Source: a virus
Taxonomy: Duplodnaviria > Caudoviricetes
Length of the DNA stretch: 54,239 nt
Strand: one strand, 5' to 3'
IMG/VR virus record: IMGVR_UViG_3300049070_000135
Coordinates: 1 to 54,239 of that record
A program made the position numbers and the translations under genes. Below the pieces are notes generated by a model. The model was not told the origin of the DNA, made no database searches, and saw nothing but the letters and a program-made list of their open reading frames with translations. Shown piece by piece: positions 1 to 54,239 of this stretch; the first letter of the stretch is position 1; the number at the start of each line of letters is the position of its first letter.

Positions 1-199
1 GTGTTCTGCCAATGCGGCAGGCGGGGCGGCAAGGGGGGGTTGACTTCCACTAGTTAGAGATGTAGGGGGGTACTCTTTTCCCAGGAAATCCCCCTTTTTG
101 TACCCCCATACCCCACTTTTTCTACGGAAAAGGATTTTCCGGAACTCTTTTCTACTAATTTAGGGGTTTTAGGACACTTTAGGTCACTTTGCGTCACGT

Positions 200-228
200 T
201 TGACCCCTTTCCGCCCCCCCGGTACACT
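200..228 (+). promoter_or_regulatory. sigma70-type promoter for the terminase/late operon
   Basis: TTGACC (200-205) - 17 nt - TACACT (223-228), 35 nt upstream of ATG 264. Confidence 0.55.
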
Positions 229-263
229 AAACCCGTTCGCCAGTACCCAAGGGGACGTTCCCG

Positions 264-1094
264 ATGCCCGCGACAAAGAATCTTGTCAAGGACGCACACT
301 GGAAGGACCGCTACTACGTCCTGGCCTACGAACTGGCCCGGGACGGGTGCCCCAAAAAGGACATCCCGGCCGCCCTGGGGGTGCCGGAAACCCTGTGGGC
401 GAAGTGGGTCAGGAAGGACAAGACCCTTAGTACCGCCATCGAACGGGGGGCGAAGAAAAAGACCAACACGGGGCCGAAGACGGCCGACCCCGTGTTCCGC
501 TACGTCTACAGGCACCTGCCGCCGGATTTGCGCAGGGTGTGGAACCGGATCGAAAAGGCGTTCGGGGACGCGGCCGAATCGGGGGAACCCTTCGACCACG
601 AGGCGTTTTTGGAGGGCGTCATGATCGGGAAGGGGCTGCGCTGCCGGCAGCACCTCTACGTCCACGCCCTGGTCGCCAACAACTTCGACGGGAATAAAGC
701 CTGTTACATGACCGGGGTGTCGCACGCGGAAGTGGCGGCCTGGGCGGAACGGGACGAGGGGTTCCGGGAACTGTGCGCGGCGATCAAGACGATCAAGGCG
801 GACTTCGTCGAGGGGGCGGCGTTCAAGCTCATCAGCCGGGGCGACCCGACCACGACCGTGTTCGCCGCCAAGTGTCTGCTGGCCGACCGCGGGTGGAAGC
901 CGCCGCCCAAGGAGGTCAAGAACGAACATTCCGGGTCCACCGCACACCTGCACGCCGTCGTGGAAATCAGTGAAGAGGAACTGGAATCCATGACCCCGGA
1001 TGAAATCGAAACCGTACTGAACGCCAGGAAAGTGCTGCGGGCGGCGAAGGAACGCAAGCGGCTGCCGCCGAAGGTGGTGACGGATGCCGACTGA
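264..1094 (+). CDS. terS: terminase small subunit (probable)
   Basis: N-terminal HTH-like segment (KDIPAALGVPETLWAKW); 'GDPTTTVFAAK..RGW' segment typical of TerS; overlaps the terL start. Confidence 0.7.
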   Translation: MPATKNLVKDAHWKDRYYVLAYELARDGCPKKDIPAALGVPETLWAKWVRKDKTLSTAIERGAKKKTNTGPKTADPVFRYVYRHLPPDLRRVWNRIEKAFGDAAESGEPFDHEAFLEGVMIGKGLRCRQHLYVHALVANNFDGNKACYMTGVSHAEVAAWAERDEGFRELCAAIKTIKADFVEGAAFKLISRGDPTTTVFAAKCLLADRGWKPPPKEVKNEHSGSTAHLHAVVEISEEELESMTPDEIETVLNARKVLRAAKERKRLPPKVVTDAD

Positions 1095-2571
1095 GGCACA
1101 ACTGACTGCGAAGATGTGCCGGGCGTCCTACGCGCACTTCGTCCGCACCTTCTGGGGGGTGGTCGTCAAGGAGCCGCTGCGCTGGAACTGGCACATCCAA
1201 CTGGCGTGCGACGAACTTCAAAAGGGATACGAGCGTGTGTTCGCCTGGAAGCCTAAAGAGTATGACCTTGTTTTAAATCAAAGTCCAGGCACGACGAAGA
1301 GTATGGTTCACAGTGTCATGTCCGTCCCCTGGGCGTGGACGCGGATGCCCCACTTCCGCTTCCTGGGCGCGTCGTACAGCGGCTACCTGGCGGAGAAGTT
1401 GTCCATGTACGCCCGGGACGTCATCAAGTCGGAGTTGTACCAGGCGTGCTTCCCCCGCATCAAAATCCGTTCCGACAAGGACACACTGTCGCACTTCATC
1501 AACACCGATGGCGGGGAACGGTACGCGGTCGGGTCCGGGGGGTCGGCCACGGGTTTGATCCACGCCCACGCGCTGGGGCTGGACGACGTCATTAACCCCG
1601 AGCAGGCGTTGTCCGAGGCGGAGATGGCTTCGATCAACCACTGGATGGTCCACACGCTGCTGAACCGCAAGGTGGACAAGGAAGTCAGCTTCGTCCACGT
1701 CGTCGGCCAGCGGTTGGCCCAGGGCGACCCGTATGACGAGTTTCTGCGGGTGTCGCCCCGGGTCAAGCACTTCGTCATCCCCGCCGATTTGGACTACGAA
1801 GTCAAGCCGCCCGAACTCAAAGAATTCTACGTCGACGGGTTGATGGACCCGGTTCGCCTTTCCAAAGAGTCACTAGAAGAGGAAAAGAAGAAGGGCGACC
1901 ACTACTACGCGGGTCAGTTCGGCCAAAATCCTGTCCCGGCAGGGGGTGGCACGTTTAAGACTGCGTTGATACGTTGGGGGCGCCCGCCCGGCGTGTACAA
2001 AAAGGTCGTCCGCTTCTGGGACCGGGCGGGCACGTCCGAGATGGAGGCCAAGCGGCGCACGTCCTACACCGCCGGGGTCAAGATGGCCGAGGACACCGAA
2101 GGACGCTTCTGGGTGCTGGACGTCGTCCGCGGCCGGTGGGACAGTTGGTCACGCGAGCGGATGATCCGCCGCACCGCCATCCGCGACCGACGGATCACTA
2201 TCGTCGGCCAGGAGCAAGAACCCGGCAGCGGGGGCAAGGACCAGGTTCGCGGCAGCGCCCGGCGGCTGCGGGGGTTCCGGGTCGTGACCCTGGTCAGCCG
2301 GGGCAAGAAGGAAACCAGGGCGGAGGAGTTCAGCGTCCAGGTCAACGCCGGCAACGTCTGGCTGCCGGAACAGTTCCGCCAGGGTAACGACTGGACCGGC
2401 TGGGCGAAGGAATACATCGAAGAGTTACGGTACTGGCCCTTCGCCGCCTGGAAGGACCAGGGCGACGCCAGCGCCGGGGCGTTTTCGATCCTGGCCCGGG
2501 GCAACGTGTCGCTGGGGCCGATCCCCGACGACCCCAACGCCCCCGTAGACGCCGTGGCGCTGGGCGGGTAG
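1084..2571 (+). CDS. terL: terminase large subunit
   Basis: NWHI motif, Walker A-like LVLNQSPGTTKS, Walker B LGLDDV, GQRL, YAGQFGQNP, nuclease RFWDRA..., EQEPGSGG, DQGDA. Confidence 0.95.
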   Translation: MPTEAQLTAKMCRASYAHFVRTFWGVVVKEPLRWNWHIQLACDELQKGYERVFAWKPKEYDLVLNQSPGTTKSMVHSVMSVPWAWTRMPHFRFLGASYSGYLAEKLSMYARDVIKSELYQACFPRIKIRSDKDTLSHFINTDGGERYAVGSGGSATGLIHAHALGLDDVINPEQALSEAEMASINHWMVHTLLNRKVDKEVSFVHVVGQRLAQGDPYDEFLRVSPRVKHFVIPADLDYEVKPPELKEFYVDGLMDPVRLSKESLEEEKKKGDHYYAGQFGQNPVPAGGGTFKTALIRWGRPPGVYKKVVRFWDRAGTSEMEAKRRTSYTAGVKMAEDTEGRFWVLDVVRGRWDSWSRERMIRRTAIRDRRITIVGQEQEPGSGGKDQVRGSARRLRGFRVVTLVSRGKKETRAEEFSVQVNAGNVWLPEQFRQGNDWTGWAKEYIEELRYWPFAAWKDQGDASAGAFSILARGNVSLGPIPDDPNAPVDAVALGG

Positions 2572-2610
2572 TATGGGGCCGTCGGGACACCACCACCGGG
2601 GGGGACGGCA

Positions 2611-3267
2611 ATGCCACTTTACGAACGACTCGCCCACACACAAGAGCCGTTCATCACGCTCCACGAGTTCGCGTCCTTCGTGGGGGAAATCCTGGCCGGC
2701 AACTTCGACGTCGCCGGCGCGGCCGCCAAGTTCAACCTGGACGCGGGCGAACAGGCGGAACTGACGACGCTTTTGGGCAAGCTGACCGAGCCGCCCGAGT
2801 TCTACCCGCTGGGGGGCCTGGTCACGCTGACCAACGTCGGCGCCGCCTACGACGGGATCGCCGCCGCCAAGGGGTTGGGCTTCGTCGGCGTCAACGTCGA
2901 GGGCATTACCGAGGTTATCTTCCGGGTGCGGTACAACAAGGTCGGCACCGGCACGCTTTCGTGGCAGTTGTGGAACGAGACCGAGGGCCAGGAGGTCGGC
3001 GTCATCAACGACGCCGCGGCGGCCGGTGACAACAAGGACCAGTCGGTCACGGTCACGCCCGGCGCGCCCCTGACGGGCGGCGTCAAGCTGCTGCGCCCCC
3101 GGGTGAAGTCCACCGTCGCCGCGGACGACCCGGTCTACTACGGCAGTTGCCTGCTGGTCCGAAGGGCCAGGCGCCCGACCAGTTTCGGCCTGCACGAACT
3201 GCTCATGCTACTGCACCACGGCAACTACACGGTCGCCGGGTTCAAGGCCCGCCTGGGGGTGACGTAA
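2611..3267 (+). CDS. hypothetical virion-associated protein
   Basis: GGGGGA RBS, high-GC3 codons, in late operon. Confidence 0.7.
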   Translation: MPLYERLAHTQEPFITLHEFASFVGEILAGNFDVAGAAAKFNLDAGEQAELTTLLGKLTEPPEFYPLGGLVTLTNVGAAYDGIAAAKGLGFVGVNVEGITEVIFRVRYNKVGTGTLSWQLWNETEGQEVGVINDAAAAGDNKDQSVTVTPGAPLTGGVKLLRPRVKSTVAADDPVYYGSCLLVRRARRPTSFGLHELLMLLHHGNYTVAGFKARLGVT

Positions 3268-3268
3268 C

Positions 3269-4567
3269 TTGGCGTTCCCCGACCCCGCCATCGTCACGAC
3301 CGTCCAGCCGACGACGAACACCACGGCGTCGATCACCGGGCTTTCGTTCGCGCCGACCGTGTTGAAGTTGTTCTGGAACGGCAGGACGGCGGACGGGGGC
3401 GCCGCCGACTGTTCGACCGGCATCGGCTTCGCGGCCAACACGCCGGGCGAGGGCACGACCCAGGCGGCGCTGTGGACGACCAGCGACGACAACGTGCCGA
3501 CCAGCGTGGTCAACGGCCGGGTGACGGCCTCGGCCTGCGTCCTCATCACCGCCCCCGACGGCACCGTGTTGGGCAGTGCCGTCGTGTCCAGTTGGAACAG
3601 CGACGGCGTGACGCTCACGTGGTCCAACGTGGACGGCGTGCAGCGACTCGTCAACGTCGTTTGCGAGGGCGGCGACCAGGTGGGCAAGGCGGGCGCCACG
3701 GCCCGGCCCACGGCCACGGGCAACCAGACGGTGACGGTCGGCGCCTTCACCCCGGCCGCGATGTTGGCGGCGACGGCCGGCGACTTCGCCACGGCGCTGG
3801 ACACCAACTTCGTCAACAGTTGCAGCGTCGTCCTGGGGTGTACGGACGGCAGCGGGCAGTGGGCGACGGGCTGGGGCGAGCGGCACGGGCGCGCCGACGG
3901 CGACGGGCTGTCCTACATGCGGCTCGACCAGATGCTCGCCGCCTTCGACGCCGGCGCCGGCGTCATGGCCGAGGCCAACTGGGTCAGCTTCGATTCCACC
4001 AGCGGCGGCCGGTTCACGGTCAACTGGACGGTCGTGAACACGCGGGCGGGCTACTACATCTGGCTGGCCCTGGGCGGCACGGGCATGTCCTACAAGCAGG
4101 GCATGGTGGCCGCCGACACGGATGCGGGCGGCCAGTCCGTCACCGGGGTCGGCTTCCGCCCGCAGGCGGGGCAGTTCGCCAGCATCCGGGACACGACGAA
4201 CTTCGTGTTGAGCAGTAAGCTGTCCCTCGGCGCGGCGGTGTCTTCTAGCCAGCGGTTCGCCCTGTCCGCGTTCGGCGAGTTCGGCGCGGCCACGCTCAAC
4301 GAATCGCAGTATTTGAAGCGCGACAAGGTGATGCTATTCGGCGCGCCGTCGCACGGTTCGCCCACGCTCGACGGCGAGGCGGATTTTACCAGTTGGGACA
4401 GTGACGGCTATACGTGGAACTGGACCGACGCCAGCCCGGCCGCGTACTTCATGGTCTATTTCGTCTACAAGGGCACGGCGGCGGCCGCCCAGGACGCGCC
4501 CGAACTGCGGGGCAGGCCGATGGGTCTGCGGGGCCAGCAGCACATGAACCAGCTACTCTCACAATAG
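3269..4567 (+). CDS. Gly/Thr/Ala-rich beta-structured virion (fibre/spike-like) protein
   Basis: TTG start 1 nt after upstream stop; repeated 'G.Q.VT.G.F.P' and 'SWDSDG.T..W' units. Confidence 0.65.
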   Translation: MAFPDPAIVTTVQPTTNTTASITGLSFAPTVLKLFWNGRTADGGAADCSTGIGFAANTPGEGTTQAALWTTSDDNVPTSVVNGRVTASACVLITAPDGTVLGSAVVSSWNSDGVTLTWSNVDGVQRLVNVVCEGGDQVGKAGATARPTATGNQTVTVGAFTPAAMLAATAGDFATALDTNFVNSCSVVLGCTDGSGQWATGWGERHGRADGDGLSYMRLDQMLAAFDAGAGVMAEANWVSFDSTSGGRFTVNWTVVNTRAGYYIWLALGGTGMSYKQGMVAADTDAGGQSVTGVGFRPQAGQFASIRDTTNFVLSSKLSLGAAVSSSQRFALSAFGEFGAATLNESQYLKRDKVMLFGAPSHGSPTLDGEADFTSWDSDGYTWNWTDASPAAYFMVYFVYKGTAAAAQDAPELRGRPMGLRGQQHMNQLLSQ

Positions 4568-4576
4568 GGGGCCGAC

Positions 4577-5077
4577 GTGGGACGCATCACGGTACTCAAG
4601 GGCGAAAACCAGACGCTTAGCACCGGCAGCGTCCTGGCCGCCGTCCGCACCGCCGCCGCCAACGCCGCCGCGGCCCGGGTCAAGATCAAGCGGCTGGAGA
4701 TTTCCCAATCGGGCAGTACCACGCTGGCCATGATCCGCGGCGAGATCGCCACCCGCGACACGGCCGGCACCCTGACCATGACCAGTTTGGCGCCGACCAA
4801 CCTCCGCCCCGTCAACGGGCCGGCTTCCGGCCTGTCGGGCAACACCGCCCCGGCCGGCGGCGCGGGGCGGTCGGGCGTCACGTCCACGGCCGACAGCGGG
4901 GGCACTTACACCAGCCTGTTCCCGTTCAACTTCGCCAACACGGCGGGCTACCTGTACAAGCCCGCCCCCGACGAGGAGATCACGATCCCCGCGGACACGC
5001 TGTTCGTCGTCCGGTTCGTGGCGGCGCCCGGCACCCTGACGGGGTGGACCTTCACCCTGGAACTTGAGGAGGAGTGA
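4577..5077 (+). CDS. hypothetical virion protein
   Basis: GTG start with AGGGGG RBS; typical codon bias. Confidence 0.7.
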   Translation: MGRITVLKGENQTLSTGSVLAAVRTAAANAAAARVKIKRLEISQSGSTTLAMIRGEIATRDTAGTLTMTSLAPTNLRPVNGPASGLSGNTAPAGGAGRSGVTSTADSGGTYTSLFPFNFANTAGYLYKPAPDEEITIPADTLFVVRFVAAPGTLTGWTFTLELEEE

Positions 5078-5078
5078 C

Positions 5079-5261
5079 ATGACGGTCGAAGAGGTTCTGG
5101 CGGAACTGCGGGGCAGGGACACCAAGAAGGCCCGGGAGGTCCAGGCCGCGCTGGAGCGGTTCAGCCCCGGCAGCGAGGTGGACGGGGACGCCGACGACCT
5201 GCTGGCCGCCGGCCCCAACAAGATTCGCATGAACGCCAAGGGCAAGGTCGTAACGGAGTAG
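5079..5261 (+). CDS. small hypothetical protein
   Basis: GAGGAG RBS, ATG 5079, tightly packed between neighbours. Confidence 0.6.
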   Translation: MTVEEVLAELRGRDTKKAREVQAALERFSPGSEVDGDADDLLAAGPNKIRMNAKGKVVTE

Positions 5262-5265
5262 TCGC

Positions 5266-6261
5266 GTGTCGCTGTACCGCCCGCTGCCGGTCCACCCGCC
5301 ACACCAGCCGCAGACGGCCCGGGAAGTCCCCCCGACCCTCGCCGTCCAGACCCAGAGTCTTTCCGGCGGCGTGACCGCGTCCGGGGCGCTGGCGAAGGCC
5401 GCCGCCAAACCCCTGACCGGCGGCGTGACCGCGTCCGGGGCGTTGTCGAAGTCGGTGGCGAAGGCGCTGTCCGGGTCCGTGACCGCGTCCGGGGCGCTGG
5501 CGAAGGCCGTATTGAAGTCCCTGACCGGGTCCGTGACCGGGTCGGGGGCGTTGTCGAAGTTGGCGTCCAAGTCCCTGACCGGTTCGGCCACGGCCGCCGG
5601 GGCGATCACGAAGGCGGTGGCGAAGTCGTTCGGCGGTTCCGCGACCGGTTCCGGGACTTTGGAGGCGATCAAGGTCATCCTCCAATCCCTGTCCGGTTCC
5701 GTCACCGCGGCGGGAACCCTGACCAGGGCGGTCCTGAAACCCCTGTCCGGTTCGGTTACGGGGGCCGGTGTCGTTGCGAAGGCGGTCTTCAAATCCCTGA
5801 CCGGGTCCGTGACGGGGTCGGGCGTGCTGACCCCCCTGCGGGTCATCCTCCAATCCCTGTCCGGTTCCGTCACCGCGGCGGGAACCCTGACCAGGGCGGT
5901 CCTGAAACCCCTGTCCGGGTCCGCCACGGGGTCGGGCACGACCGCACAGGCCGTGGGAAAAATTTTGTCGGGATCGGCGGCGGGGACTGGCGTACTGGCC
6001 GGGGGGTTGTCTATAGTGTTGGCAGGGGCGGTCACGGCCGCCGGCGCCCTGACCCGGGCCGTTGCCAAATCCCTGACCGGCCTGGTGACGGCCGCCGGCG
6101 CCCTGACCCGGACGTTCAACGGCGAGTCCCTGGCCGACCCGACCCGGGTGTTCACGATCCCCGGGGACTACGTCCACCCGACCGTGTCCGGGTCTTACGG
6201 TTCCGACGTCGTGGCTGGTGAGTCTGTAGACCACGTCCTGTCCGGGGACGCCCAGAACTAG
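5266..6261 (+). CDS. 18-residue repeat fibre-like protein
   Basis: about 14 copies of (S/P)L(S/T)GSVT(A/G)(S/A)GAL.(K/R)AV.K. Confidence 0.8.
   Translation: MSLYRPLPVHPPHQPQTAREVPPTLAVQTQSLSGGVTASGALAKAAAKPLTGGVTASGALSKSVAKALSGSVTASGALAKAVLKSLTGSVTGSGALSKLASKSLTGSATAAGAITKAVAKSFGGSATGSGTLEAIKVILQSLSGSVTAAGTLTRAVLKPLSGSVTGAGVVAKAVFKSLTGSVTGSGVLTPLRVILQSLSGSVTAAGTLTRAVLKPLSGSATGSGTTAQAVGKILSGSAAGTGVLAGGLSIVLAGAVTAAGALTRAVAKSLTGLVTAAGALTRTFNGESLADPTRVFTIPGDYVHPTVSGSYGSDVVAGESVDHVLSGDAQN
5356..6123 (+). repeat. 54-bp coding tandem repeat including an exact 78-bp duplication
   Basis: 54-nt period; 5673-5750 is identical to 5841-5918. Confidence 0.85.
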
Positions 6262-6272
6262 GAGGACCGGGT

Positions 6273-7070
6273 ATGGCGAGTATGACGACCGGCGGCAGGT
6301 GTACCGCGTCCGGCGATCTCAGCCTAAAAGTAACTACCCCCGGGGACAGGGTCCGGGCCGTCCGCAAAAAGGTCCGCCGCTGGAAGGCCCGCCAGTTCTT
6401 CCGCTACGGCTGGCGGGAAGTGCCCCTGTGGCTGTTCCTGGCCGCCTTCCCCCTTTTGAAGTTTCTCATCCCCGGACTGAACACCAACGTCGGCCGCCTG
6501 TACGCCAGGGTCGTCCGCAACCTGCCCGACGTGCCCGACGGCTGGACGTTCGTGTGCGTGTTCGGCCCCCCAGGGTCGTTAGCCCTTCGTTACGAGACCG
6601 ACGAGGGTTACACCGTTGACATCGGATTGGACAGCCCGCGCTGCCGGGAGGCCGGGACTTACGTCGAAGACTACGGGCTGGTCGGCATCCACTTGGTCGT
6701 CACCGCCGGCAAGAACTACCTCGCCAGTTCCCTCGCCAACAGCGTCGAACCGGAAGACCTCCGATACCACGGTTACGGCCTGGGCACCACGGCCGCCGCC
6801 GCGGGCAACACGGCGTTGGAGACGGAACTGACGACACAGTACAGCACGAACAGCACGCGCCCCACGGGCAGCCAGGCGACCAGTACAAACACCTACACGA
6901 CCGTCGCCACCGTCACGCCCGACGCCGCGGTGGCCGTGACCGAGTGGGGGCTGCACAGCCAGGCGGCCGTGCCGGGCGGCACGCTGCTGGACCGGCAGGT
7001 GTTCAGTGCGATCAACCTGAACGGGACCGGGGACTCACTCCAAACGACCTACGTGTTCACCCAGAACTGA
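6273..7070 (+). CDS. tail/collar fibre attachment-type protein
   Basis: LVVTAGKNYLA...GTTAAAAGNTALETEL...VTEWGL...LLDRQVFSAIN...DSLQTTY resembles phage fibre N-terminal (DUF3751-like) domains; GGAGG RBS. Confidence 0.6.
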   Translation: MASMTTGGRCTASGDLSLKVTTPGDRVRAVRKKVRRWKARQFFRYGWREVPLWLFLAAFPLLKFLIPGLNTNVGRLYARVVRNLPDVPDGWTFVCVFGPPGSLALRYETDEGYTVDIGLDSPRCREAGTYVEDYGLVGIHLVVTAGKNYLASSLANSVEPEDLRYHGYGLGTTAAAAGNTALETELTTQYSTNSTRPTGSQATSTNTYTTVATVTPDAAVAVTEWGLHSQAAVPGGTLLDRQVFSAINLNGTGDSLQTTYVFTQN

Positions 7071-7095
7071 CCGTAGGCGGGAACGGGAGGAAACG

Positions 7096-7422
7096 ATGAA
7101 GACCTGGCTAACCGTCCGGCTGGAGGACGACGAACTGACCGTCCGCGCCTACGGCCGGCAGGAGTTCACCGACGGCGAGGGCAACGACTACGTCGTCAAC
7201 GAGTCCGTCGAGGTCGAACTGACCAAGGCGGCCGAGGACGCCCTGCGCAAGTCCCTGAAGGACAGCGAAGGTAACGTCAAGCGGGCGCTGTCCCGGGCGT
7301 CGGCCCGGACGCAGTCGGCCGTCGAGGACGCTTTGGAAAAACAGGGGATCGTGCAAAAGGCCGCCGGCGCCGCGAAGAAGGTCTTCCGGGGCAAGGTGAC
7401 GGGCAAGGGTGAGGTGAAATAA
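7096..7422 (+). CDS. hypothetical protein
   Basis: GGAGG RBS, codon bias. Confidence 0.7.
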   Translation: MKTWLTVRLEDDELTVRAYGRQEFTDGEGNDYVVNESVEVELTKAAEDALRKSLKDSEGNVKRALSRASARTQSAVEDALEKQGIVQKAAGAAKKVFRGKVTGKGEVK

Positions 7423-7425
7423 CCC

Positions 7426-7767
7426 GTGGCCGCCGACCAGTACATCAAGCTGGCGCCCAAAGAGTCGTTGAAAGTCGTTGTCGAAATGGCGGACGGCACG
7501 CCCGACATGACCGGCTGGACGGTCGTCTTCAACCTCCTGGCCCGGGATGTGGACAGCACGGTCGTCCTGACCCGCAGCACGCCGACCGACGTGGTGATCG
7601 ACAACGCGGCCACGCCCAAGACGGTGACGTTGAACACGATCAGCCGGGGCACGCTGAACCTGGCGGGCGTCCAGAAGGGTGACTTTTACAACTTCGAGTT
7701 CCTCCGGACCGACAGCGGCGCCGAAAAGCGTCTGGCCCAGGGCGCGGTGGAACTGACCAAGTGGTGA
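7426..7767 (+). CDS. BppU-N-like / Ig-like virion adaptor protein
   Basis: GAGGTG RBS; 'DGTPDMTGWTVVF...FYNFEF..RLAQG.V' pattern. Confidence 0.5.
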   Translation: MAADQYIKLAPKESLKVVVEMADGTPDMTGWTVVFNLLARDVDSTVVLTRSTPTDVVIDNAATPKTVTLNTISRGTLNLAGVQKGDFYNFEFLRTDSGAEKRLAQGAVELTKW

Positions 7768-7770
7768 GAC

Positions 7771-8070
7771 ATGAACCGAAGAAACTTCGTCCGGGGGGTC
7801 GTGTCGGGCGTCGCTGGGTTGTTCGGCCTGGGGCGTGTCACGCAGCGAGCACGACCGGCCGAATTGCCCAGGGGAGTGGATGTCCGCACCGGCCCCCCGG
7901 ACGTTTGCTGCGAAACGGACTGTTCCCACCAGTTCGTTTCGATGGCGTCGAAGCCCTGGCGGACTAAGTGGATAAAGAAACTTCGCCCGGAGGGTTTTGG
8001 TCATGGCCAGGTATTCCAAGAAGGCCAAGACGAAAATCGCCAAAACCATGCGGGAGTACAAGAAGGGTAA
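7771..8070 (+). CDS. small protein with twin-arginine-like signal peptide
   Basis: MNRRNFVRGVVSGVAGLFGLG; 3' end overlaps next gene by 68 nt. Confidence 0.45.
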   Translation: MNRRNFVRGVVSGVAGLFGLGRVTQRARPAELPRGVDVRTGPPDVCCETDCSHQFVSMASKPWRTKWIKKLRPEGFGHGQVFQEGQDENRQNHAGVQEG

Positions 8071-8200
8071 ACTCCGCAGCGGGTCCAAGCGCGGCCCGAA
8101 GGTCAAGTCCCGCCGGCAGGCCGTGGCCATAGCGATTAACCAAGCCCGCCGGAAGGGCTACAAAACGCCTAAGAGACGCAAAGGCCGCAAAAAGGGGTGA
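8003..8200 (+). CDS. DUF6496-like small basic protein
   Basis: MARYSKKAKTKIAKTMREYKKGKLRSG...KVKSRRQAVAIAINQARRKG; GGAGG RBS. Confidence 0.8.
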   Translation: MARYSKKAKTKIAKTMREYKKGKLRSGSKRGPKVKSRRQAVAIAINQARRKGYKTPKRRKGRKKG

Positions 8201-8203
8201 TTC

Positions 8204-8374
8204 ATGTTGGAAGTTCTCCTTATCGTCCTGCTGGTCCTGCTGCTGCTGGGCGGCGGCGGGGCGTACTACCGCCGGGCGGACTGGGGTCCGGCCCCGGCCG
8301 GCCTGATCCTGGTCGTCGTGCTGCTGGTGGTTCTGCTGCTGGCCTGGCGCCCCTGGGGCGTCGTCGTCCGCTAG
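8204..8374 (+). CDS. 56-aa two-TM membrane protein (DUF3309-like); absent from the ORF track
   Basis: MLEVLLIVLLVLLLLGGGGAYYRRADWGPAPAGLILVVVLLVVLLLAWRPWGVVVR; GGGGTGA RBS. Confidence 0.75.
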   Translation: MLEVLLIVLLVLLLLGGGGAYYRRADWGPAPAGLILVVVLLVVLLLAWRPWGVVVR

Positions 8375-8435
8375 GGGGTGGTAATTGTCCGCCATCGACA
8401 CGACCACGTTCCGCAACACGAAGTGGAGTACCAAG

Positions 8436-8672
8436 ATGCCCCATAGCAGTAACGTCAACGATCCGGTTGGGCAATTCAACCGGAACGTCCTGAAAGTCCT
8501 GGGGCTGCCCGACGACCTGAAGTGCCGGAAGGTCGTCCTGACCTGCGAGATAGACAACCCGCCGAAGATCGAATTAGAACTGATCGAGTACGAAAAGAAG
8601 GAATTGGACGGCCTCGCGGGGGCCGTCGCGTCCCTGAAGTCCGACCGCCCCGTCGTCAAGGTTTGTGAGTGA
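8436..8672 (+). CDS. hypothetical protein
   Basis: GGAG RBS, TGATG overlap with the portal gene. Confidence 0.6.
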   Translation: MPHSSNVNDPVGQFNRNVLKVLGLPDDLKCRKVVLTCEIDNPPKIELELIEYEKKELDGLAGAVASLKSDRPVVKVCE

Positions 8673-10240
8673 TGTCCGAATCCACCGCCAACGGCGTCGC
8701 CCAAGGCCCGGCCCCCCGGACCCCGGACTTTTTCTTCAACCAGATGATGGAGCGGCACATCGTCCGCACCAACGAGGTGCGGACGCTGCTGCAACTGTCC
8801 GGCGCGTCCGGCCTGAACCCCCCCAACCGCGACCTGGACGTGGAATGCGGGTACAAGACCGACCCGACGGTGGACGACTACAAGCTGCTCTACGACCGGG
8901 GCGACGTGGCCGCGACCGTGGTGAACATCTGGCCCGACGAGTGCTTCGCCGCCTACCCCGACCTTTATGAAACTGAAGACCCCGACATCACACCGTTTGA
9001 AGAGGCGTGGGCGGAACTGGCCGAGCAAACCCTGCCCTGGCACTACCTGCACCGGGTGGACCGCCTGTCGGGGGTCGCCAACTTCGGCGCGCTGTTCCTG
9101 GGCCTGGACGACGGCCTTTCCTTCGACCGGCCCGGGTCCGGGTTCAACCTGACGGGCGAAACCCGGGCCAACGCCCGGCAGTCGAAGCTGCTCTACATCC
9201 GGGCCTTCGACCAGACGGCCGTCAAGGTGGACGAGTGGGAGACGGACCGCCGCAACCCCCGGTTCGGGATGCCGCGGTTCTACACGATCGACTTCGCCGA
9301 TCCCCTGGCCCGGCACGGGGTGTCGGTGGCGGGCGCGTCGAACGGCCTGCCCACGGTCCGGGAAAAGGTCCACTGGACCCGCGTCGTCCACGTCGCCGAC
9401 AACTGTCAGTCGTCGGAGGCGTTCGGCACGCCCCGCTGCCAGCAGGTGTACAACCGTCTGATGGACATCCGCAAGGTCGCGGGTTCGTCGGCCGAAATGT
9501 TCTACAAGGGCGGGTTCCCGGGCTACCAGTTCAAGACCTACCCGGAGATGATTTCGGAAGGGATCGTGAACAAGACGCTGGTCCGCCAGGAGGTCGAAGC
9601 GTACCAGCAGGGTTTGCAGCGGTTCCTGTCCGCCGTGGGCGGTGAGTGGGGTTCGTTGGCCCCCCAGGTGGCCGACCCGTCGCCCAACCTGATCCAGCAG
9701 TTGACCCTGCTGTGCGCCACGATCCGGGTGCCCCTGCGGATTTTCCTGGGGACGGAGGCCGGACACCTGGCCAGCACCCAGGACGCCGGCACCTGGAAGG
9801 AGCGGCTGCGGGGCCGGCAGAAGAACTACCTGGAACCCCGGCTGGTCCGCCCGTTCGTCAACCGCCTGATGGACCTGGGTTGTCTGCCCCGTGTCAAGAA
9901 GTTCATTGTCGAGTGGCGTGACCTTAAGACCTTGGGTGACAAGGACCAGGCGGACGTGGCGCTGAAAAAGACCCAGGCGTTCATGCAGTACGTTTCGGGC
10001 AAGGTCTTCACCGTCCTGGGGCCGCGCCTGTTCCTGACCGCCGTCATCGGCCTGTCCGACGCCCAGGCCGCCGCCGTCATCAAAGACCTGGGGGGCGAAC
10101 AGGCGGTGATGAAAAAGCTGGAAGACATGGAAACGAAGGCGATCGAGGCCAAGGCCAGGGCCGTGACCCAGGGCGGCGGTCGCGTGGGGAACCCCAACCG
10201 CGGGGGCCGCAACGGCAGGCCCGCCAGGCAGCCGTCGTAA
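8672..10240 (+). CDS. portal protein (DUF1073-like)
   Basis: 'LYDRGDVAATVV', 'VHWTRVVH', 'IRVPLRIFLG..GHLAS.QD', 'FVNRLMDLG'; position between terminase and head genes. Confidence 0.85.
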   Translation: MSESTANGVAQGPAPRTPDFFFNQMMERHIVRTNEVRTLLQLSGASGLNPPNRDLDVECGYKTDPTVDDYKLLYDRGDVAATVVNIWPDECFAAYPDLYETEDPDITPFEEAWAELAEQTLPWHYLHRVDRLSGVANFGALFLGLDDGLSFDRPGSGFNLTGETRANARQSKLLYIRAFDQTAVKVDEWETDRRNPRFGMPRFYTIDFADPLARHGVSVAGASNGLPTVREKVHWTRVVHVADNCQSSEAFGTPRCQQVYNRLMDIRKVAGSSAEMFYKGGFPGYQFKTYPEMISEGIVNKTLVRQEVEAYQQGLQRFLSAVGGEWGSLAPQVADPSPNLIQQLTLLCATIRVPLRIFLGTEAGHLASTQDAGTWKERLRGRQKNYLEPRLVRPFVNRLMDLGCLPRVKKFIVEWRDLKTLGDKDQADVALKKTQAFMQYVSGKVFTVLGPRLFLTAVIGLSDAQAAAVIKDLGGEQAVMKKLEDMETKAIEAKARAVTQGGGRVGNPNRGGRNGRPARQPS

Positions 10241-10249
10241 TGGGGGTGG

Positions 10250-10453
10250 GTGGTGGCTGGTAAGTTTAGAAAGTTTGCCAAGCAGTTCATCGTCCCGGCC
10301 GGGCGCGAGCAGGAGTTCCGGGACGCCGTCGAAAAAAAGTACCCTGGGGCAAGAGTTTCTGAGGGTAGGCGCACGACCGACCGGGCCGGAGAGTTGATGT
10401 ACACTTACTTTTCCGTCACCGGCCGCGGCGTGCCGGAAGACGCAGAAGTCTAG
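10250..10453 (+). CDS. hypothetical protein
   Basis: short ORF filling the gap in the operon. Confidence 0.45.
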   Translation: MVAGKFRKFAKQFIVPAGREQEFRDAVEKKYPGARVSEGRRTTDRAGELMYTYFSVTGRGVPEDAEV

Positions 10454-10473
10454 GCAGTAAATAGGAGTTGGGA

Positions 10474-11364
10474 ATGCCCCGCAAACCCAGGCCGAAGGAA
10501 GACTTGACCCAGGGTTGCTTCGTCATGGAGTTGCCCGAGGACAAGCAACCCGAAGCGGCACTGTCGGCCATCGACGTCAACCCCGTCAACCGCCCCATGT
10601 TCGAGGGGTTGATGGCCTTGGCCCCCAGGGCGGTGACGGACATCGACCCGCCCGCGTTCCTGTCCGCGTTGACTTCCAAGTATTGGGGCAGTAACGGCGT
10701 GCGGCTGACGGTCAGCTTCCTGGACGACCCCAAGCGCGACCTGATCGACAAAATAATCAGCTACATGAACCTGTGGGGCAAGTACGGCAACGTGAAATTC
10801 GAGTGGACCCAGACCGGCGGCCGGGTCCGCATCGCCCGGGACGACGGCGGGTACTGGTCGTATCTGGGCAAGGACATCGACCACGTCGCCGCCGGCCAGC
10901 CGACCATGAACCTGGAGGGGTTCACGGCCAAGACCCCCGATTCGGAATTCATGCGGGTCGTGGTCCACGAGACCGGGCACACGCTGGGCTTCCCCCACGA
11001 GCACATGCGAGGTGCCTTGATCGAACGGATCGACCGCCAGAAGGCGCTGGACTACTTCAAGCGGTATTCCGGGTGGGGCGAACGGACGACCGTCCAGAAC
11101 GTCCTGACGCCCCTGGAGGAGCGGGCATTGCTGGCGACCCCGGAGGCCGACGAGACCTCGATCATGTGCTACCGGCTGCCCGGCAGCATCACCAAGGACG
11201 GCAAGCCGATCCCAGGCGGCGACACGATCAGCAACAGTGACAAACTGTTCATAGCAAAAATTTATCCCTTAGAGGTGAAGCCGCCGGAAGGCCCGGAGTT
11301 CGTCGTGAAGTTCGACCCGGCCGCGAAGACCGTGACGCTGCCGACCGGATGGAAAGTGGGGTGA
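10474..11364 (+). CDS. astacin/M12-type zinc metallopeptidase
   Basis: WSYLG, HETGHTLGFPHEH zinc motif, SIMCY Met-turn. Confidence 0.9.
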   Translation: MPRKPRPKEDLTQGCFVMELPEDKQPEAALSAIDVNPVNRPMFEGLMALAPRAVTDIDPPAFLSALTSKYWGSNGVRLTVSFLDDPKRDLIDKIISYMNLWGKYGNVKFEWTQTGGRVRIARDDGGYWSYLGKDIDHVAAGQPTMNLEGFTAKTPDSEFMRVVVHETGHTLGFPHEHMRGALIERIDRQKALDYFKRYSGWGERTTVQNVLTPLEERALLATPEADETSIMCYRLPGSITKDGKPIPGGDTISNSDKLFIAKIYPLEVKPPEGPEFVVKFDPAAKTVTLPTGWKVG

Positions 11365-11367
11365 CGT

Positions 11368-11811
11368 ATCGCGGACTTAGTTGTTACCGGGGCCAACGTC
11401 GTCCCCACCAAGGACGCCCAGGGCCAGACCACCCCCCTGTTTCCCGCCCAGGGCATCGCGGGCGAGACCTTGACCCAGGGGATGCCGGTCTACCGCAACA
11501 CCACCGACGGCAAGCTGTACCGCGCCGACGCCACGGGTGCCGGCGTGGAAACGTCCCGCTGCGTGGGCATCACGATCAGCGCCGCCAGCGCCAACCAGTT
11601 CGTCCACTACTGGGGCATCGAGGACGAACAGGAGATCAGCTTCGGGGCGATCCTGGCCGTCGGACAGTTGTACGTCGTGTCCGCTAACGTGGGCATGATC
11701 GCGCCAGTTTCCGACTATACCACGGGGTGGTACTTGACCACACTCTTCTACGCGACGACGACTTCCCTGGGGAAGTTCCTGCGCCGCTACACCAACGTGC
11801 AGAAGGCTTAA
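11368..11811 (+). CDS. head-decoration-like virion protein with probable non-canonical ATC start
   Basis: frame open from ATC-GCG-GAC (ADLVVTGANV...AGETLTQGMPVY...G.LYVVS..G.IAP); GGGGTGA RBS-like sequence just upstream. Confidence 0.6.
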   Translation: MADLVVTGANVVPTKDAQGQTTPLFPAQGIAGETLTQGMPVYRNTTDGKLYRADATGAGVETSRCVGITISAASANQFVHYWGIEDEQEISFGAILAVGQLYVVSANVGMIAPVSDYTTGWYLTTLFYATTTSLGKFLRRYTNVQKA

Positions 11812-11814
11812 GCC

Positions 11815-12357
11815 ATGAAGAACGCCTGGGGGAAGTTCGGTTTTCTGTTCGTCCTGGCGGGGGTCGTCGGCGTCTACGCCGGCGTGACGGCCCTGCTCCC
11901 GCCGCCCGGCGTGAAGGCACAGGCGCCTTACATCATGCCGCCCTGGCCGGACGGCATCGGCCGCCCCGGCGGCAGTTACGTCCCGGACCAGATCGCCGGG
12001 TCAGTCAAGCTGGCCCAGGAGCGGCTTAACGACGACTGGGCCAACTGCCTGCGGTGTCTGAAGGGCGGTGTCGGCGGGGAGGCGTCGAACCTGTCTGGCT
12101 ACCGGTCGTTCAACGAGCAGGCACCGCCCGCCCCGGGGAATTTCAACGGCAGCTTTTTCGACTTCGAGATGGCTTTCGAGTCCGGAAGCATCCTCAAGGT
12201 CCGCATGGCCAAGGACAAGTACGTGCCGATGGAGTGGCGGCCCGTGCCCGTCACCCCGGGCGGGGCGCCCTTCCGCGTCCTGACGACGACCCGCGGGGAG
12301 ATTGAGTGTCCGAACGGACTGGCCGCCGTATTCGTGGCCTACAGGAACGGGAAGTGA
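11815..12357 (+). CDS. exported hypothetical protein
   Basis: N-terminal signal peptide ending VKAQA. Confidence 0.7.
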   Translation: MKNAWGKFGFLFVLAGVVGVYAGVTALLPPPGVKAQAPYIMPPWPDGIGRPGGSYVPDQIAGSVKLAQERLNDDWANCLRCLKGGVGGEASNLSGYRSFNEQAPPAPGNFNGSFFDFEMAFESGSILKVRMAKDKYVPMEWRPVPVTPGGAPFRVLTTTRGEIECPNGLAAVFVAYRNGK

Positions 12358-14090
12358 TGACTAGGCAAGATAAATTCTGGGGCCTTTTGGTCTACACCAG
12401 TTGTGCCTGCATGTGTCTGGGCCTGGGGCTGGCGGGTCTGGTCGGGCAGCCCCCCACTGCCCACCGGCCCCCGCCCCGGGCTCCTTTGGCGCAACCCGTG
12501 CCCGACCGGCAGGACTTCGACACCGCCAGGGCGAACCGGGAGGCGATCGAAAATGGACTACTCGGGGGTGGAACGGTACAACTCGACAACGGCACCTACT
12601 TCCTGGACCGATCCGTCAAGCTCGATCAACGACACAGCCGCGGAACCCTGCGGGGACGGGGCGTCGGAACGGTCCTTAGAAATCAGTACACGGCGTCGCC
12701 GTACCTGGACAATTGCACTTTGGTCGCGTACCCCGAGGCGACTGCCTACGTCGAACCCTTCGACGGCCTGGAGGAAGACTCTGTTCACATTCCCGAGACG
12801 TACCCGTGGCTCGCGGGCGTCCCGGTAGACCTGTCGCAGTTCCGCGAGGGTGAGGTCTGCTACGCACTGACCTGGAACGGCCAGTGGTACGACGACAAGA
12901 TGGAGTACAGCCGCCTGGTCATCAGTAAGGTGGACCGGGCGGCCCGCCGCGTCTACTTCGAGCAGGGCGTCCCGTCGGGCACGGAGGACATGCTCAAGTG
13001 GGTCCACGGCCGGGCCGTTCATGACGTGAAGGAGGGGGACGCCTTCGTCACGCCGGTCAAGGAGTCGGACCTGGACCAGTACCGCCGCGGCATGGACGTC
13101 TACGTCACCAGCGGCCCGGAGTTTGGCATGGAGGTCACTGGCGAGTTCCGCAAGGTTACTGGCAAGGAGGGGAAGAAACTCCTCCTGGACCGGCCCGTCG
13201 GCCGGAGCTACGCCAAGGCTTCCTGCCTGCTCGGCCCCTGGCTGGCCGACTTCAACCTGGAAGACCTGGCGTTGGACAACCCGGTCAACCTGGCGTCCAA
13301 CCCGCTGGTGTTGAAGTTCGCCGTCCGCTGCACCCTGCGGCGCGTGGCGTGCGGCGACTGCGTGTCGATCGCCTTCGGCACGGCCGGCTACCTGAACATC
13401 CATGATGTGGATGCGCCGGGCTTCGGCGGTATGGGAATCAACGCCTGCCACGACGTGAATGTACGCAACTGCCGGGTGGCGGGGGTGAACTTCGAGGAGT
13501 CCTGCACGAAGGTCAGCGTGGCCGACACGCTGGTCATGACCGTCAACGGCGTCCACGGCGTGCAGGGACACGTCAACTGTAGCCAGATCGAAATCCGCAA
13601 CTGCCGGGTCGAAGGGTTCGGCTACGACCGGGGCTGGGGCAACGGGTCGCCGTTCTCGATGGGCGGCCGGGACTGTCGGGTCATCGACACGGTGGTCAGG
13701 AACAGCAACCCCGTCACCGGCAGTTACCTCTGGGGCGACAACTTCCAAATCCGGGGCCTGGATTCGGACGTGGGGGTGCTGATGCCGTCCGGGTCCGGGT
13801 GGCGGGTCGCCAACAGCCGCGCCCCCTACTGGTGGCCGTTCCCGACCACGGGCGGCGGTCGCTACACCAGCGTGGACGGGGAGAAGCGGGGCAAGGTCTG
13901 GGAGGGCGACGAACGGGAACAGGCCGACAAGGAAAAGGTCAGGAAGCCGTCTGACGCGGCGGCGCGGATCAAGGCTTACAAGGAACTGGAGGAATTTGCA
14001 CTCGACAGGATCAAACAAGGCGACCCGGTTGCGGTGCGGGAGTTACTTCAACTCCGCGCCGGCCGGTTTCATTTGGGGGGCGATAAATGA
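12357..14090 (+). CDS. pectin-lyase-like right-handed beta-helix protein with N-terminal membrane anchor
   Basis: N-terminal hydrophobic segment; 'AIE...GGGTVQLDNGTYFL...TLRGRG..TVL' and repeated Asn/Cys ladder strands. Confidence 0.75.
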   Translation: MTRQDKFWGLLVYTSCACMCLGLGLAGLVGQPPTAHRPPPRAPLAQPVPDRQDFDTARANREAIENGLLGGGTVQLDNGTYFLDRSVKLDQRHSRGTLRGRGVGTVLRNQYTASPYLDNCTLVAYPEATAYVEPFDGLEEDSVHIPETYPWLAGVPVDLSQFREGEVCYALTWNGQWYDDKMEYSRLVISKVDRAARRVYFEQGVPSGTEDMLKWVHGRAVHDVKEGDAFVTPVKESDLDQYRRGMDVYVTSGPEFGMEVTGEFRKVTGKEGKKLLLDRPVGRSYAKASCLLGPWLADFNLEDLALDNPVNLASNPLVLKFAVRCTLRRVACGDCVSIAFGTAGYLNIHDVDAPGFGGMGINACHDVNVRNCRVAGVNFEESCTKVSVADTLVMTVNGVHGVQGHVNCSQIEIRNCRVEGFGYDRGWGNGSPFSMGGRDCRVIDTVVRNSNPVTGSYLWGDNFQIRGLDSDVGVLMPSGSGWRVANSRAPYWWPFPTTGGGRYTSVDGEKRGKVWEGDEREQADKEKVRKPSDAAARIKAYKELEEFALDRIKQGDPVAVRELLQLRAGRFHLGGDK

Positions 14091-14446
14091 GTGTAATCGA
14101 GGACAAGGCCCAGAAGGTCGCACGGAAGCTGGAACCTGTGGACCCGGGGTTTGCGTTCGACCCGGCGATGATCTTGGTGATCGCCCAGGTCGTCATGGAG
14201 GTCATCAAGGCGATCCAGGCGTGCAAGAAGCCGCCCGCGGAACTGCCCGCAATGGCCAAGCGGCCTGGCGTGCTGGGCCGCTGGCACGTCCGCCGCGCCA
14301 TTCAAAAGGAAATGAAGGATAAAGAACTTCGCGGCATGGTCGGCCCCCGGATGGTCAACGCCGTCCTGGACGTGGGGTCGGAAACGACTGAAGAAGAGGC
14401 TAAGGCGATGTTCGCCGAGGCCGACGCGGAAGGGGGTCGGCCGTGA
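14087..14446 (+). CDS. hypothetical protein with one hydrophobic helix
   Basis: ATGA overlap; FDPAMILVIAQVVMEVI. Confidence 0.7.
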   Translation: MSVIEDKAQKVARKLEPVDPGFAFDPAMILVIAQVVMEVIKAIQACKKPPAELPAMAKRPGVLGRWHVRRAIQKEMKDKELRGMVGPRMVNAVLDVGSETTEEEAKAMFAEADAEGGRP

Positions 14447-15174
14447 GGAAGGCTGCCCTGACATTACTGTTCCTGGCCGGGGGTGCCTACGCCCAGGACG
14501 CCCCGGTGGCCAAGCTGTCCGGCCCCGCGACCGCGGCGGTCGGCGAGGCGATCCTCCTGAACAGCGGCGGGTCCGTGGGCAAGGTCAAGTTCGGCGTCGC
14601 CCGCGGCCCTGTCAAACTTCCGATCGTCACCCTGAAGTCCGACGACGGGTCGATGGTCGTCGGCCTGGCCACGGCACCCGTGGCGGGTAACTACGTATTC
14701 TTCGTCGTGTCCATCGGGATCACCCCGGCCGGCGCGGACGTGCCCCTGATGGACTTTGCCTTCCACGACGTGCGGGTCGGTGGCGCGCCGCCCCCCGACC
14801 CGCCTAAGCCGCCGGACCCGCCTGTCCCGCCGCCCCCTGGTCCGGACGACAAGCCGCCGATCCCCGCGGAGGGGTTACACGTCCTGATAGTCTACGACGA
14901 CGCCCAGATGGCGTCCCTGCCGCAGTCGCAGGCGGACGTGCTGAAGTCCACGGAAATCCGGGAGTACCTCCGGGCCAAGGGCAACAACTACCGGGTCTGG
15001 AAGACCACAACCAACCCGGCCGGGGCGCCGCAGGTCTGGCAGGACGCCTTCGCCCGCCCTAGGAAGTCTACACCCTGGATCGTAGTCAGTCGTCCGGGTA
15101 AAGGAGGATATGAAGGCCCATTACCTGCTACTATTGCGGATACGATGACCCTTTTGAAAAAGTACGGGGATTGA
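14443..15174 (+). CDS. exported two-domain protein with Pro-rich linker
   Basis: signal peptide MRKAALTLLFLAGGAYA; PPPDPPKPPDPPVPPPPGP linker. Confidence 0.8.
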   Translation: MRKAALTLLFLAGGAYAQDAPVAKLSGPATAAVGEAILLNSGGSVGKVKFGVARGPVKLPIVTLKSDDGSMVVGLATAPVAGNYVFFVVSIGITPAGADVPLMDFAFHDVRVGGAPPPDPPKPPDPPVPPPPGPDDKPPIPAEGLHVLIVYDDAQMASLPQSQADVLKSTEIREYLRAKGNNYRVWKTTTNPAGAPQVWQDAFARPRKSTPWIVVSRPGKGGYEGPLPATIADTMTLLKKYGD

Positions 15175-15182
15175 TAGATAAC

Positions 15183-15216
15183 GATAGGAAGATATGCTAC
15201 TACATATCTTCCTATC
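15183..15216. promoter_or_regulatory. perfect 14-bp inverted repeat overlapping a putative HNH promoter
   Basis: GATAGGAAGATATG-ctacta-CATATCTTCCTATC; TTGATA(15171)-16 nt-TATGCT(15193). Confidence 0.6.
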
Positions 15217-15246
15217 TGAACACACCAACCTGTTTAGGAGGTTGCT

Positions 15247-15714
15247 ATGCCTGAAGACATTCTACAAAGGATTTTGCGACGTGTTAAAGTCAACGACAAG
15301 ACTGGTTGTTGGGAGTGGCAGGGCCATCGAAATTCTTGGGGGTATGGTGTGATTAAAATAGGGGGTCGTAAGGGGAAGTATCGATCCACACACCGTGTCA
15401 TGTATGCTTTGCAAATGTCTGAAATTCCTCTTGGTTTTTGTGTGTGTCATAAGTGTGACAATCCGGCGTGTGTTAAGTTGGATCATTTATTCCTTGGGAC
15501 GAACGCGGACAATGTAGCTGATCGGGAACGCAAGGGCCGTGGCGGTAATCATAAAGGAGAATTGAACGGGCGTTCTAAGTTGTCTGTCGAAAAGGCTAGT
15601 GAAATAAGGAAGAGATACATTCCAAAGAGGGTTACAAGATTACAACTGGCTGTCGAGTTTGGGGTGTCGGTGGGCACAATTAAAAAAGTGCTTGCTGGAA
15701 TGAGATGGCTTTAA
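15247..15714 (+). CDS. free-standing HNH homing endonuclease with C-terminal HTH
   Basis: CWEWQG..GYG..THR..VCHKCDNPACV..DHLFLGTNADNVAD; AT-rich relative to genome; AGGAGG RBS. Confidence 0.92.
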   Translation: MPEDILQRILRRVKVNDKTGCWEWQGHRNSWGYGVIKIGGRKGKYRSTHRVMYALQMSEIPLGFCVCHKCDNPACVKLDHLFLGTNADNVADRERKGRGGNHKGELNGRSKLSVEKASEIRKRYIPKRVTRLQLAVEFGVSVGTIKKVLAGMRWL

Positions 15715-15725
15715 CCTGGGGTTGG

Positions 15726-15788
15726 GGGCCACTGCCGGCCACCATCGCCGAAACCATGACACTCTTACGCAAATATGGAGGGAATTGA
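15726..15788 (+). pseudogene. orphaned duplicate of the 3' end of gene 14443-15174
   Basis: encodes GPLPATIAETMTLLRKYGGN* versus live GPLPATIADTMTLLKKYGD*. Confidence 0.85.
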
Positions 15789-15789
15789 C

Positions 15790-16110
15790 ATGGCCTGGAA
15801 GAAAGGACCGTTGCCGCCCGACACTTGGCACTGGGGCGGTGTCGTATTAGTCGGTGAAGAGGGTTACGGGTTTTACTTCGCAGACTTCCGCGGCGACCAC
15901 ATTCTAATAATCCCCGGCCAAAAAAGGGTCGAAGCCTCCGACGTGGCGTGGTACGACAACAACCTTGAGTTGCCGGATATTCCCAAACCGGAAGGGCCTC
16001 AGCCTCTTATCAGGAAGGGGTTCGACGCATACACCCCGGAGAACGTATTCGGCCATCCTGTCACCCCAAGGGGGTCTGAGAAAGGCCCACCGAATATCGG
16101 AGCAAGTTGA
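15790..16110 (+). CDS. hypothetical protein
   Basis: GGAGG RBS inside the relic; ATG 1 nt after the relic TGA. Confidence 0.7.
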   Translation: MAWKKGPLPPDTWHWGGVVLVGEEGYGFYFADFRGDHILIIPGQKRVEASDVAWYDNNLELPDIPKPEGPQPLIRKGFDAYTPENVFGHPVTPRGSEKGPPNIGAS

Positions 16111-16111
16111 C

Positions 16112-16963
16112 ATGGGACCGAACCGCGGTGAGCCAGTAATTGACGACGACCCGAAGTCGGCCGTCTACGCCTTCCCCGACAACGTCCGCAAGGGGTTGTT
16201 GCCCAGGGACTATCTGGAAACCCCCCGGGATACGTTCCAGGCGTTGCCGTCGGAGATGAAAGTCATCCCGAAGTCGGAGTGGTCCGACCGGATCAAGGAG
16301 CAGGAAAAGAACAAGGCCCGGCTGTCCGACCTCCGTAACGTCGGCATGAACGGGCAGCCGATCCCCTACCTCGACCAGGGATCGAACGGATACTGCTGGT
16401 CCCACAGCACGACACATGCAATTATGGTTGCGCGTGCCGTGCAAAATGAAACATACGTTCCGCTGTCTGCTTACGCAATCGCCGCCATTATCAAGAACGG
16501 CCGCGACGAGGGCGGCTGGTGCGGACTGTCCGCCAAATTCGCCAGGGAGGTTGGCGTCCCGTCCCAGGAACTCTGGCCCCAGGGCAGCCGCAACTTAAAG
16601 TACGACACGCCTGCGATGCGGGCCAACGCCGCCAAGTACAAGGTGGTCGAGGACTGGGTGGACCTGACGGTCAACGTCTACGACCAGAATTTGACCTTCG
16701 CCCAGGTCGTGACCTGTCTGCTGATGGGCTGCCCGTGCCCGGTGGACTTCAACTGGTGGGGTCACAGCGTGTGCGCCCTGGACGTGGTGGAGGTAGAACC
16801 CGGCAGCTTCGGGCTGCGGATTCTGAACAGTTGGAAGGGTTGGGGCGACAACGGCTGCGGTATCCTCCGCGGCAACAAGGCGATCCCCGACGGCGCCGTT
16901 TCGTTCCGGTTGATATCGCCGTCGATGCAAAAGCGCGGGCGGCGTCGCAAGAAGGCTGCCTGA
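16112..16963 (+). CDS. papain-like (C1) cysteine peptidase
   Basis: DQGSNGYCW (oxyanion Gln and catalytic Cys), GHSVC (His), ILNSW..WGDNG (Asn). Confidence 0.9.
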   Translation: MGPNRGEPVIDDDPKSAVYAFPDNVRKGLLPRDYLETPRDTFQALPSEMKVIPKSEWSDRIKEQEKNKARLSDLRNVGMNGQPIPYLDQGSNGYCWSHSTTHAIMVARAVQNETYVPLSAYAIAAIIKNGRDEGGWCGLSAKFAREVGVPSQELWPQGSRNLKYDTPAMRANAAKYKVVEDWVDLTVNVYDQNLTFAQVVTCLLMGCPCPVDFNWWGHSVCALDVVEVEPGSFGLRILNSWKGWGDNGCGILRGNKAIPDGAVSFRLISPSMQKRGRRRKKAA

Positions 16964-16996
16964 ACAACTGTCACCTAATACGGAAGGGGATTTGTC

Positions 16997-17638
16997 GTGA
17001 AAAAGTTGACCAAACTGATCGTGATTGCTAGCGTGGCATCGTTCGGGTGTACGCAGGTGGGGGCCTGGGCCGGGGAGTTCCCCCCGCAGGACGAACTGGC
17101 CCAGGCCGTTTACCAGGCGCACCGGTCACACAAAGAGCCTGAGCAGGACATGCTGGTGTCCAACACCGTGTCGGAGAAGTTGGGATACCCGGAAGCCAGG
17201 GCGAAGGCGTTGGCCGAGGGCAAGCCACTCGTGGTCTGGGCCGGCACCGGCGACGTGGTCTGCCCGGCGTGCATGGCCCAACTGGCCGAGTGCGTCCACC
17301 ACCTGACGCCGACGTTCCCGGGCGTAGCGGGAAACACCATCGTCGTGGCCGTGCCGGACGGGCAGGGGGGTCTTGACCGCGTGGCGGACATCACCCAGTG
17401 GACGACCGGCAGTCCCGACTTCGGGCACGTCCCGTCGGTACGTCGGGCATTGCGGAACTGGCGGGAACGTCGGGCCGTGGTCCGGGGCGGGTGGTCGGTG
17501 GACGCCCCACAAGCTGCCCCGGCCGCGATGTTCCCGATCATGACGGCACCCCTGCGTGCCGTCGCCGCACCGGTGTTCCGGGCGGCACCCTTGATGCGGT
17601 TTGGTGGACGCCTTCGCGGTGCCGGTTGTAGTTCTTGA
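16997..17638 (+). CDS. exported thioredoxin-fold-like protein
   Basis: signal peptide; EARAKALAEGKPLVVW...CPAC. Confidence 0.55.
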   Translation: MKKLTKLIVIASVASFGCTQVGAWAGEFPPQDELAQAVYQAHRSHKEPEQDMLVSNTVSEKLGYPEARAKALAEGKPLVVWAGTGDVVCPACMAQLAECVHHLTPTFPGVAGNTIVVAVPDGQGGLDRVADITQWTTGSPDFGHVPSVRRALRNWRERRAVVRGGWSVDAPQAAPAAMFPIMTAPLRAVAAPVFRAAPLMRFGGRLRGAGCSS

Positions 17639-17648
17639 GGCTAGTTTC

Positions 17649-17671
17649 GTCGCCGGTCGGCGACTTACTTT
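17649..17671 (+). terminator. possible intrinsic terminator
   Basis: GTCGCC-ggtc-GGCGAC followed by TTACTTT. Confidence 0.35.
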
Positions 17672-17685
17672 AACGGAGAACGTAC

Positions 17686-17946
17686 ATGACGAAGTCACAG
17701 GCCAAGAAGACGTTGGAAGACGCCGGGTTTGGCAAGATTGACTGGGGCAACATCGACTGGGTCAAACTGTTCGAGATCATCCGGGCGCTGGTCGCCATGT
17801 TCAAGTCCCAGCCCCAGGCCGCCCGCGCGCCCAAGGGCGACGAGACCTACGACAGTGACGCCGCCCTGGACCACGCGAAGTGTCACTTCGAGTGCATCAA
17901 GGAGGTCGCCGAGTGCGGCGTCGCCTGCTGCGAGGGCGAACTGTAA
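17686..17946 (+). CDS. small hypothetical protein with Cys-rich C-terminus
   Basis: GGAG RBS, codon bias. Confidence 0.7.
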   Translation: MTKSQAKKTLEDAGFGKIDWGNIDWVKLFEIIRALVAMFKSQPQAARAPKGDETYDSDAALDHAKCHFECIKEVAECGVACCEGEL

Positions 17947-17974
17947 ACCGTCCCAACACCCGAACGGGGATACA

Positions 17975-18523
17975 ATGATGGGTGCTTATATCTTCAATAT
18001 TCTGTCCGTTCTGCGGATGGCCAAGGACACCCTGGTGTCGGCCGGGCCGCAGACGGCGTACACCATCGCCGAGGCTATGGAGCGGGTGGCCGAGGGCGCC
18101 CGCATGTTCGGCCGGTTCATCGAGCAGTACGGGGGCATGATCCAGTTTTCCCCCGGCGGCGGCCCGCCGGCCCTGGACGCCGACTCGCAGCAGTGGGTCG
18201 GCGAACTGGAAAAACTACACAGGGAAGTGGCGTCGGCCCTTCAGGTGGAAGGCGCCCAACCCGCGCAGGCCCAGCGGACGCCGGGCGGCCAGCGGACCAA
18301 GGCCGACCTGTTGCAAGAGGTGTCCGACCTGACGACCAAAGTCCTGGACGCGGTCGGCCGTGGGGAGCCGCCCCAGGCCCGCGAGGCGCAGGCCGCGCGT
18401 GAAGCGGCCCACGAGCCGGAACCGGCACAGCAGCGGGCACGACGCACCGCCCAGGCGCAACCCGCCCAGCAGAAGTCCGACGAGTCCCGTCCGCCCGGCC
18501 CGGCAGAAGTCCGACAGGGGTAG
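17975..18523 (+). CDS. hypothetical protein with low-complexity C-terminus
   Basis: GGGGA RBS before ATG 17975. Confidence 0.6.
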   Translation: MMGAYIFNILSVLRMAKDTLVSAGPQTAYTIAEAMERVAEGARMFGRFIEQYGGMIQFSPGGGPPALDADSQQWVGELEKLHREVASALQVEGAQPAQAQRTPGGQRTKADLLQEVSDLTTKVLDAVGRGEPPQAREAQAAREAAHEPEPAQQRARRTAQAQPAQQKSDESRPPGPAEVRQG

Positions 18524-18531
18524 GGGGCACC

Positions 18532-20052
18532 ATGCCATACCAGCGCATCGTCTTCAACCTGCAAGGTGGCGTCCGTCGCGAGAAGATGGGCGGCCGGGAT
18601 TACGTCGTGGCCCCGGCCGCCATCTTGGCGGAAGACGTCATCACCGGCAGCGCCGGTCCGGTCTATTACCCGGGTACGGAGATTGCCGAGTCCGTGCCCC
18701 TGTGGAACCACAAGCCGATCGTGGTCTACCACCCGACCGACGACCAGGGCGCGCCCATCAGCGCCTGCAACCCCAGCGTCCTGGACGCCCGGGGCATCGG
18801 GATGATGCTCAACGCCCGGTACGACGACAAACTTCGGGCGGAATGCTGGGTGGACGAGGAGCGGGCCAAGTCGGTGGACGCCCGAATCCTGACCGCCCTG
18901 AACGACGGCAAGCAAGTCGAAGTGTCCACCGGCCTGTTCATGGACCTGGAAACCAAGGCCGGGGTCCACAACGGTAAGGACTATTCCGGCATCGTCCGCC
19001 GGTACAAGCCCGACCACCTGGCCGCCCTGCCGGACAAGGTCGGGGCGTACAGCATCGCCCAGGGCGGCGGGATGCTGACCGTCAACCAGGGCCGGGAACC
19101 GGAACGGACGCAGCAAGTCCTGACCCGAAGCATGGAAGCGGCGCTGCGGCCCCTGGGGGCGAAGATCGTCAACAACGAACTGTCCTTCGGGGACATCCAC
19201 CGCCAGCTTTCCGACCTGCTGGCGAACAAGTACGGCGAGCCGGGCAAGTACTGGCCCGGACACGTCGAGGAGGTGTACAAGGACCGGTGCGTCTTCTGCA
19301 AGTCGTACAGCTACGAGGGCGGCGACACCAGGTACATGATCAAGTACAAGTTGAACAAGGGGGACGCCGTCGCCCTGGTGGGCGAGGCGGAAGAGGTGGT
19401 TCGGAAAACCGAGTACGTCACGGCGAACGAAACGCTCGTGGCGGACGGGGCCGGGGGCCTGACCCCCAAAGTGGAGGATCGACCTGTGGCATTCGACAAG
19501 AAGGCGCACGTCAGCGCCCTGATCGCCAACGGCGTCTACGCCGAGGCGGACCGGGCGACGCTGGAGGGGTTGCCGGACCCCATCGTGGAAAAGATTCCGG
19601 CCGTGAAGGCGACCCCGGCGGCGGCCCCGCCCAACCCCCCGCCGCCGACGAACAACGCCGGGCAGCAGCCGCAACCGGCCCTGACCAAAGAGCAGTACAT
19701 CGCCAACGCCCCCCCGGGCATCCGCGAGGTGTTGCAGGACAGCCTGAACATGGTCGCCCAGGAGCGGGAGCGGCTGATCGCCAACATCCAGAAGTCCCCC
19801 CGCAACGTGTTCACGCCGGAATACCTGAAGCACGAGTCCCGGACGATCCAGGAACTCCGGGGCCTGGCGGCGCTGGCGGGCATCGACGTGCAGAATTCTG
19901 CCGACAACCCGCCCATGTTCCTGAACGGCCAGGCCCCGCTGCCCAACTATGGCGGTGCCGGCGGCGGGGCGCCGGCGGTCAACCAGGCGGCCGTGACCGC
20001 CCCGCCCCTGCCGGCCGTAGAAATGGACTTCCCGTCGGCCTACGCGAAGTAA
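18532..20052 (+). CDS. prohead protease-scaffold protein (DUF2213-like)
   Basis: WNHKPIVVYHP, EVSTG, PDHLAALPD..GA.S...G; Pro/Gln-rich helical C-terminal half; upstream of decoration and capsid genes. Confidence 0.85.
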   Translation: MPYQRIVFNLQGGVRREKMGGRDYVVAPAAILAEDVITGSAGPVYYPGTEIAESVPLWNHKPIVVYHPTDDQGAPISACNPSVLDARGIGMMLNARYDDKLRAECWVDEERAKSVDARILTALNDGKQVEVSTGLFMDLETKAGVHNGKDYSGIVRRYKPDHLAALPDKVGAYSIAQGGGMLTVNQGREPERTQQVLTRSMEAALRPLGAKIVNNELSFGDIHRQLSDLLANKYGEPGKYWPGHVEEVYKDRCVFCKSYSYEGGDTRYMIKYKLNKGDAVALVGEAEEVVRKTEYVTANETLVADGAGGLTPKVEDRPVAFDKKAHVSALIANGVYAEADRATLEGLPDPIVEKIPAVKATPAAAPPNPPPPTNNAGQQPQPALTKEQYIANAPPGIREVLQDSLNMVAQERERLIANIQKSPRNVFTPEYLKHESRTIQELRGLAALAGIDVQNSADNPPMFLNGQAPLPNYGGAGGGAPAVNQAAVTAPPLPAVEMDFPSAYAK

Positions 20053-20091
20053 CTGGGGGCTTTTACTTTTACTAGATAGGAGATTTTCAAC

Positions 20092-20532
20092 ATGCCCTCA
20101 CCCAACACTATTGTGTTGAAGGCCAACGGCCTGTCCGAACGCTACGACGAGGCGTCCGCGGCGGGCGCCATCACGCCGGGACACCTGATCCAGATGGACA
20201 GCAACGGTGCCGTCGTCGTCCACAGCACCATCTGGGGCGGCGGCGAGGCGGTGTTCGCCATCGAGGACAGCTTCCAGGGCAAGACCATCGACAACGCCTA
20301 CGCATCCGGGGACAAGGTCCGGATGCACCGGGCACAACTGGGCGACGAGATTTACGCCTTCCTGTCGCCCACCGGGGGCACCGCCGCCATCGGCAGCGTG
20401 CTGTCCAGCAAGGGCGACGGCACCTTGCAGGTCACGGGCGCCGGCACCGGCGCCCTGAAGTTCACGTCCCTGGAGGCCGTCCCCCAGGGCACCGCGGCCC
20501 AGCGCCTGCGCGTCCGCGTCGGCCGCTGGTAA
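20092..20532 (+). CDS. head decoration protein
   Basis: AAGAITPGHL...GKTIDNAYASGD...L.S.GDGTL; synteny. Confidence 0.75.
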   Translation: MPSPNTIVLKANGLSERYDEASAAGAITPGHLIQMDSNGAVVVHSTIWGGGEAVFAIEDSFQGKTIDNAYASGDKVRMHRAQLGDEIYAFLSPTGGTAAIGSVLSSKGDGTLQVTGAGTGALKFTSLEAVPQGTAAQRLRVRVGRW

Positions 20533-20592
20533 TCGAAGTAGCGTCCACGCCTTTGGGGGGGCGTGCCTGACCCAACACTTGAAAGGTTATAC

Positions 20593-21738
20593 ATGTCCTT
20601 CCAACTCGTTCTTAACGGCCTGGGGTCGGGCAGTTCCCTGCAACGACTCCTGGCGGCAAACATGGACCCGGACGTGCTGCGTCCCTGGGTCGAACTGGAC
20701 CAGTACGGCCGACCGACCGGCCGCAACTGCATCACGATCAACGTCAAGAACCCGGACGGTTCGGTCAAGTACCGGACCGACGAAAAGACCGGCGCCCTGC
20801 TGCTCAACAGTCTGGGTAAACCCGTCCCCTGCCGGCAAAACCTGCTGACCAACGCCCCCGCCACGCTGCGCCAGGAGGACTGGCTGCGGATTGACGAGCG
20901 GGTGCGGTTCGCCGCCAAGCAGCGCCTGCGGCTGTGGGGCGACGTGTACGGCACCAACCCGGTCAACATCCCCAACGGCATGGGTACGATCGCCCTGCAA
21001 CACGCCGTGGCGACCGGCGACGCCAGCGCCACGATCAGCATGGACCCGATCCGCAAGGGCGAACGGTCGCGGCCCACGCTGGACACGGCGCTGATCCCGC
21101 TGCCGGTGATTCACAGTGACGGCAGCTTCAGCGCCAGGGAAATCGCCGTCAGCCGTAACGGCGGCCTGCCCCTGGACACGACCAACATCGAACTGTCCAG
21201 CCGCAAGGTGGCGGAAACGGTCGAACAGTTGACCCTGGGCACGGCGTCGTCCTACACCTACGCGGGCGGCACGATCTACGGACTGATTAACCACCCGACG
21301 CGGTTCACCAAGGTCTTGACCGCCCCGACCGGTTCCAACGGCGGCACGACGCTGGCAGAGCTTCTGGACATGATCCAGACGCTCCAGAACAACTTCTACT
21401 ACGGCCCATACATCGCCTACTACAGTAATTCCTGGGAACAGTACCTCGCCCGGGACTACACCACGACCTACCCCGGCAGCCTCCGCCGCCGCATCCAGGA
21501 GGGCATCCCCCAGATCGCCGCCTGGCGGAACCTGGACTACCTGACCGGCTACCAGATCATCCTCGTCCAGATGACGCCCGACGTCATCGAGGGCATCCAG
21601 GGGATGCCGATCACCACCGTGCAATGGGAAGAGCAGGGCGGATTCGAGCAGTGCTTCAAGGTGTTGTGCATCCAGGTGCCCCGCGTCCGGGCGGACGGCA
21701 ACGGCAAGTTGGGGGTTATGCATGGGGCTGTGCCGTAG
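20593..21738 (+). CDS. major capsid protein (HK97 fold, encapsulin-like type)
   Basis: ATLRQEDWLRID, PLPVIHSD.SFSAREI..SRNGG.PLD, IYGLINHP, FKV..IQVPRVRAD; synteny. Confidence 0.88.
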   Translation: MSFQLVLNGLGSGSSLQRLLAANMDPDVLRPWVELDQYGRPTGRNCITINVKNPDGSVKYRTDEKTGALLLNSLGKPVPCRQNLLTNAPATLRQEDWLRIDERVRFAAKQRLRLWGDVYGTNPVNIPNGMGTIALQHAVATGDASATISMDPIRKGERSRPTLDTALIPLPVIHSDGSFSAREIAVSRNGGLPLDTTNIELSSRKVAETVEQLTLGTASSYTYAGGTIYGLINHPTRFTKVLTAPTGSNGGTTLAELLDMIQTLQNNFYYGPYIAYYSNSWEQYLARDYTTTYPGSLRRRIQEGIPQIAAWRNLDYLTGYQIILVQMTPDVIEGIQGMPITTVQWEEQGGFEQCFKVLCIQVPRVRADGNGKLGVMHGAVP

Positions 21739-21786
21739 CCTAACGGCTTCCAAGTTTCGGAACCCTAACTAATTCGGAGGCCGATC

Positions 21787-22596
21787 ATGGCAAAGGCGAA
21801 AACCGCGAACGGCCGGACGGCGCGTTCGCCCCAGCAGCAGGAAAGTGGGCAGGAGCGGCAGCGGCAGCAGCGGACCCAGGAACAGCGGTCCCAACCGGCC
21901 CCGCCCCCGGCGGAAGACAACGTGGCCCGCACCGCCCGCGGCCAAGAGGCGGAACTGTTGCGACAGCAGCAGCAACGGGACGAGGCCGAACGCGGGGCGG
22001 CGATGGCCCGCCAGGCGGCTGAAGAGGCCGCGGAAGCCGAGGCCGAGGCCCGTGCGGCGATGCCGGGGCGGCAGTCCACGGAAGTCCACGAGTTCGTCCT
22101 CCTGTCCGGTGAATTCAGGGACGAGAACGGGGTCAACTACGTGTACAGCCGCGACCAGGAAACCGTCGTCACGCACACGAAGCGGCTGGACCAGGTGTTC
22201 ATGAACAAGTTCCGCTACCTGGGCGGCGGCACGTCCCCGGGCCGGGACTACCGCCCGGCGTTCGACCGGGCGGGCCTGGAAGACGCCCCGCTGGCGGAGC
22301 GGCTGCCCCACGGGCAGGCGACGCAGTTCACGCGGGACACGGACCTGGCCGCGGTGGAACAGTTGACCAAGACCCGCGCCGGCGGGGCGGACGCCCAGGC
22401 CCAGATGCAGACCGGCGCGCAGGGCGAGGACGTCACCGACGAGTTCGACGGGGCCAGGGACGCCGACATGGTCGTCTTCAAGCAGGGCCGCCAGTACCGC
22501 GTCTACGACAAGGACGACACGGGCAGCCCCATCAACGAGGACGAACTGACCCGCAAGGAGGACGTGGCGGCGTTCATCAAGGACGCGACGGAGTAG
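21787..22596 (+). CDS. Gln/Glu-rich hypothetical head-associated protein
   Basis: GGAGG RBS; follows the capsid gene. Confidence 0.7.
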   Translation: MAKAKTANGRTARSPQQQESGQERQRQQRTQEQRSQPAPPPAEDNVARTARGQEAELLRQQQQRDEAERGAAMARQAAEEAAEAEAEARAAMPGRQSTEVHEFVLLSGEFRDENGVNYVYSRDQETVVTHTKRLDQVFMNKFRYLGGGTSPGRDYRPAFDRAGLEDAPLAERLPHGQATQFTRDTDLAAVEQLTKTRAGGADAQAQMQTGAQGEDVTDEFDGARDADMVVFKQGRQYRVYDKDDTGSPINEDELTRKEDVAAFIKDATE

Positions 22597-22599
22597 ACC

Positions 22600-23013
22600 G
22601 TGGCCCGGACCACCGCAGAACTGGTCGGGGGCGTCATCGGGATCGAACCCGGTGACGACGTGAACCCGTTCATCGACGGGGCGAACGACCTCGTGACCGC
22701 CCACTGCACCGGCAGCGGGTATTCGGACGCGCGGCTGGAGTTTATCGAGCGGTGGCTGGCCGCCCACCTGTACGACGTGATGCGACCCCGGACTTCGCAG
22801 GAAGGGATTTCCGGGGGCACGCAGGAACAGTACGAGCGGGTGGCCGTGGACCTGTTCCTGAACAACACGAAGTACGGCCAGATGGCGATGTTCTTCGACA
22901 GCGCCGGCAACCTGGCCGCCATCAACAACAGCCTGAAGGTGGTCAAGGCCGCTCTGGGCGCCCAGGGCACGGCCGGGACGACCTGGCTGGGGACGGAACT
23001 GGAGGCGTTCTGA
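22600..23013 (+). CDS. head-tail adaptor (DUF4054-like)
   Basis: IERWLAAH, L..TKYGQMA..FD..G.L. Confidence 0.75.
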   Translation: MARTTAELVGGVIGIEPGDDVNPFIDGANDLVTAHCTGSGYSDARLEFIERWLAAHLYDVMRPRTSQEGISGGTQEQYERVAVDLFLNNTKYGQMAMFFDSAGNLAAINNSLKVVKAALGAQGTAGTTWLGTELEAF

Positions 23014-23366
23014 TGCGGGTGCTCAGACGCCGTTATCAAAATGCCCTCTACTGGTCTCCTGGCGGCATCGACGCGGACGGCAACCGGGTGTACGGGACCG
23101 TGGTGGAACTGAAAGACGACCGTGCGGTGCGGTGGGAGGATATCAACGAGGCGGTGACGACCCGGTCCGGCGAAACCATCGTGTCCCGCAGCAAGGTCTA
23201 CGCCGGGGAAGACCTGGAAGAGGAAGGCGTCCTGTGGCTGGGGAGCCTGGCCGACGCGGTCAGTACGACGCAACCGTTCGCCAACCCCGGGGCGTTTGAA
23301 ATCCGAAAGTTCAGTAAGATTCCCAACCTCCGGGCGACGGAATTCTTGAGAGTGGCTTGGTTGTAA
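23013..23366 (+). CDS. head closure/stopper protein
   Basis: Q.A.YW...D..G...YG..., VRWE; TGATG overlap; synteny. Confidence 0.7.
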   Translation: MRVLRRRYQNALYWSPGGIDADGNRVYGTVVELKDDRAVRWEDINEAVTTRSGETIVSRSKVYAGEDLEEEGVLWLGSLADAVSTTQPFANPGAFEIRKFSKIPNLRATEFLRVAWL

Positions 23367-23367
23367 C

Positions 23368-23898
23368 ATGGGTTTGAAATTCACAGATACCGGGTTCCAG
23401 GCCCGACTGTTGGCCACGCAAAAGCAGATGGAACATCTGCAAAAGCAGATGCCGTTCACGGTCAGGCAGGCGCTCCAGCGTGGCGGGGAAATCATTCTGG
23501 AAAAGGCCCGCTACTACTGTCCGGTGGAAACCGGCCGGCTGCGGACGCACAGCGGCGTCAGCCTGCCCGAGGGGGACGAACTGATCCGGGTCGAAATCAC
23601 CTTCGACATGGCCTACGCCGTGTTCGTCCACGAGGACGTGTCGAAGAACCATGCTTCCCCGACCCGGGCGAAGTTCCTGGAACTGGCGGTCAGGGAAACA
23701 AAAAGTGAGGTGTCCTGGGCGATCGGTACGGCGGTCAAGTCCGGCTTCGGTACGGTGCCGGCGTTCGACAGGGGCCGGTCGCTGAACCCCGCCCCGCCGG
23801 CCGTCCAGGCGGAAACCCGCAAGGCGGTGCGGCAGATGGGCAAGCGGCTGGTCCGCGGGGTCGCCGTGCCCCGCCGGCCCCGGACCATGCGGGACTAG
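23368..23898 (+). CDS. HK97 gp10-like tail completion protein
   Basis: CPVETGRLR, YAVFVHE, AKFLE. Confidence 0.8.
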   Translation: MGLKFTDTGFQARLLATQKQMEHLQKQMPFTVRQALQRGGEIILEKARYYCPVETGRLRTHSGVSLPEGDELIRVEITFDMAYAVFVHEDVSKNHASPTRAKFLELAVRETKSEVSWAIGTAVKSGFGTVPAFDRGRSLNPAPPAVQAETRKAVRQMGKRLVRGVAVPRRPRTMRD

Positions 23899-23900
23899 CG

Positions 23901-24362
23901 ATGAACGACCGCCCGGCCCGGATATTCGCCCAGTACCTTGTGGACCAGGGCGTGGGCGTGTTCAGCACGCCCACGGGAACGGGCTGGGGCGTCGTGGCGG
24001 GGCCGCTGCCTGTCAGCACGCACGACCGCTGGGTCAGCGTCCAGGACACCGGGGCCGTCGTCCACGGCCGCCTGCACACGGGCGACAACAGCCAGACCCA
24101 GACGGTCATCGTCACCGTCCGGGGCACGCTGGACGCGGACGTGGCCTGGGACAAGTGTGTGCAGGTCGAAGGCTTATGTAACCCGGTCGGGGTCATCACG
24201 GGCACGACGCCCAGTAACCCGACGGTCGTCGTGGGGGGGAACACCTACCGGCTGAAGGGGGCGCACGTGTACATCCCCCCCACGCCGATGGGTAGGGAAG
24301 AGCAGTCCAACCGGTGGCTGTACAGCGTTAACGTCCGACTGTCCTTCGCGGAGGGTCCGTAA
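23901..24362 (+). CDS. tail terminator / minor capsid-type protein
   Basis: VQDTG, VTVRG, R.LYSVN; immediately upstream of the tail tube gene. Confidence 0.7.
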   Translation: MNDRPARIFAQYLVDQGVGVFSTPTGTGWGVVAGPLPVSTHDRWVSVQDTGAVVHGRLHTGDNSQTQTVIVTVRGTLDADVAWDKCVQVEGLCNPVGVITGTTPSNPTVVVGGNTYRLKGAHVYIPPTPMGREEQSNRWLYSVNVRLSFAEGP

Positions 24363-24364
24363 CC

Positions 24365-24805
24365 ATGCCCGACGGCACACGACTCAAAGACGGGTTTTCG
24401 ACCATCATCACCTTCGACGGGGCGACCGGGGCTTCACTGTGGGAGCAGACCATCGCACCCCCCGGGGCCGCCGGGGGCGGTGCCAACGACACGACGACCA
24501 TGCGGAACATCGCGTGGCGGACCCGCCAGCCGAAGAAGCTATCGACGCTGACGGACGCCACGGGCGTGGCCCAGTACGACCCGATCTTTTACGGGGCCAA
24601 CTTGGCGGCCCTGTTGCGGACCAACGGACGCATCGTGGTCACGTTCCCCAACGGCGGGACGCTGACCTTCTGGGGCTGGCTGGACGAGTTCAAGCCCAAC
24701 CCCCACAAGGAGGGCGAGCCGCCGACGGTGAACTTCACGGTGATCCCGTCCAACCAGGACGCCACGGGTGCGGAGATCGCCCCGCTGTACGCCGCGCCGT
24801 CGTAG
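24365..24805 (+). CDS. major tail tube protein
   Basis: PPG..GG...DTTTM, YDP, VTFPNGGTLTFWGW..F.P. Confidence 0.75.
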   Translation: MPDGTRLKDGFSTIITFDGATGASLWEQTIAPPGAAGGGANDTTTMRNIAWRTRQPKKLSTLTDATGVAQYDPIFYGANLAALLRTNGRIVVTFPNGGTLTFWGWLDEFKPNPHKEGEPPTVNFTVIPSNQDATGAEIAPLYAAPS

Positions 24806-24850
24806 TGTTTTTCCGTCGGACGGGGGTTGCCCGGTCAGGAAGGGGGCGGA

Positions 24851-25396
24851 ATGTGGTTTTGGTCAATCCCACTCGCCGATACACAGTTGACCGAGGTCCA
24901 GATCGGCCGCTACGTCGCCGTCGGGGTGGCGGTCGGGACCGCGATCGGGGTGATATTCACGAAGTTGGTCGCCGGGGCCATCCGGTGGAAACAGGGTAAG
25001 TCCAAGATCAGCCGGGAGGAGATGGAGGCCAACCAAAAGGCGGCCGAGGCGGAATTCGACTTCCAGCAGCGGATCGACAATTCCATCGAGGTCGCCCGCA
25101 AGAAGTTGGTCCGGGACCAGGACGCCCAGATCAAGAAGTTGGAAAACAAGGTGGACAAGCTGGAAGTGGAGAACGACAGGTGCCGCGAGGACTATCAGAA
25201 CGTCCTGGCCGACAACATCGCCCAGAAGCGGTGGAACCTGGATTTGAAGGTCCACGTCCAACACCTGGAAGTTAGGATGAGGAATTATGAGGAGTTGATG
25301 GTCAAAAAGGGGATCGACTTCGTCCCCTTCATCATCTTCCGCGACCTGACGGAAGGGAAGCCGAAGCCGGGGGAAGGCGGGGGGGCCGGTGGCTGA
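24851..25396 (+). CDS. membrane-anchored coiled-coil protein (holin/spanin-like?)
   Basis: N-terminal TM helix followed by a long coiled coil. Confidence 0.65.
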   Translation: MWFWSIPLADTQLTEVQIGRYVAVGVAVGTAIGVIFTKLVAGAIRWKQGKSKISREEMEANQKAAEAEFDFQQRIDNSIEVARKKLVRDQDAQIKKLENKVDKLEVENDRCREDYQNVLADNIAQKRWNLDLKVHVQHLEVRMRNYEELMVKKGIDFVPFIIFRDLTEGKPKPGEGGGAGG

Positions 25397-25778
25397 AATC
25401 CTCGACTGGGTTAATTTCGTACTGAACCTCGCCTGTGTCCTGATGATTACCACCCTGCTGGTGATCTCGGCGCAAAACAGGCGCCGGTTCGCCAAACACC
25501 TCGACTACGTCGAGAAGAAGACCGACGAGTATCTGACCATCATCAAGCAGGTCGGCGCCCTGACCACGGGCAGGATCGGTCAGGCCCAGAAAGACCTGGA
25601 GCGGACCGGGGACAAGATACAGCACAAACTCACGGAGACCGGTCAAGAAATCCGCAAAGAGGTGATCCAGACGGTGGCCACCACCACGACCGAGAGGTTC
25701 CCGAAGATGGACACCGACCTACCGCCCGCGCCTGAGACGGGCAAGATTCCGAAAATGGGGGATGAAAGAAACTTATGA
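25389..25778 (+). CDS. membrane-anchored coiled-coil protein
   Basis: N-terminal TM (WVNFVLNLACVLMITTLLVISA). Confidence 0.65.
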   Translation: MAEILDWVNFVLNLACVLMITTLLVISAQNRRRFAKHLDYVEKKTDEYLTIIKQVGALTTGRIGQAQKDLERTGDKIQHKLTETGQEIRKEVIQTVATTTTERFPKMDTDLPPAPETGKIPKMGDERNL

Positions 25779-26200
25779 GCGAAGACATCCGAACGGAAAC
25801 CACGACCGTTGACGTCCAACTGACGAACGGCAAGCCGAAGGAAGACCTGTACGACGTGCTGGAGACGCACGTCGAACCCAGGCCCGTCTGGATTCGCACG
25901 AAGAAGGACGGCCAGCCCGAACGCCACGAAGTCCGCGAACTGGGCGACAAGGACCTGGCCTGGGTCATGCGGCGCATGGGCCGGCGCGTCCAGGTGGTGG
26001 ACGGCAAGCCCGTCAAGCAGGACTACGAGGGGATGCACGCCGACCTGATCCACCTCTGCCTGTACGGCCCCGACAACAAGCGGGTGAACAAGGACGTCAT
26101 CAACGGCTGGGGCACGAACATCAAGCAACGGCTGTTCTACATCTGCCAGGAGCACAACGCCCTGCTGCGGAAGGTAGAGGAAGAGGAGGGAAAAGACTAG
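25775..26200 (+). CDS. tail assembly chaperone (gpG-like)
   Basis: position before tape measure; ends in slippery G GGA AAA. Confidence 0.8.
   Translation: MSEDIRTETTTVDVQLTNGKPKEDLYDVLETHVEPRPVWIRTKKDGQPERHEVRELGDKDLAWVMRRMGRRVQVVDGKPVKQDYEGMHADLIHLCLYGPDNKRVNKDVINGWGTNIKQRLFYICQEHNALLRKVEEEEGKD
26188..26194 (+). other. programmed -1 frameshift site
   Basis: G GGA AAA; the -1 frame is open (RLEAGGPEFWLLKVADRL...) to the stop at 26640. Confidence 0.85.
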
Positions 26201-26640
26201 AGGCGGGCGGGCCGGAATTCTGGCTGCTGAAGGTCGCCGACCGCCTGAAACGCCCGATCCGCGAACTGAACATGGGGGCGGTCGAATTCTGCTGGTGGAA
26301 GTGGCTGATCCAAAAGGAGCAGTCCGACCAGTGGTTGACGCACGACCGCAAGGACTGGCAACTGGCCAAGATCGCCCACATGGTCTACGTCCTGATCGCC
26401 TCGGTGGCCGGGATGTTCGGCGGCAAGGTGGAAATCCGCCAACAACTGGACGACTTCCTGGCCGACGAACTGGCCAAGAAGTCGGGGGCGGTCAAGGTCA
26501 AGAAGCGACGGACCCGCCGCGAACGACTGGCCCGCGGGGCGGACCGCAAGCGACGCCGCGAAGAACAGGTCGCCCTGGCGACCGCCGCGTCCCAGGCCAA
26601 GTGGTTCGCGGCGGTGGGCTACGACCCCAACAAGAAGTGA
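26194..26640 (+). CDS. tail assembly chaperone frameshift extension (gpT-like)
   Basis: -1 frame continuation of 25775-26200; FWL.KVADRLKR.I.EL pattern. Confidence 0.78.
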   Translation, partial: RLEAGGPEFWLLKVADRLKRPIRELNMGAVEFCWWKWLIQKEQSDQWLTHDRKDWQLAKIAHMVYVLIASVAGMFGGKVEIRQQLDDFLADELAKKSGAVKVKKRRTRRERLARGADRKRRREEQVALATAASQAKWFAAVGYDPNKK

Positions 26641-26643
26641 CCC

Positions 26644-29634
26644 GTGGACCTCCCCGACCTGATCCAGCGCCTGATCTGCGACATTAGCGGCTGGACCATG
26701 CCCATGCAGCAGGCGTCCAGCGCGGCGGACGGGTTGCTGGCGATCATGGCCAGGTTGGGGCAGACGTTCGGCCAAGTCGCCGGACAATCCAACGCCACCA
26801 CGCAAGCGGTGAACAACTTAGGCACTGCCGCCGGCAACACCGCCGCCGCCGTGGCGAGGATGGTTCAGGCGTTCGGCAGTGGGGGAACCCTTGCGGCACC
26901 CGGCATACAAACCTCTTTGGAAAAAGCCGCCAAAGATTCCGGCACCCACGCTGCCAACTTCGCACGCAATTGGATCAACGCGGCCGGGCAAGTCAAGACG
27001 GCCGTGGGGGAGGTCGGGGATGCCGTCACAAACGCTTCAAAACAATTCCGGCGGTTTTTGGAGCAGGGCGAACGCCGGGGGGCTACCGACGTCCAGTTGG
27101 GTATGATTCCGTCCGTCCGCCAAGCCCGACTGGAGAAGTTACTTGACGAACAGACAGCTAGGGACAATGCCGCCCTGGGGATGCGGACCCGTGACCTGAC
27201 GGCGGCGGGCGTGTTGGGCGGCCCGTCCGTCGCCGCCGACCGGGCCGCCAACGAGGCTTTGCAACGATCAATCCAGCGTCAGTTGCGGGCACAGGCCCAG
27301 GCCGCACGGGGGGCCGCCCACGCGACCGAACAGGCATTTACCCGCATCAGGATGTCCTGGGTGCAGTTCGGCCGGGACATGATGTCACTGGCCGACCGGA
27401 TCGCCAACAGTCTGGCCACCACGATTAGTCACACCGTCCCGTTCTTCGGCCCGATCCTGGGCGGGGCGATCCGCGGCGCTGGCATGGGGGGCAACATCGG
27501 CGGCGGCCTGGGTGGTGCGGTGGGTGGGTCGGTCGGCATGTTCGCGGGCGGCCCGGCCGGTATGCTGGCTGGGCAGGTGATCGGCACCGGTGTCGGCTAC
27601 GGCGTCGGGTCGCTGGTCGGGGCCGGTATCGGCGGCCAGGCCGCCGCACTGGTCCAGGGAATCACCTTGGCCGTCAACGCACTGGAAAAGGCGTTCGACG
27701 CCGCAGCCGGTGCGGCGAAGAATGTGGTCGCCAGTGTCGTGTCCCTGGCGTCCGAATTCCAGCGGGTCGGCACCGCTTTTGAGGTGTTTACCGGGTCGGC
27801 GTCCAAGGGCAACCAACTGTTCGCCGAGATGCAGCAGTTGGCGGTCCAGACGCCCTACAACCTCCGCCAGATGGTGGACATCAGCCAGACGCTCCTGGCG
27901 ATGGGCGTGCCTTTTGAAGACGTGACCAATTCGATGCGGATGCTGGGCGACGTGGCAGCCGGTGACGTGGACCGGCTGCGGCGGCTGACCCTGGCGTTTT
28001 CCGAAGTCGTGGCGGAAGGCAAGCTGACCGGCCAGCGGATGCGGCAGTTCGCGGCGGCCGGCGTGGGCGTGGCCGACATCGCCCAGACGATGGGGATTCC
28101 CGTCCCGCAGTTGCGGGAGATGATGCGCGAGGGGGCGGTCCCGGCCCAGGCGGTGATCGACACGCTTGAACGCATCACCAGCGCGGGTGGTCGGTTCTTC
28201 CAGATGTCTGAACGGCAGGCCAAGACCGTGGCCGGGGCGTGGTCGAACCTGATCGACAAGCTGGAAATCCTGGGGGCGAAGCTGGGGCAGGCGGTGTTCC
28301 AGCGGTTCGACGTGTCGGGCATGATCGGCAGGGTCGGGGACTTCGTGGGCGAAAACGCCCCGGCGGTGTTGGAAAAGCTGATCGGGTTGTTGAAGGCGGT
28401 CCAGGCTGCCTTCACCGGACTGTTCCAGGCGGCCGTCCCGTACTGGAAACAACTCATCCTTGCGGTTGAAGAGTTTATCGGCACGATCGACCTGACGCCG
28501 ACCGGGTTGGATAACGTCCGACAGGCTTTCGTGAAAATGGGGGACACGATCTTGCAGACACTCGGACAGGTGACGCGACTCATTCTTAACTTGGCGACAC
28601 TGGCGATCCCGTTCATGATCGACTCGCTGAACAGCCTGAAGCTGCTGGACAGCTTGAAGTCTACCGCGGAAACCCCGCTAGAGTTCTCCGAAATTTCCAA
28701 CCTCGGCCCCGGCAATGAGGCCATCCGCAAGGCGGAAAGAGAACGTCTGGAAAGGGAAAGTAAGCGGAACACAGTCATTAACCAGATCACGGACAGCCTC
28801 AAATCCCTGGCCGGGCAGGCAGAGATGGCGGCGACCAAACTGGACACGGTCATCGAAAAAGGGTTGGCGGCAGGCACGGCCGGTGCCCAGGCCCAGGTCG
28901 GTGCGTTCGGCCAGATGGGTGCCGGCGGGATCGGCGCGTTCGGACGCCTGACCGGCGGGCTGACGGGCACGGCGATGGTTCCCGTGCTCCAGGGGGTTGT
29001 TAACGAGGCCGTGGGGCAGGTCGCCGTCCCGCTGTTGCGGAAGGGGTTCGCCTTGGCGGCGGCGGCACCGGCCAACGCTTTCGACCAGGAAGCCCTAGGC
29101 GCGTGGGCCTGGGCGGCCAGAAACGCCCCAGGAGTCCCCGGCACCGTCACCCGACCCCAGGCGTTCGGGGTGGGCAGCACCCTGGCCCCGAAAATCCCGG
29201 ACAAGAAGGATTTGACCATCACCGTCAGCGAAGAGGCCCAAAAGCTGGTGGACGACCTGCGCAAGAACATGCTGGAGGGGTTGACCCCCCTTGAACAGTT
29301 GGAGAATAAGTTCCGACTCATCAGGGAGGGTGCCCCGTTCGCACTGTCCCCGGAGGAACTTCTGAAAATGCAGGCGGTCGAGGCCGATAAAATCCTTCAG
29401 CCGTACATGCAAGCGGCCCCCAGTCCCAACGCGGTCATGATCGGCACCAAGGAGGCCGGGGACGTGATCGCCGACGCCCAGAACCAGGGCACCAAGTCCA
29501 TCGAGGCGGCCCTGGAAGAGGCTAACGGGCACCACCGGGACATCAAGGACAGGTTGGGCCGGGTGGCGGAAGAATTGGGCAAGCGGCAGAAGGAAGGCCG
29601 TCCCCTGGTTGCCGGGGACTTCGGGGGGGGCTAG
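26644..29634 (+). CDS. tape measure protein
   Basis: 996 aa Ala/Gly-rich; core AFEVFTGSA..., TPYNL, MRMLGDVAAG, QAKTVAGAWSNL. Confidence 0.92.
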   Translation: MDLPDLIQRLICDISGWTMPMQQASSAADGLLAIMARLGQTFGQVAGQSNATTQAVNNLGTAAGNTAAAVARMVQAFGSGGTLAAPGIQTSLEKAAKDSGTHAANFARNWINAAGQVKTAVGEVGDAVTNASKQFRRFLEQGERRGATDVQLGMIPSVRQARLEKLLDEQTARDNAALGMRTRDLTAAGVLGGPSVAADRAANEALQRSIQRQLRAQAQAARGAAHATEQAFTRIRMSWVQFGRDMMSLADRIANSLATTISHTVPFFGPILGGAIRGAGMGGNIGGGLGGAVGGSVGMFAGGPAGMLAGQVIGTGVGYGVGSLVGAGIGGQAAALVQGITLAVNALEKAFDAAAGAAKNVVASVVSLASEFQRVGTAFEVFTGSASKGNQLFAEMQQLAVQTPYNLRQMVDISQTLLAMGVPFEDVTNSMRMLGDVAAGDVDRLRRLTLAFSEVVAEGKLTGQRMRQFAAAGVGVADIAQTMGIPVPQLREMMREGAVPAQAVIDTLERITSAGGRFFQMSERQAKTVAGAWSNLIDKLEILGAKLGQAVFQRFDVSGMIGRVGDFVGENAPAVLEKLIGLLKAVQAAFTGLFQAAVPYWKQLILAVEEFIGTIDLTPTGLDNVRQAFVKMGDTILQTLGQVTRLILNLATLAIPFMIDSLNSLKLLDSLKSTAETPLEFSEISNLGPGNEAIRKAERERLERESKRNTVINQITDSLKSLAGQAEMAATKLDTVIEKGLAAGTAGAQAQVGAFGQMGAGGIGAFGRLTGGLTGTAMVPVLQGVVNEAVGQVAVPLLRKGFALAAAAPANAFDQEALGAWAWAARNAPGVPGTVTRPQAFGVGSTLAPKIPDKKDLTITVSEEAQKLVDDLRKNMLEGLTPLEQLENKFRLIREGAPFALSPEELLKMQAVEADKILQPYMQAAPSPNAVMIGTKEAGDVIADAQNQGTKSIEAALEEANGHHRDIKDRLGRVAEELGKRQKEGRPLVAGDFGGG

Positions 29635-29637
29635 GCC

Positions 29638-30651
29638 GTGCCGGACCGCAGGGACTTCAGCGGCGACCCGCATTTCCACAGCTTCGAGGAACTTCCCTAC
29701 GAGCGGCCGGGGACGCCCTATTCCGTGACCGGCGAAAGGAATTACCTTCGCCGGTTCCGGGTCATCGTCCGCCATTCCCGGATGAACGCCCTGTCCGTGT
29801 GCCTGTGCCCCGGGGTGCCGATCCCGGGCAGTTTCTTTCTGACCGAAACCAGCTACGACACGCTGGCTTTAGTCACCCAGATCGACGCCCGCCAGGAGCA
29901 TTCCGACGACTGGCAGAACTGGATCGTTGAGGTCCGGTATTCCACCCGGATGCCCCAGGGGGGGTTCCCGACCCTGGCCGGCGTGACCCCCGGCAGCCAG
30001 GACCACCCGGAACTGGAACCTGCCGTCATCCGCTGGGATGCGAAGGTGGTCCAGTACAAGCCCCGCTGGGACTTGGACGGCAAGCTGTACAAGAACCGGG
30101 CCGACCAACTGTTCAAGGGGGCCGCCTTCCCGGTCGGCCACGGCGTGCTGGTCATCGAGCGTAATGAATTGGACTTCAACGCCTACAAGGCGATGACCTA
30201 CAACTTCGCCCTGAATTCGGACACGTTCCTGGGGTTCCCGCCCGAAACAGTTCAGTGCCAACCCCCGACCGCCCAGCAGATGCACCGCGGCCCCACGGCG
30301 TACTACCGGGTCAACTACCGATTGGAGTTCGGCTACCTGATCGAGAAGGAAGAGGGCATTCACATCATCAAGCCGGACGGGACGGTCATCACCGACGACG
30401 ACAAGGATTACAAGGAAGACAGTCAGGGGCGGCCGGTCGGTTTGCGGAAGTGGCAGCCCAGGATTCTGAATTCCGGCACCACCCACCGGCCGGGCATCGA
30501 CCTCGATCCGATCCGCACCTACGACCACGGCAGCGCGGCGGAGAAGTTACTGGACCGGAACGGGTTGATTACCACCACACCCCACTACATCAGGTTCCGC
30601 CAGTTTCGGAAGATGTCATTTTCCGAACTGGTGGTCAGCGGGCTGGCATAA
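29638..30651 (+). CDS. tail tip/distal tail-like protein
   Basis: follows tape measure; LNSDTFLGFPP, YYRVNYRLEF. Confidence 0.6.
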   Translation: MPDRRDFSGDPHFHSFEELPYERPGTPYSVTGERNYLRRFRVIVRHSRMNALSVCLCPGVPIPGSFFLTETSYDTLALVTQIDARQEHSDDWQNWIVEVRYSTRMPQGGFPTLAGVTPGSQDHPELEPAVIRWDAKVVQYKPRWDLDGKLYKNRADQLFKGAAFPVGHGVLVIERNELDFNAYKAMTYNFALNSDTFLGFPPETVQCQPPTAQQMHRGPTAYYRVNYRLEFGYLIEKEEGIHIIKPDGTVITDDDKDYKEDSQGRPVGLRKWQPRILNSGTTHRPGIDLDPIRTYDHGSAAEKLLDRNGLITTTPHYIRFRQFRKMSFSELVVSGLA

Positions 30652-33234
30652 ATGGCGGAAGAACAACCACTCCGGGCGTTGACCGAAAAGGCTTACCAGC
30701 GCCTCATGAAAGTGCTGTGGTGGGCCGAGGCGGCGATGCGCGAACAGGGCATCGACTTCGGCGACGTGGTCGGCGAATACGACCACGAACACGTCCCGCC
30801 CGCCAACTACGTCCGGGTCACGGGCAGCCCCGCCACCGGCGACGCCACGCACGGCATCTACCCCGGCCAATTCGTGTCCCTGGACGGCACCGGGGGCACC
30901 GGCCCCTGGTCTGACTACGACCCGACCCAGTTCTGCTACGTCCGCGACCTGACCGGCGCCCCGCTGATGCTGTCTTCCAGCGCCACGGCCGGGCCGATCT
31001 ATAAAGGCAACGTCTACGCCAACCACGGCACCGGGGCGCTGGTACTGGTCGGCGGGGGCGGCTGCACGGGCGGGACCTGCCCGACCGGCGCGACGACCGA
31101 AACCGCCTGCCAGCACACCCTGATCTATGACACCTGCAACGGCGAGGTCGTCACCCGCTCGACGCTGGTGATGAACTTCGGCGTGCCGGCGAAGTTCTGC
31201 CTCAGTCAGTCCACCGGGCCGGCCCCCCCGTGCCCCACCGGCCCGACCGGCCCCGCCGGCGCCGGCATTGTCACCAAGTCCCGCGCCGTTCCGGTCGTGG
31301 TCGGCGAATCGGTCTTGGTCGGCAAGACGACCCTCGGCAGCGTCATGGACGTGTCGGTCAACGGCGGTACGGCCTTCCAGGGCAGCAAACTCTACAACGT
31401 CGCCCACCGCTACGACGACAGCGCCCCCACGACCTGGCGGGAGGTGCGGCCGATCACGTCGTTCCTGCCCTACGGGACCGGCCACGACTTCGCCCTGGAC
31501 GTGATGCGCAACGGTTCCGAACAGTCGTACCGCATCCGGCGGGTGGCCGGCACCACCGCCGCCACGGCCAGCATCGACTTCCTGCGGGGCGGGGCCGTGA
31601 CCGACCTGTCGGGGACGGGGGCCACGGCGGTCAGCGGCTACGCCCCGAACATGGTCATCACCCAGGTCGGCGACGCCGTGGCGGTCGGCAAGACATCGAC
31701 CGACCTGCCGACGTTCCTGCTCGACGTGGGGTCGGCGGGCCTGGCCGCCACCGGCGGGGTCGCCTTCAACACGGACAGTTCCAACGTCGGCACCCGGAAC
31801 ATCCGCTGGCGGCGGTCCGGGTCGCCCCGCTTCGACGTGGTCTACGAGGCCGTCACGGACACGCTGTTCGTGACCGACGGCGTGTCCACGCTGTACAGTT
31901 GGTGGTCGCGCACGGTCGGCTTCGTCGCACCCTCCATCTACATCGACTCGAACGGTGGTGCCAATTCGGTCAAGGTCAGCCAACTCGCCAACACCGCCGG
32001 GCTGGGCGTCGTGTCAATGCAGGCCAGCGGCGCGGCCCAGGCGGTCACGCAACTGGAACTGCTACCCCAGGGGAGTTCTGTCGGCGAGACGCGGCTGCGC
32101 CTGTGCAACTTCGCCCTGCGGGACCACAGCGGGCAGTTGTCACTTTCGGTAAGCGGGGCGACCGCGTTCTTGCAGTCGGTCACTTCGGGCATCGGTACGC
32201 CCGTGACGCTGTTCCGCAACGAGATGCCGACGCTGTTCACTGCCGGGATCACCTGCACCACGGCGACGTTCAGCGGCGCGGTCGTGTTCAACAACACCGT
32301 GAACGTCAACGGGGCGTTGACCTGCACGGCCAGCGCCAGCTTCACCGCCCCCGTGGCGTTCACCAGCACGGGCACGGCCAGCTTCGCCAGCCGGGCCGCG
32401 TTCACGAACAGTTTCACCCTGGAGTCCGCGGGCGGCGGCAACCCGCTGCTGTTCCAGCAGACCAGCGCCGGCAACACGTTCAGCATTCTGACCCTCAAGC
32501 CGACGACCGGCAACGCCGTCTGCGCCGTCAACGTGCTGCCGCTGGGCACGCAGGACTCGACGCAATTGTTACTGGGCAACGGTCCCGACATCAGCAACCT
32601 CGGCTGCGTCCGCCTGTCGGTGGACGGCGCGACCGGGTACATGGAGTCCGTCACCACGGGTACGGGAACGCCGGTGGCGATATTCCAATGGGTCATCCCC
32701 ACGCGGTTCAGCGGCAACCCGGTGACGATGGACGTGCCGGTAAACTTCACCAGCACGGGCACGGCCACGTTCGCCGCCATAGTGAACCTGGAGCACAGCT
32801 TTACCCTGGTAACGCCCGGATTCGGGGGTAAGCTCAAGGTCATCAACGTCGGCGACTTTACGTCCGCCGCCTTCCGCATCCAGCCGGTCAGTGGCAACCT
32901 GCGGCAAGACCTGGACCTCCTGCCCAGCGGCACGAACGACAGTTGCCAACTACACCTCTACAACGGTTCGGATTCGGCCAACGCGGGTTCCCTGCGGCTG
33001 AAGGCGGAGGGCGCGACGGGGTGGATGGAGTCCGTCACGGGCGGGACCGGGACGGTCATGGACCGCTTCAACTGGGACATCGACATGCGGTTCCTCCAGG
33101 ACGTCGGCTTCAACGGCACCGTGCCCATCGCCAAGCCCACGGTCACGGGCAGCCGCGGCGCGAACGCGGCGTTACAAAGTTTGCTCACTGCTCTAGCTAA
33201 CTATGGCTTAGTCACGGACAGCACAACGGCTTAA
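30652..33234 (+). CDS. tail fibre / receptor-binding protein
   Basis: Gly/Thr-rich; short collagen-like GPTGPAG; three internal repeats; C-terminal KPTVTGSRGANAALQSLLTALANYGLVTDSTTA. Confidence 0.8.
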   Translation: MAEEQPLRALTEKAYQRLMKVLWWAEAAMREQGIDFGDVVGEYDHEHVPPANYVRVTGSPATGDATHGIYPGQFVSLDGTGGTGPWSDYDPTQFCYVRDLTGAPLMLSSSATAGPIYKGNVYANHGTGALVLVGGGGCTGGTCPTGATTETACQHTLIYDTCNGEVVTRSTLVMNFGVPAKFCLSQSTGPAPPCPTGPTGPAGAGIVTKSRAVPVVVGESVLVGKTTLGSVMDVSVNGGTAFQGSKLYNVAHRYDDSAPTTWREVRPITSFLPYGTGHDFALDVMRNGSEQSYRIRRVAGTTAATASIDFLRGGAVTDLSGTGATAVSGYAPNMVITQVGDAVAVGKTSTDLPTFLLDVGSAGLAATGGVAFNTDSSNVGTRNIRWRRSGSPRFDVVYEAVTDTLFVTDGVSTLYSWWSRTVGFVAPSIYIDSNGGANSVKVSQLANTAGLGVVSMQASGAAQAVTQLELLPQGSSVGETRLRLCNFALRDHSGQLSLSVSGATAFLQSVTSGIGTPVTLFRNEMPTLFTAGITCTTATFSGAVVFNNTVNVNGALTCTASASFTAPVAFTSTGTASFASRAAFTNSFTLESAGGGNPLLFQQTSAGNTFSILTLKPTTGNAVCAVNVLPLGTQDSTQLLLGNGPDISNLGCVRLSVDGATGYMESVTTGTGTPVAIFQWVIPTRFSGNPVTMDVPVNFTSTGTATFAAIVNLEHSFTLVTPGFGGKLKVINVGDFTSAAFRIQPVSGNLRQDLDLLPSGTNDSCQLHLYNGSDSANAGSLRLKAEGATGWMESVTGGTGTVMDRFNWDIDMRFLQDVGFNGTVPIAKPTVTGSRGANAALQSLLTALANYGLVTDSTTA

Positions 33235-33911
33235 ATATGCGTCCAAACTCGGCGATTTCGGATCATGCTAATCAGACTCGGGGTGACTCCGAGGCGGTCG
33301 GCCTGTTGTCTATTCGACACTCCATTGGCAGCGTCACGGCGGATTTTTCTAACCAGTACAACAGTCAGTTTGGATCGTCCCTGTCGTTCGCCGCGGGCCT
33401 TTCCGTGGCCCTTACGGGGATTGCCGTCAATCGGCGACAATTCGAGGTGCCCCCAAACTTGGCCCCTGCCGATCATTCCGACCAGGGAGCGGCTAACTCC
33501 GTATCTCTGGGCTATCTGGGTTTGGGACTCGCCTGCCGCGTAGGCGGCGTAAACGGCCCGTACAACACCTTCGGTAAGCTTCGCCTGGGAACACCGTTCC
33601 CCGCGAGTGGACCGTCCCTTCGCGGACATGTCGGCCATGTTGTCGGCGTGGGTTCCCAAGAACAGGTGATCGGGTCGGATACAATGTTTGGTGTCACAAC
33701 GATGCAACACGAACATGCCGGTGGGTATCCCCCCGTGGGTGATTATCCAAGCGAGTCTGTGGGCCGTGATGTCGTATCGGCGGCAATTTCTCTTGATGCA
33801 GTACCGCCCATACCCATTGCGAAGCCGTCTCGATTGCCAAAGCCAGCAGGTTTCGGTTTTGTGGGCGTGCGTCCAGAAACGGATTTTCACCGATTCATCA
33901 ATAGGAATCAT
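33231..33911 (-). CDS. free-standing HNH homing endonuclease with two C-terminal HTH-like repeats
   Basis: RFW..., CWLWQ..GYG..AHRLAW..VLHRCDTKHCIRPDHLFLGTHADNMAD. Confidence 0.92.
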   Translation of the reverse strand: MIPIDESVKIRFWTHAHKTETCWLWQSRRLRNGYGRYCIKRNCRRYDITAHRLAWIITHGGIPTGMFVLHRCDTKHCIRPDHLFLGTHADNMADMSAKGRSTRGERCSQAKLTEGVVRAVYAAYAAGESQTQIAQRYGVSRSLVGMIGRGQVWGHLELSPIDGNPRKGHGKARGERQGRSKLTVVLVRKIRRDAANGVSNRQQADRLGVTPSLISMIRNRRVWTHI

Positions 33912-33917
33912 GTGATA

Positions 33918-33946
33918 ATTGTAAGGTGGGTTGGGTTGGTTGTCAA
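33918..33946 (-). promoter_or_regulatory. near-consensus sigma70 promoter giving a leaderless HNH mRNA
   Basis: minus strand TTGACA-17 nt-TACAAT-6 nt-ATG(33911); no SD. Confidence 0.75.
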
Positions 33947-33953
33947 GTTAATT

Positions 33954-34025
33954 AACAATACCCTGGCCAACCTACTCACAGCCCTTGCGGACAACGGACT
34001 CATTATTAACAACACGACGGCCTGA
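33954..34025 (+). pseudogene. orphaned duplicate of the tail fibre 3' end
   Basis: encodes NNTLANLLTALADNGLIINNTTA* versus live NAALQSLLTALANYGLVTDSTTA*. Confidence 0.8.
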
Positions 34026-34028
34026 GTC

Positions 34029-35297
34029 ATGATCGTTGACCTCAGCAGCGGGTGTTGTCACTGTTGCGACCCGTCTGGTGGTACTAGTGGCGTGCCATTG
34101 GCTACAGCTTGCCCGTGCGTGAACCAACAATTGCGTTGTATGAGTGTTAGTGCCGCCTCGGGTGCGGGCACTGGTGGTGGTAATTTAACTGGAATCGAAT
34201 CTGCACTTATTCACACTTTTAGGCGATTCCCGAGCGCGACCGTTCGCGTTTTCGACGCGCGATTTGCTATCAGCTATGTTGACCCGGTAACTGGTAAGAA
34301 TCTCTGCCTAAGTGTTCATATGGTGGGTAATGTTGGTTGTGTGAGACTTCCCGGTGATCCGCCGGGTCGCGGCCACGTTCATATTACTGGGAGTTGGGTC
34401 GATTGCTGGCCACCTGTACCAATAAGTAATGACCCCACAGGCAACTGTGTCGGAGGCGGATTAGTTTGGGGCGCGCAAGGTGCCTTTCAAGGTACCATTC
34501 GCCACGATGCTTTTGAGTACATCTCCGAAGAGGTTAATATTGTCGATTGCGAGCCGGCTCGCAATCTCACACCATTCAATGTCGCTATCCGAATTCGGGA
34601 GAAGTCTAACTGTGACGACTCCGGCCCAGGACTTGAACCACCTCAGTTGTTTGCCATTAGTGACCGCCCGTTTACTATGCAATTCACGCCAACTCTCAAC
34701 GAAGACTGCGCACCCCCTCTAGACGACCCGAATTATCCTTGGTTACTTATGGATGAGAACGACAACGCAATTGGTCCGCCTAGTACGGACGGAGGTAATA
34801 TTGGCGGTATTATTAATAACATTAATTCGACCAACCCGTGTTGTATCGGTGGATTTCTAGACGGCGATGACGTTCCTGGCCCAGACCCCGGCCCCCCTGT
34901 CGTTCCCCCCGACCGCGTACTCACTCCTTGCTGCCCGGTCGAAAGCGCGACGGTTAGCAAGACTCTGACTGTGGTCGCCGACACGATGGGCGTGTGCCCG
35001 GCACTGGAGTTCTCCATCGGGATCGCCTACAGTAATGCCCTGCGGGCCTGGGTGGGCACGGCAATCAGCGGTGGCAATTTCATCACCGTCATCTTCTGGT
35101 GCGAACCCGGAGGGACCTGGTTCATGAACGTCTACTGCGCGGGCATCCTGATCTGGGCGGCGTCGGGCGCGATGTTCACCGGCAACAGTTGCCCCGTGGA
35201 CATGACGGCGGGTCCGAACACTTCGGACACGTCACCCTGCTGCGCCAGCGGCGTCCCCCTCATCATCCGGGTCTTCGACCCGACCATCGAGCCATGA
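34029..35297 (+). CDS. Cys-rich tail-associated protein
   Basis: GCCHCC N-terminus, many Cys; 5' part has atypical AT3-rich codons. Confidence 0.7.
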   Translation: MIVDLSSGCCHCCDPSGGTSGVPLATACPCVNQQLRCMSVSAASGAGTGGGNLTGIESALIHTFRRFPSATVRVFDARFAISYVDPVTGKNLCLSVHMVGNVGCVRLPGDPPGRGHVHITGSWVDCWPPVPISNDPTGNCVGGGLVWGAQGAFQGTIRHDAFEYISEEVNIVDCEPARNLTPFNVAIRIREKSNCDDSGPGLEPPQLFAISDRPFTMQFTPTLNEDCAPPLDDPNYPWLLMDENDNAIGPPSTDGGNIGGIINNINSTNPCCIGGFLDGDDVPGPDPGPPVVPPDRVLTPCCPVESATVSKTLTVVADTMGVCPALEFSIGIAYSNALRAWVGTAISGGNFITVIFWCEPGGTWFMNVYCAGILIWAASGAMFTGNSCPVDMTAGPNTSDTSPCCASGVPLIIRVFDPTIEP

Positions 35298-35836
35298 ACC
35301 ACGACTGGACCGGCTACTGTGTTAGACACGTCGAAGAAGCCAGGGCGTCCGCCGGCACCCGTCGTACCTTCCGGCGGCTGCTGGGGACCGGCTGGGAAGC
35401 CTTTGCGCAGGTGAACAACCTGCCAGTGACAGACCCCCCCGATACCCGGCCGGGGGTTACGTTCGTCCCTACAACCGTCCGACGGCCTACGAATGGGCCT
35501 GGCTCAAAATTAAAAATGCTTCTGGCGCAATTGGGGGCCAGGGGTGTAGGCTGTGTCCCCTGCGACGACTACGCGGCACAGATGGATTTATGGGGCGTTG
35601 CAGGGGTTCAGGCCCGGCGCGAAGAAATTAAGGCGTGGCTAAAACTGAACCAAACGTGGGGTGGAACATTCACGGCGATCGCCAGGGGGGCCATGACCGG
35701 GCTGCTGTTCAAGCTAAACCCGCTGGACCCCCTGGGGTCGCTGATTGATGAAGCCTGCCGCCTATCGGGGGAAGAATCATGCGCTACAGACACACCGGCG
35801 GCGTCCACCGGCTCTGGTGGGTCGCCGCCGGCCTAG
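35294..35836 (+). CDS. Cys-containing hypothetical protein
   Basis: ATGA overlap; GPGSKLKMLL..C.PC...A.QMD.WG. Confidence 0.65.
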   Translation: MNHDWTGYCVRHVEEARASAGTRRTFRRLLGTGWEAFAQVNNLPVTDPPDTRPGVTFVPTTVRRPTNGPGSKLKMLLAQLGARGVGCVPCDDYAAQMDLWGVAGVQARREEIKAWLKLNQTWGGTFTAIARGAMTGLLFKLNPLDPLGSLIDEACRLSGEESCATDTPAASTGSGGSPPA

Positions 35837-35898
35837 TCGTCCTGGCAGTCGCCGCCGTCGCCCTGTACCTGGGGTTCGGCACCGACCTTCGGTTTTAA
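35779..35898 (+). CDS. 39-aa single-TM peptide; absent from the ORF track
   Basis: MRYRHTGGVHRLWWVAAGLVVLAVAAVALYLGFGTDLRF; GGGGGA RBS. Confidence 0.45.
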   Translation: MRYRHTGGVHRLWWVAAGLVVLAVAAVALYLGFGTDLRF

Positions 35899-35998
35899 CG
35901 CCGCGCCGGTCCGGTTCGGTGTCTGCCGCTACCTCTCTTAGGTCACAAAATCCCGGCAGGGACTCAGTGCCACCCCGCCGGCGCGGCGGTTAGTCCCT

Positions 35999-36664
35999 TT
36001 ACGGCAGGGGCGACGGGACCGGGTTGGCCTGGCCGCGGTCGGCCGGGGTCAGTTCCCGCGGCCCGTCGGCCACGGCCACCAGCCGCAGCGTGATCGTCAC
36101 CACCTCGGCGGGGTCGTAGTCCAGCGACGACACGTTGTAGAAGGACTGGTTGCTGCGCCCGGACAGTCCGGTGACGCCTGGGGCGGCACAGGTCTCGGTC
36201 GTCCCCCCGTAGGACATCTGGCCGCCGGCCCCCGCGGGGGCCATGTGCCGAAGGCTGCCGCTGGTCTTTACCTCGTACTGCGGGCCGACCGACATCGGCC
36301 GCAAGCCACCGGACCTTGCCACGGGCGGCGGCCGGTAGCGTTCGGGTTGGAACGTGACCTGGACCAGTCCCCGGCTGTCGGTCGCGACGTTCGCCTCGCC
36401 CGCCGCAGCGGCCTCGGAAGTGCCGGCCCGGTAGAAGGTGAACCGGCCGGTGTCGTGGGCGGGCCGCTCCAGGGTGATCGACCCGAAGGCGTCGATCCGG
36501 AAGCCGCCGACCGGCTTGCCGTCCACGACCACCTCCGCGTCGCACTGCCGGCCCGTGTGGTTGCCCAGCCGGATGGCATAGACGGTGCCGTGGGGGATTT
36601 CCGCGTGGCCACTGTCGCGCTCGCGGGCTTCCGGGATTTGGAGACTGAAGTTGCCGACACGCAT
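35999..36664 (-). CDS. conserved hypothetical protein
   Basis: AAGGAG RBS, strong codon bias; CDAEVVVDGK..G.FRI...LERP..DTG.FTF. Confidence 0.75.
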   Translation of the reverse strand: MRVGNFSLQIPEARERDSGHAEIPHGTVYAIRLGNHTGRQCDAEVVVDGKPVGGFRIDAFGSITLERPAHDTGRFTFYRAGTSEAAAAGEANVATDSRGLVQVTFQPERYRPPPVARSGGLRPMSVGPQYEVKTSGSLRHMAPAGAGGQMSYGGTTETCAAPGVTGLSGRSNQSFYNVSSLDYDPAEVVTITLRLVAVADGPRELTPADRGQANPVPSPLP

Positions 36665-36733
36665 GGTAGAAACTCCTTGAAACTAAGGGCGAAGAAACTA
36701 CGGGGACATTCTAGGAACTTTGGTGTGGTTATG

Positions 36734-37021
36734 TTAGCCGCATTCACGTTCCTGAATTGTGGCCCCCTGGGATTCCAGCCAGGGGATGAGTTTGGTGCGG
36801 AAGCAGTCGGGACACACGTCCACGAATTTGGTCAACGTATACCTGTCTTCGGGGTAGCTGTGTCCACTCTCCCACTCGACTGTGACGTCTTGCACTTCAA
36901 AGTGGGTTGTCCCCCAGGTGTGACAACTCTTGAAATGTGACTCTTTGCCACAAAGGTCACAGGTCATCCCGTCGTGGACGGTAATTTCCGTGGTGTAATT
37001 TTCCTTGTGCGACCGCCGCAT
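36734..37021 (-). CDS. small zinc-finger protein
   Basis: CDLC ... CPDC; GGAGG RBS. Confidence 0.7.
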   Translation of the reverse strand: MRRSHKENYTTEITVHDGMTCDLCGKESHFKSCHTWGTTHFEVQDVTVEWESGHSYPEDRYTLTKFVDVCPDCFRTKLIPWLESQGATIQERECG

Positions 37022-37023
37022 GA

Positions 37024-37545
37024 TTACCTCCTGAAACCAAGAAAGTATAGGTCTTGTTTGCCCCGTCCGTAGTGCAACTCAAGCGGTTGGTAATCCAACC
37101 GGCAGTGTTGGTGGATGTACTCCGCCGTCACGTTGCGGTAGAAATCCGCGTCCGGCCCCCAGGTTCCCCCGGCGTCTTCCGTGCGGCGGGTGCCGTGTTC
37201 CGGCCGGTCGGGTCCGGCGCAGGTGGCCAGGAACAGGCCACCCGGCTTTAACGCTCTGGAAATGACGGTTAGGGTGTCGGCCAAGTGGGGATCATGCTCA
37301 AAGCATTCCGTGGACACGACCACGTCATAGTGGCAGGCGGTCAGGCGGCATTCATGTGTTTTGCCCACTACGTCCACCCCCGGCCCCGGGCGGCAGTCGA
37401 TCCCCAGGTAGTCACAGTCGGTGAAGAACGGCCGGGGGCTGCCGTTCACGTCCAAACTCCCTACCTCTAACACCCGCTTCTTGGTGAAGTAGGACGGGAA
37501 GATCAGCCGGACCAGTCGTATAAAATCCTGAACCTCTTTATGCAC
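37024..37545 (-). CDS. class I SAM-dependent methyltransferase
   Basis: VLEVGS.DVNG, Y.GID, YDVVVSTECFEHD, LKPGG. Confidence 0.9.
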   Translation of the reverse strand: MHKEVQDFIRLVRLIFPSYFTKKRVLEVGSLDVNGSPRPFFTDCDYLGIDCRPGPGVDVVGKTHECRLTACHYDVVVSTECFEHDPHLADTLTVISRALKPGGLFLATCAGPDRPEHGTRRTEDAGGTWGPDADFYRNVTAEYIHQHCRLDYQPLELHYGRGKQDLYFLGFRR

Positions 37546-38197
37546 GGATGCCTCCGGACAGCGGGTGAATGGTGTAGTCGCCCAGGGCGAAGAACAGCGT
37601 CGTTACCCGCTCGTAGAGCAGGGCGGGCTTGCGGTCGTCGTACTTCGGGTCACACCGGAACGGGGGGTAGAACCCGTACACCCAGTGAAGGTGGACAAAG
37701 GACTTCTTCCAAAACCCCAGCCACTCGTCCCAGACGGCCCGGTGGCAGACGAAGTCGTTGCCCCACAGTGACGGACAATTCCACCAAGTCCTATCCACCT
37801 GCTTGGGGACGCACAGGTTGAGAATCCCCTTCATGTGTCGGTGGACGGTTTCCGTGTACGCCAGCCAGTCGTCCGACCACCCGTTAATTGTCGGCCAGGG
37901 GGCTGCCACGTCCCCTTCGGTTTTCAGCAACCTACCCAGCCGCGCGGGGATTCCGTCCCAATCGAAGTCCAGATACTTGTCGGGGCACCGGGCGTTCAGC
38001 ACCCCGACCCACTTCGCCCACGGCGGGTGGTCCAGGCCCGACAGGAACAACCGGCCCTCCCCCAGCCGGTTGTCCTGCAATTCCGGCGGGTCGATCTTCA
38101 AATCCCCCAGCAGCACCTTGGTCAGCCAGGGGCGGTCGGGCACCTTGGCCAGCACGTCGGGCCGGTGGTACGGTACAAAGAGGTGTAAGTCGGCCAT
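37538..38197 (-). CDS. glycosyltransferase-like protein (DUF4422-like)
   Basis: LGEGR, GNDFVCHRAVWDEW..F, R..ALLYER patterns; adjacent to the methyltransferase. Confidence 0.45.
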   Translation of the reverse strand: MADLHLFVPYHRPDVLAKVPDRPWLTKVLLGDLKIDPPELQDNRLGEGRLFLSGLDHPPWAKWVGVLNARCPDKYLDFDWDGIPARLGRLLKTEGDVAAPWPTINGWSDDWLAYTETVHRHMKGILNLCVPKQVDRTWWNCPSLWGNDFVCHRAVWDEWLGFWKKSFVHLHWVYGFYPPFRCDPKYDDRKPALLYERVTTLFFALGDYTIHPLSGGIRA

Positions 38198-38219
38198 TCC
38201 TTACTCCATTTATCCCTAG

Positions 38220-38520
38220 TAGGGGTTGTCGGTAGGGCAAAGCGGGAGTACCGACCCCCACTGGAGAGTGGGGGTCGGTGTCGGTGAGGGCTGAAGGGGT
38301 CCGCACCGCCAGACATGGTTTAGTTGTATCGGGGTTTGTCTGGTTGCACCTCTTACCCCGTCGCTAGCCACCGCCAAGACGGCGACACCCGGTCGGACGT
38401 CGGACACGCATCCGGAACGCGAAGGACAACCCGTTTCACCCCTATGTGGCCCGGCCGGTGGGTCAACCGTTCTGCGCGCCGCCCGCAAGCGGCTTGTGCC
38501 CAACCTGGGGCTATGGTGCC
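38220..38520 (+). ncRNA. putative structured non-coding element
   Basis: multiple nested stems including a 13-bp perfect hairpin 38250-38279; no credible ORF. Confidence 0.4.
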
Positions 38521-38539
38521 GGCGTGCAAAAAAGCAGGA

Positions 38540-38568
38540 TTGATTTCGCGGGGATATTCCGCTAAGAT
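38540..38568 (+). promoter_or_regulatory. sigma70-type promoter
   Basis: A-tract 38528-38533, TTGATT-17 nt-TAAGAT, palindromic spacer. Confidence 0.55.
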
Positions 38569-38574
38569 TGGTCC

Positions 38575-38638
38575 TGCTGCTTAAGCATCTTCGGCAATCA
38601 AAGGTCAGGGGCTTCGGTCCTTGGCCTTTGATTGTTTT
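38575..38638 (+). ncRNA. putative ~64-nt sRNA
   Basis: lies between the promoter and a + strand intrinsic terminator; no ORF. Confidence 0.45.
38595..38638 (+). terminator. intrinsic terminator
   Basis: 18-bp stem with three G-U pairs, C-UUCG-G loop, followed by TTTT. Confidence 0.75.
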
Positions 38639-39260
38639 AGTAGACACCATTCCCCCCGCGACCGCAAGCATTATCACCCCACTTTCGGGTCAATTCTTTT
38701 CGCACCTTTTTTGACAACCCCCGGGCGAACCTGTGCCGCCCTGGTTTAATAACTTCCTTGTACCCCCGTGCCAGGATTTCCGCCCTGGTCAGGGACTTGT
38801 CGCCGCTGTGGAACTTCCTCCGAGACACAACCTGTCCCTTGGCGTCCGTGTAGTACCGACCGTCCTCGGCCTGTCCCGTGTACAGCCAACTGGCCGCCCG
38901 GTAGACGCCGCCGTGGTGGCCGACGTTGGGATCGGCGTAAGACACGAGAAGTTCCACGCCGGGTTCCGCACACTTGAGAGCGGGCACGGACGCGGCGACG
39001 GCCCGAGTCAGCAAGTTTCGTTCGTGCCCGTCCGGTGCCCACAGGCGGGCCAATTCCCAGACCACGCAGTCCCGACCCAGGAGGAACCTGCCGACGTGTT
39101 GGTTGGCCGGTATTGAGTACACGACAATCGCGTCTTCTATTTTGAAGTAGTGGGACTTGCCCGACGGCACGCTGTGGGTGTAGTGGCTCGTCCTGACCTT
39201 CCACCTGGCCCACGCCAGTCTGGACTCTGCCCTCAGATGTTCACACAGGCTTGTAGTCAT
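38637..39260 (-). CDS. Mom-like (GNAT-fold) DNA modification protein
   Basis: WELARLW, LLVSYADP..GH.G.VYRAASW.YTG. Confidence 0.8.
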   Translation of the reverse strand: MTTSLCEHLRAESRLAWARWKVRTSHYTHSVPSGKSHYFKIEDAIVVYSIPANQHVGRFLLGRDCVVWELARLWAPDGHERNLLTRAVAASVPALKCAEPGVELLVSYADPNVGHHGGVYRAASWLYTGQAEDGRYYTDAKGQVVSRRKFHSGDKSLTRAEILARGYKEVIKPGRHRFARGLSKKVRKELTRKWGDNACGRGGNGVY

Positions 39261-39838
39261 TGTTTTCCGACCCGAACAATTTTTCCGCACGCAAGTTCCT
39301 CGCTGTGCGTGACCATGATTATTTGTATTTGGAGTTCCCTGGCCAGCGTCTCGATCAGTTCCCGGACGACCCCCGCGTGGTTGCGGCTGAGGTGCTTGAA
39401 CGGCTCATCGAGGACGAGTAGACGGCGTCTGGGGGGGACCGAAAGTATGAGGGCGGCAACCCGCAGAGCGAAAGCAGCAACGTCAACAACTCCCCCTCCG
39501 CTGGCGTTGGCGGGATCGACAAGGTGTCCCCCCCTGGTGAAAGACAGACGGGCCTCGGTGCGCCCCCGCTTCCGGTCGAATTCGATGACGAAGCCATAGG
39601 AATTCTCTCCGAACACTGCCCGCAGGCACTTGGTCACGACCCTGGCGACCTGTTCGTGGGCCGCCTGCTGGACGGCCTGGGCCGCCGCCTGCAACACGCC
39701 CTGGGCTTCCCGGGCAGCCGCCGCTTCCGCCCGGTACTTTTTCAGGGCGGCGGACTCGTCCCGGACGGTGCGGGCGGCGTGCCGCAGGTCGGCAAGGGAC
39801 TTTTCCGCCAGCCGTTCGTATTCAGCCAGTGGCCGCAA
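39257..39838 (-). CDS. SbcC/Rad50 C-terminal ATPase half
   Basis: signature SGGG, Walker B LLVLDEPF, H-loop IMVTH; probable TTG start with GGGGGA RBS. Confidence 0.85.
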   Translation of the reverse strand: MRPLAEYERLAEKSLADLRHAARTVRDESAALKKYRAEAAAAREAQGVLQAAAQAVQQAAHEQVARVVTKCLRAVFGENSYGFVIEFDRKRGRTEARLSFTRGGHLVDPANASGGGVVDVAAFALRVAALILSVPPRRRLLVLDEPFKHLSRNHAGVVRELIETLARELQIQIIMVTHSEELACGKIVRVGKQ

Positions 39839-40268
39839 GGGAAATCCCCCCGTGTGTGGCCTTCTTGATCGCCCGCGTGGTCGCCTGGTGTCTGGATTTA
39901 TTACAGAAGGCACATCGCCAGATTCTCTTTACCGGGTTAATTACACCCCTTTCCGGATCGGCGTCGCACCAAACGTACTCACATTTGCGGCACGGGCACA
40001 GGTGTTTCGGCTCTATGCGGAGAACGTCCCTGGAAAACCACCGGTTCCAGCAGCGGTTGTTGCTGACGTAAGTTATCGCGCTGTTGTGGTGGCCTATGTT
40101 TTGAATGAGTGTTCGGACCAGCCACGTCCCGTGGGGCATTCGCAGCACCGTGCTGTCCAGGTCCGTGTGGTTGTCCAGGAAGTCGGCCAGAATCAGCCGG
40201 GGCAGGTCGTCGGTGGGGGCCAGCAATGTCCCGCGAAGCAGATTCGCTAGGGTTTCGGGGTCATGCAC
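39822..40268 (-). CDS. TIGR02996-like domain protein with C-terminal Cys cluster
   Basis: LL...LLAPTDDLPRLILADFLD; CPCRKC...CAFC. Confidence 0.7.
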   Translation of the reverse strand: MHDPETLANLLRGTLLAPTDDLPRLILADFLDNHTDLDSTVLRMPHGTWLVRTLIQNIGHHNSAITYVSNNRCWNRWFSRDVLRIEPKHLCPCRKCEYVWCDADPERGVINPVKRIWRCAFCNKSRHQATTRAIKKATHGGISLAATG

Positions 40269-40350
40269 GGTAACGCCTCCATACCAGCCAGGCCAGGAAC
40301 AGGATTAGTAGCGACAGGACCAGCCAGTCGTACCAGCGCTGTTCAGCCAT
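40261..40350 (-). CDS. 29-aa membrane peptide
   Basis: MAEQRWYDWLVLSLLILFLAWLVWRRYRA; overlaps both neighbours by 8 nt. Confidence 0.5.
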   Translation of the reverse strand: MAEQRWYDWLVLSLLILFLAWLVWRRYRA

Positions 40351-40606
40351 CCAACTTGTCGCCCCACTTCTTTTCCAGTTCTTCCTTCGCCGCCTGGAAT
40401 TCTTTCGACAGCCGTTCGACTTCCAGGTCCAGCTTGGTTTGGAGTTCCCTGGCCTGTCTTTCCGTGGACACGCCGAATTCGTCCTTGATCCGCTTCTTGA
40501 GTTCTTCCAGGGCACCGGCCGACCGATCCCGTTCCCGGGTGGTTTCGTCCACCCGGGCCTTGAGCCGTTCGTAAACTTCGGCGGTCGGGTCGGGCACGTC
40601 AGTCAC
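40343..40606 (-). CDS. small coiled-coil protein (possible middle segment of split SbcC)
   Basis: heptad-rich 87 aa inside the SbcCD cluster. Confidence 0.7.
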   Translation of the reverse strand: MTDVPDPTAEVYERLKARVDETTRERDRSAGALEELKKRIKDEFGVSTERQARELQTKLDLEVERLSKEFQAAKEELEKKWGDKLDG

Positions 40607-41243
40607 CGAAGTAGGGGTTCAGGCCGAACACGGGGTGGACCCAGTTGGGGACCGTCGCCGGCCCCCGGCGGAACAGGACCACCCCGACCAGCTTCCGGAC
40701 GTCCCCCGGGAAGTTCTGGCGGAACTCCCACATGCTGCGGCCGGTCGTCCACACGTCGTCCACGGCCAGTTCCAGGTCGGCGTCCGGGGTCTTGTGGAAG
40801 GACAGGGCGGCGGCGAACCGCAGCCCGCCCCGGGGGATGCCGTAGACTTCCCGGAATTTGATCCGTTCGGCGACGACCCGTGCGTGACAGTCCCAGTCGG
40901 CCGTGGTCAGGGCGTCGCAGTCGATCTTGAAGTTCAGGTTCAGCCCGCTGTGACTGACGAACTTCCCCCACTTGTAGAGGTTGGTCAATGCCACCTCCCG
41001 GCCGAATAGTTTCTTCTGGTATTCGACACACCCCCGGCTGAAATCTTCGGGCGTACAGCCGGGCTTTTCGTCCCTGTGGTGGCAGAGGTTCTGGAATTCT
41101 TCGGGCGTGAAATCCCCGCGCGTCAGGCGGGCAATTTCGTCGGCCGCGTCCCGAAGCAACTGGATCGGTTCCTCTGACTTGGGCAGGCTTTGGATTTCGG
41201 CTACGGCCGCCCACTGCCGCAACGCCTCGGCGATTGTATTCAT
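40599..41243 (-). CDS. type I phosphoribosyltransferase (orotate-PRT-like)
   Basis: FVSHSG...FKIDC, GIPRGG, PRPP loop AVDDVWTTGRSM. Confidence 0.8.
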   Translation of the reverse strand: MNTIAEALRQWAAVAEIQSLPKSEEPIQLLRDAADEIARLTRGDFTPEEFQNLCHHRDEKPGCTPEDFSRGCVEYQKKLFGREVALTNLYKWGKFVSHSGLNLNFKIDCDALTTADWDCHARVVAERIKFREVYGIPRGGLRFAAALSFHKTPDADLELAVDDVWTTGRSMWEFRQNFPGDVRKLVGVVLFRRGPATVPNWVHPVFGLNPYFGD

Positions 41244-42250
41244 TTGTCCTCCAGGCACTTGTCGATGAACCCCTGGACCATACGGCCGAAGTCTTTCGAC
41301 GCCATGATCCGGGCGACCGTTTGCACGAAGTCGATCCCGCGGTCGGCCGCCGACCGCAGTTCTTTCAGCAGTTCCCCGGCGTCCAGGCCCGCCGCCTGGG
41401 ATTCGGCTTCTTTCGGGGCGGACACGAACCGGTCGGCGGACACGTCCAGGAATTGGGTCTTGACCGTCCCGTCGGCGTGCAGGACGCCGACCTTGGGGGC
41501 GTGGCCGATCTCGTCGGATTTGCGGATCAAAAAAGTTCCCGGGTTGAATACGGTTGGCATGGGGGGGTGCCATCCGGGCTGCCGGTGGACAATCTCCGTT
41601 TTGTGATAATCCCCTGTGTGGACCACATCGAACCCCTGAAACCTCTTCATGACGGCAGTGACAAAACTGTCGTCGGTTGCGTCGGGGAACGGCCGATTGC
41701 CCGACCAGACCGGCGTGTGGGCGACGGCCACGATCTTTTCGTCCGGGTCTTGCGCCCCCCAGACGGTCCGCAGCACGCCCCCCGGGTCCAGGCCGCAGCC
41801 CCAGGGGAACCCGACGGCGTAGACCTTGGGGTGAATCCGCGTCAAATACCCCATGTTGAAGTTGCAGATCGTTCCGGCCCCCACCATCGTCCAGTAGGCG
41901 GACCGGTGGATGTACTCTAATGAATGATTCGGAAGGTCGTGCTGCCCGGCCACGGCGTAGGTCTTGGTCTTCGGCCAGTGTTCGATGGCGAAGTTAATCA
42001 GTTCCGGCGGACTGTCCCAGCGGTCGAACAGGTCGCCGGCCAGGAGGATCGGCAGCATCTTGTTTTTGTCATACGGTCCGTCGTAATGTGTCCTACAAAC
42101 TGAATAGAGTTGTGTTAGGTAGCGGCGCATGACGCCGTACCATTCTTCGGTCGTCTGCTCGGCCCGGCAGGCGGGGGCCTTGTGCGACAAATGTACGTCC
42201 GAGACTAGGACCGCGACGGGTTCGGCCAGGGCCGCTTGCACACCGGGCAT
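41240..42250 (-). CDS. SbcD/Mre11-like metallophosphoesterase nuclease
   Basis: SDVH, AGDLFD, GQHD, AH, GDYH, NPG. Confidence 0.9.
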   Translation of the reverse strand: MPGVQAALAEPVAVLVSDVHLSHKAPACRAEQTTEEWYGVMRRYLTQLYSVCRTHYDGPYDKNKMLPILLAGDLFDRWDSPPELINFAIEHWPKTKTYAVAGQHDLPNHSLEYIHRSAYWTMVGAGTICNFNMGYLTRIHPKVYAVGFPWGCGLDPGGVLRTVWGAQDPDEKIVAVAHTPVWSGNRPFPDATDDSFVTAVMKRFQGFDVVHTGDYHKTEIVHRQPGWHPPMPTVFNPGTFLIRKSDEIGHAPKVGVLHADGTVKTQFLDVSADRFVSAPKEAESQAAGLDAGELLKELRSAADRGIDFVQTVARIMASKDFGRMVQGFIDKCLEDK

Positions 42251-43245
42251 TTATCACCTGTGAGTTTTTTGATCCTGTCGTTCAGCCCGCCGATCTGGGT
42301 GTCGGCGAACTGGACCTCGTGTTCCAACTGGGCCATGCCCAGCACCAGGGCGTTCAGGGTCCGCTGCTTCAACCTGGCCCCCTGGTACGCCGCCCAGGCC
42401 CGATCCAGCCGGGTCGTGTCTAAGGCCGGCTGCGCAAGGGACTGCGCACACCTGCGCAGGTTGCCGACCAGGGCGGAAAACCTGTCCCGGCGTTCAGTAG
42501 TGGACAACAGTTGTCTACCCAGCGCCAGAACGCTTAAACCGTGCTGGGCCGCGTCCGAAAGGGATCGGACGGCCCGACCCCTGACAACGGCGTCCGACGC
42601 GGCCTGGCGCAAGGAATCGGCCCTTTGGCGTGCGGCCGACAGCCGGTCGGACAGGCCCCGGACGGCCGCCACGTCGTCGGACAGGTCTTGCGCCCAGCGC
42701 AAGCCGTCCCGACGTGTACGGGCGTCATCCAATCGTTCCTGTGACACCTGAACGGCCATGCCGGTTCGCCGGACCAGCTTGGCGGCGTTAGTCAAGGCCC
42801 TGTCGATCAACCCCAGATTGATTACGCCGTTGAGTTGCCGGGCCACTTCGGCGGGCGGCAGGGTCAGCCAGAAGGGCGGGGACAACTGATCCTGAAAATT
42901 AATATCCCCGACGTTCAGGAGGTCGGCAATTGGCTGGGGGACGTTGGTTCCGAAGGATCGGAACAACTGGTCGTCAATTCGATAGAGATTGACGGACGCC
43001 CCCTTTCGCCGGCCAACAGTCCGTCCGTCGATTTGAACATTCACGGTGGCGTGGGGTCGCTGACCATGTCGTCCCACAAAGCCCGAACCCTGGGGTCGGT
43101 TGACAAAGGCCCACTGAAGCGCACGGAGTATAGCCGTTTTTCCGGCATCGGTTTCCCCCACGAAGGTTGTACAAAGCGGGTCCAGGTCCACGGTGAAGTG
43201 GTCGTGGATTTGGAACCAGCGGAGTGTGATGCGTTCGACGGCCAC
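42205..43245 (-). CDS. SbcC/Rad50 N-terminal ATPase half ending in a zinc hook
   Basis: FQIH, Walker A GETDAGKT, Q-loop FQDQ, coiled coil, CPVC; GTG start 43245. Confidence 0.85.
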   Translation of the reverse strand: MAVERITLRWFQIHDHFTVDLDPLCTTFVGETDAGKTAILRALQWAFVNRPQGSGFVGRHGQRPHATVNVQIDGRTVGRRKGASVNLYRIDDQLFRSFGTNVPQPIADLLNVGDINFQDQLSPPFWLTLPPAEVARQLNGVINLGLIDRALTNAAKLVRRTGMAVQVSQERLDDARTRRDGLRWAQDLSDDVAAVRGLSDRLSAARQRADSLRQAASDAVVRGRAVRSLSDAAQHGLSVLALGRQLLSTTERRDRFSALVGNLRRCAQSLAQPALDTTRLDRAWAAYQGARLKQRTLNALVLGMAQLEHEVQFADTQIGGLNDRIKKLTGDKCPVCKRPWPNPSRS

Positions 43246-43246
43246 G

Positions 43247-43501
43247 TTACTTCGACCAGAGGTAAATGCCGGCTGCGAATACAACCAGGGACACCAAGCA
43301 GAACAAGCCGAACCCAACCAACTCATATTCCCAATGAGTGGACAGGGCCTTCCGGAGGTTTTCCCGGTTCCGCACCGTGACGTCCCGGCCGTGCCGGAAG
43401 CAGTACTGGCAGAGGTAGTAGGACTCGCCCTCGGTGGTGACGACCACCGGGTCTTCCACGTCGTCGCCGCAGGCGTGGCAACTGACTAGTCTTCGTGCCA
43501 T
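43247..43501 (-). CDS. small Zn-finger membrane protein
   Basis: CHAC...CQYC and C-terminal TM. Confidence 0.6.
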   Translation of the reverse strand: MARRLVSCHACGDDVEDPVVVTTEGESYYLCQYCFRHGRDVTVRNRENLRKALSTHWEYELVGFGLFCLVSLVVFAAGIYLWSK

Positions 43502-43797
43502 GTGTCCCCCGCAATCAGTTCGTACTCGTAAAACTTGGTCTGGTGTTCGTGGACCGGGCCGCTGTCCTCCATGTCGGGGCTGACGTTGGTGACGAAATAG
43601 GACCGGTCCACGCCCGCCGGGGACTCCGTCATGACCCGGGCGTGGACGACCCACTTCAGGCGCGGCAGCGTCTTGTGCCGCACGACTTCGCCCAGCCCGA
43701 AGCGGAACTGGCCGAACGCCTCCCGCACCGTGTCCCCCAGGCAGACGGCGTCGGGCGTTTCGTAATCCTTGTCAGGCACCACTGCCACCCCCGGCAT
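43486..43797 (-). CDS. hypothetical protein
   Basis: F.LGEVVRHK...YEYEL, SH3-like; operon packing. Confidence 0.55.
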   Translation of the reverse strand: MPGVAVVPDKDYETPDAVCLGDTVREAFGQFRFGLGEVVRHKTLPRLKWVVHARVMTESPAGVDRSYFVTNVSPDMEDSGPVHEHQTKFYEYELIAGDTWHED

Positions 43798-44068
43798 TGA
43801 AGAAGTTGTCGTCGGCCTTGACGAAGTCGAGGTTGGTCAGCCGACGGTCGGGCCGAACCTTACCCATGTCCGTAATGGTGCGGTCGATAAAGGCCCACAT
43901 TGTGTCCGTCAGCAGTTCTTCGAGGTTGGTCTGCCGGCGGTGGAGTTCGCAGACGTTGAGATTCATGCGGACCCGGGCCGGTTCTCCCCGGTAGTTGGGC
44001 GCCCAGACCACCAGGACGGGGTTCCACACCCCATCCATGCCACAGCCCAGCCGGTCGCACTTAGCCAT
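43772..44068 (-). CDS. hypothetical protein
   Basis: C...C...C..H; operon packing. Confidence 0.6.
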   Translation of the reverse strand: MAKCDRLGCGMDGVWNPVLVVWAPNYRGEPARVRMNLNVCELHRRQTNLEELLTDTMWAFIDRTITDMGKVRPDRRLTNLDFVKADDNFFNAGGGSGA

Positions 44069-44378
44069 TGCCCCACCGCGGGAGACCTGAATTCGCTATC
44101 TCTTCCACGCCAGCCATGCCGCCGTCCTGGCGGGGCCAGACCTCTTGAAGACGACACCCGGCCAGGGCTGTCGCCGTGCTGGCGGCCACCGAAGTCGGCC
44201 CGACCTTTTTGAACTCTGATTCTAAATAGCGTTCAAGGTCGGGGCGGTCCTGGAACGTGGGGGCCAACTCCTTGCCGGTCAGTCCGATGTCCTTGGACCA
44301 CACAGGCAGTCCTTCTTTGATCCCCAGGAACACACCAAGCTTGTCGCTGTACGCCACCTTCTGGATCATGACGGCCAT
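44061..44378 (-). CDS. hypothetical protein
   Basis: TGATG overlap with the resolvase gene. Confidence 0.6.
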   Translation of the reverse strand: MAVMIQKVAYSDKLGVFLGIKEGLPVWSKDIGLTGKELAPTFQDRPDLERYLESEFKKVGPTSVAASTATALAGCRLQEVWPRQDGGMAGVEEIANSGLPRWGNG

Positions 44379-44965
44379 CAGTCACCCCCGTTCAGTTTAC
44401 GCCTATGGTACTCCGCTATCAAAACTGCTTCGGCACGGTCCGAATGCTTCTTGAGGTTTAGGTCGGTACCGGGAAAGAGTTCCAACGCAAGCAGTCGGGA
44501 CGCCTCTTTGTCCTTACCCGACAGTCCCAGCGACCGCTTCCACGCCTGGGGGGCGATGCGGGCGTAGGGCAGTCCCATCGTGGCCAGGACGCCTAGCCAG
44601 ATTCCGAAGGACGTGCCGACCCGGAACGCGGTCATGGTCGTGGCCCCGAACGCCCCCGCGCCGCCACGCGCCCCCGGGGCCTGAACCTGGGCCTGTTCGA
44701 CGGCGACCCGAATCTGGTTCCGGACCGGCCCCAGGACGCGAAGGGCCTGCAAGGCCGCCGGGATGTTCATCTCTGTTTTGTACCCGCCGCCGGACTTCTT
44801 GACTTTCAGGACGGGGATGTCGCCGACGAACGCCTTGCCCCACGCCAGCAGGGCGACCGCGCCGGTGGCCCCGGGGTCGATGCCCACGAAGATCGGGGCG
44901 TGCCAGTCCTTGACGGGTGCCTTGGCCACCTGGAGGCAAGCCTGGTACAAAGAGTTTTCGATCAC
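44378..44965 (-). CDS. RuvC-like Holliday junction resolvase
   Basis: FVGIDPG, VAVE, PQAWK, KEASR, DRAEAVLIA. Confidence 0.85.
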   Translation of the reverse strand: MIENSLYQACLQVAKAPVKDWHAPIFVGIDPGATGAVALLAWGKAFVGDIPVLKVKKSGGGYKTEMNIPAALQALRVLGPVRNQIRVAVEQAQVQAPGARGGAGAFGATTMTAFRVGTSFGIWLGVLATMGLPYARIAPQAWKRSLGLSGKDKEASRLLALELFPGTDLNLKKHSDRAEAVLIAEYHRRKLNGGD

Positions 44966-46170
44966 ACTAGCCTCGGGGCCGCCCCGTTAATCCGCCGGTT
45001 GGACATGGCGACGTAATCGGGATTCAACTCGATGCCCAGGTAGCGGCGGCCCAACTGCTTCGCCACCAGACAAGTGGTTCCAGCGCCGCTGAACATATCT
45101 AAAACTATACATGGGACTGTGCCCTCTCCGCAGTCGCAGCCGGCTTTCCAGCCAATCGTCTTCGTGCCGGTGACGTGACGCTGGGGGTCGCGGTTGCCGA
45201 CTTCCTTTCCGTCCCATTCCTCTTGGTGCCTGGGGTCTTTGGACACCCGAAACTGACTGTTCGGTCCGCCGAACACCTTACTGTCCAGCCCCGGTCGGGT
45301 GGCCACGCGGGTCTTTTCCAGCACGCGGACCACCGGCGCGCCGCACTTCCGGCAACAGCCTTTTTGGGACGTTCCCGCCCTGACGCAGACCTCCACCAGC
45401 CTTGGCGGGAAGGCGGCGAAGTGTTTTTCCTTCAACGGGTGGGATGCGATCGACCAGACCGACCGCTTGCGGCGGTTGTCACTACCCTCGAACACGGACC
45501 CGTTCGAGTGCTTGACACCTTCGATATATTTGTTGCCACCAACGGGGTCTGACCTGACCCTACCCTTCTGCGTGGCCGTCTCTTCAATCGCCTTCCAGTC
45601 GTAGAAGTACCGTTCCCGCTTGCTGAACATGAACACTATTTCGTGGACGCCACTGCACCGGTCGGTGGCCGATTGCGGCATCGGGTTGACCTTGTCCCAC
45701 ACAACCTCGTCCCGCCAGTACCACCCGTCGGCCTGCAACGCGAACGCCACGCGGTGGGGGATGCCGATGCGGTCTTTGGGTTTGAATCCTTCCAACTCAG
45801 CACGTCTGTGGGGTGCCCCGTTCGGGTAAGTCGCTCCCTTTTTCCACTTCGTCTGTGGTGCGTTGTCCCCCTTGCCCGCCTTCGTGCAGTAAGTATCCCC
45901 CAGGTTCAGGAACAACACGCCGTCGTCCCGCAGCACCCGCCACACTTGGCGGAACACCTGGACCATGTGGCAGACGAAGCATTCCCCGCACGGGCTGCCG
46001 GTCGCCCACCCCAAACAGTCGGGAACCTTTTCCGCACCCAACTGTCCCTCGACGCCGTAGTCACGGAGTCCGTAGTACGGAGGAGAGGTTACACAACACT
46101 GGACGGACTTCGCCGGCACCTTCGGCAGCACGTCCAGGCAGTCCCCGGTAATAATTCGGTTCCAACTCAT
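44962..46170 (-). CDS. N4/N6 DNA methyltransferase (beta class)
   Basis: motif IV TSPPY, HFAAFP, motif I VLDMFSGAGTT, LGIELN. Confidence 0.93.
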   Translation of the reverse strand: MSWNRIITGDCLDVLPKVPAKSVQCCVTSPPYYGLRDYGVEGQLGAEKVPDCLGWATGSPCGECFVCHMVQVFRQVWRVLRDDGVLFLNLGDTYCTKAGKGDNAPQTKWKKGATYPNGAPHRRAELEGFKPKDRIGIPHRVAFALQADGWYWRDEVVWDKVNPMPQSATDRCSGVHEIVFMFSKRERYFYDWKAIEETATQKGRVRSDPVGGNKYIEGVKHSNGSVFEGSDNRRKRSVWSIASHPLKEKHFAAFPPRLVEVCVRAGTSQKGCCRKCGAPVVRVLEKTRVATRPGLDSKVFGGPNSQFRVSKDPRHQEEWDGKEVGNRDPQRHVTGTKTIGWKAGCDCGEGTVPCIVLDMFSGAGTTCLVAKQLGRRYLGIELNPDYVAMSNRRINGAAPRLV

Positions 46171-46574
46171 GACGACTTTTGCTCTTCGACCAGGGTGACG
46201 ATCCGTTTGACGCACACCCTGGGGATGCGCATTAAAAACCGCCAGTCGCGGGTGGCCGGCGTCCACTCCTGGGCGATGGTGACGAAGTCCTGTTCCTGCA
46301 TGACGAGGTATCCAACGCTTTGCAGCAGGGGTGATTTGAACACCGCCCCCACGTCATCGGCGGGGACTTCCCCGCGGACGTGGCAGGCGTCCACCCACTC
46401 GACCAGGGCGACGGGGAACGGCAGGACGCTTTCCCCATAGGCGGGCTGCCGCACGGCCACCGGCACGTCCTGGGCGTCTACGGTCGTCTGCCTAGGGCCG
46501 GTCTGTTTTGCTTTCGGGTTTTTCGGGTGTCCGCGCGGCACATTGGCATCCTTAAAAGAGTGTGGGGTCGGCAC
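46167..46574 (-). CDS. hypothetical protein (start uncertain)
   Basis: VEWVDA...SVGYL...IP..CV pattern common in phages. Confidence 0.65.
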   Translation of the reverse strand: MPTPHSFKDANVPRGHPKNPKAKQTGPRQTTVDAQDVPVAVRQPAYGESVLPFPVALVEWVDACHVRGEVPADDVGAVFKSPLLQSVGYLVMQEQDFVTIAQEWTPATRDWRFLMRIPRVCVKRIVTLVEEQKSS

Positions 46575-46992
46575 GCCGCTGACGCTTCTGGACGTGGGGC
46601 GTGATGGTCCTGGGCTCCCGGCCCAGCAGCAGGCCGATCCGCTCCAGCGACATCCCCGACGCCAGGCACAGTTTCAGGACCGTGTCGTCGTGGTCGGTCC
46701 AGTACACCTTCCGGGCCGTGCGGCTTTCCCCCAGGTAGCGGACCACGATCCCGCGGACGTGCTTGTCGGGGTTGCACACCTTCGACGGGATGAACGTCTG
46801 AATCGACCGCAGGGACCGGCCCACGGCCAGGGCGATGGTCTTCTTGCCAGCCCTGTCCAGCCACATGGTCCAGGCCCGGCACAGGTCGTCGGCCGTCCAC
46901 GGCTTGCCCTGGTTGGGGAGGTCGCCCAGTGCCCGCTTGTCGGACCCGACCTTGCTTTCGTCCTCGTTGTAGCGACCGTTCTTCTTACTCAT
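46552..46992 (-). CDS. Myb/HTH-repeat DNA-binding protein
   Basis: WT.DD...IA..VGRS..SI and WTD.DD..L...I..LLGR. Confidence 0.65.
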   Translation of the reverse strand: MSKKNGRYNEDESKVGSDKRALGDLPNQGKPWTADDLCRAWTMWLDRAGKKTIALAVGRSLRSIQTFIPSKVCNPDKHVRGIVVRYLGESRTARKVYWTDHDDTVLKLCLASGMSLERIGLLLGREPRTITPHVQKRQRRADPTLF

Positions 46993-47273
46993 AGGGGTTG
47001 TCCCTTCGCAGCCTCGTTGATCTTGTCCGCCACGTATTCCAGCATGGCCGGGGTCCAGTTGTCCCCCCGGAAGAAACGGACCAAGTCAATCGGCAAATCC
47101 TTCGCCATCTTGTCGCCGATTCGGGCGTGTTCTAGTTCCTCCGGGGGTATCGGCGGCAGCACGGACTCAGGCATGTGACTGTCGCGGCACTTGTCGCCTT
47201 CCATCGCCACGGCGAAGCCTGCTACGGACAGGTATTGTCGTCCGCAGGACAGCAATACTTCGGCTAACGGCAT
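46989..47273 (-). CDS. hypothetical protein
   Basis: ATG 47273 just after the recA stop; ATGA overlap downstream. Confidence 0.55.
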   Translation of the reverse strand: MPLAEVLLSCGRQYLSVAGFAVAMEGDKCRDSHMPESVLPPIPPEELEHARIGDKMAKDLPIDLVRFFRGDNWTPAMLEYVADKINEAAKGQPL

Positions 47274-47281
47274 GGTGTTGT

Positions 47282-48388
47282 TTACTCGTAAGGGTTGTCT
47301 CTTTTGACCGCGCAGGCGGCTTCGATCTTGTCCCAGGCGGCCTGCACCAGTTGTTTCAGTTCCGGCTGGCCTTCCTCCGACCGGACGCGCTGGACGACCT
47401 CCTCGAACGTCCCCGTAACCCCGAACTCCGGGGCGTGGACGACCTTGACCTTTTCCGCCTTGCCGTTGTCCGTCTTGTCCTTCCTGGGCGCCCCCCAGTA
47501 CCCCACGTCGGCTAAGAAACGCACCGACGCCCCCAGGTTGTCCAGCCCGAAGTCGCGGTAGAAGGGGACGTGGACGGTGCCGTGGTAGCCGTTGATCCGG
47601 TTCTTGTGCAGATCGACCTTGATGAGTTCCCCGTTCGGCCACTCCTTGCCCAGCGCCTTGGTGGTGAAATGCTCCTTGATCTTGGTCCACACCTGGACGT
47701 TGGCGAAGTGTTTGATCGCCTTGCCGCCGCTGTACGTCTGCATCGGGAACGGGGTATTGATCCGGTCCCGGACCTGGCTGACGATGACCAATAGTGAGTT
47801 CGTCTCGGCCAGCATTTCCATCACCCTGCCGACGTTCTGGCTGTTGGCCCTGGCCTTGGCGGTGCCGTAGCTGCCCTTGCCCTGGGCCTCCCCGGCGTCG
47901 TACTTGCCCTTGGCCTCTGCGAACTTCTTGTCGTCGGCCAGTGCCCGCAGCGCGTCCAGGCTGTCCATGACCCAGACGCAGGGGGTCTTGCGGAGCAGTT
48001 CGTACAGCCGGTAGTAGAACTCTTCCACCGTGGCGGAATTGAAGAACTCGATGCGGCCGGCCAGCCGGTTCCCGAAGAACTTGCGCACGTCCGGCGTCGG
48101 GGATCGTTCGCTGTTGTCGTAGACCAGTCGGTACTTCTTGAACCGGTCGTCGTTGGCGGCGACCGCTAGGGAATTCATGCAGAAGAAGGACTTCCCGGAT
48201 TCCGATTCCCCCACGAACCAGGCGTACCCGCCCAGCCGGTAGCCCCGGTTCACCGACCCCGACATGGCCACGTTCAGGGCGTCGATCCCCGTAGACAGGA
48301 AGTCGGCGTCCGTGACCGGCTTCCGCCTGGGGGGCGGTTCCAGCAGTTGCCGGCGGACGGATTCGGTGGTTTCTTTCTTGCGGGGCAT
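47282..48388 (-). CDS. RecA/UvsX-like recombinase
   Basis: STG...LN.A.SG, Walker A GESESGKS, MDSLDAL, SQVRD, SGGKAIKHFA. Confidence 0.9.
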   Translation of the reverse strand: MPRKKETTESVRRQLLEPPPRRKPVTDADFLSTGIDALNVAMSGSVNRGYRLGGYAWFVGESESGKSFFCMNSLAVAANDDRFKKYRLVYDNSERSPTPDVRKFFGNRLAGRIEFFNSATVEEFYYRLYELLRKTPCVWVMDSLDALRALADDKKFAEAKGKYDAGEAQGKGSYGTAKARANSQNVGRVMEMLAETNSLLVIVSQVRDRINTPFPMQTYSGGKAIKHFANVQVWTKIKEHFTTKALGKEWPNGELIKVDLHKNRINGYHGTVHVPFYRDFGLDNLGASVRFLADVGYWGAPRKDKTDNGKAEKVKVVHAPEFGVTGTFEEVVQRVRSEEGQPELKQLVQAAWDKIEAACAVKRDNPYE

Positions 48389-48400
48389 GTGGGGTCTTTT

Positions 48401-48497
48401 AATAAAAGCGGGGGCGGCGGGCGGTGTTAAAGGGGGACTCCGATGGATCGTCCCGTCCGCAGGCTCTCCCTGCGGCTCTAGTCCGCCGCCGCCCCCG
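48401..48497 (-). other. intergenic three-way-junction structure followed by a U-rich tract
   Basis: 12-bp outer stem 48409-48420/48486-48497 enclosing two hairpins. Confidence 0.55.
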
Positions 48498-48512
48498 GAA
48501 ACTACCGAACGG

Positions 48513-49733
48513 TTACTTTTTGCCGGCCGGGGGCTTCTTCCGCCCCGGGGGCTTCTTGCCCGCGGGGGCCGGTTCCGGTTCCGGGGTGTAGTCGCCCCAG
48601 CCGTCGTCGCCGCCGGTGCCCCAGCCGTCGTCGGTGGCGGCCTCCGCGGCGACGGGGTCGGATTCGGGTTCGGCCAGGGTCAACTCGTCCAACTTGACGA
48701 CCGACGGCTTGTCCTTGCCGACGTTGACCTTGGCCAGCCCCTTGGCCTCGTTGATCTCCTCGACTACTCCGGTGATTGCCTTTCCCCGGTACTCGAATTC
48801 GACCTGGGTGCCGACTTCGATTTCTGGGGTGGTGACTTCTTCCGGTTCCCCCCAGCCGTCGCCTTCGCCGCCCCCTTGGTCGTCTTCCGCGGCGACTTCG
48901 GTTGTTTGGCCTTCGCCATCCTGATCCCCTTCGTTGTTGTCGTCCCCGCCACCGGCGGCGGACTTCTCCTCGGTCACACCGTAAAACAGCTTACGGATTT
49001 GGTCGTAAGACAGCAGGCTCGGCAGGTCGTCCAGGCAGACGCCGTGGTCCAGCCACCTGTCCTCCAACGGGGAATCCCGCTCCTGGAATTCGTCAATGCT
49101 GAACCACAGGAACGGGCGGCCGTTGTCGCCCATCGTCTCCAGCTTGGCGATCAGCCGCAGCGTGGACCCTTCGTCGGGGTCGAAGAACTTTTGGTAGCGT
49201 TCCTTGTTCTTGGCGCTGGCGTTGTCGATCTTGTCCCGCAACTGTTCGTGGAAGTTGAACGGGGCGACTTCCCACAACTGCACGCCCTTGTCCAGTTCCG
49301 CGTGGTCCAGGACCAGGATCAGTTGCCGGTCCTTGGGTTGGAACGGCTTGATGTCCTTCTTCCAGTCCGACTTGGGGTCTTGGGCCACGGTGTTGCGGTG
49401 TTCGCAGACCGGGCACGGCTTGCCGAAGTTGGCGGCCGGGCACAACACCTGATCCCGGTCGGGGCCGACGTTGTAGTGGACGTAGAAGGTGCGGAACGGG
49501 TACCACTGGCCGGGCTTGACGCCGTCCGGCTTGCGCTTGTAATCCAGGAACCGCTCGCCCACCTCGTAGGGGATGACGTCGATCTCGTAGGGGCCGGGCT
49601 TCTTGGGGGTCCAGGACGGGATTCCCTTCGGCACCCTGTAGAACGATTCCGTCTTGCCGGCCACGTCGGACGCCACCGCCGTGGGACTGGCCATCTGCCG
49701 CTTGCGGCGTTCGCGCTGGGTCTTGGTCGCCAT
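48513..49733 (-). CDS. gp32-like single-stranded DNA-binding protein
   Basis: VH...LCP...PCPVCE zinc site, FFDPDEG, long acidic C-terminus; between UvsY-like and RecA genes. Confidence 0.75.
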   Translation of the reverse strand: MATKTQRERRKRQMASPTAVASDVAGKTESFYRVPKGIPSWTPKKPGPYEIDVIPYEVGERFLDYKRKPDGVKPGQWYPFRTFYVHYNVGPDRDQVLCPAANFGKPCPVCEHRNTVAQDPKSDWKKDIKPFQPKDRQLILVLDHAELDKGVQLWEVAPFNFHEQLRDKIDNASAKNKERYQKFFDPDEGSTLRLIAKLETMGDNGRPFLWFSIDEFQERDSPLEDRWLDHGVCLDDLPSLLSYDQIRKLFYGVTEEKSAAGGGDDNNEGDQDGEGQTTEVAAEDDQGGGEGDGWGEPEEVTTPEIEVGTQVEFEYRGKAITGVVEEINEAKGLAKVNVGKDKPSVVKLDELTLAEPESDPVAAEAATDDGWGTGGDDGWGDYTPEPEPAPAGKKPPGRKKPPAGKK

Positions 49734-49763
49734 AGATACTCCTTGCGGTTCGGGTGTTTTAGC

Positions 49764-50267
49764 CTACCTGCGGTCGTGCTTGTCGATGCCCTTGAACGCC
49801 CTGGCGTCCCGGGCCTTGTTGACGATCGCCCGGACGTCGGGGCTGTCCATCCGATTCCGGGGTTCGGCATTCATGCCGACCAATTGGAGGATAGTCAGGT
49901 TTTCGATGCTGGTTCGCTTGTGGGCCAGGGCGGAAACCCGACCCCCCATGACCTTCAGCCGGCGGCGGGCCTCCAGCCGCTTCTTGACGGCCTCCTGGTA
50001 TTCGGGAACCCGGTAGACCCGGGCCTTGACGACGTACTCGGGCGGCTTGTCGTCCAGGTCGTAGTCGGACGGGGTTTCCCGGATGCGGATAATCAGGTCG
50101 TTCTTGATGAACTCTTCGGCGGCTTCGGCGACCCCGTGCTCGTAGTCGGCCTCCGCCTCCGCCTCGCAGGCGTTGAGCATCAGGTCGGGCTGCCGTGCCC
50201 ACTCTTCGGGCAGGTGGTCGGCGTCCACCACGACGGGGGACGGCTTGCGGTTGTTATTGGTCGCCAT
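49764..50267 (-). CDS. UvsY-like recombination mediator
   Basis: helical; L.EEW..QP, P.Y.L.DKPPE, AL.HKR..IENL; synteny. Confidence 0.55.
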   Translation of the reverse strand: MATNNNRKPSPVVVDADHLPEEWARQPDLMLNACEAEAEADYEHGVAEAAEEFIKNDLIIRIRETPSDYDLDDKPPEYVVKARVYRVPEYQEAVKKRLEARRRLKVMGGRVSALAHKRTSIENLTILQLVGMNAEPRNRMDSPDVRAIVNKARDARAFKGIDKHDRR

Positions 50268-50285
50268 CGGACTTTCCCTTTCACT

Positions 50286-50690
50286 TTACCTCAACCCGCA
50301 GTTGGGGCACACGACCCGCCACACGAAGTTCGTGGTCCTGGACATCGTCTGCCGCAGCCGCTCGCCGCAGCGGACGCACCGGGCGGGGTCGGGCCTTTCC
50401 CTGCGGCGGGACTTCCGGGCCTTGTGGGTCGGGGGTGATTTGGCCCCCTTCATGCTGTCGAAGTAGTGCCGGCTGACCCGCTGGAAGTCCAGAACCCGGG
50501 TGTCCAGGGCGATCGTCTTGCCGCCGAACGACACGCACAAAAACGGCAGGGACACCGACACGATTTCCCAGGGGATGCCGTTGTAGGTCGGCTCGACCGG
50601 GGTGCCGGTCCAGTCCTTCGGCGGGTCACAGCGGCAGCCGACCACTGCCACGAACTGGCCGACCTTCAGGTCGTCAACGGGCGTCGGCAT
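50286..50690 (-). CDS. hypothetical protein with C-terminal zinc ribbon
   Basis: AGGAGG RBS; CVRC...CPNC. Confidence 0.65.
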   Translation of the reverse strand: MPTPVDDLKVGQFVAVVGCRCDPPKDWTGTPVEPTYNGIPWEIVSVSLPFLCVSFGGKTIALDTRVLDFQRVSRHYFDSMKGAKSPPTHKARKSRRRERPDPARCVRCGERLRQTMSRTTNFVWRVVCPNCGLR

Positions 50691-50759
50691 GGGATTCCTC
50701 CTGTATTCGATTCCGGGCCTAATAGGTATATCACCGTCCGCCCAGGCACACACGCCATT

Positions 50760-51710
50760 CTACCCGGAAATCCTTCCGGTGGCGTTGTAGCAGGCGTTGG
50801 CCAGCAGGGCGTTGTCGCTGTTCTTTTGCCCGAAGAACGGGTCGCGGAACTCTTCGATGACGACGTTGGCGATCTTTTGCATTCTGGGGTTGTTGCCCAG
50901 CAGGTGCGTCCGGCAGGTCGCCATGACCATCTGGCGGATTCCCTCGGCCTCTTCGTCCTTGATCGCCTCCAGGACCGTGGCGACTTCCTTCCACGACGGC
51001 GAACCCTTGAACGGCATCAGGGCTTTGACCAGGTCGAAGGCGACCTTCGACGGGTCGGTCCGGTCCAGCGCCGCCGCCTGCTCCTTTTCCGGGAAGTCCA
51101 GCACCTTTTCCAGTAGGACCAGGGCGTTGCGGGCACTGCCGTTCGCCGCGTCGGCGATCCTGTCCGCCACCCCCGGCGCCAGTTGCTTGCCCTCCTGTTT
51201 GGCGACTTCCTGGACGTGCTTGACCAGGACCGGGACGGGGATCGGCTTTAAGCGGATTTCGGTGCAGCGGCCCCGCAGCGCGGCGATCACCTTCGACGTG
51301 TCGGTGGTGCAGAGGAAGAAGTAGTTGTGGGGCGGTGCCGTTTCCAGCACCCGGAGCAGCCCTTGCTGCGCGTGCGTGGCCCGGGACATGGACTGGACCT
51401 CTTCCAAAATCCAGACCCGGTGGTCGCCCCCCAGGGGCCGCTGGCGGACCGCCGTCGCCATCTGCTGCACGGTATTCATTGGTTCCATGACGGCACAGTT
51501 GATGTCGGCGTGGTTCAGCCTGTTCGTGCAGCCTAGGTGCAGCCGCAGGCAGTGGGCTAGTGTTGTCTTGCCGGTTCCGGTCGGGCCGCAAAAGAGTATG
51601 GCGTGGGGAAGGTTGCCCGACTTGATGTACTTGGACAGGGACGCCACGGCGGCGTCCTGTCCGACCATCTGGGCGGCCTTCTGGGGCCGATATTTTTGGT
51701 AAAGCTCCAT
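50760..51710 (-). CDS. clamp-loader (DnaX/RFC-like) AAA+ ATPase
   Basis: LYQKYRP, GPTGTGKTT, ILEEV, LRGRC, GSARNA. Confidence 0.9.
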   Translation of the reverse strand: MELYQKYRPQKAAQMVGQDAAVASLSKYIKSGNLPHAILFCGPTGTGKTTLAHCLRLHLGCTNRLNHADINCAVMEPMNTVQQMATAVRQRPLGGDHRVWILEEVQSMSRATHAQQGLLRVLETAPPHNYFFLCTTDTSKVIAALRGRCTEIRLKPIPVPVLVKHVQEVAKQEGKQLAPGVADRIADAANGSARNALVLLEKVLDFPEKEQAAALDRTDPSKVAFDLVKALMPFKGSPSWKEVATVLEAIKDEEAEGIRQMVMATCRTHLLGNNPRMQKIANVVIEEFRDPFFGQKNSDNALLANACYNATGRISG

Positions 51711-51720
51711 CGGTTTTTCC

Positions 51721-51984
51721 TCACGGCCAGTCGGGATAAAAAACGACGCCGTCCCCGCCCGGGTGTGGCCTGCCGTCGTCGCCCCGGCCGTTCGTCCGCA
51801 ACACCTCGACGGCATTGACCCGCGGCATGGCGGCGATCAGCGGGATCAGCCGGGACGGTGTGTGGAAGGCCGGAATGACTTTGTTCACCGCCTGGGCGAT
51901 GTCCGTGTTGTCGTAGTTGTCCTTGATCTCCGTTTCCTGCCGCCACACCCGGATCACGGCCCGGGGGGTTTCCATCCGGAACAT
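51721..51984 (-). CDS. hypothetical protein
   Basis: codon bias, operon packing. Confidence 0.55.
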   Translation of the reverse strand: MFRMETPRAVIRVWRQETEIKDNYDNTDIAQAVNKVIPAFHTPSRLIPLIAAMPRVNAVEVLRTNGRGDDGRPHPGGDGVVFYPDWP

Positions 51985-51995
51985 CGACTCGATGA

Positions 51996-52484
51996 CTACC
52001 CGACCAGCCTGGGGCCGTTGCGGTGCGCCCGGGTCGGGGGGTGGTGTGGGATCGGCGGACATTGGACCCTGATGACCTCCACTTTGACGCCTGCCTTGCG
52101 GCACAGGTCGATGGTGAACTTCGTTCCGGGACTGACACCGTCCCAGAAAAACGCCCCATACTTCTGTCGGTGCCGGGAAAGCTCTTCGACCATTTCCCGG
52201 TTGCGGATCAGAAACACTTCCGGGGCCTTGTGGCTGTCGAAGTCTGGGTGGAACCGCAGCAGCGGGTAGTAGTGGGAACACGCCCACTCTTCGCCGAACA
52301 GGTCGGCCCCGACCTTCTGCGCCTTGCCGTCGATCGTCAGCCAGTAGTAGCCGGCCCCGGTCAGGACCACGGGCTTAGCCAGCCGGCGGGTCAGCCGGTC
52401 CATCGTCCTGAACAGGAACGCCCTGTCCGCGAAGGTCCGTGTCCCCCCGATCAGCACCCTGGGTTGGTCGTTTTCCGACGCCAT
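51996..52484 (-). CDS. SLOG-family (DUF2493/YspA-like) protein
   Basis: VLIGGTRTF.D, GAD..G..WA, RN.EM, FWDG.S.GT. Confidence 0.8.
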   Translation of the reverse strand: MASENDQPRVLIGGTRTFADRAFLFRTMDRLTRRLAKPVVLTGAGYYWLTIDGKAQKVGADLFGEEWACSHYYPLLRFHPDFDSHKAPEVFLIRNREMVEELSRHRQKYGAFFWDGVSPGTKFTIDLCRKAGVKVEVIRVQCPPIPHHPPTRAHRNGPRLVG

Positions 52485-52722
52485 AAGCCTTCTCCATGTT
52501 GTCGGCGGCCTCGCGCAGCATGTAGACCGCCGCTTCGATGTTGCTGGGCTGGTGCGGGAAGTTGGTCCGCACGCACACCCGGCCGTCGTTGTTGGACAGG
52601 ACGATGATGCCGTACACGCCTTCCGGGACGCTGTCGGCGACGGCGGAGATCACCGCGTCGGACATGTCCTCGAAGTCCCGCTCCGGGATGATACACCGGA
52701 GAATATTAGTTTCGTCGGGCAT
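52375..52722 (-). CDS. hypothetical protein
   Basis: TGATG overlap with the polymerase stop. Confidence 0.55.
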   Translation of the reverse strand: MPDETNILRCIIPERDFEDMSDAVISAVADSVPEGVYGIIVLSNNDGRVCVRTNFPHQPSNIEAAVYMLREAADNMEKAYGVGKRPTQGADRGDTDLRGQGVPVQDDGPADPPAG

Positions 52723-54200
52723 CAGGCTTTCACCCCCCAGGTGTTGTTGGGATACCGAACCCACTCCCTTTTGGAAAACCAGCTTTCCCCGATCGGACAC
52801 ACCTCCGATTCCGTCTCTAACGGGACAATAATCCAGTCCCAGTGCTTCATCAGCCGGTCCACCATGACCCCGTGGGCCAGGTCCAGGAAGCTGTTCAGTT
52901 CGTCCGGCGGACTATTAAATTGTAAAGAGTCATGGATTTCACCCACGATCCGGGTCTTCATCTTGTACCGCCGCAGCGCCTTGACCAGTTCGATCAGCGA
53001 CCACAGGTTGCACTGGAAGCTGTCACACTGGATGCCGTAGTTCAACACCTCGTTACGGGTCATTGGGCCGTTCCAGGCGAACCCGACGTAGGACGAAAAG
53101 CCGCCATCCTTGACGTACCGGTCGAACCAGTCCCGCTTCCACTGCGTGTACACGGGGAAGCGTTTGTTCCACATATATTCCTCACGCTTCTTCAGGTGGG
53201 CGACGAACGTGTGGTCACCGTTGTCGGCGTTCGGGGAACAGTCGCCCAGTTCCGTGATCCCGTTATTCGCCAGGTGTTCGTACAGCGGCGGGCCGTCCTT
53301 GACCCGGATGTTCTGCCGCCCCAGCGCCTCCCAGATTTCCCGGGCGCATTGGAAATAAACGGAACCATAGAGTTGGGGGAATGTCCACCTGTTCTTCGCC
53401 GTGTGCCGGGCGTCCTTCGTCACCTGTTCGGGCTTCAGAAAGAACATCCCGCACGCCTCGTCGCGGTGCATGTCCTTCGACTTGTCTTTGATGTAGGCGA
53501 TCAGGTTGGGGTCTTTCGTGTAGCAGGCGGCGATCCGTACTTCGATCTGTGCGTAGTCGATCTCCCCGAAGTGCCAGCCGTCCGGGGCGATGAAACAGCG
53601 GCGGATGATCTCGGCGATGTCCGGCATCCTGACGGGTTGGTTTTGATAGTTGATTAAGTTGCACGAAGATCGGAACGACGATACGGTGTTCAGGTTGTAG
53701 GACGGGTGGACGAACCAGCCGTCGGGCGTTTCCACGCACTCCCGCAGCAGTCCCATCAGGTAGGTGCTTAACGCCTTCTTGAGTTCTTCCGCCTTCAGCC
53801 AGGTCTTGACGAAGTCCAGGGGGACGTCCTCCAGGGACGCCTTCGCCGCCGACGCCCTGGCCTCCTTGCCCGTGCCCCCGGCCGTGTAGGACCGGGGATT
53901 GAACCCCATGCCGCCGACGACCTTCCCCGCCTTGTCCTTCGTGCCGAACAACACGTCGGCCAATTGGTCGCGGCTGCCCAGCTTGGTCCTGTCCCCGAAC
54001 CGCCGCCGCCAGGTCTTGTACACGCCGTCGGGGTGGGCCTTCAGTTCCTCTTCCATCACCCTGACTCTGGCAGACACCTGTTTGATCGCACCGTCGAGGT
54101 AGGACTTATCGACCCGAACGCCCCAGGCTTCGACCTGGGACAGTGCGATCTGCCCGTCGATGAGTAGCCGATTGGCTTCCGCCGTGGTTCGGTGTTTCAT
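52722..54200 (-). CDS. polA: family A DNA polymerase, polymerase domain only
   Basis: motif A DYAQIEVR, motif B RHTAK...F..LYG, NYGIQ, motif C IHDS. Confidence 0.92.
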   Translation of the reverse strand: MKHRTTAEANRLLIDGQIALSQVEAWGVRVDKSYLDGAIKQVSARVRVMEEELKAHPDGVYKTWRRRFGDRTKLGSRDQLADVLFGTKDKAGKVVGGMGFNPRSYTAGGTGKEARASAAKASLEDVPLDFVKTWLKAEELKKALSTYLMGLLRECVETPDGWFVHPSYNLNTVSSFRSSCNLINYQNQPVRMPDIAEIIRRCFIAPDGWHFGEIDYAQIEVRIAACYTKDPNLIAYIKDKSKDMHRDEACGMFFLKPEQVTKDARHTAKNRWTFPQLYGSVYFQCAREIWEALGRQNIRVKDGPPLYEHLANNGITELGDCSPNADNGDHTFVAHLKKREEYMWNKRFPVYTQWKRDWFDRYVKDGGFSSYVGFAWNGPMTRNEVLNYGIQCDSFQCNLWSLIELVKALRRYKMKTRIVGEIHDSLQFNSPPDELNSFLDLAHGVMVDRLMKHWDWIIVPLETESEVCPIGESWFSKREWVRYPNNTWGVKA

Positions 54201-54239
54201 CGCAGTGCCCCCGACCCCGCCAGGAACCCCCAGACCATC

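What the first reader, a model, noticed from the sequence alone, without database searches (positions are those of the whole stretch)
15112..15788. HNH 'gene-end replacement' cassette no. 1: recoded 3' end, then nuclease, then orphaned original end
Seen: gene 14443-15174 ends GPLPATIADTMTLLKKYGD* in AT-rich codons (cca tta cct gct act att). Directly after the HNH stop, 15726-15788 encodes GPLPATIAETMTLLRKYGGN* with more genome-like codons (ctg ccg gcc acc atc gcc). That relic still supplies the RBS and TGA-c-ATG junction of the next gene. Inference: the mobile unit is [synonymously recoded substitute gene end + promoter + HNH]. It inserts inside a gene without splicing, restores the protein and removes its own target site. 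Known analogy: homing endonuclease genes that duplicate gene 3' ends in fungal mitochondria (atp6/atp9, rps3). Two independent examples in one phage window suggest a general strategy.
Basis: partly seen in the sequence, partly recalled or inferred. Interest (0 to 1): 0.85.

Follow-up and report, generated by a model that had tools for sequence, protein, structure and literature searches.

The report
Selfish nuclease gene replaced a gene end
A selfish DNA-cutting enzyme gene sits near the end of a conserved phage gene, brought a foreign copy of that gene's last codons so the protein stays whole, and left the old end behind as a relic, a layout known from yeast and fungal mitochondria.

Summary
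Gene X (14443-15174) ends GPLPATIADTMTLLKKYGD*. An untranslated second copy, GPLPATIAETMTLLRKYGGN*, lies at 15726-15788, 11 nt after an intact HNH_3 endonuclease gene (15247-15714). The copies share 16 of 18 residues but only 2 of 18 third codon positions.

X drops from GC3 0.90 to 0.46 at about 15049, matching the HNH gene (0.43). So about 42 codons of X plus the HNH gene look imported together.

All 25 related loci have X followed by gene Z. None has an HNH gene or a second X end. One relative, L168, has X-Y-Z with X's own end abutting Y, as the relic does here.

A stop-anchored flank screen found the same layout at the window's second HNH gene and at 1 of 133 other homologue loci (L083). 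It recurs but is rare.

Best reading: endonuclease-driven replacement of a gene end by break repair off a diverged donor. This matches WHO elements of yeast FBA1 (PMC7282813) and fungal mitochondrial endonuclease genes. Cleavage, target site and onward mobility are untested, and no empty allele was found in four soil runs.

Earlier notes of this scan describe look-alikes on other DNA.

The parts
14443..15048 (+). Native part of gene X (signal-peptide protein of unknown function, conserved C-terminal domain), GC3 0.90
15049..15174 (+). Substitute 3' end of X: last ~42 codons including the stop, GC3 0.46. It is translated and ends ...GPLPATIADTMTLLKKYGD*. The left edge is known only to about +/-15 nt, from the GC3 shift.
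   Evidence: the closest homologue P0002 is the best match upstream (75%) but not in this stretch (68% against up to 76% for others)
15183..15216 (+). Perfect 14-bp hairpin between the X stop and the HNH gene. Role unknown (terminator, insulator or regulator of the nuclease gene).
   Evidence: I1; 98-nt fold -31.4 kcal/mol, z -5.1, 0 of 200 shuffles as good; no T-run on the + strand
15236..15241 (+). AGGAGG Shine-Dalgarno of the HNH gene, 5 nt before its ATG. The predicted fold partly pairs it in a small stem.
15247..15714 (+). Free-standing HNH_3 endonuclease gene (155 aa) with a C-terminal helix-turn-helix, GC3 0.43
15715..15725 (+). 11-nt junction between the HNH stop and the relic. It resembles neither the substitute copy nor L168 at this place.
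   Evidence: read by eye
15726..15788 (+). Relic of the earlier X end (20 codons plus TGA), not part of any called gene. It carries GGAGGG (15777-15782) and the TGA-c-ATG junction of gene Y.
   Evidence: L168 shows the same end-to-Y abutment
15790..16110 (+). Gene Y (106 aa, unknown function), right flank of the insertion, GC3 0.65
16112..16963 (+). Gene Z (283 aa). It follows X in 25 of 25 relatives; GC3 returns to 0.83.

Best explanation
A free-standing HNH homing-type endonuclease gene entered the 3' end of gene X by repair of a DNA break, using a diverged, lower-GC relative that already carried the nuclease gene as the template.

Shown:
- X is a chimera. Native codons run to about 15049. 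From there a foreign version of the last ~42 codons continues in frame to a normal family C-terminus.
- After it come a hairpin, a ribosome-binding site and the HNH gene, all of the same low-GC composition.
- Eleven bases after the HNH stop, the previous last 20 codons of X survive untranslated. They are still joined to the ribosome site and start of gene Y.

Inferred:
- The enzyme cut or nicked an HNH-less genome within or near the stretch now duplicated, around the GYE|GPLP codons.
- The left end of the break was resected by about 65 nt and copied the donor's X end plus the HNH gene.
- The right side was closed in one of two ways. Either it paired with an X-end fragment already present behind the donor's HNH gene (a self-propagating unit, as in WHO elements), or it was joined illegitimately at the break (a first-generation event). 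I cannot tell which; I put them at about even odds.

Consequences of the layout:
- The protein stays whole without splicing.
- The expressed copy differs from the old end at 19 of 54 bases. If the target lies there, the carrier would no longer present it intact. This is inferred.
- The two copies are too unlike (65% identity) to recombine easily and delete the insert. This is inferred.
For: Duplication and reading frames.

Nuclease identity and intactness: HNH_3 above Pfam's cut-off. PHROG endonuclease and HNH families at E 6e-35 to 1e-25. All 22 invariant columns of an 8-sequence alignment are kept. Homologues occur in 1,406 phage records; listed rows are annotated as HNH endonuclease, and the T7-group gene 7.7 row as 'predicted homing endonuclease'.

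Foreign composition: GC3 is 0.90 in X codons 1-202, 0.46 in the X end, 0.43 in HNH and 0.83 in Z. Windows with GC3 <= 0.45 are 1.03% of 14,389, and both HNH-adjacent gene ends are such patches.

The copies diverged as working genes. 16 of 18 residues are identical, but only 1 of 15 identical non-Met residues uses the same codon. An untranslated copy diverging in place would not keep its coding sense.

Sporadic presence: X is followed by Z in 21 of 21 viral loci, in L168 and in 3 of 3 genome loci. None has an HNH hit there or a second X end. The best intergenic score is 31, against 86 here.

Native junction: in L168 the X stop overlaps the Y start, with no HNH gene. The closest X homologue, P0002, ends ...YGGN like the relic.

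Recurrence: the stop-anchored screen gives this locus 86, the window's second HNH 60 and L083 99. The null maximum is 40 and the other 132 loci score <= 34. Those pairs are also diverged, at 43/66 and 37/69 bases.

No intron: the only Rfam hit is a sub-threshold hairpin match.

Mechanistic precedent: WHO model (PMC7282813, abstract and section 10). Co-conversion and one-sided illegitimate repair in T4 homing (PMC2988022, passages).
Against: - No close relative with an empty site was found. X and Y used as single queries gave nothing in viral contigs. In the four soil runs laid, every contig piece covering the HNH stretch fits the HNH-bearing form, and no joint skipping it was reported. Contigs do not show rare variants.
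- The nearest empty arrangement (L168) is only 40% identical in X.
- No HNH homologue above 50% identity was found in 58 viral or 80 metagenome loci. The cassette hairpin occurs nowhere else in viral contigs. So neither a donor nor recent spread is seen.
- The relic is not genome-like (GC3 0.60). The tract right of the HNH gene stays below genome GC3 as far as 16110. Y also has lower GC3 than its neighbours in L168 (0.66 against 0.77 and 0.80), so this does not settle the right-hand history.
- Only 1 of 133 other homologue loci shows the layout.
- The evidence of different ancestry for the substitute end is weak, resting on 37 residues.
- Enzyme activity, target site and self-immunity are untested.
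Confidence: 0.7

Rival explanations
1. Ordinary mosaic recombination between two phages, not started by the nuclease. A block from a lower-GC relative (X end plus a passenger HNH gene) was joined in by one homologous and one illegitimate crossover, and the HNH protein has nothing to do with the site.
For: The X-Z interval is a variable spot: L011 and L018 carry 1.1-1.8 kb of unrelated small genes there, and L168 carries Y. Other low-GC3 patches occur in the window without a nuclease gene beside them, such as 16400-16480 in Z. No cleavage data exist.
Against: Both HNH genes of the window, and a third in L083, sit exactly between a substitute end and a relic. A passenger gene does not predict that. 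HNH_3 genes of this kind are annotated in phage records as homing-type endonucleases. Break-induced repair with co-conversion is their known behaviour (PMC2988022, passages).
Confidence: 0.17
2. Tandem duplication of the X end in place, later separated by an HNH insertion, with the two copies diverging in this genome.
For: It would give the same gene order.
Against: The untranslated copy keeps 16 of 18 residues and an open frame, while 16 of 18 third positions differ. Divergence in place would hit all codon positions of a non-coding copy alike. The GC3 step at about 15049 joins the expressed copy to the HNH gene.
Confidence: 0.03
3. The HNH gene lies in a self-splicing intron or an intein, or is bypassed in translation, so that the 'relic' is the real last exon of X.
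For: Many phage HNH genes are intron-borne (PMC2988022, passages).
Against: No intron family was matched in 14800-16200 at E <= 1. Only 72 nt and 11 nt of non-ORF sequence flank the HNH gene. X already reaches a complete family C-terminus and a stop before the HNH gene. The HNH gene is a separate ORF with its own ribosome site, so it is not an intein.
Confidence: 0.02
4. Chance resemblance of a short peptide.
For: The copy is only 20 codons long.
Against: E = 3e-5 within the record. Score 86 against a null maximum of 40 in 400 non-cognate pairs. The relic matches the family C-terminal consensus and stops at the family's normal end.
Confidence: 0.01

Closest known systems
WHO elements at the yeast aldolase gene FBA1 (Coughlan et al. 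2020, eLife, PMC7282813: abstract and section 10 read; 2026 bioRxiv 10.64898/2026.08.13.744650: passages read)
   Same: The order is full-length host gene, then nuclease gene, then a fragment of the host gene's 3' end. The 3' part of the expressed gene has a different origin from its 5' part. The authors define the unit as the nuclease gene plus the resistance-conferring 3' end upstream of it, with the downstream fragment serving as a homology arm. No splicing is needed.
   Different: The nuclease here is a small HNH_3-HTH protein, not an intein-derived LAGLIDADG-zinc-finger protein. The host is a phage, not a diploid yeast. There is one element, not a cluster. The replaced tract is about 42 codons, against about 140. 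Cleavage and allele specificity are untested here.
Free-standing endonuclease genes of fungal mitochondria with partial C-terminal duplications of atp6, cob or cox1 (PMC6279837 and PMC7487136: passages read). The Allomyces atp6 case is recalled, not read.
   Same: A partial C-terminal copy of the neighbouring gene lies beyond free-standing endonuclease ORFs, creating a pseudogene fragment.
   Different: Those are GIY-YIG or LAGLIDADG enzymes in organelle genomes. The passages read describe the duplications but not the mechanism.
Intron-less homing and marker exclusion by T-even seg and mob endonucleases (SegF, SegG, MobE). Review PMC2988022: passages read.
   Same: A free-standing phage endonuclease gene lies beside its target gene. 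Repair of the break copies the nuclease gene together with the donor's flanking coding sequence (co-conversion).
   Different: As described in those passages, homology on both sides replaces the recipient's sequence cleanly. No stranded second gene end is described there.
[quoted passage not shown] Known to me only through the review passage in PMC2988022; the paper itself is not held.
   Same: Homology on one side only, with a microhomology junction on the other, lets an endonuclease-bearing element enter a new context. This would give a first-generation relic.
   Different: That was an engineered intron system. I could not check whether duplicated exon ends were reported.
Endonuclease genes that split phage genes (mobE in Aeh1 nrdA, mobA in T4 gene 60). 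Review PMC2988022: passages read.
   Same: A free-standing nuclease gene sits inside a coding region without an intron.
   Different: There the host gene is cut into two expressed pieces. Here the gene is kept whole by a spare end and the old end is silent.

Membership tests
Phage free-standing HNH (HNH_3) homing-type endonuclease genes | HNH beta-beta-alpha-metal motif present and intact | tested here: met
   PF13392 at 33.6 bits against a cut-off of 24.8. All 22 invariant columns kept, including H49, H68, C70, D71, H80 and N89.
Phage free-standing HNH (HNH_3) homing-type endonuclease genes | Separate DNA-binding module | tested here: inconclusive
   HTH_7 at E 0.0013 and 19.2 bits, below the 23.8 cut-off. 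The C-terminal part aligns with homologues.
Phage free-standing HNH (HNH_3) homing-type endonuclease genes | Own ORF and ribosome site between host genes, not in an intron or intein | tested here: met
Phage free-standing HNH (HNH_3) homing-type endonuclease genes | Sporadic: absent from the same place in relatives | tested here: met
   0 of 25 related X-Z loci have it
Phage free-standing HNH (HNH_3) homing-type endonuclease genes | Site-specific cleavage of the nuclease-less allele, followed by gene conversion | not testable with these tools
   Needs enzyme assays or co-infection experiments
WHO-type gene-end-replacing homing elements | Nuclease gene directly after a full-length host gene, and a 3' fragment of that gene after the nuclease gene | tested here: met
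WHO-type gene-end-replacing homing elements | The 3' part of the expressed host gene has a different ancestry from its 5' part | tested here: met
   GC3 0.90 against 0.46 with a step at about 15049. Phylogenetic support is weak: P0002 is best upstream (75%) but not in the end (68% against up to 76%).
WHO-type gene-end-replacing homing elements | Nuclease belongs to the WHO/HO/VDE intein-derived LAGLIDADG family | tested here: not met
   It is HNH_3. So this is not a WHO element; it only works like one.
WHO-type gene-end-replacing homing elements | Presence/absence polymorphism among close genomes | tested here: inconclusive
   In 4 of 4 runs laid, the pieces covering the HNH stretch fit the HNH form and no joint was reported.
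WHO-type gene-end-replacing homing elements | Allele-specific cleavage: the old end is sensitive, the carried end resistant | not testable with these tools
   -
Intron-borne or intein-borne homing endonucleases | Ribozyme core, or an in-frame intein around the nuclease ORF | tested here: not met
   No intron family at E <= 1 in 14800-16200. A stop codon ends X before the HNH ORF.
Integrase-borne elements that carry a spare 3' end of their target gene (e.g. e14 or phage 21 at icd; recalled, not read) | Integrase gene and att repeats at the ends | tested here: not met
   The insert holds a single ORF, the HNH gene. There are no long direct repeats at its ends; the copies are only 65% alike.

The most novel reading that the evidence does not exclude
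Phage HNH endonuclease genes form a class of homing elements that invade coding sequences without an intron or intein, by carrying a diverged, cleavage-resistant spare gene end and using the stranded old end as a homology arm. This would be a prokaryotic-virus counterpart of yeast WHO elements. The scattered low-GC3 patches on conserved motifs elsewhere in this genome could then be footprints of earlier rounds whose nuclease genes were lost.
Probability: 0.35. Interest if true: 0.7.

Novelty: new variant of a known kind. Interest (0 to 1): 0.55.

Why it matters
Homing endonuclease genes are usually said to enter coding regions only inside introns or inteins, or else to sit between genes or split them. 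This locus is a clean natural footprint of another route: replace the gene's end and strand the old one. That route has been worked out experimentally only for yeast WHO elements.

If phage HNH genes do this as self-propagating units, it would explain some chimeric gene ends and short foreign patches in phage genes. It would also point to where each enzyme cuts, because the start of the relic marks the likely break. That gives a computable handle for predicting targets of the many uncharacterised phage HNH proteins.

As a single locus it remains a variant of known homing biology. My searches found no paper describing this layout in phages. Those searches cover only the held open-access library.

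Tried and rejected
Searches that found no close relatives or copies:
- X as a single query found nothing in the phage collection or in viral contigs.
- Y as a single query found nothing in viral contigs.
- The L083 helicase found only itself in viral contigs, and only relatives at 31% identity or less among the 15 phage records listed, all records being under 60%. So no empty site could be shown for L083.
- The gene after cassette 2 (34029-35297) has no viral-contig relative.
- The hairpin pattern has no other copy in viral contigs.
- No donor was found: the best HNH homologue is 54% identical over a partial match in viral contigs and 50% in metagenome contigs.

Sequencing runs:
- Twenty soil runs from 17 studies hold the stretch. 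I laid four of them, choosing those with a word share of 0.54-0.76 in the hope that they lacked the insert.
- The lower share turned out to be patchy coverage. No joint was reported. The pieces that cover 15046-16238, 14000-15635, 15256-16173 and 15697-15847 fit the HNH form with 0 or 1 differences.
- Parts without cover prove nothing.

Screens:
- The first, unanchored flank screen gave off-frame, Arg/Pro/Ala-rich false hits (L049, L148, L085). I replaced it with the stop-anchored screen, which drops peptides that are more than 60% R/P/A/G/S.
- Five of the 138 loci were left out for short flanks.

Other negative or uninformative results:
- No solved structure matched by sequence; the best E-value was 0.07, to a ribosomal protein.
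- Rfam gave only a sub-threshold FinP-like hit on the hairpin.
- I tried to use composition right of the HNH gene to tell a WHO-like homologous right junction from an illegitimate one. I gave this up because Y also has lower GC3 than its neighbours in L168.
- I did not ask for any supplementary files. Those of the WHO and mitochondrial papers may hold cases that bear on how common such layouts are.
Full report
WHAT IS THERE. The window is a 54,239-base uncultured virus record, linear, estimated 70% complete. Gene X (14443-15174, 243 aa) has a signal-peptide-like start, a proline-rich linker and a conserved C-terminal domain. It matches no Pfam or PHROG family. It ends ...GYEGPLPATIADTMTLLKKYGD*.

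After 72 nt comes a 155-aa ORF (15247-15714). The 72 nt hold a perfect 14-bp hairpin (15183-15216) and AGGAGG (15236-15241). The ORF is HNH_3 (33.6 bits against a cut-off of 24.8), with a weak C-terminal helix-turn-helix. It hits PHROG HNH and endonuclease families at E 6e-35 to 1e-25. It keeps all 22 columns that are invariant in an alignment of 8 sequences: itself, the window's second HNH and six homologues.

Eleven nt after its stop, 15726-15788 reads GPLPATIAETMTLLRKYGGN*. The TGA is followed by c and the ATG of gene Y (15790-16110). GGAGGG at 15777-15782 lies inside the relic.

IS IT REAL. Over 18 aligned codons, 16 residues and 35 of 54 bases are identical. First, second and third codon positions match 16, 17 and 2 times of 18. 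tblastn of X against the record finds the second copy at E = 3e-5.

I compared the last 25 residues before every stop codon on the two sides of HNH genes. This pair scores 86, and the highest of 400 non-cognate pairs scores 40. The relic also fits the family's C-terminal consensus (...GYEGPLPATVxETLTLLKKYGG) and stops where the family stops.

WHICH COPY IS FOREIGN.
- GC3 is 0.90 in X codons 1-202, then 0.46 from about 15049 to the stop. It is 0.43 in the HNH gene, 0.60 in the relic, 0.65 in Y and 0.83 in Z.
- Windows of 20 codons with GC3 <= 0.45 make up 1.03% of 14,389 windows in the window's likely genes. The ends of the two genes that adjoin the two HNH genes are both such patches.
- The foreign tract is therefore longer than the duplicated part. 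About 42 codons of X were replaced, but only the last 20 old codons survive.
- The closest X homologue, P0002, is 75% identical to X in the 67 residues before the switch, where all others are <= 52%. In the last 37 residues it drops to 68%, where others reach 73-76%. It ends ...YGGN like the relic. This incongruence is weak because the stretch is short.

THE TWO COPIES DIVERGED AS WORKING GENES.
- Among 24 relatives' X ends (276 pairs), the mean is 8.8 of 18 identical residues and the maximum is 15. Identical residues use the same codon in 900 of 2,413 cases (0.37).
- The window's pair has 16 of 18 identical residues, but only 1 of 15 identical non-Met residues has the same codon.
- With codons drawn independently from the usage of the HNH gene and of Y or native X, 3.4-3.6 matches are expected, giving P(<=1) = 0.09-0.10.
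- So the 'recoding' is what full synonymous saturation gives. It needs no special process.
- It does exclude duplication and divergence in place, because an untranslated copy would not keep its coding sense.
- The unusually high protein identity is noted and not explained. It could reflect the need for a compatible end.

RELATIVES.
- X has 108 homologues in the protein collection.
- An alignment-based scan gave 21 viral loci. In 21 of 21, X is followed by Z, the 283-aa gene at 16112-16963.
- Three genome loci (two Gemmataceae, one Rhodospirillaceae MAG) show the same order.
- None of these has an HNH hit there. None has a second X end between X and Z; the best score is 31.
- L011 and L018 carry 1.1-1.8 kb of unrelated small genes in the interval.
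- Y has 17 homologues. One viral locus, L168, has X-Y-Z with the X stop overlapping the Y start (TAATG) and no HNH gene.
- That is the predicted empty arrangement, but only at family level (X 40%, Y 60%, Z 44% identity).

NO CLOSE EMPTY ALLELE. Twenty soil-metagenome runs from 17 studies hold the stretch. In the four that I laid, contig pieces fit the HNH-bearing form with 0 or 1 differences and no joint was reported.

HOW GENERAL.
- The window's second HNH gene (33231-33911, minus strand; 35% identical) lies between the tail-fibre-like gene and a second copy of its end. The fibre-like gene's last 20-25 codons turn low-GC3. The second copy (33954-34025) lies 3 nt before the next gene. The copies share 13 of 23 residues and 37 of 69 bases, and score 60.
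- I screened 138 loci with HNH homologues, 58 viral and 80 metagenomic, of which 133 had usable flanks. One, L083, has the same layout. There a helicase gene ends ...RDENVSVLQYSGYNRDRIYKKEWNR*, followed by a homologous HNH gene, followed 4 nt later by RDDRVSVLQYSGYNRDRIYRKKGW* abutting the next ATG. The copies share 18 of 22 residues and 43 of 66 bases. That HNH gene is in two ORFs, broken in a G-run.
- The other 132 loci score <= 34.
- The layout is therefore recurrent, in three genes and two phages, but rare in this nuclease family. It is not a general strategy on present evidence.
- Earlier notes of this scan describe similar layouts on other DNA. They are leads, not evidence.

MECHANISM. 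The anatomy is shown; the events are inferred. It matches the model worked out for WHO elements of yeast. There the unit is the nuclease gene plus the resistance-conferring 3' end of FBA1 upstream of it. Homing replaces the recipient's 3' end and pushes the old one downstream, where it serves as a homology arm (PMC7282813, abstract and section 10).

Phage precedent exists for the parts. Free-standing seg and mob endonucleases copy themselves together with the donor's flanking coding sequence. 'One-sided' homing with an illegitimate junction also occurs (PMC2988022, passages).

I infer the following sequence:
- A break near the GYE|GPLP codons of an HNH-less X.
- About 65 nt of resection on the left.
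- Copying of the donor's X end and HNH gene.
- Closure on the right, either against a relic already in the donor or by illegitimate joining.

Composition right of the HNH gene does not decide between these two closures, because Y has lower GC3 than its neighbours in L168 as well.

Self-immunity is plausible but untested; it would come from a target that is diverged in the expressed copy and truncated in the relic. The same holds for the stability of the 65%-identical repeats against deletion. A promoter is not shown. The hairpin is strong (z -5.1) but its role is unknown.

WHAT IT IS NOT.
- No intron was found: Rfam gives only a sub-threshold FinP-like match to the hairpin.
- It is not an intein, because X has its own stop and the HNH gene is a separate ORF.
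- It is not an integrase element, because the insert holds a single ORF and has no att-like repeats.
- It is not a WHO element by family, because the enzyme is HNH_3 and not LAGLIDADG.

NOVELTY. The mechanism is known in yeast nuclei. The layout is known in fungal mitochondria (PMC6279837 and PMC7487136, passages). Co-conversion by free-standing phage endonucleases is textbook. My searches found no description of a stranded gene end behind a phage endonuclease gene. The 2026 WHO preprint mentions bacteriophages only in a general sentence. These searches cover only the held open-access library.

VERDICT. I rate this a new variant of a known kind, of moderate interest. It is a clean, well-controlled natural example with a second case in the same genome and a third elsewhere. 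It lacks an empty allele, a donor and any enzymology.

Noticed in passing
window 33160-34025: Second HNH gene (33231-33911, minus strand) lies between a low-GC3 substitute end of the 860-aa fibre-like gene and a second copy of that end 3 nt before the next gene. The next gene stays at GC3 0.33-0.57 until about 34900, then returns to 0.8-0.9. This is the subject of a separate note (e1-6300728).
   Followed up: partly
window 15777-15793 and 16099-16115: Two 17-nt stretches, identical at 14 of 17 bases and both ending TTGACATGG, bracket gene Y. Y may itself be an inserted small gene, or the two stop/start junctions may simply be alike. Y homologues sit in other contexts in L167 and L169.
   Followed up: partly
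window 16400-16480: Low-GC3 patch (0.35-0.55 against about 0.9 around it) on the conserved Cys motif of gene Z. The crude scan listed 21 such patches, some in doubtful ORFs. They may be gene-conversion footprints (cf. note e1-6300729).
   Followed up: partly
L011 4330-5475; L018 3942-5705: The X-Z interval is a variable spot: these relatives carry 1.1-1.8 kb of small unrelated genes there.
   Followed up: partly
L083 2788-3442: The HNH gene of the third example is in two overlapping ORFs (2788-3111 and 3080-3442), broken in a run of G. This is either decay or a homopolymer sequencing error.
   Followed up: no
window 15228-15246: In the predicted fold, a 6-bp stem (CAACCU/AGGUUG) covers the 3' part of the HNH gene's Shine-Dalgarno. 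It could limit translation of the nuclease.
   Followed up: no
L171, L172: X-Z homologues lie in Gemmataceae assemblies; L172 lies in a 4.9-Mb scaffold and so is probably a prophage. An Isosphaeraceae MAG protein (P0092) is also a homologue. The host is therefore probably a planctomycete.
   Followed up: no

Follow-up and report, generated by a model that had tools for sequence, protein, structure and literature searches.

Candidate HNH homing-type element with a replacement 3' end in the tail-fibre gene of an uncultured soil phage

The uncultured soil phage IMGVR_UViG_3300049070_000135 (Caudoviricetes), whose complete stretch of 54,239 nt was analysed here (the window), carries an antisense HNH endonuclease gene between the end of its tail-fibre gene and a second, downstream copy of that end. 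Our preferred reading, to which we assign a probability of about 0.72, is that this cassette is a free-standing HNH homing-type element which supplied a replacement 3' end to its target gene and left the displaced former end behind. We observe a cassette of three parts, a sharp compositional break in the fibre gene and an intact nuclease gene, and the same layout recurs around related HNH genes. Every part of the layout proposed in an earlier sequence-only reading, namely replaced end, nuclease and displaced older end, is present in the sequence.

Fibre gene and its replaced end

The target, a tail-fibre gene at 30652-33234 (+ strand), is given in the open reading frame list with 860 aa and ends in GSRGANAALQSLLTALANYGLVTDSTTA. 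Upstream of it lie a tape-measure-like gene of 996 aa and a gene of 337 aa. Comparison of the fibre with Pfam, PHROG and NCBIfam assigned no family, the whole protein had no match in 50,697 phage records, and searches of viral_contigs with the fibre and with the next gene gave zero matches for either. Full-length relatives (P0002-P0004) share 40-44% identity, and 42% was the best identity found among short protein fragments. By cluster look-up, the fibre allele occurs on eight contigs, identical bar one residue; an alternative end is absent there. Contigs of 87,988 bases are among those bearing this fibre.

The last ~45 aa of the fibre form a module common to 87 other fibre- or tailspike-like proteins (70-88% identity), which are otherwise diverse and some of which contain pectate-lyase domains. 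Scans with an alignment of four fibre proteins led only to further loci bearing this module. Natural module ends with GC-rich spelling occur, for instance, at L111 and L227. Its first part (33082-33171, + strand), ending in VGFNGTVPIAKPTVTGSRGANAA, is written in native GC-rich codons. The remainder (33172-33234, + strand) comprises 20 codons (LQSLLTALANYGLVTDSTTA) and the stop, in foreign, AT-richer codons. The abrupt codon switch at 33172 claimed in the earlier reading is borne out by GC3, which is 60/60 in the preceding 60 codons and 9/20 in 33172-33231. Over the fibre up to 33171 GC3 amounts to 770/840 (0.92), every 20-codon window in 32992-33171 reaches 20/20, and the binomial P for 33172-33231 is about 1e-7.

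Despite its composition, 33172-33234 is a functional fibre end. Compared with 50 natural ends it has the consensus residue at 20/22 positions and zero residues unseen among them. A point against end replacement is that no unusual respelling was found, since 44/66 bases match the DNA consensus and natural ends match at 34-58. Judged from its composition and its agreement with the family consensus, the fibre gene appears to be chimeric, with a working 3' end of foreign origin.

Antisense nuclease gene

The gene encoding the HNH (His-Me finger) endonuclease occupies 33231-33911 on the - strand and specifies 226 aa, an N-terminal nuclease domain followed by two helix-turn-helix modules. As noticed earlier, its stop overlaps that of the fibre gene in TTAA at 33231-33234, with tta (+ strand) at 33231-33233 and taa at 33232-33234. 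Pfam assigns HNH_3 to residues 50-93 (2.7e-13; 49.8 bits, cut-off 24.8), HTH_23 to residues 119-143 (6.6e-7) and HTH_38 to residues 179-215 (1.2e-6); PHROG 59, 'HNH endonuclease', matches at 3.2e-35. All seven invariant columns of 38 relatives are retained (C22, H70, C72, C77, H82, N91 and D94). The predicted structure (pLDDT 87.9) contains two three-helix units, which resolvase/Fis-type HTH domains match at Z 5-5.7. In VIA-align the top matches to the model are I-HmuI (Z 7.8, rmsd 3.0, 90 aligned) and I-PpoI (Z 7.7), and the next unrelated rows stand at Z 5.8; a Z below 8 is by itself not decisive, and the best Foldseek E-value is only 0.084. A search of the PDB by sequence with the nuclease core returned nothing. 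Taken together, sequence and model indicate an intact gene for a putative I-HmuI-like HNH homing endonuclease, with the nuclease domain and the separate DNA-binding modules of that class.

Upstream of the nuclease gene, at 33918-33946 on the - strand, lies a promoter-like site, TTGACA-17-TACAAT, agreeing with the consensus at 11/12 positions and presumably serving as a promoter; the region holds 3 such sites where shuffles give 0.6 expected. Only 6 nt separate the end of the -10 hexamer from the nuclease ATG (33911), so that the mRNA, predicted to start at or beside this position, would have little or no leader.

Concerning other kinds of mobile DNA, Rfam gave 0 matches over 32600-34500 on both strands at E up to 1. 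A group I/II intron or an intein was rejected on this result, on the antisense position of the nuclease and on the closure of the fibre frame by its own stop at 33232-33234. A transposon or insertion sequence was likewise rejected. Repeats are limited to scattered ones of 10-26 nt, none of them at the cassette borders, no terminal direct or inverted repeats were found at the cassette, and the duplicated ends are identical at 36/66 bases.

Displaced end, flanking gene and a possible second allele

The window holds exactly two copies of the end motif (tblastn within the window). The second one, at 33954-34025 (+ strand), comprises 23 codons and a stop and has no fibre body upstream. The earlier reading had placed it correctly, 3 nt before the next ATG, and needs a small correction, for 33954-34025 reads NNTLANLLTALADNGLIINNTTA, and TLAN... 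begins at 33960. Its stop, tga at 34023-34025, is followed by gtc and by the ATG of the next gene at 34029; of 78 natural genes bearing the motif, 51 are followed by a same-strand ORF whose start lies -20 to +30 nt from the stop. Displaced and working end are identical at 13/23 residues, with homology starting at 33954, which matches fibre position 33163 (tblastn within the window, E 1.5e-4 to 3.6e-4). With the stops as anchor, 12/20 residues agree, and 2000 mismatched flank pairs never exceeded 10, a value reached once; the Smith-Waterman score of 60 lies above 53, the highest found among 600 such pairs. In a looser scan that took in longer flanks, the null extends to 70 and the score of 60 falls within it.

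The two copies share 36/66 bases and therefore do not stem from a recent in-place duplication. The displaced end matches the family consensus at 15/22 positions and contains 3 residues never seen among 50 natural ends. Its GC3 (16/23) lies between the host value and that of the low-GC block. The putative empty allele described below, which is inferred from one contig joint, gave no alignment to it at >=85%. Because of the intermediate GC3, the unseen residues and this non-alignment, the displaced copy may be old and may have travelled with the element, as in the yeast WHO elements discussed below; it may then differ from this genome's own former end.

Could the downstream copy itself be functional, either as exon 2 of a spliced fibre mRNA or as the end of a 262-codon + strand ORF (33237-34025) bridging translation between the fibre stop and the next gene? 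The + frame is indeed open: an ATG lies 2 nt past the fibre stop, and the first stop after it is the one 3 nt ahead of the following ATG. This ORF runs antisense to the HNH gene in codon alignment with it, and such a frame is open in 15/72 HNH-family genes and in 5/16 at similar GC3; with different assumptions on codon usage, a frame free of stops has a probability of 0.01-0.30. The bridging ORF was therefore rejected as a candidate gene, and its product matches no family. Furthermore, the fibre already has a canonical end and stop, an Rfam intron match is absent and the nuclease lies on the opposite strand. We regard a functional downstream copy as scarcely credible.

The earlier reading named another scenario that would speak against end replacement, a deleted second fibre gene to which the downstream copy belongs. 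In the form considered here, the copy would be the relic of a tandem fibre gene that was deleted save for its last 23 codons, the HNH gene having landed in the gap. Tandem module-bearing genes do exist, in 4/162 loci (L109, L130, L133 and L191, the last with a 112-aa mini-fibre). A relic-only copy was found in 0/4 of these tandem loci, and directly upstream of the copy in the window stands the promoter-like site of the nuclease instead of fibre sequence. The scenario would also leave to coincidence that the beginning of the copy and the compositional break lie no more than 3 codons apart, and it does not explain the foreign composition of the first gene's working end. Consequently such a relic appears very unlikely to us.

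The next gene (34029-35297, + strand; 422 aa) is a mosaic. GC3 is 0.46 in codons 1-274 and 0.80 in codons 275-422; relatives were found for the C-terminal ~160 aa and not for the low-GC N-terminal ~260 aa. An exhaustive HMMER search gave 9 hits, seven of which match only residues ~250-420; of the others, P0159 is the same protein with a later start and P0162 a short stretch over residues 66-97. Homologues of this gene were not found among the 162 motif-bearing loci, and the exact 40-base sequence just downstream of the cassette had no match in viral_contigs. Low GC3 runs unbroken from 33172 to about 34850-34870, that is ~800 nt into the next gene. Because this tract enters the next gene, apparently in both forms found in run X4, the right border is not set by composition alone.

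Contigs from other runs cover both junctions of the cassette without difference (X4 record 28, 33131-34059; X14 records 12 and 14; X16 record 20). Since these independent contigs span both junctions, the cassette is not an assembly artefact. Coverage holes in runs X11, X14 and X16 were also considered as evidence and set aside as uninformative. A single X4 contig joins 33173 to 34026, skipping 33174-34025 (short side 34 letters, likeness threshold 85). This weak joint, read from its two sides, suggests an HNH-free allele. Contig depths in X4 look like those of two alleles (window form 8.35-9.34, other form 7.7-9.72, flanks 18.1-18.8), and the two forms differ over 32367-34029. As sequence, an HNH-free relative was found neither in viral_contigs nor with short protein fragments, which leaves the X4 joint as its sole sign.

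These data bear on a further explanation, mosaic recombination, in which ordinary recombination joined a low-GC block of another phage (33172 to about 34850) at the fibre module, the duplicate end arose as a by-product when two module-bearing genes were joined unequally or illegitimately, and the HNH gene is a passenger, maybe inactive. The continuity of low GC3 from 33172 to about 34870 fits it, as does the change of composition in the mosaic next gene at the end of the block, and a module present on many unrelated fibres could serve as a recombination linker. In addition, an HNH gene with a remnant was found at 0/162 other module-bearing loci, and 0/80 of the nearest HNH relatives adjoin a fibre module; for both reasons, spread into the fibre-module target is not seen. 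Against mosaic recombination, the X4 joint skips exactly 33174-34025 and spares the low-GC start of the next gene, and a 21.9-kb double-depth X4 contig begins at 34030 without differences. Moreover, the three-part layout recurs by related HNH genes at other targets (cassette 1, L033, L027 and L034, see below), and this recurrence ties the duplication to the nuclease. On balance we consider mosaic recombination unlikely.

Recurrence, mechanism and known systems

Cassette 1 of the same window (15058-15788, + strand) consists of a replaced end at 15058-15174, an HNH gene at 15247-15714 (+) and a displaced end at 15726-15788. Its host gene (14443-15174) ends in GPLPATIADTMTLLKKYGD, and the remnant reads GPLPATIAETMTLLRKYGGN, with the next ATG at 15790. 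GC3 is 0.90 in the gene, 0.42 in the replaced end and 0.43 in the HNH gene, and the flank-duplication score is 86. The two cassettes thus have the same architecture, with another target gene and opposite nuclease orientation, as the sequence-only reading had maintained. Its claim of independence holds as well, for the nucleases are merely 33-35% identical and the cassettes are therefore separate elements. In contrast, the suggestion that end-replacing HNHs might form a clade was not upheld. The four HNHs require 4 changes on a tree of 72 (shuffled mean 3.9), this tree being quick and poorly resolved, with 42/69 branches unresolved and 8 duplicate proteins dropped beforehand.

Outside the window, 3/80 loci with related HNH genes show the same layout, namely L033, L027 and L034, the last a sister of L027 in which the remnant is fused to the nuclease ORF. 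In L033 the duplication extends over 55 aa (score 141); its host gene has a GC of 0.70, which falls to 0.57 in the replaced end and stands at 0.73-0.75 in the displaced one. L072/L073 (96) and L036 (61) were left out of this count as ambiguous. Rejected candidates were L065 (score 118 in the looser scan), where the resemblance stems from repeats at the N-termini of adjacent minus-strand genes, and L007, L029, L032 and L018, which are arginine/proline-rich chance matches.

According to the end-replacement reading, the unit would comprise a foreign copy of the last 20 fibre codons, the antisense nuclease gene with its own promoter and a non-functional older end. Conserved sequences are the usual targets of homing endonucleases. 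The enzyme would recognise, and nick or cut, the DNA encoding the conserved fibre module in element-free genomes, and the break would be repaired with an element-bearing genome as template. The left crossover would fall within the module, in the zone 33163-33171, where homology to the displaced copy begins opposite 33163; the right one would lie either in the next gene or in, or just past, the old end. Such repair would leave the recipient with a fibre gene that is chimeric yet intact and has a new end unlike the target. In this scheme we infer cleavage, the target site, the ability of the new end to resist the nuclease and any current mobility; for the resistance, the sharing of 36/66 bases by the two copies is indirect evidence.

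Free-standing homing endonuclease genes are usually taken to occupy intergenic gaps only, unless hidden in an intron or intein. A spare gene end would be a third route into coding sequence, one established in detail for the yeast WHO elements and also observed in mitochondria of fungi; in the literature searched, we found no account of an end-replacing layout for phages. Two cassettes in one phage, in two genes and both orientations, together with further cases by related HNH genes, suggest that the strategy is common in phages. It may have been overlooked because in annotation it shows up as a short orphan ORF at most.

The fibre module is short, conserved across very diverse fibres and adjoins genes setting host range, and nuclease-driven exchange at this site could shuffle host-range determinants. 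A broader proposal, which we regard as doubtful, is that a class of WHO-like phage HNH elements enters coding sequence without intron or intein by supplying a substitute gene end, and that the present one uses the module, carried by hundreds of unrelated soil-phage fibres, as a landing pad. If true, the element could jump between unrelated phages via this common module, and co-conversion could cause the distal fibre and adjacent receptor-binding genes to be exchanged, with effects on host range. The difference between the X4 forms over 32367-34029 would then be the trace expected from such co-conversion.

Among phages, the closest comparison is with free-standing HNH homing endonucleases such as T4 MobE and the I-HmuI-like genes of lactococcal Skunavirus (PMC12724721, PMC2790892). 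Going by excerpts of these papers, such genes resemble the present one in that they encode an HNH_3-type nuclease whose DNA-binding tail varies and occur sporadically between genes, near borders of exchanged DNA. They lie between intact genes and cut a neighbour, and a replacement or displaced end is not described in those excerpts.

Closer in layout are the mORF 'gene hybrids' of fungal mitochondria, found in atp6, atp9, cox2 and nad3 of Glomus and in atp6 of Allomyces macrogynus (Beaudet et al. 2013, PMC3630166). They likewise have a duplicated carboxy-terminus, with an in-phase foreign C-terminus followed by the endonuclease ORF and the native C*-terminus, and an inserted copy that diverges more in DNA than in protein. 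Differences are that the mORF enzymes are LAGLIDADG or GIY-YIG and ours is HNH, that the mORF is often in phase and co-transcribed with the host gene whereas the nuclease gene here is antisense, and that the mORFs reside in an organelle genome, with a native end near-identical to that of sister species.

The WHO elements of Torulaspora and Lachancea yeasts occupy the FBA1 aldolase gene, and their cleavage was demonstrated experimentally (Coughlan et al. 2020, PMC7282813); the element described here is known from sequence alone. The WHO nuclease is intein-derived with a zinc finger, whereas here it is HNH_3 with HTH modules; WHO elements home in meiosis in a nuclear eukaryotic genome, and ours sits in a phage genome; the stretch replaced measures about 415 bp in WHO and 63 bp in our cassette; and WHO genes form clusters, in contrast to the single antisense unit with its own promoter-like site. 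Both systems place an endonuclease gene beside a host gene whose 3' end was swapped (in WHO for a resistant version), and in both the former 3' end, a putative one in our case, is displaced downstream as a fragment, which in WHO need not stay open. In both, the host gene is a chimera of a recipient 5' part and a donor 3' part, and neither splicing nor protein splicing is required. The order of parts in the window is that of the WHO and mORF elements, with the replaced end at 33172-33234, then the nuclease gene at 33231-33911 (-) and then the displaced end at 33954-34025.

Anatomy of the cassette at the fibre end

With a probability of about 0.7, the best-supported reading of the cassette is a gene-end-replacing element, as the sequence-only reading had proposed. 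The anatomy described for 33160-34025 is real, since all elements were found in the sequence. That the nuclease would be active, that the fibre end would be its target and that the new end would be resistant, we infer from the sequence. The fibre gene indeed switches to AT-rich codons at about 33172: GC3, 770/840 over the fibre frame up to 33171, is 60/60 in the preceding 60 codons and 9/20 in the last 20 (P about 1e-7). The replaced end (33172-33234) and the 226-aa HNH ORF on the minus strand (33231-33911) have stop codons overlapping in TTAA, as claimed. The downstream copy of the fibre end (33954-34025) is present, but its earlier reading was slightly off; it reads NNTLANLLTALADNGLIINNTTA up to its stop codon, with TLAN from 33960. 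Between this stop and the next ATG at 34029 lies gtc, confirming the 3-nt spacing.

This displaced copy is identical to the fibre end in 13 of 23 residues. The similarity exceeded chance in two tests against mismatched flank pairs; in a looser test with longer flanks it was not above chance. The window holds just two copies of the fibre-end motif and just two HNH genes. At the DNA level the two ends share 36 of 66 bases and are therefore homologous ends of different descent, not a fresh duplication. An assembly artefact is ruled out, because contigs of other runs span both cassette junctions without difference. On the plus strand, a 262-codon ORF (33237-34025) lies codon-aligned antisense to the HNH gene, starting 2 nt past the fibre stop and ending 3 nt ahead of the next ATG; TTA, CTA and TCA codons are absent from the HNH gene. 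Since antisense frames are open at a base rate of 15/72 in this HNH family, it is probably a shadow ORF.

Pfam detects HNH_3 (2.7e-13) and two helix-turn-helix domains in the nuclease, PHROGs assign it as HNH endonuclease, and a zinc-binding His-Me model scores slightly below its cut-off. Aligned with 37 viral-contig relatives, the nuclease retains all 7 invariant residues. The structure model is confident (pLDDT 87.9). Its top Foldseek match is I-HmuI, at an E value of only 0.084, and VIA-align places the model near I-HmuI (Z 7.8, rmsd 3.0, 90 residues) and I-PpoI (Z 7.7), with the next rows two units lower, a modelled likeness that is suggestive, not decisive. Immediately upstream of the nuclease gene, on the minus strand, a promoter-like TTGACA-17-TACAAT (11/12) has its -10 hexamer ending 6 nt ahead of the ATG, so that the mRNA from this predicted promoter would likely be leaderless. 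Rfam revealed no intron in the cassette region, and a search of the cassette for terminal repeats found none.

The fibre module and its genome setting

A terminal stretch of ~45 fibre residues (VGFNGTxPIAKPTVTGSRGGNAALASLLTALANYGLITDSTTA; 33082-33231) recurs in one search at the C-terminus of 87 other proteins (476-1076 aa, some with pectate-lyase-type domains), mostly at 70-88% identity confined to that stretch; only the related proteins P0002-P0004 resemble the fibre outside it. No model of Pfam, PHROG or NCBIfam covers this module, which may be an attachment or assembly tag. Across loci L083-L244 and proteins P0002-P0158 it sits on unrelated fibre- or tailspike-like bodies. Fibres are usually built the other way round, so that keeping the C-terminus constant while the body varies inverts their normal plan.

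A further 162 module-bearing loci were gathered, and an HNH gene with a remnant was found in 0/162. The working fibre end of the window is canonical, matching the consensus of 50 natural ends at 20/22 positions with 0 unseen residues. The displaced copy lies at the low edge with 15/22 (natural ends from 13, median 18, n=50) and carries three residues absent from all 50. The module of a fibre in locus L156 (3001-3582) is interrupted by an in-frame domain of ~150 aa, which separates ...KPTITGARG from SSLTAALAAYGLVTDSTSA; because this is the point of the compositional break in the window, two sub-parts of the module seem to meet there. Tandem module-bearing gene pairs occur in 4/162 loci (L109, L130, L133, L191). 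The pair in L191 includes a 112-aa 'mini-fibre' (3263-3601), in which an N-terminus typical of fibres is joined to the C-terminal module with little else, and which starts 2 nt past a 735-aa fibre gene bearing the same module.

The window, an entire virus record of 54,239 bases, is linear, with ~65% G+C and a completeness estimate of 70%. The 4-kb stretch around the cassette is present in 20 soil-metagenome runs (18 studies); in 16 runs, half or more of its sampled words occur. Three runs are candidates for the source sample. In the tail module, the 860-aa fibre gene (30652-33234) comes after a 996-aa tape-measure-like gene and a 337-aa gene. Behind it lie the cassette and then a 422-aa gene (34029-35297), which is cysteine-rich and mosaic. 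The low-GC3 tract runs past the cassette into this last gene (GC3 0.46 in the first 274 codons versus 0.80 in the last 148). An exhaustive search gave nine matches to its product; seven align only at residues ~250-420, P0159 is the same protein with a later start, and P0162 matches a short stretch (residues 66-97). The C-terminal ~160 aa are common to relatives (P0160, 57% identity), and the low-GC N-terminal ~260 aa have no relatives among 1.84 billion representatives. In cluster members on other contigs, the called start lies further downstream (108-385 aa).

Recurrence of the layout

Viral contigs supplied 80 loci whose HNH genes are related to this one (31-53% identity). The same three-part layout was found in three of them (L033, L027, L034), at the 3' end of helicase-like genes; in 0/80 did the HNH gene adjoin the fibre module. 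The duplicated end of L033 spans 55 residues, and its composition follows the textbook pattern (GC 0.70 in the host gene, 0.57 in the replaced end, 0.55-0.66 in the nuclease, 0.73-0.75 in the displaced end). In L034 (2441-2944), a close sister of L027, the HNH ORF continues in frame at its C-terminus into the displaced helicase end (NKRLIERALGVAQ), a type of case missed by scans restricted to outside the nuclease ORF. The asserted match with cassette 1 (replaced end 15058-15174, HNH 15247-15714, displaced end 15726-15788) stands, and both cassettes with these three loci make five cases at four target sites for this HNH family. The idea that end-replacing HNHs form a clade found no support, as they do not cluster on a weakly resolved tree of 72 proteins. 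At 15175-15246, upstream of the HNH gene of cassette 1, lies a 14-nt inverted repeat without mismatches (gataggaagatatg ... catatcttcctatc), and after it comes an AGGAGG ribosome-binding site; placed between host gene and nuclease gene, the repeat may be a terminator or a regulatory hairpin.

Two possible forms in one metagenome, and known systems

The soil-metagenome run X4, whose study is not that of the likely source, seems to contain two forms. Contigs identical to the window cover 32367-33146 (depth 9.34) and 33131-34059 (depth 8.35). A diverged fibre contig has a depth of 9.72, and in another contig, of depth 7.7, position 33173 is linked to 34026; the shorter side of this joint consists of 34 letters and ends at 34059. 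Flanking contigs have depths of 18.8 (up to 32396) and 18.1; the latter begins at 34030, is 21.9 kb long and shows no differences. An apparent second strain has a diverged distal fibre (32367-33173), with a likeness of about 85-90% and indels that measure 41-285 nt, and the sequence on either side is common to both forms; the swapped segment, the distal fibre, thus adjoins the nuclease cassette. The presence of two alleles of about equal abundance, one occupied and one unoccupied, with a common next gene and different distal fibre and cassette, is a hint only, since this reading rests on a single joint at an 85% threshold, with sequence for its two sides alone. Should it hold, neither copy reaches 85% likeness to the end that belongs to the unoccupied allele. 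The displaced end would then be old and move together with the element, like the FBA1 fragment downstream of WHO elements.

WHO elements of yeast replace the 3' end of a host gene beside a nuclease. In the mechanism proposed for them (PMC7282813), a sensitive allele is cut by the nuclease and repaired from a copy that brings in both the nuclease gene and a resistant 3' end, which displaces the old end downstream. This proposed mechanism, as far as that text presents it, fits the cassette on every point save enzyme family and host, and the mORF 'gene hybrids' known from mitochondria of Glomus and Allomyces, in the available part of PMC3630166, fit in the same way. A duplicated or replaced target end is undescribed in the available parts of phage accounts of nuclease genes and genetic exchange (PMC10448857, PMC12724721), and a limited search of open-access full-text literature found no phage description of one. 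A 2026 WHO preprint makes a single, general mention of bacteriophages and describes no such end in phages. The WHO/mORF kind of element is already known; the present variant is an HNH version in a phage, with an antisense nuclease gene that has its own predicted promoter and is apparently aimed at a pan-phage fibre module.
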